Shown: positions 1-26,579 of the stretch, piece by piece | How the letters are laid out: every line of letters begins with the position of its first letter | Position numbering within the stretch: position 1 is the stretch's first letter | UHGV virus genome: UHGV-1484038 | Source of the DNA: a virus | Direction: 5' to 3' (one strand) | DNA length: 26,579 nucleotides | Notes under the pieces: generated by a model | The model's input: the letters and a program-made list of their open reading frames with translations, nothing else | What the model was told of the DNA's origin: nothing | Databases searched by the model: none | Translations under genes and position numbers: made by a program

Positions 1-145
1 GAAGAATAAAAAGTGGGGCGCATATATAAACAGTGATAATAAAAAGATATTTCTTGGATTATACGATGACATATCTCTAGCCGTTAATGCCAGAAAATTG
101 GCGGAATCACGATTGGGCTATCACCATAATCATGGGAGAGGATAA

Positions 146-508
146 ATGGCAGAATACAGATTCACACTTCCGTACCCACCGTCGCTGAATACCTACTGGC
201 GAAGACGGGGAAGCCAATATTACATAAGCGATAAAGGCCAGAAATACCGAAAAGACGTTCAGCAAATCATCCGCCAACTCAAGTTAGACATTTTCACCAA
301 ATCAAGACTCCGCATCAAAGTCATCGCAGACGTTCCAGACTCCCGCCGCCGCGACCTCGATAACATCCTGAAGGGTTTACTCGACTCCCTTATCCACGCC
401 GGATTTGCGGAAGACGACGAGCAATTCGATGACATTCGCGTAATTCGTGGTGTGAAAGTACCAGGCGGAAGGCTTGGAATAAAAATCACCGAACTGGAGA
501 ACGTATGA
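146..508 (+). CDS. rusA: Holliday junction resolvase RusA (crossover junction endodeoxyribonuclease)
   Basis: 120-aa translation (MAEYRFTLPYPPSLNTYWRRRG...RRRDLDNILKGLLDSL...) has the hallmark RusA family layout and acidic catalytic region. Position just upstream of ninH/Q is typical of lambdoid nin regions. Confidence 0.85.
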   Translation: MAEYRFTLPYPPSLNTYWRRRGSQYYISDKGQKYRKDVQQIIRQLKLDIFTKSRLRIKVIADVPDSRRRDLDNILKGLLDSLIHAGFAEDDEQFDDIRVIRGVKVPGGRLGIKITELENV

Positions 509-693
509 ACGCCACGATTCAAACGATACCAGAGCTTCTTATCCAGACACGAGGCAATCAGACCGAAGTGGCGAGGATGCTTTCCTGCGCAAGAGGAACA
601 GTGCTCAAGTACAACAGAGACAGCAAAGGCGAGCGTCACGCAATAGTTAACGGCGTCCTGATGGTCACGCCAGGCAAAAAGGGAAGACGATGA
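505..693 (+). CDS. ninH: NinH-like small protein
   Basis: 62-aa ORF resembling lambda NinH as I recall it (…TIPELL…GNQTEVARML.C.RGTV.KY…HAIVNGVLMV). ATGA start/stop overlap with rusA and with Q. Confidence 0.7.
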   Translation: MNATIQTIPELLIQTRGNQTEVARMLSCARGTVLKYNRDSKGERHAIVNGVLMVTPGKKGRR

Positions 694-1313
694 GACTCGA
701 AAGCGTAGCTAAATTTCATTCGCCCAAAAGCCCGATGATGAGCGACTCACCACGGGCTACGGCTTCTGACTCTCTTTCCGGTACTGATGTGATGGCTGCT
801 ATGGGGATGGCGCAATCACAAGCCGGATTCGGAATGGCTGCATTCTGCGGTAAGCATGAACTCAGCCAGAACGACAAACAAAAGGCTATCAACTATCTGA
901 TGCAATTTGCACACAAGGTATCGGGGAAATACCGTGGCGTTGCAAAGCTTGAAGGAAATACTAAGGCAAAGGTACTGCAAGTTCTCGCAACATTCGCTTA
1001 TGCGGATTATTGCCGTAGTGCCGCGACGCCGGGCGCAAGATGCAGAGATTGTCACGGTACAGGCCGTGCGGTTGATATTGCCAAAACAGAGCTGTGGGGG
1101 AGAGTTGTCGAGAAAGAGTGCGGAAGATGCAAAGGCGTCGGCTATTCAAGGATGCCAGCAAGCGCAGCATATCGCGCTGTGACGATGCTAATCCCAAACC
1201 TTACCCAACCCACCTGGTCACGCACTGTTAAGCCGCTGTATGACGCTCTGGTGGTGCAATGCCACAAAGAAGAGTCAATCGCAGACAACATTTTGAATGC
1301 GGTCACACGTTAG
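690..1313 (+). CDS. Q: Late gene antiterminator Q (lambda Q type)
   Basis: 207-aa protein with the Q zinc-binding motif CRDCHGTGR...CGRCKGVGY. From memory it appears essentially identical to lambda Q. Immediately followed by a pR'-like promoter. Confidence 0.9.
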   Translation: MRLESVAKFHSPKSPMMSDSPRATASDSLSGTDVMAAMGMAQSQAGFGMAAFCGKHELSQNDKQKAINYLMQFAHKVSGKYRGVAKLEGNTKAKVLQVLATFAYADYCRSAATPGARCRDCHGTGRAVDIAKTELWGRVVEKECGRCKGVGYSRMPASAAYRAVTMLIPNLTQPTWSRTVKPLYDALVVQCHKEESIADNILNAVTR

Positions 1314-1355
1314 CAGCATGATTGCCACGGATGGCAACATATTAACGGCATGATA

Positions 1356-1392
1356 TTGACTTATTGAATAAAATTGGGTAAATTTGACCCAA
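1356..1392 (+). promoter_or_regulatory. Late promoter pR'-like with overlapping qut region
   Basis: TTGACT (1356-1361), 17-bp spacer, TAAATT (1379-1384), directly downstream of Q. The sequence TTGACTTATTGAATAAAATTGGGTAAATTTGAC closely matches the lambda pR' region as I remember it. Confidence 0.6.
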
Positions 1393-1417
1393 CGATGGGT
1401 TAATGCCTTCGTTTCAA

Positions 1418-1451
1418 GCCCCGCGGATAACACCGTGGGGCTTTTGCGTTT
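1418..1451 (+). terminator. Candidate intrinsic terminator tR' (end of a short 6S-like late leader RNA)
   Basis: GC-rich hairpin GCCCCGCGG-ATAACAC-CGTGGGGC followed by TTTTGCGTTT, about 30-60 nt downstream of the predicted pR' start. Confidence 0.5.
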
Positions 1452-1488
1452 CTGGAGGTAACGGCGAGGCGCTACCCTCGCCTTAACA

Positions 1489-1905
1489 TTAAGGGAGGGT
1501 TTTCATTACGCTATCAATCTCCCTTCCTTCAAATCTTGAAGTCCAGCCGCAGGAGCCGCAATGGTAAGGAAAGTCATCGAACCCGCTACCGACCTGTTTA
1601 AGACAGTTGGGGCAATAAACCGCGCTGATATACCCACCCGCGGGATTTTTTCTAAAGGCCGCACCCATGTGCTCGACAAACTCATCCTTTGCCCGATAAG
1701 CCGCTATTTCCTTCTCAAGTTCTACGTTCTTGGCTTTCGCCTCGGCAAGTTCTGCTATGGTGGCAGCATGGGCTTTTTGAAGTACGTCGATCTGCTCTCC
1801 AATGAAAGCGATGCGCTCGCGCAGGACCTCGTTACTTTGCACAGCAGAAAGCGCGCCGATCCCGTTTTTAAGGGACGCGATAAGTAATCCTACATCCATG
1901 GTCAT
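1489..1905 (-). CDS. Hypothetical protein, N-terminal coiled coil plus C-terminal Cys4 zinc ribbon (cargo/moron gene)
   Basis: 138-aa reverse-strand ORF. Coiled-coil-like AELAEAKAKNVELEKEIAAYRAKDE and C-terminal CPNC...(13 aa)...CGSCG pair. The overlapping + strand ORF (1561-1887) has a much less protein-like translation. The second Met (ATG at 1899-1897) has better Shine-Dalgarno spacing (AGGGA-6 nt-ATG). Confidence 0.6.
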   Translation of the reverse strand: MTMDVGLLIASLKNGIGALSAVQSNEVLRERIAFIGEQIDVLQKAHAATIAELAEAKAKNVELEKEIAAYRAKDEFVEHMGAAFRKNPAGGYISAVYCPNCLKQVGSGFDDFPYHCGSCGWTSRFEGREIDSVMKTLP

Positions 1906-2111
1906 TCCCTAATTGTCTGTGGAATGACCAATTTAGCAATTTCCTTTGTCTGTGGAAAGCAGGGAAACCACGCGCCGGGCGTGGATAAATATCCCGGTAT
2001 TGAATCGACTGTTGGCTGCCGCTTGGCGGCCTTTTTCATTTCAGGCTCACGGGAATCATCCGCTACGTGCTTTGTTGATAAATCCAGCCCGTGAAGCCTG
2101 ACCCTTTTCAA

Positions 2112-2126
2112 ACACACACACACACA
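2112..2126. repeat. (AC)7 dinucleotide microsatellite in the holin 5' leader
   Basis: ACACACACACACACA read directly at 2112-2126, about 30 nt upstream of the holin start codon. Confidence 0.9.
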
Positions 2127-2156
2127 GCGCCATCCGAAAAATCGGAGGTGAGGCCT

Positions 2157-2480
2157 ATGAAAATGCCATACAAACAAGATTTCATCGCTGCGCTACTTGC
2201 CGCCAAGGAGCAGGGTATTGGTGCAATGCTGGCTTTTATCATGGCGTATCTGCGTGGTCGCTATAACGGCGGCGCGGTAACAAAAACGCTAATTGATGCG
2301 CTGATGTGCGCGATGATTGCCTGGTTCGTTCGTGACCTTCTGGACTTTATCGGCCTGAGCAGCAACCTCGCCTACATAGCCAGCGTCTTTATTGGATACA
2401 TCGGCACCGATTCGATCGGCAATCTTATTAAAAAACTTGCAGCAAAAAAGGCGGGAGTTGACGATGCAAACCAGTCCTGA
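2157..2480 (+). CDS. S: Holin, lambda S family (class I), with dual-start Met-Lys-Met motif
   Basis: [39 protein letters not shown]... is highly similar to lambda S as I recall it. Three hydrophobic segments. GGAGG Shine-Dalgarno at 2143-2147. The ORF-track start at 2091 (GTG) is an upstream in-frame extension that I reject. Confidence 0.9.
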
Positions 2481-2913
2481 CGGAATTGCTCTGATAAAAA
2501 AATTTGAAGGTTGTCGGCTGACTGCTTACCCCGACCCCGGAACGGGAGATGCGCCGTGGACCATCGGCTATGGCTGGACCCATCCGGTTGACGGAAAGCC
2601 AGTAAAGCGCGGTATGACTATCGACCAGCAAACCGCTGACAGGCTTCTGAAAACAGGGCTTGTTGGTTATGAGAATGACGTGCTGAAAGTTGTCAGGGTG
2701 AAGCTGACACAAGGCCAGTTCGACGCACTGGTGTCGTTCGCTTACAACGTTGGGTCGCGTGCTCTTTCCACATCTACACTGCTGAAAAAGCTGAATGCTG
2801 GCGATATAAAAGGCGCGGCAGATGAATTTCTGCGCTGGAATAAATCAGGCGGAAAGGTGATGCCGGGGCTCACGAATCGCCGCAAGGCAGAGCGAGCTCT
2901 GTTCCTGTCATGA
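2464..2913 (+). CDS. Endolysin, phage lysozyme (T4/P22 gp19-type muramidase)
   Basis: Translation from internal ATG 2464 ([24 protein letters not shown]...GYG...) with the catalytic E-x8-D/C-x5-T arrangement and C-terminal ...[11 protein letters not shown] typical of P22 gp19-like lysozymes. Overlaps the holin end in a different frame. Confidence 0.85.
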
Positions 2914-3377
2914 TTAGCGCACTGGTTAAGCGTTACTGGCTGCAGTTGCTGGTGCTGGCGTTAATCGGCGCACTGGCTTTCTTCGTGAACCACTACCGCG
3001 ACAACGCCATCACTTACAGAGACCAGCGCGATAAGGCCACTGAGAAACTCCTCCTGGCGACCGCCACCATTAAAGACATGCAGACCCGCCAGCGTGATGT
3101 CGCTGCACTGGATGCCAAATACACCGGAGAACTGGCTGATGCGAAAGAAACCATTGAGCGTCTGCATAGCGATGTCATTGCTGGCCGTAAGCGGCTGCAA
3201 GTCGCCGCCACCTGTGCAAAGTCAACGACCGGAGCCAGCAGCATGGGCGATGGAGAAAGCCCAAGACTTACAGCAGATGCTGAACTCAATTATTACCGTC
3301 TACGAAGTGGAATCGACAAGATAACCGCGCAGGTTAACTACCTGCAGGAATACATCAGGACGCAATGCCTTCGATGA
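2910..3377 (+). CDS. Rz: Spanin inner-membrane subunit Rz (i-spanin)
   Basis: N-terminal transmembrane segment then ...[18 protein letters not shown]...[23 protein letters not shown]..., close to lambda Rz. ATGA overlap with the lysozyme stop. Confidence 0.85.
3139..3324 (+). CDS. Rz1: Spanin outer-membrane lipoprotein subunit Rz1 (o-spanin), embedded in Rz in the +1 frame
   Basis: Internal Met of ORF 3094-3324 gives [20 protein letters not shown]... with lipobox LAVSG-C and a proline-rich mature part ([13 protein letters not shown]), the typical embedded Rz1 architecture. Confidence 0.75.
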
Positions 3378-3552
3378 TAGCGATAATTTTACTCATCATC
3401 CTTCACATCTGGCTCTGTAGACAGGGTGGTGATCACTTCTGGAGTAAATCCAGATTAAACATCTCATTGCTGATGCTTGATATTGAGCATCTGGCGCGCA
3501 GTAAGGGGCTGCGTTGAGATAAGAGCCAGTTCATTACAAATACCAGGATTTA

Positions 3553-3577
3553 GCCTCGCATTCGCGGGGCTTTTTAT
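3553..3577 (+). terminator. Candidate intrinsic terminator downstream of the lysis cassette
   Basis: GCCTCGC-ATTC-GCGGGGC hairpin (one G-U pair) followed by TTTTT, in the 340-bp intergenic gap after Rz. Confidence 0.45.
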
Positions 3578-3719
3578 ATCTGAATTTCACAGCGCATCTC
3601 ACGCGCATATTACCACTCAGAACCTTTCAGGATGACCCTTGAGGATACCGGCTGGCTGTCGGAGCATCTGAGGGCCGGATTTCCTGTGAGACAAGGTTCA
3701 TCACTAAAAGGTAAATCCG

Positions 3720-4271
3720 ATGAATGATATTTCTATCGAATATCTGAAAGAAGCACTGGAATACGCACCAGATACTGGTGTTATCCGTTGGAAGCAGCGA
3801 CCAAAAATTCATTTTAAGACCGAAAATTCTTGGCGGGCGACCAATGCTAATTTTGCTGGAAAAGTAGCAGGCGCACGTGATAGCGATGGATATTTGCGTA
3901 TCGGGATATGCGGCCGGTTATATAGATCTCATCGTGTAGCCTGGGCGTTACATTACGGCTACTGGCCTGATAATGAGATTGATCACATTTCAGGCGATAG
4001 GAGTGATAACCGCATAGACAACTTGCGATCAGTAACTTCGGCAGCCAATAGCAAAAATTTGCGCCTTTACTCCACAAATAAAACCGGTATCCCAGGAGTA
4101 GGTTGGTATAAAGCGCGGGGAAAGTGGAGAGCAAAGATAAACGTCTCTGGGAAGGTGAAGCATATTGGTTACTTCGATGATTTCCGTGAAGCGGTGAAAG
4201 CAAGAAAGGCTGCCGAGATGCAGTTGCAATATCACAAAAATCACGGAACCAGAGACAGGCTCACTTTCTAA
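3720..4271 (+). CDS. HNH homing endonuclease with C-terminal AP2-like DNA-binding domain
   Basis: HRVAWALHYGYWPDNEIDHISGDRSDNRIDNLRSVT (HNH_3-type motif) followed by GVGWYKARGKWRAKINVSGKVKHIGYFDDFREAVKARKAAE (AP2-like). The gene is visibly more AT-rich than its neighbours. Confidence 0.85.
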   Translation: MNDISIEYLKEALEYAPDTGVIRWKQRPKIHFKTENSWRATNANFAGKVAGARDSDGYLRIGICGRLYRSHRVAWALHYGYWPDNEIDHISGDRSDNRIDNLRSVTSAANSKNLRLYSTNKTGIPGVGWYKARGKWRAKINVSGKVKHIGYFDDFREAVKARKAAEMQLQYHKNHGTRDRLTF

Positions 4272-4285
4272 AAGGTAAAGACGCT

Positions 4286-4804
4286 ATGAATAATCCGTCA
4301 GTTATTCCGGCCTTCGACTTCCGCGAAATGGTCACGACCCTCGACAACAAGATAATCACCACATCACTCAAGGTGGCGGATTACTTTGGCAAGCGACACA
4401 AAGACGTTTTGCGTGCCATACGTAACCTGAAATGCTCCGATGACTTCACCCAGCGCAATTTTGCGCCCATTGATTTCATTGATAAAAATGGCGATGTTCA
4501 GCCTATGTATAACATCACCCGCGACGGATGCATGATGCTAGTGATGGGATTCACTGGCAAAACAGCTGCCGCAGTGAAGGAGTGTTACATCAATGCCTTC
4601 AACTGGATGGCCGAGCAGCTAAACCGGCGCATGGCGATGGGTGAAGAATTGCAGCATCGCTACGCCATCAAAGAAACGCGCTCAAAGCTGAAAGGCACGA
4701 TCGGAAGCCGTTTGATGAACGAGCGGAAGAAAGAGAAGCGCGTCCTGGAGCTCGAACATGAGCACATCATGCAGGTAACGCAGCCGGAATTACTTATTGG
4801 CTGA
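4286..4804 (+). CDS. rha: Rha family phage regulatory protein
   Basis: N-terminal ...ITTSLKVADYFGKRHKDVLRAIRNL...FTQRNF...YNITRDGCMMLVMGFTGKTAAAVKECYINAF matches the Rha (phage pRha) domain pattern. Rha genes sit between lysis and packaging genes in P22-like phages. Confidence 0.8.
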   Translation: MNNPSVIPAFDFREMVTTLDNKIITTSLKVADYFGKRHKDVLRAIRNLKCSDDFTQRNFAPIDFIDKNGDVQPMYNITRDGCMMLVMGFTGKTAAAVKECYINAFNWMAEQLNRRMAMGEELQHRYAIKETRSKLKGTIGSRLMNERKKEKRVLELEHEHIMQVTQPELLIG

Positions 4805-4828
4805 TCGCGGCATTACAGAAGCCCTTCA

Positions 4829-5485
4829 TTGAGGGGCTTCGATAATGGAGCACTGGAATTATTCATGAACAGACCACACCCACCAGCGCATTTTACGATG
4901 CCACCTGACCCGAAGCCGTACATCAGCATTATGCCCGCTAATGACGTTGGCGAGTGGCTGAATCAGCACATCCTGAGCGATGAGGGTGACCTCTACAACC
5001 ATGACCACCAGCATTTGCTTGAAGCGGATCTGTGCTTTCTCTGGGCATCGAACGCTTTCGAGAAGAAAGGGCGTTCCGTGCTGGGGCAGGCGGAAGAAGT
5101 GGCAATGCGGGCCGGAGGCTGGCAGAAAGCGCGGATGGAGCAGCAGATGTATGAATGGTTCGGCAGGGTGCCGCAGTTCATCATCACGCTGGCCGCCGAT
5201 TACTGCTCGCAATGTTCCGATCTGGAATTCTGCGCGCTGATAGAGCACGAGCTTTATCACATCTGCCAAGCGACAGATGAATTTGGTGCGCCGAAGTTCA
5301 CGCAGGAAGGGCAGCCAAAGCTGAAGCTGCGCGGCCATGACGTGGAAGAGTTTGTGGGCGTGGTTCGCCGTTACGGTGCGAGCCGGGACGTGCAGGAAAT
5401 GATTGATGCGGCGAATCAGCCAGCGGAGGTTGCTCATCTCGATATTGCCAGAGCGTGCGGGACGTGCATGCTGCGACTGGCTTAA
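4829..5485 (+). CDS. Putative zinc metallopeptidase-like protein (HExxH motif), function unknown
   Basis: 218-aa ORF with HELYH at ...ALIEHELYHICQ... and several Cys pairs (CSQCS, CGTC). Start may be the internal Met at 4865. The antisense ORF 4859-5554 is rejected as a shadow. Confidence 0.6.
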   Translation: MRGFDNGALELFMNRPHPPAHFTMPPDPKPYISIMPANDVGEWLNQHILSDEGDLYNHDHQHLLEADLCFLWASNAFEKKGRSVLGQAEEVAMRAGGWQKARMEQQMYEWFGRVPQFIITLAADYCSQCSDLEFCALIEHELYHICQATDEFGAPKFTQEGQPKLKLRGHDVEEFVGVVRRYGASRDVQEMIDAANQPAEVAHLDIARACGTCMLRLA

Positions 5486-5516
5486 ATACTGGACTGTATA
5501 AGACGAATGGTGATTT

Positions 5517-5990
5517 ATGGCTGCATTAAAACCTGATGTGAAAGCCTTCATCATTCAGTCGCTTGCGTGCTATGACACGCCATCGCAGGTGGTCGAGGCT
5601 GTCCAAAAAGAATTCGGGATCAGGATCACCCGCCAGCAGGCTGAATCTCACGACCCCACGAAGGCCAGCGGTAAGACGCTCGCCAAAAAGTGGATCGAGA
5701 TGTTCCACGCGACGCGCGAACGGTTCCTGACCGAAACCAGCGACATTCCGATAGCGAACAAATCCTATCGCCTCCGCGTGCTTGACCGCATGGCAACCAA
5801 AACCGAGGGGATGAAAAACTTCTCCCTGACGGCGCAGCTTATCGAACAGGCCGCGAAAGAGGTTGGCGACGCTTACACCAATAAGCTGAAGGTTGAGAGC
5901 ACTGGCAAGGATGGCGGCCCGATCAAGACCGAGACGACCAACCTCACCGCAGATCAGGCCGCAGAGATTTACCGCAAGATGATGGGGTGA
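5517..5990 (+). CDS. Putative terminase small subunit
   Basis: 157-aa protein directly upstream of, and ATGA-overlapping, the terminase large subunit. Assignment rests on position and size; the family is not securely recognised. Confidence 0.55.
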
Positions 5991-7615
5991 TCATGCCTCT
6001 CCCGTTTGAATTCGATTTCAGAAACCCTGATTACCAGATGGTTTTTGAATGGCGGATGGAGCGCTTACAGCGCATTCGCCAGAACCCTGAAATGCTGCCA
6101 GCGCTAAAGCAGTTTTATCGCACCAACCCGGCACAGTTCATCATCGACTGGGGTATGACTACTGACCCGCGTAACATCGATTATGGCCTGCCGGTCACCA
6201 TCCCTTTTCTGCTGTTCCCGAAACAGGAAGAGTGGATTCACTGGATCATGGAGCGGCGCGAACGACTGGAGAACGGCATCACCGAAAAGAGCCGCGAAAT
6301 GGGGCTCAGTTGGACCGCGATCGGGCTGGCCTGCTCGCTTTGTCTCTTCAACAAAGAAATGGTTATCGGTTTCGGCTCCCGTAAAGAGGAATACGTCGAC
6401 AGCACCGGTGACCCGAAGGCGCTGTTCTGGAAGGCGCGAAAGTTCGTGGAAACACTGCCCATCGAGTTTCGTGGTTCGTGGGACGAGAAGAAGCATGCGC
6501 CGTATATGCGCGTTGAGTTTCCCGATACTGGCGCGGTCATCAAAGGCGAGGCTGGCGACAATATCGGTCGTGGTGACCGTACCACGCTCTACCTGGTGGA
6601 TGAAGCTGCATTCCTCCAGCGTCCTCTGTTGATTGATGCGGCGCTGTCGCAAACCACCCGTTGCCGTATTGACCTGAGCTCGGTTAATGGCATGGCGAAC
6701 CCGTTCGCGCAGAAGCGCCACGGCGGAAAAATACCAGTATTCACGTTCCACTGGCGAGATGACCCGCGCAAGGATGAAGAGTGGTATCGCAGGGAGTGCG
6801 AGAAAATCGACAATCCGGTGGTGGTGGCGCAGGAACTTGACCTGAACTACAGCGCATCTGCGGAAGGCGTCCTGATCCCGTCCGACTGGGTACAGGCTGC
6901 CGTCGACGCGCATATCAAACTTGGTATTCAGCCAACGGGCAAGCGACTGGGCGCGATGGACGTCGCCGACGAAGGCCGGGACAAAAATGCCTTTTCGACC
7001 CGTCACGGCTTCCTTCTGGAGAACGTGCGTGAATGGTCCGGCGTGGGCAGCGACATTTACCAGTCCGTTGAGAAGGTCTTCGGCTTTTGCGAACAGGACA
7101 ACCTCGAAGAATTTCGCTTCGACGAGGACGGCCTGGGCGCTGGCGTTCGCGGCGATGCACGCGCCATCAACGAACTGCGTAACGCTGCGCGCCGACCGTC
7201 AATACTCGCCACACCGTTTCGCGGTAGCGGCGCGGTGTTTGATCCGGACGACGAAGCGGTGCGCGGCGACAACGGACAGGCCGCCCGCCTGAATAAGGAC
7301 TTCTTCGCTAACGCCAAGGCCCAGAGCTGGTGGCATTTACGCAAGCTTTTCCAGAACACCTACCGCGCCGTGGTTGAGGGCATGGCCTACAACCCGGACG
7401 AAATCATCTCAATCAGCAGCGCCATGGCGAGCAAAGACAAACTCATCATTGAGCTGTCGCAGCCGACCTACTCCATTAATGGCGTGGGGAAAATCGTTGT
7501 TGATAAACAGCCTGATGGCACCAAGTCGCCGAACCTCGCCGACTCGGTGATGATCAGCTACGCGCCAATGAATTCAGCCCTGAACATCTGGGAGCTGCTA
7601 GGGAGACAGGCCTGA
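5987..7615 (+). CDS. Terminase large subunit
   Basis: 542-aa protein with an ATPase Walker B-like YLVDEAAF segment and a C-terminal nuclease-like region, located between the candidate small terminase and the portal. Confidence 0.85.
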
Positions 7616-9084
7616 TGGCACGAAACAAGCAATCCTCTCAGCGAACGGCACAGGCCACCGCTGACGGCTACGAGAACTTCGTCGCCCGCGTTGGGATGCA
7701 GACGCCTAACCAGCATTCAGCATCGACCTACCGGGCGAACTTCACCAGCCGCAACCGCATGCTGGTGGAATGGTCATATCGCGGTTCGTGGGTTATCGGT
7801 GAAGCGGTCGACGCTATCCCGGACGATATGACCCGAAAGGGCATTCGCATCACTTCGGAGATTGACGCCAAAGACCGTGGCACCCTCGAAGCGCAACTGG
7901 ATGAGTTGCAGATCTGGGATGCGCTGAACGACGTGCTGAAATGGTCGCGCCTCTACGGCGGCGCGGTGGGCTTCATCATGATCGAGGGGCAAGCACCAAT
8001 GACCCCGCTGCGACTCGAAACCATTGGCGAGGGCAAGTTTAAGGGCATTCTCCCGCTCGACCGCTGGATGATTAACCCGGTGCTGACACGCCGCATTAAA
8101 GAGATGGGGCCGGACCTCGGCAAGCCTGAGTTTTACGACGTGGTGACCACCGCAACGGGCATTCCGGCCTGGCGCATCCATCACAGCCGCCTGATCCGCT
8201 TTGATGGCGTCACGCTGCCATTCCAGCAGAAGATGACCGAAAACGAATGGGGAATGTCGGTTGTAGAGCGTATCTGGGATCGGCTTACTGCGTTCGATAG
8301 CGCCACTGTCGGCGCGGCGCAGCTGGTCTATAAAGCGCATCTGCGTACCTATAGCGTGGAGAAGTTGCGCGAGCTTATCGCGCTTGGAGGCCCGGCGTTC
8401 GAAGCGTTGCTGAAGAACATCGACCTGATCCGCAAGTTCCAGAGCAATGAAGGTATGACGCTCATGGACTCGCGGGATAAGTTCGAAACCCACCAGTACA
8501 GCTTTAGTGGTCTGGATGACATTCTTTCGCAGTTTGCTGAGCAGATCAGCGGTGCCGTTGGTATCCCGCTGGTACGCCTGTTCGGTCAATCCCCGAAAGG
8601 CTTCTCTACTGGTGATGCAGACCTCGCCAACTATTACGACCGGGTGAGCTCATTGCAGGAGCGCCGCTTACGGCTGCCGATGCGCCGGATACTGGACATT
8701 ATGCACCGCTCGGAACTCGGAAAGCCGCTGCCGGACGATTTCACGTTTGAGTTTAACCCGCTATGGCAAATGTCAGACGTTGACCGATCAACGGTGGCCG
8801 TAAACACCACCAACGCGATCAGTACCGCGCTGGGCGACGGATTGATGACGCGTAAGGCGGCGATGACCGACCTGCGCGAAAACTCTGACGTCACCGGCAT
8901 CGGGGCATCCATTACCGACGAGGATATCGAGAATGCCGAAGACGAAGCGCCGCCAGGCATCGGCGAACTTGGCGACAAACCGCCAGAGCCGCCAGGCGGA
9001 GATCCGATATCGAACGAGCCTACGGCAGATAGCGCGGGCGGTCGGGGATATCGTAAATGGTCGCTACGATGGTTCAAACGATAG
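7615..9084 (+). CDS. Portal protein
   Basis: 489-aa protein immediately after the large terminase, with an acidic/proline-rich C-terminal tail typical of portals. Confidence 0.8.
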   Translation: MARNKQSSQRTAQATADGYENFVARVGMQTPNQHSASTYRANFTSRNRMLVEWSYRGSWVIGEAVDAIPDDMTRKGIRITSEIDAKDRGTLEAQLDELQIWDALNDVLKWSRLYGGAVGFIMIEGQAPMTPLRLETIGEGKFKGILPLDRWMINPVLTRRIKEMGPDLGKPEFYDVVTTATGIPAWRIHHSRLIRFDGVTLPFQQKMTENEWGMSVVERIWDRLTAFDSATVGAAQLVYKAHLRTYSVEKLRELIALGGPAFEALLKNIDLIRKFQSNEGMTLMDSRDKFETHQYSFSGLDDILSQFAEQISGAVGIPLVRLFGQSPKGFSTGDADLANYYDRVSSLQERRLRLPMRRILDIMHRSELGKPLPDDFTFEFNPLWQMSDVDRSTVAVNTTNAISTALGDGLMTRKAAMTDLRENSDVTGIGASITDEDIENAEDEAPPGIGELGDKPPEPPGGDPISNEPTADSAGGRGYRKWSLRWFKR

Positions 9085-9706
9085 CGTCACCGAAATAATG
9101 GATGCGCTGGAGCGCTACAGCGAAATCATCACCCCCTGGGCGACTAAGGTTGCTGAGAGCTTCACCGCCGACATTGCGCGCCAGAATGAAAAGCAGTGGC
9201 GTCAGCACAGCCGGAACATCAGCGCAGAACTACGCAACATGGTCGACCGCGCCCAGGTAGGCCAGGTGATGAAATCCATCGTCGCCGAGCAAATTAAGTA
9301 CATCAAATCTCTGCCTCTTGAGGCCGCCGATCGGGTGTATGACATTCAGAACAAGGCCATCGAGGCTGTAGTAACTGGTGGCCGCGCTGAGCCATTCGCG
9401 AAAGAGATAGCTGCGTCCGGTGACGTGTCACGCTCACGAGCGAACCTTATCGCCCGGACTGAGCTTGGGCGCGCAACCGGTGCACTGGATCAGGCGCGTG
9501 CGCTGTCAATCGGCTCGAATGGTTATATCTGGCGTACAGCCGAAGATGGCGACGTCCGGCATTCTCATCGGGAGATGGAAGGTAAGTTTGTCGAATGGGG
9601 CCGACCTCCAACGCTTGACGGTATGACCGGTCACGCTGGTGAGCTGCCGAACTGCCGCTGTTACAAAGAAATCGTCTTCCCCAACCCTCATTCTTATCTC
9701 GCCTGA
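8933..9706 (+). CDS. Head morphogenesis protein (Mu F / SPP1 gp7 family)
   Basis: C-terminal half ...RANLIARTELGRATGALDQARALSIGSNGYIWRTAEDGDVRHSHREMEGKFV...CRCYKE matches the Mu F-like minor head protein domain. The ORF overlaps the portal by 152 nt; an alternative start is ATG 9098, just after the portal stop. Confidence 0.75.
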   Translation: MPKTKRRQASANLATNRQSRQAEIRYRTSLRQIARAVGDIVNGRYDGSNDSVTEIMDALERYSEIITPWATKVAESFTADIARQNEKQWRQHSRNISAELRNMVDRAQVGQVMKSIVAEQIKYIKSLPLEAADRVYDIQNKAIEAVVTGGRAEPFAKEIAASGDVSRSRANLIARTELGRATGALDQARALSIGSNGYIWRTAEDGDVRHSHREMEGKFVEWGRPPTLDGMTGHAGELPNCRCYKEIVFPNPHSYLA

Positions 9707-9720
9707 ATCGCAGGTAAACC

Positions 9721-10941
9721 ATGAAATATTTTTTCAATACCCGGCTGGGGGAAACCCGCTATCAGCTGGCTGACGGCTCGCTGTTGTGTAAAGACGTGCC
9801 GATAGGTCGAACGGGTAAGCAGCTCTACGGCGCTGCCGATCTGCCAAACCTCAAACCCGACAAGCTCGGTGAGATAGTCGTAACGCGTTCTCCTGAGCAG
9901 GTATTCCATCCGGCCACGCTCGCCTCATTCGAAGGGATGAGCATCACGATCCTGCATCCTGAAGATGAAAACGGGAATGTGCGGCTGGTAAATCCCGAGA
10001 ACTGGAAAGAGCTTGCTGTCGGGCATCTTCAGAATGTGCGGCGCGGGACTGGTGACCAGTCTGATTTGATGCTGGCAGACCTTATCGTCAAAGACGAAAG
10101 CGCCATTCAGCTTATCGAAGATGGTCTGCGCGAAGTGTCGTGCGGCTATGACGCGGAGTACGAGCAGACCGAGCCAGGTAAAGCCGAGCAGGTCGATATT
10201 ACCGGAAACCATGTGGCTCTTGTCCCTAAAGGCAGAGCCGGAAATCGTTGTGCAATTGGAGACAGAGACACAATGGCAAATCAAAAGAAAAGCTGGTGGA
10301 CCCGCATGCGCACGGCCATCAAAACGGGTGACGCTGACACCATGAACGAACTGCTGGACTCTGCGCCAGCGGCGGTAACGGGTGACGAAGGGGATCTGCC
10401 GAGCGGCGTTAACCTCAACATTAACCTTTCACCGCAGCAACCATTGCCGGACAAAAAGCCGGAAATGGGCGGAGAGCCAACCGGCGACGGCGAGGACGAT
10501 ATCAAAACCTTGCTCAAAGCCCTGCTGGCTAAGCTCGAAGGAACTGCGACGGGCGATAACGACAATAAGCCTGACGATAATCCGACCGGTGACGGCGAGG
10601 ACGATGAAGAAGAAACCACGATTACTGGTGACGCTGCTTATCGTGCCGAAGTTATCGTCCCGGGTATCGATCTGAGCCGTAAGGTGAAACCGACCGCGTT
10701 CAAACGTGATGTGCTGGCTGCCGCTGACAAAACACTGGTTCGCCAGGTTGTCGGTGATGCGGATATCCGCAAATTGCCCAAGCAATCGGTAGATATGGCG
10801 TTTAACGCCGTGTCAGAGATTGCCAAAGGGCGAAACACCCGCAGCACCACGGGCGATGCACAACGTCCAAATATGGGCATGACCAGCATCGCTTCCCTGA
10901 ACAAACAAAACGCCGACTTCTGGTCTAACCGCAAAGGATAA
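9721..10941 (+). CDS. Putative head scaffolding / prohead maturation protein with acidic repeat linker
   Basis: 406-aa protein between the head morphogenesis and capsid genes. The central region is highly acidic with a repeated PTGDGEDD peptide (about 10480-10610). Family assignment is tentative. Confidence 0.6.
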
Positions 10942-10945
10942 TCCA

Positions 10946-11449
10946 ATGACTGCATATCTGTACCGGATGCCTGTTGGCATTGCCGGGGCTATCTCTCGCC
11001 CGCAGGACTTAACCGTCGAACCGGTGATCCTTAAATCCGCTAACGCCTTCGCTGCCTATGGTCTGGCTGGCAAATATGACGCTGACGGCTTTTTCGTGCC
11101 GCTGGCGGACGGTGACACCGCCGACAAGGTGAAGGGGATCTACGTTCGTCCGTATCCGACCACATCGCAGCCAGACATGGTTCGCCAGGTGGGGACGGAT
11201 AAGAACTTCCCGGGTGACGCCATGAAGCGTGGCTACATGACCGTTAATCTCGGTTCTGATTTTGATGCCAGCACCATCAAAAAAGGCGACCCGGTATACG
11301 TTGTCGTCTCCACTGATGAATCCATCAAAGTGCCGCTGGGCGGCTTCATGTCCACGTCCGTCAGTGGCAAAAACGTGGCGCTGACCAACGCCGAATTCAC
11401 AGGGGCCGGTGACGCTAACGGCAATGCAGAAATCTCCTGGAAGATTTAA
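10946..11449 (+). CDS. Putative head structural/decoration protein
   Basis: 167-aa ORF with good Shine-Dalgarno (AAAGGA), positioned between the scaffold-like and major capsid genes; Gly/Ala-rich beta-type composition. Confidence 0.55.
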   Translation: MTAYLYRMPVGIAGAISRPQDLTVEPVILKSANAFAAYGLAGKYDADGFFVPLADGDTADKVKGIYVRPYPTTSQPDMVRQVGTDKNFPGDAMKRGYMTVNLGSDFDASTIKKGDPVYVVVSTDESIKVPLGGFMSTSVSGKNVALTNAEFTGAGDANGNAEISWKI

Positions 11450-11460
11450 GGAACAGACGA

Positions 11461-12402
11461 ATGATTACTTTTGATCAGGCAACCGTTGATAGCTCTGGTG
11501 CCTTTCTCATCGGGGAGCTGGAGCGACTCGACCAGACGCTGAACCTGCCGCTGGTGGGTTACACCTGGACCCGCGATATTCAGCTGCGTGAAGACGTTTC
11601 TATCGCAGATGACATTTCCAGCTGGACTAACACCAGTTTTGGCGCTGCTGGTACTGGCGCAAATCCGAATGGTAAAAACTGGGTAGGCAAAGACTCCACC
11701 GCTATTGCTGGCGTGAACGTGGATATCAGCAAAGACGGCAATCCACTGAACCTCTGGGGCATGGAACTGGGCTGGACCGTTGTAGAGCTGGCAGCAGCTC
11801 AGCAGGTAGGTCGCCCGATTGATACCCAGAAGTACGACGGGATGCAGCTCAAATGGCAGATGGACAACGACGAGCAGGTTTACATCGGCGATGACGCACT
11901 CGGCCTGAAAGGTCTGGCAAACCTCGTCGGTGTGACGCTGAACAACGCGCCGAAGACCTGGGCGAACTCAACCAACGACGAGATCCTCGATAGCGTGAAC
12001 AGCATTCTGTCTAATGCCTGGGCAGCATCCGGTTATTCCATCGTGCCTTCTGATCTGCGCATTCCGCCAGAGCAGTATTCACTGCTGGCGAGCCGTAAGG
12101 TTTCCGAAGCGGGTAACCAGTCGCTGCTGACCTATCTGGCCGTGAACACTATCGCTTTCCACCAGAACGGCGTTCCGCTTGAAATCAAAGCGGTCAAATG
12201 GCTGAAAGGGCGTGGGGTTGGCGGTAAAGACCGTATGATCGCCTACACCAACGACAAGAAATACGTGCGCTATCCGCTGGTGCCGTTGCAGAGCGTTCCT
12301 GTCCAGTATCGCGGTCTGTATCAGATTGCGACCTACTACGGCAAGCTCGGTGCGGTTGAGCCAGTGTACAAAGAAACCCTGTCCTACGTGGACGGTATCT
12401 GA
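11461..12402 (+). CDS. Major capsid protein
   Basis: 313-aa protein after the scaffold/decoration genes and followed by a strong stem-loop. Size and position fit the major capsid gene of this head-module type. Confidence 0.7.
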   Translation: MITFDQATVDSSGAFLIGELERLDQTLNLPLVGYTWTRDIQLREDVSIADDISSWTNTSFGAAGTGANPNGKNWVGKDSTAIAGVNVDISKDGNPLNLWGMELGWTVVELAAAQQVGRPIDTQKYDGMQLKWQMDNDEQVYIGDDALGLKGLANLVGVTLNNAPKTWANSTNDEILDSVNSILSNAWAASGYSIVPSDLRIPPEQYSLLASRKVSEAGNQSLLTYLAVNTIAFHQNGVPLEIKAVKWLKGRGVGGKDRMIAYTNDKKYVRYPLVPLQSVPVQYRGLYQIATYYGKLGAVEPVYKETLSYVDGI

Positions 12403-12412
12403 TAACCAGAAC

Positions 12413-12428
12413 GGCCCCGAAAGGGGCC
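12413..12428 (+). other. GC stem-loop (GGCCCC-GAAA-GGGGCC) immediately 3' of the major capsid gene
   Basis: Perfect 6-bp GC stem with GAAA tetraloop, read directly; no U-tract follows, so more likely an RNA stability/processing element than a terminator. Confidence 0.4.
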
Positions 12429-12443
12429 AGAAGGGAACTGAAA

Positions 12444-12833
12444 ATGGCGAAAGAAAAGCTGGTTACCATCCATGTTCACACCCCGTTTACGCTGACGCTC
12501 GGCGATCAGTCAAAACAGGAGTTTGGCCGGGGACGGCATAACGTACCGGAAGAAGTCGCGTCGCACTGGTTCACCCATGCGCACGCTGAGCTTTCCGAAA
12601 GCGTGATTAGCGACACCGATGATCTGCAACCCATTATCGACAGCCTGCAAGCGCAGATTGCCGACAAAGATAAGCAGATTGTCGATAAAGATCAGCTGAT
12701 TGCCGACCTGAAAGAAGCGCTGCTCAAGCTGCAAGAGCAGAACGACAGCCTGCAAGCGCAGATTGCTGCCGCCCAGACTGGCGGTAATGGGGCGAAAGAT
12801 GCCAAAGAATCAAAGCCTGCCAACAGTAAGTGA
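12444..12833 (+). CDS. Hypothetical head-associated protein with coiled-coil C-terminus
   Basis: 129-aa ORF with Shine-Dalgarno AAGGGAA upstream. Contains a repeated DSLQAQIA peptide within a heptad-like region and a Lys-rich tail. Confidence 0.55.
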
Positions 12834-13206
12834 TTTTCGCCGCGACTTCCCGCAGTTTGCTGACCCTGCCAAATATCCAGAAGCACAAATCCAGTTTCGT
12901 CTGAATCTGGCTGATGTGCTGCTGAGCGAAAACGTCACCGGCAAAGAGTTGTTTCCGTACTTTGTCGAGTTGTTCGTGGCTCACTACATGACGCTCTGGG
13001 CGGCAGATAGCCGGGCAATGCTCGTCGGCGGCCCGGGTGGCTCAACCAATGGTGTTCAGTCCTCCAAGTCCGTTGACAAGGTAAGCGTCAGCTATGACAC
13101 CAGCGCGACGCTAAACCCTGACGCAGGCTTCTGGAATAACACCCGATATGGCGCTGAATTTTATCAGCTGATCACGATGTTCGGTGCGGGCGGTCGCCAG
13201 CTATGA
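12799..13206 (+). CDS. Putative head-tail connector/adaptor protein
   Basis: ORF 12763-13206; the internal ATG at 12799 ([20 protein letters not shown]...) is chosen to minimise overlap with the upstream gene. Position is downstream of the capsid gene. Confidence 0.5.
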
Positions 13207-13757
13207 GTTTCAAAAGTGGTGTAACAACGAGGGTTGATAACGCTCAGGCCATTCTGGATGCGCTCCGGTCGCTAACCAAAAAGGATGTGCTGGTGGGCAT
13301 CCCGGAAGAAGACAGCGAGCGTGAGGATGTTCCGTTTGGTAATGCCGGGATCGGTTACGTCAACGAATACGGCTCACCAGCGCAAAACATACCCCCACGC
13401 CCGCACCTGATCCCCGGCGTTAAATCCGTAGAGGAACAGACTGTGCCGCAGCTCAAAGCAGCGGCGCAGGCTGCGCTTGATGGAAATGCGGCGGGTGCGG
13501 AAAGAGCGCTTAACCGCGCCGGAACGCTGGCCGCGAATGGCGTCAGGCGTTACATGACCATTACCGGCTTTACACCGCTTGCTGATAGCACCGTTGAAGC
13601 ACGCGCACGCCGTGGGCGCAAAGGGGCAAAAGAGGAACTTGCGCGGCGCGCTGCTGGTGAGTCTCCTGGAACCGATCTGGTGAAACCGCTAATCGACACC
13701 GGGCAATATCGCAGAGCTATTACCCATATTGTGAGGGATAAAGATGCCGAATCTTGA
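13203..13757 (+). CDS. Hypothetical virion/neck protein
   Basis: 184-aa ORF with ATGA coupling to the upstream gene, inside the head-tail joining block. Confidence 0.55.
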
Positions 13758-14133
13758 TGTGACGGACGTACTTTTTGACCCCGATTTTTGCGACTTCAAC
13801 CTGTGGGTAACGCGTCGCGTGCAAACGGTGGACGATGACGGGATCGGCAGCGACAGTGAAGTTAAAACGCAGTTTGCCGGAGACGTAACTGTTGATCGCT
13901 CTCTGGAAAACCGTCGTATGCAGGCCGGGCAGGTAATCAGTGGTGCAATTCTGATTGTGACGACTGAGCGACTGACGCAGGGACAGACTGGCCGTGATGC
14001 CGATATCGTGACGTATCAGAACCGTGATTATCGCGTGACATTCGTCGACCCGTATACGGCTTACGGTGCTGGCTTCGTCCAGGCTCATTGTGAATTACTG
14101 CCGTTTGATGGGGGAACTCCCATTGAGCAATAA
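13744..14133 (+). CDS. Hypothetical virion/neck protein
   Basis: 129-aa ORF overlapping the upstream gene end, consistent with translational coupling in the neck module. Confidence 0.5.
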   Translation: MPNLDVTDVLFDPDFCDFNLWVTRRVQTVDDDGIGSDSEVKTQFAGDVTVDRSLENRRMQAGQVISGAILIVTTERLTQGQTGRDADIVTYQNRDYRVTFVDPYTAYGAGFVQAHCELLPFDGGTPIEQ

Positions 14134-14671
14134 CACCAGCACAGAGCGCGGCTGGCTGACACCCACCAGCGGCGATCCGGCTTATGACGAAGCGCTCGAC
14201 AGGCTGCTAAGCCGATGGATGCGCAATGTTTCCGGCTTGCCTGCGGGGATGGTTCGCCCGCGCTGGCAGAAAGAACAGCCATCACTACCGTCAGTTGAAA
14301 CGAACTGGTGTGCGTTCGGCGTTACCGGGTGGCCCATTGATAACAGTCCTGCATTCACCAATCAGACCGACGAGGGCGCTCAGCTCTGGCGGCATGAAAC
14401 GTTCGAGTGCATGGCGTCGTTCTATGGCCCGGCTGGTATGTCTTATGCGTCCCGTTTTCGCGATGGCATATCTGTCCCGCAAAACAATGCTGAGCTGAAC
14501 GCGCTTGGTTTGTCTCTGGGCGACTATACCGGTCTGACCCCTTTCCCCGAACTTATCAACCAGCAATGGGTTCGCCGCTACGACATGACGGTGCGCCTGC
14601 GCCGGAAGGTCGTGCGCGAGTACGGCATTAAATCGCTGGTGGAAGCGCCAGTCACCTTTTTTGGAGAATAA
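14108..14671 (+). CDS. Hypothetical tail completion/neck protein
   Basis: ORF 14066-14671; start set at internal ATG 14108 to reduce overlap. Lies immediately upstream of the sheath gene. Confidence 0.5.
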   Translation: MGELPLSNNTSTERGWLTPTSGDPAYDEALDRLLSRWMRNVSGLPAGMVRPRWQKEQPSLPSVETNWCAFGVTGWPIDNSPAFTNQTDEGAQLWRHETFECMASFYGPAGMSYASRFRDGISVPQNNAELNALGLSLGDYTGLTPFPELINQQWVRRYDMTVRLRRKVVREYGIKSLVEAPVTFFGE

Positions 14672-14674
14672 ACT

Positions 14675-15835
14675 ATGACGCAGGGCTTACCTGTATCCAA
14701 CGTTGTAAACGTTGATGTGATCATCTCGCCGAAAGCGGCTACTGGTCGTAACTTCGGCGCACTGCTGATCCTCGGTTCTTCCACTGTCATTCCGGTGCAG
14801 GAGCGTATTCGCCTTTATGCGTCCGTTGAGGACATTGGCGAAGACTTCGGTGTCGACAGCCCGGAATATAAAGCAGCGCAGGTTTTCTTCAGCCAGTCAC
14901 CGAAGCCGACACAGGTTTATGTTGGTCGCTGGGCGAAGACGCTGAGTTCTTCCGAGAGTGGAGATACTGAAACTATCGTGCAAGCCGTTAATGCCTGCCT
15001 GCAATATACCAACTGGTATGGGCTGGTTGTCGCTGATGATGTTGTCGCTGGTGGCGATGTGCTTGATGCTGATGACGTGATTGAGGTCGCCAAACTTATT
15101 GAAGCGTCCAGCCTTAGCCGTATCTTTGGTGTGACCTCTGCCGACGCCGAGATTATCAGCACGACTTCGACGACCGATGTTGCGTCTAAATTAAAGGCCG
15201 GTAAGTATTCCCGTACCTTTATTCAATATTCCACCAGCAGCCCTTATGCGGCGGTTTCAGCTTTCGGTCGCGCGTTTACTGTCAATTTCAACGGCAGCAA
15301 TACCACCATTACCCTGAAATTCAAACAGGAACCGAGCGTAACCTACGAAACGCTGACGGTAGGACAGGCGGCGGCTGTGGATGCGAAGAATGCGAACGTG
15401 TTCGTGTACTACGCCAACGACACGGCGATCCTGCAACAGGGTGTCATGGCGAACGGTGACTTCTTCGACGAGCGCCACGGGCTCGACTGGTTGCAGAACT
15501 ACGTTCAGACCAACCTCTATAACCTGCTTTACACCAGCACCACCAAAATTCCGCAGACTGATGCCGGTGTGACCCGTCTGCTTTCCAACGTTGAACAGTC
15601 CATGGATCAGTCCGTCACGAACGGTCTGGTAGCTGCTGGCGTGTGGAATGGTGGCCCTATCGGACAGCTGAATTCCGGCGATACGCTGACCAAAGGCTAT
15701 TACGTGTATGCGCAACCGCTGTCCGAACAGGCGCAGGCCGACCGCGAAGCGCGCAAAGCACCGTTAATCCAGGTGGCCTGTAAGCTGGCTGGCGCAGTTC
15801 ATTATGCCGATGTGCAGATCAACGTGGTTCGCTAA
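14675..15835 (+). CDS. Contractile tail sheath protein
   Basis: 386-aa protein followed directly by a 146-aa tube-like protein, chaperone and tape measure, the conserved myovirus order. Composition and size fit short sheath proteins. Confidence 0.7.
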
Positions 15836-15845
15836 GGAGCGATAA

Positions 15846-16286
15846 ATGGCAACTTATTCTTTTCTCGATGTAACCGCGTCGCTCACCGGGCCGACCGGCG
15901 TTATCGATCTTGGTCAGGGTTCTGCGAACTCTGAGGAAGGTATCACCCAGACTATGGGCGGCAACAAGAACACCATGACCATCGGTGCCGATGGCGAAGT
16001 GATGCACAGCCTGCACGCCGATAAGTCAGGCACCATTACGGTGACGCTGCTGAAAACCTCCCCGGTGAACAAGAAGCTGTCTCTGGCGTATAACGCGCAA
16101 AGCCAGTCCTCTGCCACCTGGGGAAATAACGTGATCGTCATTCGCAACACGGCATCGGGTGATATTTCTACTGCGCGTTCGTGTGCATTCCAGAAACAGC
16201 CTGATTTCAATAACGCCAAAGAGGGCGGAACCGTAGCCTGGGTATTCGATTGCGGCAAGATTGACCAGCTTCTCGGGGAGTTTTAA
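15846..16286 (+). CDS. Tail tube protein
   Basis: 146-aa protein immediately after the sheath gene, with strong Shine-Dalgarno AAGGAG; beta-rich composition. Confidence 0.65.
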   Translation: MATYSFLDVTASLTGPTGVIDLGQGSANSEEGITQTMGGNKNTMTIGADGEVMHSLHADKSGTITVTLLKTSPVNKKLSLAYNAQSQSSATWGNNVIVIRNTASGDISTARSCAFQKQPDFNNAKEGGTVAWVFDCGKIDQLLGEF

Positions 16287-16289
16287 CGC

Positions 16290-16715
16290 ATGGAATTCGA
16301 AATTAAAGGCGTGAAATATCGCACCGCAAAGCTCAGCGTTTTCGAACAGCTGAAGGTGTCCCGCAAGCTGTTGCCGGTTCTGGCCGGGATGGTTTCGGAC
16401 TTCCGGAGCGTTCAGGAGAAGATCAGCAGCAAAGACACCGAAGGCGCGATGGCTACCATCCTGCCAAAGATTGCCAATGCTGTGTCCGATCTGAGTGATG
16501 GCGACGTGGACGCTATCCTGTTCCCCTGTCTTTCCGTTGTTTCACGCGAGCACATGAAAGGCTGGGTGCCGGTCTGCCAGCATGGCGAAATGGCGTTTGA
16601 CGATATCGACCTGCTTACCATGCTGCAACTGGTGGCGCGGGTGGTCGCCGACTCGCTGGGAAATTTTTTGCAAGGACTCCCTACCAGCGAGACGCCCACC
16701 CCGCCAGCGGAATAA
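16290..16715 (+). CDS. Tail assembly chaperone (zero-frame product)
   Basis: 141-aa acidic protein directly upstream of the tape measure gene, with a slippery GGGAAATTTTTT run near its 3' end. Confidence 0.65.
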   Translation: MEFEIKGVKYRTAKLSVFEQLKVSRKLLPVLAGMVSDFRSVQEKISSKDTEGAMATILPKIANAVSDLSDGDVDAILFPCLSVVSREHMKGWVPVCQHGEMAFDDIDLLTMLQLVARVVADSLGNFLQGLPTSETPTPPAE

Positions 16716-16903
16716 CCTTCAACAGCCTGCCGGGCGGTGAAGACTTTATTCTTCGTCCGGCGCTTGCCTTCCATATTGACCAGAAAGACCTTAACAGCGG
16801 TGCGGTAGACCTCTGCCGTATCGCGCTTCTCAATGACTACCTCGACATGCGCGAGGATAACGACGCCCGGGTAGATAAATGGAGAGCGGCCAATGAGCGG
16901 TAA
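16658..16903 (+). CDS. Tail assembly chaperone -1 frameshift extension (C-terminal part of the fusion product)
   Basis: Overlapping slippery heptamers G_GGA_AAT (16658-16664) and A_AAT_TTT (16661-16667). I translated the -1 frame from 16658 to the TAA at 16901-16903 by hand and found no stop. Confidence 0.5.
   Translation, partial: GKFFARTPYQRDAHPASGITFNSLPGGEDFILRPALAFHIDQKDLNSGAVDLCRIALLNDYLDMREDNDARVDKWRAANER

Positions 16904-26579: not shown

What the first reader, a model, noticed from the sequence alone, without database searches (positions are those of the whole stretch)
1489..2050. Reverse-strand coiled-coil/zinc-ribbon gene in the Q-to-holin moron hotspot, with repeat-rich upstream region
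The interval between pR'/tR' and the holin is the classic cargo site of lambdoid phages. Here it holds a 138-aa gene on the opposite strand with an N-terminal coiled coil and C-terminal Cys4 zinc ribbon, which I cannot assign to a family. Its upstream region carries a 12-bp direct repeat TTGTCTGTGGAA (1910-1921 and 1947-1958), a perfect palindrome CCACGC-GCCGG-GCGTGG (1969-1985) and a + strand hairpin plus T-tract (about 2017-2040). A possible 45-aa upstream ORF (2039-1902, MKKAAKRQPTVDS...) ends by overlapping the main ORF start. This looks like an independently regulated module transcribed against the late operon.
Basis: partly seen in the sequence, partly recalled or inferred. Interest (0 to 1): 0.65.

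Follow-up and report, generated by a model that had tools for sequence, protein, structure and literature searches.

The report
Rip1-type phage-defence gene with antisense switch
The reverse-strand gene between Q and the holin is a distant member of the recently described Rip1 family of prophage anti-phage pore proteins, and its "repeat-rich" upstream region is the promoter plus antisense-RNA module known from the P22/lambda sieB exclusion gene, which probably lets the phage switch the weapon off during its own lytic growth.

Summary
The ORF is real, but it is 136 aa (start ATG 1899), not 138. It is conserved in about 475 clusters at 50% identity. It has an N-terminal Gly/Ala-rich helix, a long coiled-coil helix and a C-terminal Cys4 zinc-ribbon domain.

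Four lines tie it to Rip1 ("ring interacting pore 1", HK446 gp37, PDB 9oox):
- Both proteins hit phrog_1244 over their full length.
- Profile-profile comparison gives probability 89%, E 2e-6, score 42, against at most 24 in controls.
- In related prophages the two genes replace each other between identical flanks.

The upstream repeats, palindrome and hairpins are real and conserved. They are not specific to this protein. They form the PsieB promoter / sas antisense-RNA module of P22 sieB. A covariance model built only from sieB, rip1 and other-cargo loci finds one hit in the window: + strand 1894-2020, E 1e-7.

The 45-aa upstream ORF is not conserved.

Best reading: a defence gene expressed in the lysogen and silenced by antisense late transcription and a sas-like RNA. 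This is a new member of a known kind. The portable module with many unknown cargo genes is the more interesting by-product.

The parts
1489..1899 (-). Rip1-family (phrog_1244) gene, 136 aa. N-terminal Gly/Ala-rich helix (residues 5-21 in the 138-aa numbering), long helix 26-74, C-terminal Cys4 zinc-ribbon domain 75-138.
   Evidence: Synonymous:nonsynonymous codon differences to homologues are 10:5, 42:15 and 44:17.
1905..1910 (-). Shine-Dalgarno AGGGAA, 5 nt upstream of the ATG at 1899.
   Evidence: Read from the sequence. A purine-rich SD lies at the same place in all aligned loci.
1899..1930 (.). Hairpin R2. Perfect 10-bp arms 1899-1908 / 1921-1930 enclose repeat copy 2 (1913-1924). The arm nearest the gene covers the SD and start codon.
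   Evidence: Arm sequences differ completely between lineages yet stay complementary. Corresponds to the first hairpin of P22 sas RNA.
1930..1935 (-). -10 element TAAATT of the PsieB-type promoter, with an extended -10 TG at 1937-1938. Predicted transcription start about 1925.
   Evidence: T, A and final T of the hexamer are invariant in 21 diverged loci. It aligns with the -10 of the annotated P22 'P sieB' promoter.
1940..1958 (.). Hairpin R1. Arms TTTCC / GGAAA (1940-1944 / 1954-1958) enclose repeat copy 1 (1946-1957). It overlaps the -35 position of the promoter.
   Evidence: RNAalifold finds this helix, with 3 pairs changed on both sides.
1968..1997 (.). They form either alternative hairpins or a pseudoknot.
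   Evidence: Helix b variants: CCAC/GTGG, CCTCA/TGAGG, TCCTC/GAGGA, CACG/CGTG. Helix a variants: GCCTG/CAGGC versus GCCGGG/CCCGGC.
1894..2020 (+). sas-like antisense RNA module. It is complementary to the 5'UTR, SD and start codon of the defence gene and to its promoter region.
   Evidence: Covariance model R1, built from 23 loci with sieB, rip1 or other cargo and none from this protein family, gives a single hit in the window: 43.3 bits, E 1.2e-7, full length. The sequenced 127-nt P22 sas RNA is the reverse complement of the equivalent P22 region.
2014..2036 (+). Intrinsic-terminator-like hairpin GGCTGCCGCTTGGCGGCC followed by TTTTT, on the late-operon strand, at the 3' end of the sas-like region.
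   Evidence: A hairpin preceded by a run of A (a terminator of the opposite strand) also lies upstream of the gene in the other upstream type.
1458..1487 (-). GC-rich hairpin immediately after the stop codon. It marks the end of the cassette and is terminator-like but has no U tract.
   Evidence: Most homologous loci have a GC hairpin at this place, and many of them have a T run.
1356..1450 (+). Context: pR' (TTGACT-17-TAAATT, 1356-1384) with qut, and the tR' terminator (1416-1443 plus T run).
   Evidence: HK phage records annotate the homologous stretch as the pR'/qut promoter and a terminator.
690..1313 (+). Context: lambda-type Q antiterminator.
2157..2480 (+). Context: lambda-family holin with an MKM dual start, followed by lysozyme (2464-2913) and Rz (2910-3377).

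Best explanation
The gene encodes a Rip1-family anti-phage defence protein carried in a sieB-type moron cassette. The cassette here sits in reverse orientation between tR' and the holin.

In the lysogen the late operon is silent. The gene is transcribed from its own PsieB-like promoter (-10 at 1930-1935, minus strand).

By analogy with HK446 Rip1, the C-terminal zinc-ribbon domain would bind a ring-shaped assembly protein of a superinfecting phage, either small terminase or portal. The protein would oligomerise around that ring, and the N-terminal helices would form a membrane pore that kills or lyses the cell before progeny mature.

When the resident phage itself goes lytic, Q-antiterminated transcription from pR' runs through the cassette in antisense. 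This interferes with the promoter and yields a structured sas-like RNA (+ 1894 to about 2020-2036). That RNA is complementary to the 5'UTR, SD and AUG and would block translation, so the phage is not killed by its own terminase or portal rings.

Shown here: family membership, the fold prediction, homology of the cassette and of the promoter/antisense module, and orientation.

Inferred: the trigger, pore formation, expression in the lysogen, and the self-immunity role of the antisense RNA.
For: Family membership:
- The window protein hits phrog_1244 (E 6e-26). Bona fide Rip1 (HK446 gp37, identical to PDB 9oox_L) hits the same PHROG over its full length (E 2e-53).
- hhalign of a 119-sequence profile against a 36-sequence Rip1 profile gives probability 89%, E 2.2e-6, score 42.1 over 105 colinear columns, covering coil, beta hairpin and both CxxC motifs. 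Reversed and 60 block-shuffled controls score at most 23.7.
- The domain order is the same, and both have a Gly/Ala/Ser-rich N-terminal helix.
- In Proteus/Xenorhabdus-type prophages the two genes replace each other between flanks that are 89-96% identical.

Rip1 mechanism: taken from the review PMC13434031, section 8, which summarises Patel et al. 2026.

Promoter and antisense module:
- The upstream regions of HK446 rip1 and P22 sieB have the same architecture as the window.
- The P22 record annotates PsieB exactly over R1 and the -10.
- The 127-nt sas RNA found by sRNA-seq is the reverse complement of that region, starting at the sieB AUG.
- A covariance model built without this protein family hits the window once: + 1894-2020, E 1.2e-7.
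- Hairpins R1 and R2 fold more stably on the antisense strand on average: -7.4 and -6.9 kcal/mol, against -5.3 and -4.8 on the sense strand.

Orientation: 86 of 88 non-redundant loci have at least one flanking ORF on the opposite strand. The same holds in distant Castellaniella and metagenomic members.
Against: - Foldseek against the PDB with the same C-terminal model did not retrieve 9oox (best E 0.44).
- Each half of the protein alone gives only weak profile similarity: P 0.027 for the C-terminal half and 0.0013 for the N-terminal half. Direct HMM searches do not cross between the two subfamilies.
- Sequence identity to Rip1 is about 16-17%, so trigger specificity, and even the mode of killing, may differ.
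- The N-terminal helix is less amphipathic than that of Rip1 (hydrophobic moment about 0.2 against about 0.4) and more hydrophobic.
- No expression data exist for this locus.
- The predicted promoter has a poor -35 (TTTCCA) and fell below the threshold of the consensus scan.
- How sas RNA ends are made, by its own promoter or by processing of the operon transcript, is not established here. In P22 the switch works through the internal-start product Esc, which has no conserved counterpart in this gene.
- About a quarter of the non-redundant upstream regions of this same gene (13 type B and 4 other, of 57) use an unrelated upstream region (classification). The sas-like module is therefore not obligatory for the protein.
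Confidence: 0.62

Rival explanations
1. The protein is an abortive-infection or exclusion effector carried in the sieB cassette, but it does not work like Rip1. It might sense a different phage component, or act in the cytoplasm rather than as a pore. Under this reading the shared coiled coil plus zinc ribbon reflects only very old common ancestry.
For: - Only about 16-17% identity to Rip1.
- Foldseek found no match.
- The N-terminal helix has different properties.
- The same cassette carries many unrelated cargo genes, including the membrane protein SieB. Position in the cassette therefore predicts 'defence/exclusion', not a particular mechanism.
Against: - Both proteins are in the same PHROG.
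- The full-length profile match is colinear and well above controls.
- The three-part architecture and the size class are the same.
Confidence: 0.2
2. The protein is a coiled-coil/zinc-ribbon nucleic-acid-binding regulator that controls its own promoter through the two direct repeats and the palindrome.
For: - The two repeat copies flank the -10 (one over the -35 position, one around +1), lie 33 bp apart, and co-vary within each locus. That is the geometry of operator sites.
- Some distant family members carry a C-terminal extension that looks like a winged helix (not tested).
Against: - The same repeat types occur upstream of unrelated cargo. CCCCTACAG occurs with both sieB and rip1. GACTGTGGAA occurs with 54- to 95-aa proteins. 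CCGCAACGTAA occurs with a Rip1-family gene.
- Proteins 87-89% identical to the window protein sit behind a completely different upstream region.
- The arms flanking each repeat vary freely but stay complementary, which points to a single-stranded RNA structure rather than a protein-binding palindrome.
- The region is transcribed as sas RNA in P22.
- No DNA-binding family matched the protein.
Confidence: 0.05
3. The locus is a type I toxin-antitoxin-like addiction module. The protein is intrinsically toxic, and the plus-strand RNA is a constitutively made antitoxin with its own promoter, stabilising the prophage rather than defending against other phages.
For: - The antisense RNA overlaps the SD and start codon and ends at an intrinsic terminator.
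- The gene is small, stands alone and is mobile.
Against: - Rip1 expression alone is reported as non-toxic.
- No consensus-like plus-strand promoter was found upstream of 1894.
- The conserved module ends exactly at the start codon while the cargo is swapped. A conserved antisense promoter inside the cargo is therefore unlikely.
Confidence: 0.08

Closest known systems
Rip1 (ring interacting pore 1) of phage HK446 (gp37, YP_007111990; PDB 9oox) and of a Pseudomonas aeruginosa prophage. Patel et al. 2026, Nature 651:1060, as summarised in PMC13434031.
   Same: - Same PHROG (phrog_1244).
- Same three-part architecture: N-terminal small-residue-rich helix, coiled coil, then a C-terminal beta hairpin plus Cys4 zinc ribbon.
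- Single-gene, prophage-encoded, on the strand opposite to its neighbours.
- Same PsieB/sas-type upstream region.
- The two genes are interchangeable at the same prophage position.
   Different: - 136 aa against 164 aa, with about 16-17% identity.
- The coiled coil is shorter.
- The zinc-ribbon spacing differs: CxxC-14-CxxC here, against CxxC-23-CxxC in Rip1.
- The N-terminal helix is more hydrophobic and less amphipathic.
- It is located between tR' and the holin, not at the sieB position between N and ral, and not between the terminase genes.
- Trigger and pore formation are untested.
sieB/esc superinfection-exclusion locus of P22 and lambda, with its PsieB promoter and sas antisense RNA. 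Ranade & Poteete 1993 (own knowledge); P22 record AF527608; sRNA-seq in PMC13397905.
   Same: - The regulatory DNA is homologous: helices a and b, repeat/hairpin R1 over the -35 position, the -10, and repeat/hairpin R2 over the SD and AUG.
- The cassette is reversed inside a lytic operon.
- An antisense RNA covers the translation start.
   Different: - The cargo protein is unrelated to SieB, which is a membrane protein of phrog_6399/1301.
- There is no conserved internal start equivalent to Esc.
- The cassette lies in the late (pR') operon rather than the early-left (pL) operon.
- The antisense region is followed by an intrinsic terminator.
- The repeat core is TTGTCTGTGGAA rather than CTGTAGGGGT.
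RAZR (ring-activated zinc-finger RNase). Zhang et al. 2026, as summarised in PMC13434031.
   Same: Conceptually similar: a zinc-finger domain that senses ring-shaped phage packaging proteins and assembles around them.
IsrK sRNA of Gifsy-1 (Rfam RF01394).
   Same: It lies in the same Q-to-lysis interval. There is a sub-threshold Rfam match on + 1959-2036, consisting of the CCGGG/CCCGG hairpin plus a terminator.
   Different: The score is 21 bits against a gathering threshold of 50. There is no orf45-anrP downstream. It is not filed as a member.

Membership tests
Rip1 family (phrog_1244) | Sequence or profile homology to experimentally characterised Rip1. | tested here: met
   - Both proteins match phrog_1244 over their full length: E 6e-26 and 2e-53.
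- hhalign gives probability 89%, E 2e-6, score 42, against at most 24 in controls.
- Caveat: single-profile HMM searches do not bridge the two subfamilies.
Rip1 family (phrog_1244) | C-terminal ring-binding domain fold as in PDB 9oox. | tested here: inconclusive
Rip1 family (phrog_1244) | N-terminal amphipathic helix able to form the pore. | tested here: inconclusive
   A helix at residues 5-21 is predicted. It is rich in Gly/Ala/Ser like that of Rip1. Its hydrophobic moment is only about 0.2, against about 0.4 for Rip1.
Rip1 family (phrog_1244) | A single small gene in a prophage that needs no partner gene. | tested here: met
   The gene is always solitary, lies in varied prophage positions, and has no conserved neighbour.
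Rip1 family (phrog_1244) | Activated by oligomeric small terminase or portal, forms a pore, aborts infection, and is not toxic alone. | not testable with these tools
   Needs phage challenge, escape mutants, and biochemistry or cryo-EM.
sieB-type cassette (PsieB promoter + sas antisense RNA) | Homologous upstream region with the PsieB -10. | tested here: met
   Alignments show the T, A and final T of the -10 invariant. The window region aligns with the annotated P22 PsieB.
sieB-type cassette (PsieB promoter + sas antisense RNA) | A sas-like structured RNA on the strand antisense to the gene, covering the SD and AUG. | tested here: met
   The covariance model built without this protein family hits + 1894-2020 at E 1.2e-7, full length, as the only hit in 26.6 kb. 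Transcription in this phage was not tested.
sieB-type cassette (PsieB promoter + sas antisense RNA) | Reverse orientation inside an operon that is transcribed only in lytic growth. | tested here: met
   The gene lies on the minus strand between pR'/tR' and the holin. The general trend is shown.
sieB-type cassette (PsieB promoter + sas antisense RNA) | An internal in-frame start giving an Esc-like inhibitor. | tested here: not met
   The only internal Met before the zinc ribbon (M80) is not conserved; homologues have HMG, HRG or HRT there. The cassette is therefore a sieB-type expression module with a different cargo and probably a simpler off switch.
IsrK (RF01394) | Rfam gathering score. | tested here: not met
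   21.2 bits against 50.
Known defence systems in PADLOC 2.0 | HMM match. | tested here: not met
   No hit. The library predates the description of Rip1.

The most novel reading that the evidence does not exclude
The PsieB/sas module is a portable platform combining expression with self-immunity. It is a conserved promoter plus antisense-RNA unit that lambdoid and other enterobacterial prophages use to carry interchangeable single-gene weapons in reverse orientation inside lytic operons. Any cargo placed behind it is on in the lysogen and is switched off by the phage's own lytic transcription.

The module would then mark a set of at least 10 mostly uncharacterised cargo families as candidate anti-phage genes: phrog_27767, 8894, 5286, 4852, 25023 and several unassigned ones, besides SieB and two Rip1 subfamilies. 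It would also explain how Rip1-carrying phages avoid triggering their own Rip1.
Probability: 0.45. Interest if true: 0.72.

Novelty: new member of a known kind. Interest (0 to 1): 0.5.

Why it matters
Rip1 was described only in 2026. This shows that a second, very divergent subfamily of about 136 aa exists, with about 475 clusters at 50% identity across Proteobacteria. An identical copy is present in the cultivable phages HK225 and Louie. This gives a ready comparison for what determines ring recognition.

The work also links Rip1-type genes to the 30-year-old sieB/sas antisense switch. That link suggests a concrete and testable answer to how a prophage avoids suicide by a defence protein that senses terminase or portal rings, which the prophage itself must make.

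Finally, the conserved regulatory module can be used as a search handle for new single-gene defence candidates.

Tried and rejected
- Pfam, NCBIfam and PADLOC scans of the protein gave only coiled-coil noise or nothing.
- Profile searches of PDB sequences with A1 and A2 did not find Rip1.
- Foldseek against the PDB was negative.
- Fusion proteins in the family gave no informative Pfam domain.
- LexA-box idea for the alternative 'type B' upstream region: rejected. The palindrome is CTG-N9-CAG, one base short of the E. coli SOS box (own reading).
- Repeats as operators of a phage-wide regulator: the repeat does not recur elsewhere in the window. In HK446 the exact 10-mer occurs only once outside the rip1 upstream region, inside a tail gene.
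- IsrK: sub-threshold only.
- Upstream 45-aa ORF: rejected.
- The search for related loci with the very diverse alignment A5 failed because no stretch was conserved enough.
- An attempt to infer the transcribed strand from G-U against A-C pairs was too noisy, and the script stopped early. Only the mean folding energies are used.
- The primary Rip1 paper and the two Ranade & Poteete papers are not in the library. Their content is cited from reviews or from my own knowledge.
- Two literature searches for sieB/sas returned only irrelevant papers.

Full report
**Setting**

The window starts in the nin/Q region of a lambdoid phage. The features, in order, are:
- RusA, 146-508
- lambda-type Q, 690-1313
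- pR' with qut, 1356-1384
- tR', 1416-1450
- the minus-strand ORF under study
- a lambda-family holin, 2157-2480
- lysozyme
- Rz

.

The segment around the ORF is 99% identical to Escherichia phage Louie and 98% identical to HK225. In HK225 the shared block (window about 1372-2160) lies behind a different, Qin-type Q and in front of a different holin. The structural genes of the window are of a myovirus type, whereas Louie is P22-like. The block is therefore a mobile unit.

**Checking the observation**

The ORF is real.
- It has 66 close homologues in Enterobacterales and Vibrio, at 58-96% identity and all about 136 aa.
- An exhaustive profile search finds 475 cluster representatives, 220 of them at E below 1e-10.
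- Codon differences to homologues are mostly synonymous.
- All aligned homologues start at the residue corresponding to M3, and the SD is correctly spaced for that ATG. The gene is therefore 1489-1899, 136 aa.
- Four Cys residues are invariant.

AlphaFold (pLDDT 89) predicts a short N-terminal helix, a 49-residue helix, and a beta-rich zinc-ribbon domain with a terminal helix.

On its own, a 12-mer present twice in this window is not beyond chance. Its significance comes from conservation, described below.

The 45-aa upstream ORF is not conserved.

**What the protein is**

Pfam, NCBIfam and PADLOC gave nothing. PHROGs gave phrog_1244, annotated as unknown function.

I located Rip1 in the HK446 genome as gp37. 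It is a 164-aa protein on the strand opposite to its neighbours N and a ral-like gene. Its layout matches the window protein: a Gly/Ala-rich N-terminal helix, a coiled coil, a beta hairpin and CxxC...CxxC.

The sequence evidence developed in steps:
- A single-sequence comparison was not significant.
- Broad profiles on both sides (119 and 36 sequences) gave hhalign probability 89%, E 2.2e-6, score 42.1 over 105 colinear columns.
- Reversed alignments and 60 block-shuffled alignments scored at most 23.7.
- Each half alone is weak.
- Foldseek did not find the match.
- Rip1 itself hits phrog_1244 over its full length (E 2e-53), the same PHROG as the window protein.

I conclude that the gene is a divergent member of the Rip1 family.

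According to the review PMC13434031, Rip1 has these properties:
- It is a single-protein sensor and effector.
- It is not toxic alone.
- It is triggered by the portal (Pseudomonas phages) or the small-terminase ring (E. coli phages).
- Twelve Rip1 monomers encircle an 11-mer terminase ring.
- The N-terminal helices form a pore that lyses the cell prematurely.

**What the upstream region is**

I compared the 260 nt upstream of the gene in 83 loci. Most share one architecture, which I call type A. Read on the gene strand, it runs as follows:
2. Repeat copy 1, inside a small inverted repeat.
3. A hexamer TAnnnT.
4. Repeat copy 2, inside a longer inverted repeat whose 3' arm covers the SD.
5. The ATG.

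The repeat core differs between lineages: TTCCACAGACAA here, CCCCAACGTAA in Morganellaceae, and CCACAACGYAA in L076. The two copies within a locus always agree.

The arms of the hairpins change completely between lineages but stay complementary. The T, A and final T of the hexamer are invariant in 21 diverged sequences, which is the signature of a sigma-70 -10 element.

The upstream region of bona fide rip1 in HK446, and of 20 further Rip1-family loci, has exactly this architecture. In some prophages the flanks are nearly identical while the ORF is either Rip1-type or window-type.

I then searched IMG/VR for the a/b element. The first ORF downstream fell into these groups:
- SieB-like, 46 times
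- Rip1-type, 17 times
- window-type, 1 by HMM, plus about 4 probably mis-called as a 59-aa ORF in another frame (one of them lies on the same contig as window-type locus L067)
- about a dozen other small-protein clusters, mostly of unknown function

.

The P22 sieB region shows the same layout. The P22 record annotates the promoter "P sieB" exactly over repeat 1 and the -10.

A 2026 sRNA-seq study lists the 127-nt P22 sas RNA. Its sequence is the reverse complement of this region, running from the sieB AUG through R2, the -10, R1 and helices b and a.

I built a covariance model from 23 such regions, none of them belonging to the window's protein family. It finds one hit in the 26.6-kb window: + strand 1894-2020, 43.3 bits, E 1.2e-7, full length.

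The "repeat-rich upstream region" is therefore a PsieB-type promoter overlapped by a sas-type antisense RNA. In the window this region is followed by an intrinsic-terminator-like hairpin on the plus strand (2014-2036).

**How it most likely works**

From my own knowledge of Ranade & Poteete 1993 (papers not held in the library): P22 sieB is expressed in the lysogen. Lytically growing P22 makes sas RNA, which blocks SieB translation and so prevents P22 from excluding itself.

The cassette is nearly always reversed relative to its neighbours (also in distant members). The conserved module ends exactly at the start codon while the cargo varies. An antisense promoter inside the cargo is therefore unlikely. 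The antisense RNA is most simply derived from the surrounding lytic operon transcript.

In the window that transcript is the Q-antiterminated late transcript from pR'. It appears at the time the phage makes its own terminase and portal rings.

I therefore propose the following:
- In the lysogen, the promoter (-10 at 1930-1935, predicted start about 1925) drives the Rip1-like gene.
- On induction, convergent late transcription plus the sas-like RNA silence it.

This part is inference. It is testable by transcript mapping and by hairpin mutations.

**Rival explanations**

- The autoregulator idea is disfavoured. The same repeat types sit in front of unrelated cargo, and proteins 87-89% identical to this one sit behind an unrelated upstream region.
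- A type I toxin-antitoxin reading is possible. It lacks an antisense promoter and conflicts with the reported non-toxicity of Rip1.
- A defence function with a mechanism different from Rip1 remains a real possibility, given about 16% identity.

**Novelty and verdict**

The protein is a new, divergent member of a family described in 2026. The regulatory module is a relocated copy of a module known since 1993.

I could not find a description of two points:
- the link between the two, namely Rip1-type genes riding in sieB cassettes with a sas-like antisense RNA as the likely self-immunity device;
- the breadth of unknown cargo behind the same module.

I could not read the primary Rip1 paper, so part of this may already be noted there.

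Overall this is a solid and explainable finding of moderate interest, with a useful lead for finding new defence genes.

Noticed in passing
window 1959-2036 (+) and 1377-1444 (+): Sub-threshold Rfam matches. isrK (21 bits, gathering score 50) lies over the 3' half of the sas-like RNA plus the terminator. isrJ (16 bits) lies over the pR'-tR' short transcript. In Gifsy-1, IsrK and IsrJ occupy the same Q-to-lysis interval, so a distant evolutionary relation is conceivable.
   Followed up: partly
IMG/VR loci L133-L252: The PsieB/sas module precedes about 17 clusters of cargo ORFs. These are SieB (46 loci), Rip1 family (17), phrog_27767, 8894, 5286, 4852 and 25023, and several unassigned small proteins. 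A few clusters may be mis-called ORFs. They are candidate new exclusion or defence genes.
   Followed up: partly
loci L036-L051, L059, L062, L066 (upstream of the same gene): An alternative 'type B' upstream region carries a conserved palindrome CTGAT-N5-ATCAG (ACTGATCTTTTATCAGGAT) and CCAGGTTAGGCTG. It is preceded by a terminator of the opposite strand. It resembles a LexA box but has N9 instead of N10 between CTG and CAG. The regulator is unknown.
   Followed up: no
window about 2110-2124 (+): A (CA)7 dinucleotide run lies just upstream of the holin ribosome-binding site.
   Followed up: no
window 3400-24000; L130 (Louie); L001 (HK225): The identical defence cassette sits in phages with three different virion types. 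The window has myovirus-like structural genes, 96.5% identical to Citrobacter phage Omnitron. Louie is a P22-like podovirus. HK225 has a Qin-type Q. This illustrates the mobility of the cassette.
   Followed up: partly
L130 35382-35609 (Louie_CDS0060), equivalent to window about 1902-2129 (-): The GenBank record of phage Louie annotates a 75-aa CDS across the promoter/sas region. The frame is not conserved in relatives, so the CDS is probably a gene-calling artefact.
   Followed up: yes
proteins P0110 and P0193 (distant family members): Two members of about 215-227 aa carry a shared C-terminal extension that looks like a winged-helix domain (...GFVE...TPKAREYLAKHNLL). P0098 has an N-terminal transmembrane extension. 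No Pfam match was found.
   Followed up: no
L083 6538-6547 (HK446): A third exact copy of the HK446 repeat core ACCCCTACAG lies inside the tail-terminator gene. With up to 1 mismatch there are 6 matches in the genome, against about 1 expected. Its significance is unknown.
   Followed up: no
window 3720-5485 (+): Downstream of Rz, where Louie has a gene annotated as anti-CRISPR, the window has different ORFs: a 183-aa ORF and a 172-aa ORF starting MNNPSVIPAFDF..., possibly of Rha/antirepressor type. These were not analysed.
   Followed up: no

Follow-up and report, generated by a model that had tools for sequence, protein, structure and literature searches.

The alternating AC tract in the holin leader of virus genome UHGV-1484038 is a genuine microsatellite. 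Replication slippage adds and removes its AC units at a faster pace than point substitutions accumulate in the 650 nt around it. The tract would represent the expanded core of a conserved, G-free and single-stranded spacer of the late mRNA, located directly 5' of a hairpin that buries the Shine–Dalgarno (SD) sequence GGAGG of a dual-start holin gene. As to function, we see about even chances that the tract is a C/A-rich ribosome standby site or translational enhancer in addition to being a microsatellite, in which case it may tune the translation of both holin and antiholin. All positions given here refer to the window, which is the whole stretch of 26,579 nt that was analysed, and its relevant features are collected in Table 1.

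Positions 2112–2125 of the window read ACACACACACACAC and together with the adenine at position 2126 they generate an alternating run of 15 nt. Its seven overlapping ACA motifs are situated 18–32 nt upstream of GGAGG. The initial sequence-only reading of the window had located an (AC)7 repeat at this place, had called it rare and had put it about 30 nt upstream of a dual-start holin gene, and all three statements are borne out. The tract ends 30 nt before the first start codon (ATG1 at 2157), and the gene that follows opens with Met1-Lys2-Met3 (ATG at 2157, AAA and ATG at 2163), two in-frame starts with a basic residue between them. The match to the lambda-type holin family of Pfam spans 92 of the 107 residues of the protein, and its homologue is named 'phage holin, lambda family' in RefSeq. 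According to an analytic expectation under a first-order Markov model of the window, only 0.004 dinucleotide runs of at least seven units, and 0.00008 such runs of AC, should occur by chance. The only other run of at least four units in the 26.6 kb is a (CA)4 at position 20055. Related prophage DNA totalling 1.9 Mb contains five runs of 6–7 units, each of which is the AC tract of the holin leader, and nine five-unit runs elsewhere; no dinucleotide run of at least six units was found in it outside the holin leader.

The surroundings of the leader provide the context in which the tract is read. The Q antiterminator drives late transcription through the holin leader, and pR' is presumed to be the start of the long mRNA that carries it. 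Relatives annotate a promoter and a lambda-like qut site over the stretch that is homologous to pR', and in HK225 a rho-independent terminator is annotated at the position homologous to the first terminator. By analogy with lambda, SD1 presumably serves Met1 and thus the antiholin form, and would correspond to the GGGGG of lambda (bioRxiv 10.1101/2025.05.14.654169), while SD2 presumably serves Met3 and the holin form as the analogue of the lambda UAAG. The Rz genes lie beyond the endolysin gene.

Table 1. Features of the late-promoter, leader and lysis-gene region of the window
Feature	Position	Strand	Basis or remark
Q antiterminator gene, 207 aa, lambda-type	690..1313	+	Pfam Antiterm PF03589, E = 6e-58
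pR'-like late promoter TTGACT-17-TAAATT	1356..1384	+	Promoter scan
First intrinsic terminator after pR' (tR'-like)	1416..1443	+	Terminator scan, 11-bp stem
138-aa ORF	1489..1905	-	phrog_1244 (unknown function)
Second intrinsic terminator, stem 2014-2031 and T-run to 2040	2014..2040	+	Terminator scan, fold
SL1, long stem-loop, 13-bp outer stem with one bulge	2041..2101	+	Fold
G-free single-stranded spacer CCCUUUUCAA(AC)7AG	2102..2127	+	Unpaired in MFE and centroid structures
(AC)7A microsatellite	2112..2126	+	Sequence; seven overlapping ACA motifs; alleles n = 2-7 in relatives
SD-sequestering hairpin CGCC-A-UCCGA[AAAA]UCGGAGGUG	2128..2150	+	Folds; dG about -12 kcal/mol
SD1 GGAGG, 8 nt before ATG1, in hairpin 3' arm	2144..2148	+	Sequence, fold
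SD2 GAGG, 9 nt before ATG3, largely outside hairpin	2150..2153	+	Sequence; pair probability about 0.66
Lambda-family class I holin, 107 aa	2157..2480	+	Pfam Phage_holin_3_1 (lysis protein S), E = 8.5e-30
Endolysin, 149 aa, next gene of lysis cassette	2464..2913	+	Pfam Phage_lysozyme, E = 6.4e-48

The 138-residue ORF is oriented against late transcription, lies between pR' and the lysis genes, fills the classic moron slot between Q and S, and is common to phages Louie and HK225. Searches of Pfam and PADLOC with this ORF returned no match; its C-terminus contains a zinc-ribbon-like CPNC...CGSC pattern. Its place between Q and the same holin leader is taken by tRNA genes and a terminator in E. 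coli and Citrobacter relatives (L003, L212 and L213). These are tRNA-Asn and tRNA-Thr genes, Omnitron carries a tRNA 3' end, and the layout resembles that of Stx-type phages. Neither the tract nor the spacer nor the SD hairpin is matched by Rfam at a permissive E-value. Two matches below the gathering thresholds were obtained further upstream on the + strand, one to isrK (RF01394) at 1959–2036 (21.2 bits against a threshold of 50), which covers the full 77-nt model and ends in the stem of the second terminator, and one to isrJ at 1377–1444 (16.3 bits against a threshold of 37). Both are small RNAs of the Salmonella Gifsy-1 prophage, and the likenesses are sub-threshold only. In Gifsy-1, IsrK is encoded just downstream of a Q-like antiterminator and controls the translation of downstream genes (PMC4825925).

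Length variation was followed in 178 homologous leaders, taken from IMG/VR viral contigs, phage records, E. coli genomes and species-representative genomes (five Citrobacter and one Kluyvera). The SD hairpin and the upstream stem served as independent anchors for collecting them, and a plain-letter scan of viral sequences for an anchor matched 111 contigs. The leaders form three clean series in steps of 2 nt. In the series to which the window belongs, CCCTTTTCAA(AC)nAGCG, four copies have n = 3, four n = 4, nine n = 5 and three n = 6, and n = 7 occurs in the window only; flank variants with a single substitution add one more copy each at n = 3, 5 and 6, all these counts being phylogenetically non-independent. 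The other two series are TTTTCAT(AC)n with n = 3–4 and TTTCAT(CA)n with n = 3–5. (AC)6 is found in three complete E. coli genomes and (AC)4 in Citrobacter phage Omnitron and in mEp237. The modal allele is the short CATCACACACAG and the commonest alleles have a run of 8–9 nt; long alleles are rare and interrupted variants persist (ACACGCAC, which is found in HK225, ACATACAC and CACAAAG).

Several of the leaders can be compared on identical flanks. Phage Louie is 99.5% identical to the window over 1201 nt and carries (AC)5. With zero substitutions over 653 flanking nucleotides, n is 5 in Louie, 6 in E. coli EH09-18-41 and in an IMG/VR contig (L081), and 7 in the window. Tract length differs in 13 of the 43 pairs that have no difference in the flanks. 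No site in the region changes faster than the tract, a pattern that marks replication slippage. Slipped-strand variation had been anticipated from the window alone, with a comparison of repeat number across related prophages suggested as a check and an invariant length as the outcome that would speak against it. Length is not invariant: n = 3–7 occurs on a single flank haplotype. We consider the window to carry the longest allele seen, because a metagenome scan for n of at least 7 followed by the start of the hairpin retrieved only two contigs of unrelated CA-rich DNA. These contigs (Ga0315899_10242904, L214, and Ga0315905_10194187, L215) harbour an extended CA-rich microsatellite region, and ACACACACACACACAGCGCCATCCG, which they have in common with the window, is a chance match. 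Our literature search found no paper on repeat polymorphism in a holin leader.

Next to this variable tract the leader is structurally uniform, all structures discussed here being thermodynamic predictions. The leader was folded in silico with n = 0–12. The fold is unchanged throughout, with a minimum free energy of -48.4 to -48.5 kcal/mol, and the pair probability of GGAGG is 0.96–0.98 independent of n. The pair probability of the tract itself is 0.11 at n = 3 and about 0.05 at n = 7. As the fold is the same at all n, repeat number only lengthens an unpaired stretch. This goes against the suggestion of the sequence-only reading that repeat number would alter leader structure, given that neither the predicted energy nor the predicted sequestration of the SD changes. 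A role of the tract as a structural switch was rejected on the same grounds. The reading had further placed the tract between a hairpin at about 2017–2040 and GGAGG. The tract indeed lies between the two, yet the stem proper comprises 2014–2031 with a T-run behind it, and the second, larger stem-loop SL1 is inserted between this terminator and the repeat.

The tract sits 2 nt 5' of the SD hairpin and is predicted to be unpaired, that is, a single strand flanking a structured ribosome-binding site. SL1 forms the 5' border of this single-stranded spacer. Among 50 unique spacers of 14–25 nt the G content is 0.4%, compared with 27.6% in the window, and the spacer looks to be selected to be unpaired. 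Conservation of the neighbouring structures was assessed in 111 unique leaders. The pairs of the terminator stem covary (GC, CG, AU and GU). SL1 is paired in 107–111 of the 111 and is near-invariant, and it lacks covariation proof for that reason. The SD hairpin is paired in all 111 leaders, with invariant stems, a single G.U to A-U change and a 4-nt loop that occurs as eight different sequences. Double-compensatory covariation is absent here because the 3' arm is also constrained as SD. By prediction the SD hairpin would be an upstream stem-loop that controls access of the ribosome to the SD of Met1, as an analogue of the sdi of lambda.

A standby or enhancer function is proposed for the spacer because of published results on CA tails, ACA motifs and holin translation. 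When (CA)n tails of 6–18 nt are placed directly 5' of a hairpin that sequesters the ribosome-binding site, translation rises with tail length both in vivo and in vitro, reaching a maximum at (CA)8 that is about 11-fold above that of AU tails of equal length (PMC5934652). Toeprints are weaker with (CA)6 than with (CA)8 and the structure of the hairpin is unchanged, which its authors read as ribosome standby, probably through protein S1 (PMC5934652). ACA motifs near the SD act as additive translation enhancers in yifK and dppA (PMC3879156). In lambda, a changed efficiency of holin translation shifts the lysis time, and an upstream stem-loop acts as a gate on the SD that serves the antiholin start (bioRxiv 10.1101/2025.05.14.654169). 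Transferred to the present leader, the 30S subunit would dock on the unpaired CA-rich RNA, probably via protein S1, and would capture the SD when the hairpin breathes. A longer tract would then increase initiation, above all at the antiholin start Met1, which the hairpin gates, and the resulting shift in the amounts and the ratio of holin and antiholin would change the lysis time. The repeat would thus be a graded, heritable tuning element and not an on/off switch, and the likely route of tuning would be the length and the ACA content of the single-stranded standby site, not refolding of the leader. By this analogy the AC tract probably helps ribosomes to load at the leader, and its length may set the speed of the lysis clock.

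Two observations bear on how far this analogy can be pushed. Firstly, the tract is not a 5'-terminal tail. The only promoter-like site is pR', about 730 nt upstream, and the tract is therefore internal to the mRNA unless the RNA is processed at SL1. SL1 could be a processing or stabilising element that leaves the spacer as a 5' tail. Secondly, natural alleles span 3–15 nt compared with the published range of 6–18 nt, but the spacer has unpaired nucleotides besides the tract. The n = 3 allele already has about 18 unpaired nucleotides and short alleles in general have about 14–18. With the single-stranded tail saturating or reaching its optimum at 16–18 nt (PMC5934652), the short alleles are already near this optimum and added units may therefore give little extra effect.

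The latter consideration leads to the alternative that carries most weight, namely that the spacer needs only to be unstructured and long enough, that slippage has let a short CACACA core of the ancestor drift in length, and that (AC)7 is noise without measurable effect on holin expression or lysis timing. We lean against this account but give it substantial credence. The allele spectrum, with its dominant short runs, rare long alleles and tolerated interruptions, also fits the neutral birth and death of a microsatellite, the predicted fold is identical at all n, and the unpaired region measures 14–25 nt in every allele, close to saturation of the published tails (PMC5934652). However, the advantage of CA over AU tails and the additivity of ACA motifs suggest a role for CA content beyond that of length alone (PMC5934652, PMC3879156). 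Moreover, dinucleotide runs of 6–7 units are confined to the holin leader in the 1.9 Mb of related DNA, and the CA core persists behind upstream modules that differ.

This retention is part of a wider pattern. A core of ∼45 nt, consisting of the CA tract, the SD hairpin, GAGGC(C)U and ATG (2102–2159 in the window), behaves as a portable mosaic module among the collected loci (L001–L213). It precedes at least three unrelated dual-start holins, which belong to the lambda S family (MKMP), to the P21/HP1 family (MTRMSTIY) and, in one case, to a type starting with MKMH. At least five different contexts occur upstream of it, and its junction with the holin is exactly at the ATG. A bolder version of the standby proposal, which we hold to be unlikely, builds on this pattern and treats the tract as a 'rheostat' of lysis timing that is passed on by inheritance. 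Slippage, occurring far more often than point mutation, would lengthen or shorten, unit by unit, the standby site that feeds Met1, and lineages would rapidly explore antiholin:holin ratios and lysis times without any change in protein. As the same module precedes unrelated dual-start holins, the CA tract plus hairpin would constitute a portable control cassette for the lysis clock. The longest alleles might in addition be targets of GcvB and so couple lysis to the nutrient state.

GcvB, or another G/U-rich small RNA, has to be considered also on its own account. Region R1 of GcvB could pair with the C/A-rich tract as it does with dppA, oppA, gltI and yifK, so that abundant GcvB would repress holin translation and lysis, the more so the longer the tract. 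GcvB is known to silence C/A-rich or ACA enhancer elements upstream of the SD (PMC3879156). The duplex energy with R1 of E. coli K-12 goes from -14.0 kcal/mol at n = 3 to -21.3 kcal/mol at n = 7 (an energy of the duplex alone), the n = 7 leader is in the best 3.7% of windows of the phage region, and CAAACACA is perfectly complementary over 8 nt to UGUGUUUG in R1. However, any CA tract could trivially pair with a GU-rich RNA. In comparison with composition-matched shuffles, the commonest alleles give p = 0.29–0.51 and n = 7 is borderline (p = 0.044). Duplex energies with the whole GcvB RNA were uninformative, and calculations with R1 only and with shuffles gave no family-wide signal. We regard pairing with GcvB as improbable.

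Even less probable is a role at the level of the DNA, where the tract would be a Z-DNA-prone element or a recombination hotspot that marks where the lysis cassette meets upstream modules in a mosaic junction, without any function in the RNA. The upstream sequence does change at or just before the CA tract in several relatives (the Omnitron/L211 type and the L008, L010 and L013 types), and the module joins unrelated holins exactly at the ATG. Yet the junctions lie at varied positions upstream and not in a fixed register with the repeat, alleles of 4–8 nt are too short for Z-DNA while short alleles are the most widespread, and the strong depletion of G on one strand only together with the adjacency of the SD hairpin points to a constraint at the RNA level.

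Classical on/off phase variation, in which repeat number would change the -35/-10 spacing of a promoter or shift the frame of an ORF, has the unit-step polymorphism on identical backgrounds in its favour, as well as a frame from GTG-2091 that is open into the holin only at n = 4 or 7 (adding 22 N-terminal residues), stops after 16–20 residues at n = 2, 5 and 8 and is out of frame at n = 3, 6 and 9, but it is the least credible of all and already largely refuted, as the sole sigma-70-like match in 1250–2250 is pR' and none covers the tract, GTG-2091 has no SD and falls within the paired 3' arm of SL1, no gene across the tract is annotated in RefSeq, the minus-strand ORFs that cross it are frame-broken between near-identical phages, and the true holin start 30 nt downstream is unaffected by n. 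A repeat in a promoter spacer and a coding or frameshift role were accordingly both rejected. One annotated gene does extend over the leader and the repeat, the 'hypothetical protein' CDS0060 of phage Louie (L001 2103–2330, corresponding to 1902–2177 on the minus strand of the window). It is very likely a spurious call, because its frame is broken by the alleles that differ in 2-nt steps and RefSeq carries no such annotation.

The timing of lysis is among the central life-history traits of a phage, and the rate of holin accumulation determines it in lambda. If the series n = 3–7 on identical backgrounds alters the translation of holin or antiholin, it would be nature's equivalent of the synthetic experiments with CA-tail standby sites and a rare case of a microsatellite that provides graded tuning of expression in an enterobacterial element. 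It would also offer a ready and nearly isogenic system in which translation initiation can be related to lysis timing and its evolvability. If the alleles are neutral, the tract is an unusual but ordinary microsatellite in an otherwise conserved dual-start control module. The element would not startle a specialist; what it provides is a natural, nearly isogenic allelic series with which the length of a standby site can be related to a classic fitness trait.

The closest parallel to the leader is provided by the synthetic CA tails (PMC5934652). In both, a single-stranded (CA)n directly precedes a stable, SD-sequestering hairpin, the tract length is within the 6–18 nt range of steep length-dependence, and in both the hairpin is unaltered by the tract, as probed in the published work and as predicted here. 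The published tails are synthetic and 5'-terminal, and they are attached to an otherwise tail-less hairpin with the ribosome-binding site of the MS2 coat gene, whereas the present tract occurs naturally, inside a long late mRNA that is Q-antiterminated. Furthermore, it is preceded by ten more unpaired G-free nucleotides and a large stem-loop, serves a dual-start gene, is polymorphic and is known from sequence alone. The ACA enhancers of gltI, dppA and yifK (PMC3879156; Sharma et al. 2007 cited therein) share with it the clustering of ACA motifs just upstream of the SD in a G-poor, unstructured context, with four motifs within 15 nt in dppA and seven in the tract of the window. Those are chromosomal transporter genes of fixed sequence with demonstrated GcvB pairing, in contrast to a length-variable microsatellite in which the complementarity of the common alleles to R1 is not above that of shuffles.

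Lambda S has its G-rich Met1 SD inside an upstream stem-loop (sdi), has a weaker SD for Met3, and yields antiholin and holin at 1:2 (see the summary in bioRxiv 10.1101/2025.05.14.654169). The holin of the window belongs to the same Pfam family, likewise has 107 residues and starts with Met-Lys-Met, and its leader repeats the arrangement of a G-rich Met1 SD in the 3' arm of a hairpin with a weaker Met3 SD downstream. The hairpin of the window is longer and is predicted to be more stable (-12.0 kcal/mol versus -9.7 kcal/mol for sdi), and where the 5' flank of lambda S is AU-rich and free of repeats, the leader of the window has the CA tract. Leaders of the window type also serve unrelated class II-type holins of the P21/HP1 family with an MTRM dual start. 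Homology to the S leader of lambda itself was rejected: the architecture is analogous and the sequence is unrelated.

A last comparison concerns loci in which simple sequence repeats (SSRs) control expression. The hif locus of Haemophilus influenzae, with a dinucleotide (TA)n in its promoter spacer, is an SSR contingency locus; for enterobacterial prophages, no use of such switching is known. The holin-leader tract resembles loci of the hif type in being a dinucleotide tract of which the unit number slips and differs between otherwise identical genomes. It is distinguished from them by its location outside both promoter spacer and ORF, by an expected effect that is graded, by its shortness at seven units and by differences that are known between genomes. 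Taken together, the element resembles the combination of a dual-start gate of the lambda sdi type with a standby site or enhancer rich in C and A, and in its mutational behaviour it is a microsatellite that does not occupy the position of a contingency locus.

Follow-up and report, generated by a model that had tools for sequence, protein, structure and literature searches.

The stretch of DNA analyzed here (the window, 26,579 nucleotides of the UHGV virus genome UHGV-1484038) has three plus-strand genes between positions 3720 and 5485 that, as the original prediction stated, separate Rz/Rz1 from the terminase genes, an arrangement borne out by the open reading frame list, Pfam, and PHROGs. 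The upstream neighbors are the lysozyme, Rz, and Rz1 genes. On the downstream side lie a DUF2280 gene (PF10045; plus strand, 5517–5990), presumed to encode the small terminase subunit, the large terminase gene (TerL), whose start at 5987 is overlapped by the DUF2280 stop, and the portal gene; beyond the portal, the head module continues with Mu F-like genes and then a DUF2213 gene. The first of the three genes (3720–4271) encodes an HNH_3-AP2 protein of 183 residues with a pI of 10, and the second (4286–4804) encodes a Rha protein of 172 residues. The third encodes a metallopeptidase of the PF18894 family, for which the longest open reading frame (4829–5485) gives 218 residues from a TTG and the preferred call (4865–5485) gives 206 residues from an ATG, with a pI of 5.2. 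The HNH gene is compositionally distinct, as had been claimed, with a GC content of 44.7% and a GC3 of 42.4%, as compared with GC3 values of 64.7% for Rha, 67.1% for the metallopeptidase, and 70.2% for TerL. Three features ahead of these genes had been left out of the earlier gene list: a common 50-residue open reading frame (3365–3517, from genome comparison), an intrinsic terminator that closes the lysis cassette (plus strand, 3552–3580, comprising a stem-loop at 3552–3571 and a T run), and a structured leader RNA of ~130 nucleotides (plus strand, 3592–3722) located with the covariance model R1. The small open reading frame was considered as an oddity and dropped, because its block is present in 1950 of 5426 Escherichia coli genomes.

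The third gene product had been described as a 218-residue HExxH protein of no nameable family. It can in fact be named, because PF18894 (PhageMetallopep) matches it over the full length (E = 4.3e-43, 147.1 bits against a cutoff of 23.7 in Pfam); the protein thus aligns fully to an uncharacterized family and not to a characterized non-enzymatic one. It also matches phrog_513, for which PHROGs gives the label "transposase"; that label is unsupported for PF18894 in this analysis. Translation most likely starts at ATG 4865, giving 206 residues, and not at TTG 4829: the ATG agrees with the RefSeq homologues, Met1 is near-invariant in the family alignment, and the TTG falls within an inverted repeat (4818–4840). 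The HELYH motif of the earlier description stands, with His128, Glu129, and His132 conserved in 84 of 84 family sequences, but its cysteine clusters are reduced to Cys198 (84 of 84) and Cys201 (75 of 84). A zinc ribbon formed from the CSQC sequence at residues 114–117 was considered and rejected, since the family does not conserve these cysteines. All of the invariant residues of PF18894 are present in the window protein, and the invariant HExxH...H and a CxxC are kept at 35–50% protein identity across Enterobacterales, Pseudomonas, Acinetobacter, Vibrio, and Burkholderia. The core of the predicted structure (pLDDT 94) is that of a zincin and includes the invariant HExxH...H; on this confident model the fold is zincin, and the protein is a putative zinc hydrolase.

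Other searches with this protein added little. The model gave no significant match in a Foldseek search of the PDB, and a fold search of BFVD returned family members and weak SprT-like matches only. Comparison with PDB sequences produced nothing useful, NCBIfam and PADLOC have no model for the protein, and Peptidase_M78 gave no match even at E ≤ 10. Literature on PF18894 consisted of passing mentions, with no characterized member found. No sequence-level relation was found to the minimal zincins projannalysin (4jix) and selecase (4qhf) or to the SprT/Wss1 proteases Spartan (6mdx) and Wss1 (5xbn), all of which lack its additional N- and C-terminal elements with their conserved HxH and CxxC. SprT proteases are DNA-binding, whereas this protein is acidic, and the properties expected of a SprT/Spartan member were not found. 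Nor were those of ImmA/IrrE (M78), because there is no M78 match and the Rha neighbor is not conserved. Assignment as a prohead protease was rejected as well: the gene precedes the terminase genes, and the head module has the DUF2213 gene. DUF2213 is taken to be a head scaffold or protease, and the role of prohead protease therefore does not have to fall to the zincin.

What distinguishes the metallopeptidase gene is its neighbor. A DUF2280 gene lies ~35 bp downstream of it in all 80 viral loci listed, even where TerL differs, and in 12 of 14 loci of distant family members; for one distant member no viral loci were found. In the reverse direction, the metallopeptidase gene is directly upstream in 78 of the 80 DUF2280 loci listed (80 species). 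The two remaining contigs have too little upstream sequence, so that the proportion is 78 of 78 informative loci, and no other gene was seen in place of the metallopeptidase among the 80. The spacing is constant at ~35–45 bp, and the pair is followed by at least eight different TerL N termini. Conversely, ET650 has a TerL whose 5′ region is 85% identical to that of the window, yet its small terminase is not the same and the metallopeptidase is absent. The two families are similar in size (3468 clusters for PF18894 and 3564 for DUF2280, at 90% identity), and the pair is also carried by tractable phages, of which Pseudomonas JBD44 is one. The metallopeptidase is therefore a fixed partner of DUF2280 in the packaging module; it is neither cargo nor paired with Rha.

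The DUF2280 protein itself is presumed to be the small terminase subunit, a label that derives from gene position and GenBank annotation. It matches PF10045 with E = 8.7e-50 in Pfam, is basic (pI 9.1), and has a conserved N-terminal region of ~125 residues and a variable C-terminal tail. In the SEN34 record, the match to the TerL region borders on a feature named "terminase small subunit." An AF2 model is all-helical and of low confidence (pLDDT 61.6), and a DUF2280 profile matched no solved terminase in the PDB. NCBIfam has no model for DUF2280 or TerL, and literature searches for DUF2280, or for "putative metallopeptidase" together with "terminase small subunit," gave passing mentions or nothing.

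Whichever TerL follows, the zincin gene and the small-terminase-like DUF2280 gene travel as a fixed pair, and the most likely role of the zincin would be that of a late zinc hydrolase acting with the DUF2280 protein at the initiation of packaging; it might, for example, process the DUF2280 protein or something bound to it. A cis-acting element offers another explanation for the linkage. Several headful phages have the pac site within or beside the small terminase gene, and a pac site in or beside the metallopeptidase gene could hold the two genes together while the protein itself served elsewhere, as in host takeover or anti-defense. The positional character of the linkage, with its constant spacing, is compatible with this, as are the acidity of the protein and its lack of DNA-binding features. 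However, a cis site would conserve DNA and not the HExxH...H and CxxC residues of proteins that are only 35–50% identical; at such divergence the nucleotide sequence is no longer conserved, and upstream of DUF2280 nothing substitutes for the metallopeptidase among the loci listed. We regard the pac-site explanation as rather unlikely and favor a function of the zincin with the DUF2280 protein.

The HNH protein matches HNH_3 (PF13392; E = 7.9e-19, 67.5 bits against a cutoff of 24.8) in Pfam and phrog_99 HNH over residues 1–179 (1.7e-67) in PHROGs. PADLOC matches it as "HEase," and NCBIfam gives no model for it. Profile searches thus placed HNH_3, like Phage_pRha and PF18894, above the cutoffs, but the C-terminal AP2 domain (PF00847) of the original prediction reached 18.9 bits (E = 0.0019), below its cutoff of 33.3. 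The nearest solved structure is that of the homing nickase I-HmuI (1u3e), with a marginal similarity (E = 0.0014) that covers the HNH region only. The sequence IDHISGDRSDNRIDNLR aligns with the DH...N...NLR motif of I-HmuI, and the catalytic motif is kept, here in a small basic protein with a weakly AP2-like C-terminal segment. I-HmuI is intron-encoded, whereas the HNH gene of the window is free-standing in an intergenic leader. In common with I-HmuI-type and HNH-AP2 phage endonucleases, it is present or absent between near-identical phages, has a low GC3, and belongs to a multi-copy family. This family occurs in 3532 phage records, of which those listed have up to eight copies per genome.

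The distribution of the HNH gene agrees with the selfish insertion that had been proposed. The ECONIH5 prophage lacks it and is 100.000% identical to the window over 4252–6500 and 99.6% identical over 2038–3370, with 178 bp in place of 881 bp of the window (3371–4251). Citrobacter phage Omnitron, a complete circular record of 41.9 kb, also lacks it and is 99–100% identical in DUF2280, TerL, and portal, so that presence/absence polymorphism with intact flanks is seen in both. Of 5426 E. coli genomes, only 2 carry the gene, neither of them among the 28 with this metallopeptidase gene, and it is missing from 79 of the 80 viral loci listed that have this metallopeptidase. Four contexts share an HNH block with 100% identity. 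(i) The window has the order described above. (ii) ET650 has a different Rz upstream and KilA-N downstream, with no Rha and no metallopeptidase. (iii) ES3 has DUF2570/LysC before the block and Rha with a PBSX-type TerL after it, again with no metallopeptidase. (iv) The IMG/VR locus L013 has the HNH-Rha-metallopeptidase trio, but its Rha allele is only 76% identical. One HNH sequence thus stands upstream of three different terminase sets. The exact matches extend over 3578–4290 in ET650, 3578–4295 in L013, and 3571–4822 in ES3; this shared block is narrow, and twice it stops exactly at the downstream start codon. We designate the 713-bp segment 3578–4290 (plus strand), delimited by exact-match extension, as the HNH cassette. 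It contains its own leader variant, the HNH open reading frame, and a repeat of the 3′ leader/Shine-Dalgarno segment. Phage Dewey has a 93%-identical HNH copy in the same slot.

Because it is absent from an otherwise identical prophage, rare, and identical in four contexts, the HNH protein is, on sequence grounds, a free-standing selfish homing endonuclease and not a packaging factor, and the narrow identical block together with the Dewey copy suggests active, repeated spread. Free-standing endonucleases of the T4 Seg/Mob type are known for intronless homing with co-conversion of flanks. Like them, the HNH gene is inserted between genes, brings its own expression signals, and appears to have its flanks co-inherited, as judged by the HNH-linked leader variant and the 881-bp block that is replaced relative to ECONIH5. 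It differs in that Seg is a GIY-YIG nuclease, whereas the enzyme here is of the HNH type and its host is a temperate lambdoid phage. The nuclease would cut this leader region in lambdoid phages, whether co-infecting or resident, whose alleles lack HNH, and repair from the HNH-containing copy would spread the cassette and drag flanking sequence along.

Ordinary homologous recombination at shared leader and Rz sequences, with an inactive or irrelevant endonuclease, might also have produced this arrangement. The ECONIH5 difference is a block replacement with shared sequence at the 3′ end of Rz and at the 3′ leader segment, and lambdoid mosaicism is pervasive among the loci compared. The replaced block also includes the common 50-residue open reading frame, so that recombination without a nuclease could explain it. 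We nevertheless consider this explanation unlikely: the HNH open reading frame is intact in all four identical contexts, its catalytic motif is preserved, the block is narrow and ends at a start codon in two cases, and the Dewey copy occupies the same slot.

A terminator and a structured leader precede the HNH open reading frame. The terminator hairpin at 3552–3571 is conserved in ECONIH5, Omnitron, ET650, and ES3, according to a terminator scan and alignment, and in the phi80 record the corresponding site, between Rz and rha, is annotated as a "putative rightward transcription terminator." In the predicted fold of the leader that follows, obtained de novo with RNAalifold from 10 variants, an anti-Shine-Dalgarno segment CCUUUCAG pairs with the HNH Shine-Dalgarno region CUAAAAGG, and an inner helix, an apical hairpin, and then a U-rich run are also present. 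Model R1 scores 114 bits on the window leader and has 50 full-length plus-strand matches in the loci compared, each ending at the start codon of varied cargo. In the alignment, 96% of cells are paired and 17 of 25 pairs show two-sided changes, a covariation score that none of 500 shuffles reached; the minimum free energy is −46.5 kcal/mol (z = −3.2). Rfam gave no match, either for the whole window at gathering thresholds or for 3300–5600 at E ≤ 1. On this modeling, the leader is a covarying RNA of ~130 nucleotides that is predicted to sequester the ribosome-binding site before HNH and other slot genes. The leader variant of the HNH gene occurs at 100% identity in HNH-containing loci only; a 91%-identical variant precedes a different gene in a Yersinia locus, so the variant is not unique to HNH.

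A truncated second copy of the 3′ leader segment (GAGACAGGCUCACUUUCUAAAAGGUAAAGACGCUAUG; plus strand, 4252–4288) was identified by sequence alignment, matching the copy at 3688–3725 in 29 of 40 columns. The ribosome-binding segment of the leader is thereby repeated after HNH, so that the HNH stop codon (TAA, 4269–4271) lies within the copy and falls in the Rha Shine-Dalgarno, which the copy supplies and which is not sequestered in the local fold; the Rha ATG is 14 nucleotides downstream. Translation of Rha would in this way persist behind HNH, probably by coupling. Other HNH lineages behind the same leader (loci L056 and L106) do not have this stop-codon arrangement, which is therefore not general.

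The identification of Rha was correct. The protein matches Phage_pRha (PF09669; 6.4e-31, 107.2 bits against a cutoff of 29.9) in Pfam, TIGR02681 (103.3 bits against 45.95) in NCBIfam, and phrog_518 Rha in PHROGs; comparison with PDB sequences gave nothing useful, and PADLOC has no model for it. Its gene is 99.2% identical at the nucleotide level in 21 K-12-derived laboratory strains, and the phi80 record, in which the gene is annotated rha, matches the region at 97.0%. The order in phi80 is Rz, terminator, rha, behind the same leader and with no metallopeptidase; the phi80 start is annotated 36 nucleotides further upstream, and in the window the cassette has removed the 5′ part of the leader. 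A passage of PMC4936722 and a note in the phi80 record describe inhibition of phage growth in IHF-deficient hosts in connection with the Rha proteins of phi80 and P22. Other phages have KilA-N, antirepressor, or other genes in the same place. As judged by its sequence, Rha is the phi80 rha allele in an exchangeable post-lysis slot, in which Rha, KilA-N, antirepressor-like, and other genes interchange behind a common leader. A mosaic breakpoint lies between Rha and the metallopeptidase at ~4811. Rha is upstream of the metallopeptidase in 16 of the 80 viral loci listed. Of the 28 E. coli genomes that carry this metallopeptidase, only 4 have Rha beside it among the rows listed.

These distributions bear on the proposal that Rha and the putative metallopeptidase act together, or that all three genes form a single regulatory or anti-defense cargo module in which, for example, a protease cleaves its regulator. 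The genes are neighbors with the same orientation, flanked by two core modules, pairs of HExxH proteases and DNA-binding regulators exist (ImmA/ImmR is an example), and the same trio, with the diverged Rha allele, recurs in L013. We consider a single module very improbable, because each gene is also seen apart from the others: Rz followed directly by the metallopeptidase in EH09-18-41, HNH followed by KilA-N with neither Rha nor the metallopeptidase in ET650, HNH followed by Rha without the metallopeptidase in ES3, and Rha alone in phi80. The breakpoint separates Rha from the metallopeptidase, the two are neighbors in only the minority of listed loci and genomes given above, PADLOC matches neither, and the M78 search was negative. 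The three genes are not universally conserved. Three units that assort separately are the better description.

The suggestion that the HNH protein assists packaging, by stimulating terminase cutting as HK97 gp74 does, can in effect be dismissed: HK97-like cos phages do have HNH proteins that work with the terminase, and the gene here, like that of gp74, an HNH-superfamily protein, is in the late operon upstream of the terminase genes, but phages such as Omnitron with nearly identical DUF2280, TerL, and portal lack it, three different terminase sets follow one HNH, Rha and the metallopeptidase stand between it and DUF2280 at a distance of 1.2 kb from the terminase genes, and its product is a 183-residue HNH_3-AP2 relative of I-HmuI and not a short gp74-type HNH. 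It differs from gp74 in subfamily and architecture, and is neither conserved with nor adjacent to the terminase as a short single-domain protein of the terminase-associated kind would be.

With a probability that we put at roughly 0.7, three independent units meet in this part of the late operon of a lambdoid temperate phage, namely a mobile HNH cassette, an exchangeable phi80-type Rha gene, and a packaging-linked zincin. The earlier reading of a cargo block is only partly right, because the three genes assort independently: it fits HNH and the exchangeable Rha but not the metallopeptidase with its fixed DUF2280 partner. HNH, Rha, and the metallopeptidase all belong to known families, and only the link between the metallopeptidase and DUF2280 is unexpected. 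For annotation, the block should be split into its three units, in which HNH would be a recent selfish insertion with no bearing on packaging and Rha an ordinary slot gene. The "putative metallopeptidase," which carries the PHROGs label "transposase," should be annotated with the packaging module.

The leader is a candidate new cis-regulatory family and could explain the silencing of potentially toxic late accessory genes such as Rha, KilA-N, and nucleases, and its repeat would be an example of a homing-endonuclease insertion that spares expression of the downstream gene. We also propose, tentatively, that the PF18894 zincin is an obligatory partner of DUF2280 and an unrecognized third component of packaging initiation, and that the slot genes are controlled by a new leader RNA. 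If this were true, it would apply to widespread temperate phages of Enterobacterales, Pseudomonas, Acinetobacter, Vibrio, and Burkholderia, and the zincin might, for example, act on the small terminase, activating or processing it, or clear the pac region of a protein. With DUF2280 as its strict partner across at least eight large-terminase types, PF18894, an uncharacterized family of a few thousand clusters at 90% identity, gains a concrete context.

The window is the late region of a lambdoid temperate phage. Its genes run from RusA through the Q antiterminator (690-1313), the lysozyme (2392-2913) and Rz with embedded Rz1 (2910-3377) to a terminator at 3552-3571; three plus-strand ORFs encoding an HNH protein (3720-4271), Rha (4286-4804) and a zincin-like HExxH metallopeptidase (4865-5485) then precede DUF2280 (5517-5990) and the large terminase TerL (5987-7615), which is followed by a Phage_portal_3 portal, a Mu F-like protein, DUF2213, a cement protein and the major capsid protein. 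The three ORFs lie where the original prediction placed them, and HMM searches of Pfam assign them to HNH_3 (7.9e-19, with AP2 matching only below threshold), Phage_pRha (6.4e-31) and PF18894, "putative phage metallopeptidase" (4.3e-43), in agreement with PHROGs. None of these families is new, and public genomes already contain annotated identical copies of the genes. The HExxH protein, regarded earlier as belonging to no nameable family, therefore has one, PF18894, itself uncharacterised; the CSQC "Cys cluster" attributed to it is not conserved there. It almost certainly starts at ATG 4865 (206 aa), the start in RefSeq homologues and a Met nearly invariant across the family alignment. The phrog_513 label "transposase (integration and excision)", repeated in several GenBank phage records, is unsupported by sequence, fold or context. 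PF18894 members of 260-327 aa (including P0130, 260 aa, and P0176, 327 aa) carry N-terminal extensions of 55-120 residues that match no Pfam family, that of P0130 appearing helix-turn-helix-like by eye; related viral loci match the metallopeptidase part only.

Comparison of related prophages shows that the three units are mutually independent, that the HNH gene is inserted, and that the metallopeptidase and DUF2280 are co-inherited. The closest relative, a prophage of Escherichia coli ECONIH5, is 100.000% identical to positions 4252-6500 (2249 bp, zero mismatches) and 99.6% identical to 2038-3370, and 178 bp replaces the intervening 881 bp (3371-4251), so that it has Rha and the metallopeptidase without HNH; Citrobacter phage Omnitron has the same arrangement. 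In E. coli EH09-18-41 the metallopeptidase directly follows Rz, HNH and Rha both being absent. In E. coli ET650, HNH is followed by a KilA-N gene and the small terminase differs, with neither Rha nor the metallopeptidase present; in ES3, HNH is followed by Rha and then a PBSX-type terminase. Neither ES3 nor phi80, where Rha comes after Rz, has the metallopeptidase. Many E. coli prophages share only positions 4811-8000, which places a mosaic breakpoint immediately past the stop codon of Rha. A survey of 5426 complete E. coli genomes found this HNH in 2, this metallopeptidase in 28 and this Rha allele in 108, of which 21, with 99.2% identity, are K-12-derived laboratory strains. Rha adjoins the metallopeptidase in 4 E. 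coli genomes among the matches listed and in only 16 of 80 IMG/VR loci, and the proposal that these two genes form a module is therefore unsupported. The Rha in the window is the phi80 allele; the phi80 record carries the remark "DNA synthesis inhibition in IHF- hosts" for rha, and a summary of the original work (PMC4936722) places the rha of phi80 and P22 in the late operon and describes it as detrimental when IHF is lacking.

An inverted repeat, GAAGCCC-N9-GGGCTTC (4818-4840), lies just past the Rha stop codon, at the breakpoint (~4811) that separates the Rha slot from the metallopeptidase-DUF2280 module. It has no T run behind it, and its loop contains the TTG of the 218-aa reading of the metallopeptidase. 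A 50-aa hydrophobic ORF (3365-3517, in block 3371-3551) overlaps the Rz stop codon; the ORF is missing from ECONIH5 and Omnitron, but the block is common, being present in 1950 of the 5426 genomes, which list a "hypothetical protein" here, behind the lysis protein.

The single unexpected result is the pairing of the metallopeptidase with DUF2280, which appears to be undescribed in the literature searched. DUF2280 lies ~35 bp downstream of close metallopeptidases in all 80 IMG/VR loci listed, even where TerL is unrelated, and for distant metallopeptidases (35-56% identity) it is within the next two ORFs in 12 of 14 loci. In the opposite direction, a DUF2280 alignment was scanned against one genome per species, and the 80 loci listed span Enterobacterales, Pseudomonas, Acidovorax and Comamonadaceae; the metallopeptidase is directly upstream in 78, and the remaining two contigs are too short upstream of DUF2280 to show it. 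At least eight unrelated N-terminal sequences are found in the ORF behind the pair, which implies different large terminases. The 5' region of TerL in ET650 is 85% identical, with another small terminase and no metallopeptidase. The two families are almost equal in size. At two Pseudomonas loci, L156 (3811-3957) and L168 (3610-3957), the upstream metallopeptidase match is only partial; decay of the gene or frameshifts from assembly could account for this, and the loci could reveal whether DUF2280 works without an intact metallopeptidase. DUF2280 and TerL overlap in the window, and several IMG/VR relatives have extra DNA between them, ~300 bp in L016, L051, L057, L061, L062 and L065 and ~435 bp in L071, L073 and L074, which may mark a further small insertion site.

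DUF2280 is a putative small terminase on three grounds: where it lies, that it overlaps the start of TerL, and a GenBank annotation. It is basic (pI 9.1), with ~125 conserved N-terminal residues and a variable C-terminal tail, as expected of a small terminase that docks on different large subunits; its structure model is of low confidence, and a search with its sequence profile gave no match to solved terminases. We infer with moderate confidence that the metallopeptidase acts with the DUF2280 protein, and assign a probability of about 0.4 to a direct role in packaging. The main rival explanation of the linkage places a cis-acting pac site within or close to the metallopeptidase gene and is rather unlikely; it leaves the invariant catalytic residues unexplained, so that selection must also be acting on a function of the protein.

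The architecture of the HNH cassette is explained by a conserved leader RNA of ~130 nt (3592-3722, plus strand), between the terminator and the first slot gene and just beyond the region originally singled out (3720-5485). De novo RNAalifold analysis of ten variants pairs the anti-Shine-Dalgarno CCUUUCAG with CUAAAAGG, which would sequester the ribosome-binding site, and shows an inner helix alternating between GAGCCUG/CAGGCUC and ACCCUUG/CAAGGUU. A covariance model found 50 full-length plus-strand copies among the compared loci, two of them in phi80 (2261-2389 and 3855-3967), and all 50 end at a start codon. The copies stand ahead of accessory genes of lambdoid phages, in the post-lysis position and in some cases after Q; the products of these genes are Rha, KilA-N proteins of several types, an antirepressor, an N15 gp59-like protein and HNH proteins of three separate lineages. 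Among 19 distinct sequences, 96% of cells are paired, with changes on both sides in 17 of 25 pairs. The covariation score of 0.444, from an alignment of these 19 itself fitted to the covariance model, was reached by none of 500 shuffles, and slid controls gave at most 0.134. The window copy folds at -46.5 kcal/mol (z = -3.2). With zero matches in Rfam 15, the leader appears to be undescribed there and in the literature searched.

By sequence, the HNH protein is one of the free-standing phage endonucleases of the HNH_3/AP2 group (phrog_99, 1.7e-67; PADLOC "HEase" models match weakly). Its only solved sequence relative is the homing nickase I-HmuI, aligned across the DH...N...NLR motif. Phage records with relatives number 3532, and single genomes among the matches listed hold up to eight copies; the only close copy among these (93% aa) is in phage Dewey, in the same post-Rz slot and with a KilA-N-like gene behind it. 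As originally noted, the gene is compositionally distinct, with a GC3 of 42% against 65-70% in downstream genes and 50-60% in lysis genes. A 713-bp block (3578-4290) recurs without a single difference in ET650 and in an IMG/VR locus (L013) whose downstream Rha is a different allele (76% identity only), and in ES3 it sits inside a longer identical stretch. Within the block the full leader is followed by the HNH ORF, and the final ~40 nt of the leader then recur ahead of Rha as a second copy (4252-4288) that matches the first in 29 of 40 columns. The HNH frame enters this copy and ends at a TAA within CUAAAAGG, the Shine-Dalgarno of Rha, which is not locally sequestered here; the stop is 14 nt ahead of the Rha ATG, a geometry from which we infer translational coupling of HNH to Rha. 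The cassette is a fresh example of a familiar kind of element. Its narrow, recent and repeated pattern, an intact ORF of foreign composition at one kind of site, is that expected of homing, and the protein is probably a homing endonuclease that is active against leader-region alleles lacking HNH. Ordinary recombination at shared flanks is a weaker alternative for the same pattern. HK97 gp74 is an HNH protein with a role in packaging; such a role, which had been raised for this gene, is practically excluded because identical packaging genes occur without it and the same HNH is found with three different terminase sets. The exact HNH is present in only two complete E. coli genomes, those of ET650 and ES3. 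Both isolates trace to frog farming at Chenghai (Shantou, China), to frog faeces in one case and to farm sediment in the other, which suggests that the cassette spread recently and locally.

Both the leader RNA and the metallopeptidase-DUF2280 pairing are directly testable, and the finding would gain weight should the zincin turn out to be part of the packaging machinery.

Follow-up and report, generated by a model that had tools for sequence, protein, structure and literature searches.

The window (the whole 26,579-nucleotide stretch of the virus genome UHGV-1484038 analysed here) carries, in order, genes for RusA, a Q antiterminator, a lysozyme and Rz, then terminase, portal and capsid genes, and then a contractile tail module of the E217/Pam3/KPP10 type. 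This module comprises the sheath (DUF3383), the tube, a Phage_TAC_15 chaperone and a tape measure with an SLT domain, and further includes Dit-like, plug, hub and baseplate J-like proteins. All features described below lie on the + strand. The tail tube gene (15846-16286; Pfam KPP10_Orf10, 5.8e-60) is followed by the chaperone gene (16290-16715) and the tape measure gene (16893-19160), an order that gives the chaperone gene the position of G/GT in lambda. The tape measure matches PHROG 2276 ('tail length tape measure protein', 1.3e-219) and has a C-terminal lytic transglycosylase domain (Pfam SLT, 1.9e-24). Its ribosome binding site is GGAGAG (16881-16886).

The chaperone ORF encodes 141 amino acids and matches Pfam Phage_TAC_15 (PF21822; 4.4e-33, 114.9 bits, the curated threshold being 22) and PHROG 1688 'tail assembly chaperone' (3.4e-57). 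This short form is the G-like product of normal translation. The tape measure is the presumed substrate of both forms of the chaperone discussed below, and the tube protein the presumed partner of the long form's C-terminal domain, by analogy with lambda gpGT and gpV (PMC5009743). In an AlphaFold model of the 141-aa form (pLDDT 81), the folded part of the protein closes with a helix at residues 108-128, and residues 129-141 are disordered. Since this helix ends at codons 125-127, which are the slip codons described below, the model would put the slip site at a domain boundary; the long form would thereby exchange a short, floppy zero-frame tail for about 77 residues. Fold searches with the modelled N-terminal domain gave no link to a solved chaperone structure, and a PDB sequence search found no relative.

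Near its end, the chaperone ORF contains GGGAAATTTTTT (16658-16669), which is present as a single copy in the window, with 0.01 expected by chance. From 16656 to 16673 the zero frame reads CTG GGA AAT TTT TTG CAA, or LGNFLQ. The initial annotation had placed this run about 50 nt before the chaperone stop and had followed the -1 frame from it for 81 codons, to a stop 11 nt into the tape measure gene. Both descriptions agree with our recomputation: the distance to the stop codon is 55 nt from the first base of the run and 44 nt from its last, and the -1 frame, followed from 16658, passes through 81 sense codons to TAA at 16901-16903, 11 nt inside the tape measure gene (ATG at 16893), so that the tape measure's ribosome binding site sits within the end of the -1 ORF. 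Upstream of the run, the open stretch of the -1 frame covers no more than about 20 codons. The predicted fusion product is 204 aa long.

Three overlapping slippery heptamers lie in the X_XXY_YYZ phase, namely G_GGA_AAT (16658-16664), A_AAT_TTT (16661-16667) and T_TTT_TTG (16664-16670), the last of which is identical in sequence to the shift site of P2 E/E+E'. The first two had been named in the initial annotation and are indeed in phase; the third had been overlooked. Across the window's genes, 33 in-phase heptamers are found in 8164 codons, as against 32 expected, and this cluster is, together with one trivial case at the junction of the tape measure gene and the next gene, the only one that opens the -1 frame past a zero-frame stop. 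Heptamers alone are thus at chance level, and the significance of the site comes from its conservation and from the coding signal in the -1 frame.

The -1 extension and its relatives

The extension in the -1 frame (16670-16903; 77 codons and TAA) would form the T-like C-terminal part of the 204-aa isoform. It matches PHROG 4364 'unknown function' (2.2e-17), and residues 42-77 of the 81-aa translation (16781-16888) match the DUF6889 domain (Pfam PF21829, 1.4e-11). At 16670-16715 the extension overlaps the end of the chaperone: the zero frame encodes the tail QGLPTSETPTPPAE and the stop, and the -1 frame encodes a peptide that begins with ARTPYQRDAHPASG. Both overlapping peptides are conserved, and because of this dual coding the motif ACTCCC downstream of the slip run is invariant. 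A joint MAFFT alignment of the fusion with DUF6889 fragments misplaced the fragments and was not used, and a structure model of the DUF6889 part (pLDDT 64) was too weak for use. Our literature search for DUF6889 found no papers.

Relatives were collected as 146 loci from bacterial genomes and viral contigs, which were reduced to 57 lineages with less than 92% identity around the site. In nearly all relatives the zero-frame stop lies 45 nt 3' of the heptamer, and in nearly all lineages the extension spans about 77 codons and stops within the first few nt of the tape measure gene. The peptide that is conserved in it starts directly after the T run and follows the pattern xRTP[YR]xRD...LPxGED...VDLxxIAxxNDxL...DNxxRxxxWRxxNE. 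The coding pattern was tested on the region beyond the zero-frame stop in 54 diverged relatives. Here, pairwise differences at the three codon positions of the -1 frame are 0.316, 0.253 and 0.556, and the ratio of synonymous to non-synonymous differing codons is 25236:40363 in the -1 frame versus 6798:59046 and 4850:60517 in the other two frames. This excess of third-position and synonymous changes, present in the -1 frame only, points clearly to protein-coding selection on the extension. No canonical start codon for the extension is conserved: in 41 of 55 lineages such a codon is lacking altogether from the interval that runs from the preceding -1 stop to +75 nt, and in the rest the candidates are scattered.

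A tblastn search with the 204-aa fusion against 50,697 phage records matched 40 records, and among the matches listed, all but the weakest (Providencia phage PSTCR3) consist of two pieces that lie in different frames. The list reaches Bordetella, Ralstonia, Edwardsiella, Burkholderia and Acinetobacter phages at 30-40% identity. In total, the two-frame layout is seen in more than 140 loci and in 40 phage records. For two of these phages, GenBank already holds a joined 'tape measure chaperone frameshift product': Klebsiella phage Mulock (CPT_Mulock_014/015) and Burkholderia phage Magia (CPT_Magia_015/016). Both are true homologues with the same two-frame layout, Mulock at 56% identity to the fusion and with an identical TTGGGAAATTTTTTG, Magia at about 37% and with C_CCT_TTT as its slip sequence. 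Their frameshift products are GenBank predictions, and the genome announcement does not discuss the frameshift.

Candidate slip positions and stimulators

Wherever the Gly-Asn-Phe motif is retained, the lineages show no synonymous change in GGAAATTTTTT, the three residues being encoded by GGA, AAT and TTT throughout. Nearby conserved residues, in contrast, vary in codon (Asp is GAT in 29 and GAC in 27 lineages, and Ser uses six codons). The codon after Phe is TTG in 52 lineages, TTT in 2, TTC in 2 and TTA in 1, so that TT is retained even where Leu has become Phe. The Leu codon before Gly is freer, with CTG in 42, TTG in 8, CTC in 4 and CTT in 3 of the 57 lineages. Because of these Leu codon variants, the first G of G_GGA_AAT is replaced by C or T and the heptamer is destroyed in 7 of the 57. 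In two lineages Asn is replaced by Ser AGT, giving GGA AGT TTT TTG in an Erwinia prophage and GGT AGT TTT TTT in a Limnobaculum prophage, and here T_TTT_TTN is the sole remaining heptamer.

The more distant phages show a wider range of sequences at the equivalent codons. Burkholderia phages Magia and BgManors32 have GGC CCT TTT, that is, C_CCT_TTT at the equivalent codon pair; Acinetobacter phage Ab105-1phi has GGA AAT TTT ATT, which preserves A_AAT_TTT without the T6 run; and a Ralstonia phage has GGT TTT TTC, which yields G_GGT_TTT and T_TTT_TTC. Bordetella phage IFTN9, with GGA AAT ACT TTC, has G_GGA_AAT as its only perfect heptamer along with T_TTC, and in Burkholderia E192a and Edwardsiella ZHS the slippery sequence at the same Phe codon amounts to no more than the tetramer T_TTT. 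From these sequences it follows that what all members of the family share is a Phe codon in the A site with a T before it. A_AAT_TTT of the window corresponds to this family-wide site, and T_TTT_TTG is an addition typical of Enterobacterales. The initial annotation had called tandem heptamers unusual, whereas in this chaperone family overlapping heptamers turn out to be the rule.

Published E. coli reporter measurements are available for all three heptamers (PMC4066793, Table S3). Frameshifting without stimulators, with the IS911 stimulators and with the IS3 pseudoknot amounts to 0.069, 0.112 and 1.05% for G_GGA_AAU, to 0.070, 0.355 and 11.4% for A_AAU_UUU, and to 0.118, 0.247 and 0.765% for U_UUU_UUG. 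Without stimulators, all three are thus near background (0.07-0.12% versus about 0.055%; PMC4066793). Given its poor shifting in E. coli reporters and the loss of its G in 7 of the 57 lineages, G_GGA_AAT is the weakest candidate and the least supported of the three sites. We had also considered T_TTT_TTG as the sole true site, as first suggested by the Erwinia and Limnobaculum prophages that keep only T_TTT_TTN. This view was dropped on account of C_CCT_TTT and A_AAT_TTT at the preceding codon pair in distant phages, and of the reporters, which rank A_AAU_UUU above U_UUU_UUG when a stimulator is present (PMC4066793). Slippage would hence take place on A_AAT_TTT_TTG, and its distribution over the two heptamers of this stretch cannot be read from the sequence alone.

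The initial annotation had also proposed to look for a stimulatory RNA structure downstream of the run. Such a structure is absent by each of the approaches used: single-sequence folds of the downstream region are no better than those of shuffled sequences (z-scores of -0.98 and +0.90), RNAalifold on 34 diverged sequences returns 0 pairs, and an Rfam search gives no match. Upstream, in contrast to this, we find a candidate Shine-Dalgarno-like stimulator, GGGTGGTCG (16639-16647), which is predicted to pair with the 3' end of 16S rRNA and which ends 13 nt before A_AAT_TTT. Elements of this kind, complementary to rRNA and located 6-17 nt upstream of the heptamer, stimulate frameshifting in E. coli dnaX and in IS911 (PMC4066793). 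The predicted duplex of GGGTGGTCG with the 16S 3' end, at -12.2 kcal/mol, is the strongest in the whole chaperone gene, and when the local peptide was recoded synonymously, with weighting by codon usage, only 1.1% of the recodings reached this value.

Across the 57 lineages, the mean best duplex in the window of 6-17 nt upstream is -10.0, compared with -3.95 in control windows, and in 10 of 12 distant relatives the top-ranked 16S match lies at the same place, with different sequences. The Val codon GTG (16641-16643) is kept in 55 of the 57 lineages. The element is therefore likely, as far as these comparisons go, to be conserved beyond the amino-acid constraint, with the caveat that it overlaps conserved Arg-Val-Val codons and that the lineages are related, so that part of the conservation is inherited. 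Acinetobacter phage Ab105-1phi lacks the element. Its stimulatory role in the window is a prediction.

Proposed mechanism and alternative explanations

Xu, Hendrix and Duda are said to have described in 2004 a conserved -1 frameshift of the lambda G/GT type in tail assembly chaperone genes. At the present locus we find an overlapping -1 ORF that lacks a start of its own, a conserved in-phase slip sequence and coding selection on the extension, as in lambda G/GT. The initial annotation's reading of the site as a G/GT-type chaperone frameshift therefore holds up well, on the strength of domains in both frames, the conserved layout, the coding signal, the startless extension and the annotated homologues; this strong support comes from comparison. 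We consider it highly probable that in this prophage a programmed -1 frameshift yields chaperone forms of 141 and 204 aa by a mechanism such as the following.

Most ribosomes would read through to the stop at 16713-16715 and produce the 141-aa chaperone, for which VVADSLGNFLQGLPTSETPTPPAE is the expected peptide. A small fraction, we infer, slips back by one nucleotide on A_AAT_TTT_TTG (16661-16670), with either tRNA-Asn and tRNA-Phe or tRNA-Phe and tRNA-Leu in the P and A sites. The slip is probably aided by base pairing between GGGUGGUCG, which lies 13 nt upstream, and the tail of the 16S rRNA, and would involve no downstream structure. The slipped ribosomes would then translate 77 further codons in the -1 frame, to 16903, giving a 204-aa protein in which the folded N-terminal domain of the short form is joined to DUF6889 as a new C-terminal domain. 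The products of the two slip positions would differ only at residue 127, which is F in ...GNFFARTP and L in ...GNFLARTP; the expected junction peptides are VVADSLGNFFAR for a slip on A_AAT_TTT or G_GGA_AAT, and VVADSLGNFLAR for a slip on T_TTT_TTG. As in lambda gpG/gpGT and P2 E/E+E', both forms would coat the tape measure protein, and the rare long form would bring in the tube protein and thereby let tube and sheath reach their correct length as they polymerise. By the same analogy with lambda and P2, neither form would stay in the virion.

The T run invites a different reading, in which RNA polymerase adds an extra U on T6 and a minority of mRNAs then encodes the in-frame fusion. The homopolymer is indeed present and is conserved in Enterobacterales, and a DNA variant with T7 encodes exactly this fusion. 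However, efficient transcriptional slippage in bacteria takes place on runs of about 8-9, for which six T are short. Moreover, relatives of the same layout have T4 only (Burkholderia, CCCTTTTAT; Acinetobacter, AAATTTTATT) or no run (Bordetella), and a homopolymer run thus cannot be the mechanism of the chaperone family. The conserved synonymous positions of GGA and AAT and the Shine-Dalgarno-like element upstream are likewise sensible only for ribosomal slippage. Although E. coli genes avoid UUUUUUU and AAAAAAA, for which transcriptional slippage may be the reason (PMC4066793), we regard this explanation as very improbable. Much the same holds for the proposal that DUF6889 is an independent small protein (27 aa in RefSeq, from the ATC at 16820) with its own initiation or with re-initiation after the chaperone stop, to which we attach very little weight. 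PGAP and other pipelines do call separate 'DUF6889 family' proteins of 42-75 aa, and PHROG 4364 is a stand-alone family of 54 aa. Nevertheless, no canonical start codon is conserved, as described above; the annotated starts differ between genomes; the conserved -1 peptide (ARTP...LPGGED) begins right after the T run, some 50 codons 5' of the RefSeq start and overlapping the chaperone tail; and in every relative the -1 frame is in the phase that a -1 slip reaches.

It is least credible of all that the locus is a broken gene, in which a 1-base deletion or a sequencing error has split a single ORF of the 213-aa type in a decaying prophage. Alleles with an in-frame T7 do exist (P0004; E. coli ISC7, CDL28562.1). 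Yet the T6 two-frame state occurs in more than 140 loci, among them the viable phages Mulock, Hafnia yong1 and SEN34 and the complete E. coli genomes that were checked, and in the nearest complete-genome relatives of the T7 allele, 40 of the 40 listed are one base shorter (T6), including those at 99.7% identity. A search of IMG/VR with the T7 15-mer gave 98 matches, none of them a chaperone gene and all of them unrelated chance matches. With T6 in the relatives and no chaperone T7 in IMG/VR, the T7 form is a rare mutant or an error.

Programmed frameshifting on the slip run is thus the reading that we retain. Judged from the comparisons, the -1 frameshift is genuine and strongly conserved, but it belongs to a well-known kind and is, as such, ordinary. 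A more far-reaching version is possible, though we hold it to be doubtful: the site may be a composite, structure-free cassette, in which an upstream rRNA-pairing element precedes three overlapping heptamers (G_GGA_AAT_TTT_TTG) that each contribute a little, the working slip position drifts in evolution while the product stays constant, and DUF6889/PHROG 4364 serves as the tube-recruiting 'T domain' of phages with contractile tails of the E217/Pam3 type. The site that survives alone does differ between relatives, being the first heptamer in Bordetella, the second in Acinetobacter and Burkholderia, and the third in Erwinia and Limnobaculum. Were this version true, DUF6889 and PHROG 4364 would not be free-standing proteins.

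Comparison with known systems and annotation

As in lambda, the chaperone gene lies between the major tail or tube gene and the tape measure gene, and a -1 slip near its 3' end would give a minor long form. The window's G_GGA_AAN heptamer also resembles the lambda site G_GGA_AAG. Unlike the lambda site, it ends in T, which makes it a poor shifter in E. coli (PMC4066793), and it is followed by two more heptamers. The proteins themselves show no detectable sequence relationship and belong to different Pfam families, and the window's tail is contractile (E217/Pam3 type) whereas that of lambda is of the siphovirus kind. In lambda the short form is in large excess (G:GT of about 30:1) and neither product is found in the virion; the efficiency of the P2 frameshift is 2-3 fold higher than that of lambda (PMC5009743).

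P2 E/E+E' is an established shift at TTTTTTG that works with no hairpin (PMC3091744). P2 is likewise a myophage, and it shares with the window an identical in-phase TTTTTTG just before the tape measure gene and with no downstream hairpin (PMC3091744). It has a different tail module and probably a different chaperone family, the names of Phage_TAC_15 and PHROG 1688 being generic and settling no relationship to gpE. Furthermore, P2 has a single heptamer, while the window also has the overlapping A_AAT_TTT that is common to its distant relatives. With dnaX and IS911 the window shares an rRNA-complementary element upstream of a slippery heptamer, at a spacing of 13 nt and with the pairing predicted; those systems add a downstream hairpin or pseudoknot and the very shifty A_AAA_AAG, whereas the window is without downstream structure.

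The window's combination of modules has a published precedent in Mulock. This phage is temperate, is myoviral by electron microscopy and has lambda-like integration, recombination, lysogeny control, replication and lysis functions (PMC6856289). The initial annotation had described a myovirus tail module on a lambdoid backbone and had taken the combination as out of the ordinary; the gene content bears out the description, but Mulock, with the same architecture and the same slip sequence, speaks against its being unusual. Neither the mechanism nor the context is new, and the Mulock record already carries the frameshift annotation. A literature search for E217 and a chaperone frameshift found nothing specific.

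The main value of the locus lies in annotation. The chaperone family is found in prophages of at least 119 (with this allele) and 337 (with a SEN34-like allele) of 5426 complete E. coli genomes, and RefSeq prophage annotation misses the long isoform: in the records inspected, a short 'DUF6889 family protein' stands in its place. By the coordinates of one E. coli record, the equivalent of 16820-16903 is annotated as a 27-aa protein of this name with an ATC start, which is a spurious call. Database 'DUF6889 family proteins' range from 42 to 75 aa, with arbitrary starts that vary between genomes. Read as a frameshift-encoded C-terminal domain, DUF6889/PHROG 4364 would give a function to an 'unknown' family. 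The relatives also provide, at a single codon, a natural set of different slip sequences, together with a candidate upstream Shine-Dalgarno stimulator that would replace a downstream structure. Elsewhere, the same DUF6889 fragment is mislabelled 'lytic transglycosylase'.

An in-frame allele of the chaperone gene

A SEN34-like allele of the chaperone gene, that is, one resembling the allele of phage SEN34, carries seven T's in the slip run, GGGAAATTTTTTTGCC (2469-2490 of the related locus L002, a Logan SRR23924998 contig). With this additional T, the chaperone and the DUF6889 domain are encoded by a single 213-aa ORF (P0004 / CDL28562.1). The 90% cluster of this protein holds 16 member sequences, and UniRef100 W1F673 is listed for E. 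coli with n=10. Among the matches listed, all 40 complete-genome relatives of the seven-T allele are one base shorter, including those at 99.7% identity, which implies that they carry the usual six-T, two-frame state. The seventh T could have arisen by mutation in a defective prophage, or it could come from faulty assembly. A phage making the long form only should, by analogy with lambda, be tail-defective.

Database treatment of the DUF6889 segment

Where the frameshift product would stand in E. coli prophages, the RefSeq/PGAP annotation has a 'DUF6889 family protein' of 27 aa that starts at ATC, corresponding to 16820-16903 in the window and to 3531-3614 in the related locus L001. In other databases the fragment varies from 42 to 75 aa, with arbitrary starts, and some entries name it 'lytic transglycosylase', a name apparently taken over from the neighbouring tape measure gene.

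Both ends of the tape measure gene

The tape measure gene has its ribosome binding site, GGAGAG (within 16881-16895), 6 nt upstream of the ATG at 16893, inside the closing codons of the -1 ORF (AAA TGG AGA, encoding K W R). Hence, the same bases are constrained both by the conserved Trp-Arg of DUF6889 and by the ribosome binding site.

At the other end of the gene, a heptamer A_AAG_GGT is found in phase at 19109-19115, 45 nt upstream of the tape measure stop. The downstream Dit-like gene (19160-19786) has an ATGA overlap with the tape measure gene, and its reading frame is the -1 frame at this heptamer; a slip there would therefore join the tape measure protein to the baseplate protein which that gene encodes. 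The heptamer is probably a chance product of the gene junction.

Accessory genes upstream of the terminase

Three genes, with the lysis cassette on one side and the terminase genes on the other, occupy 3720-5485 of the window: an HNH endonuclease (3720-4271), a Rha-family regulator (4286-4804) and a putative phage metallopeptidase (4829-5485). These are accessory genes, in a position typical for morons.
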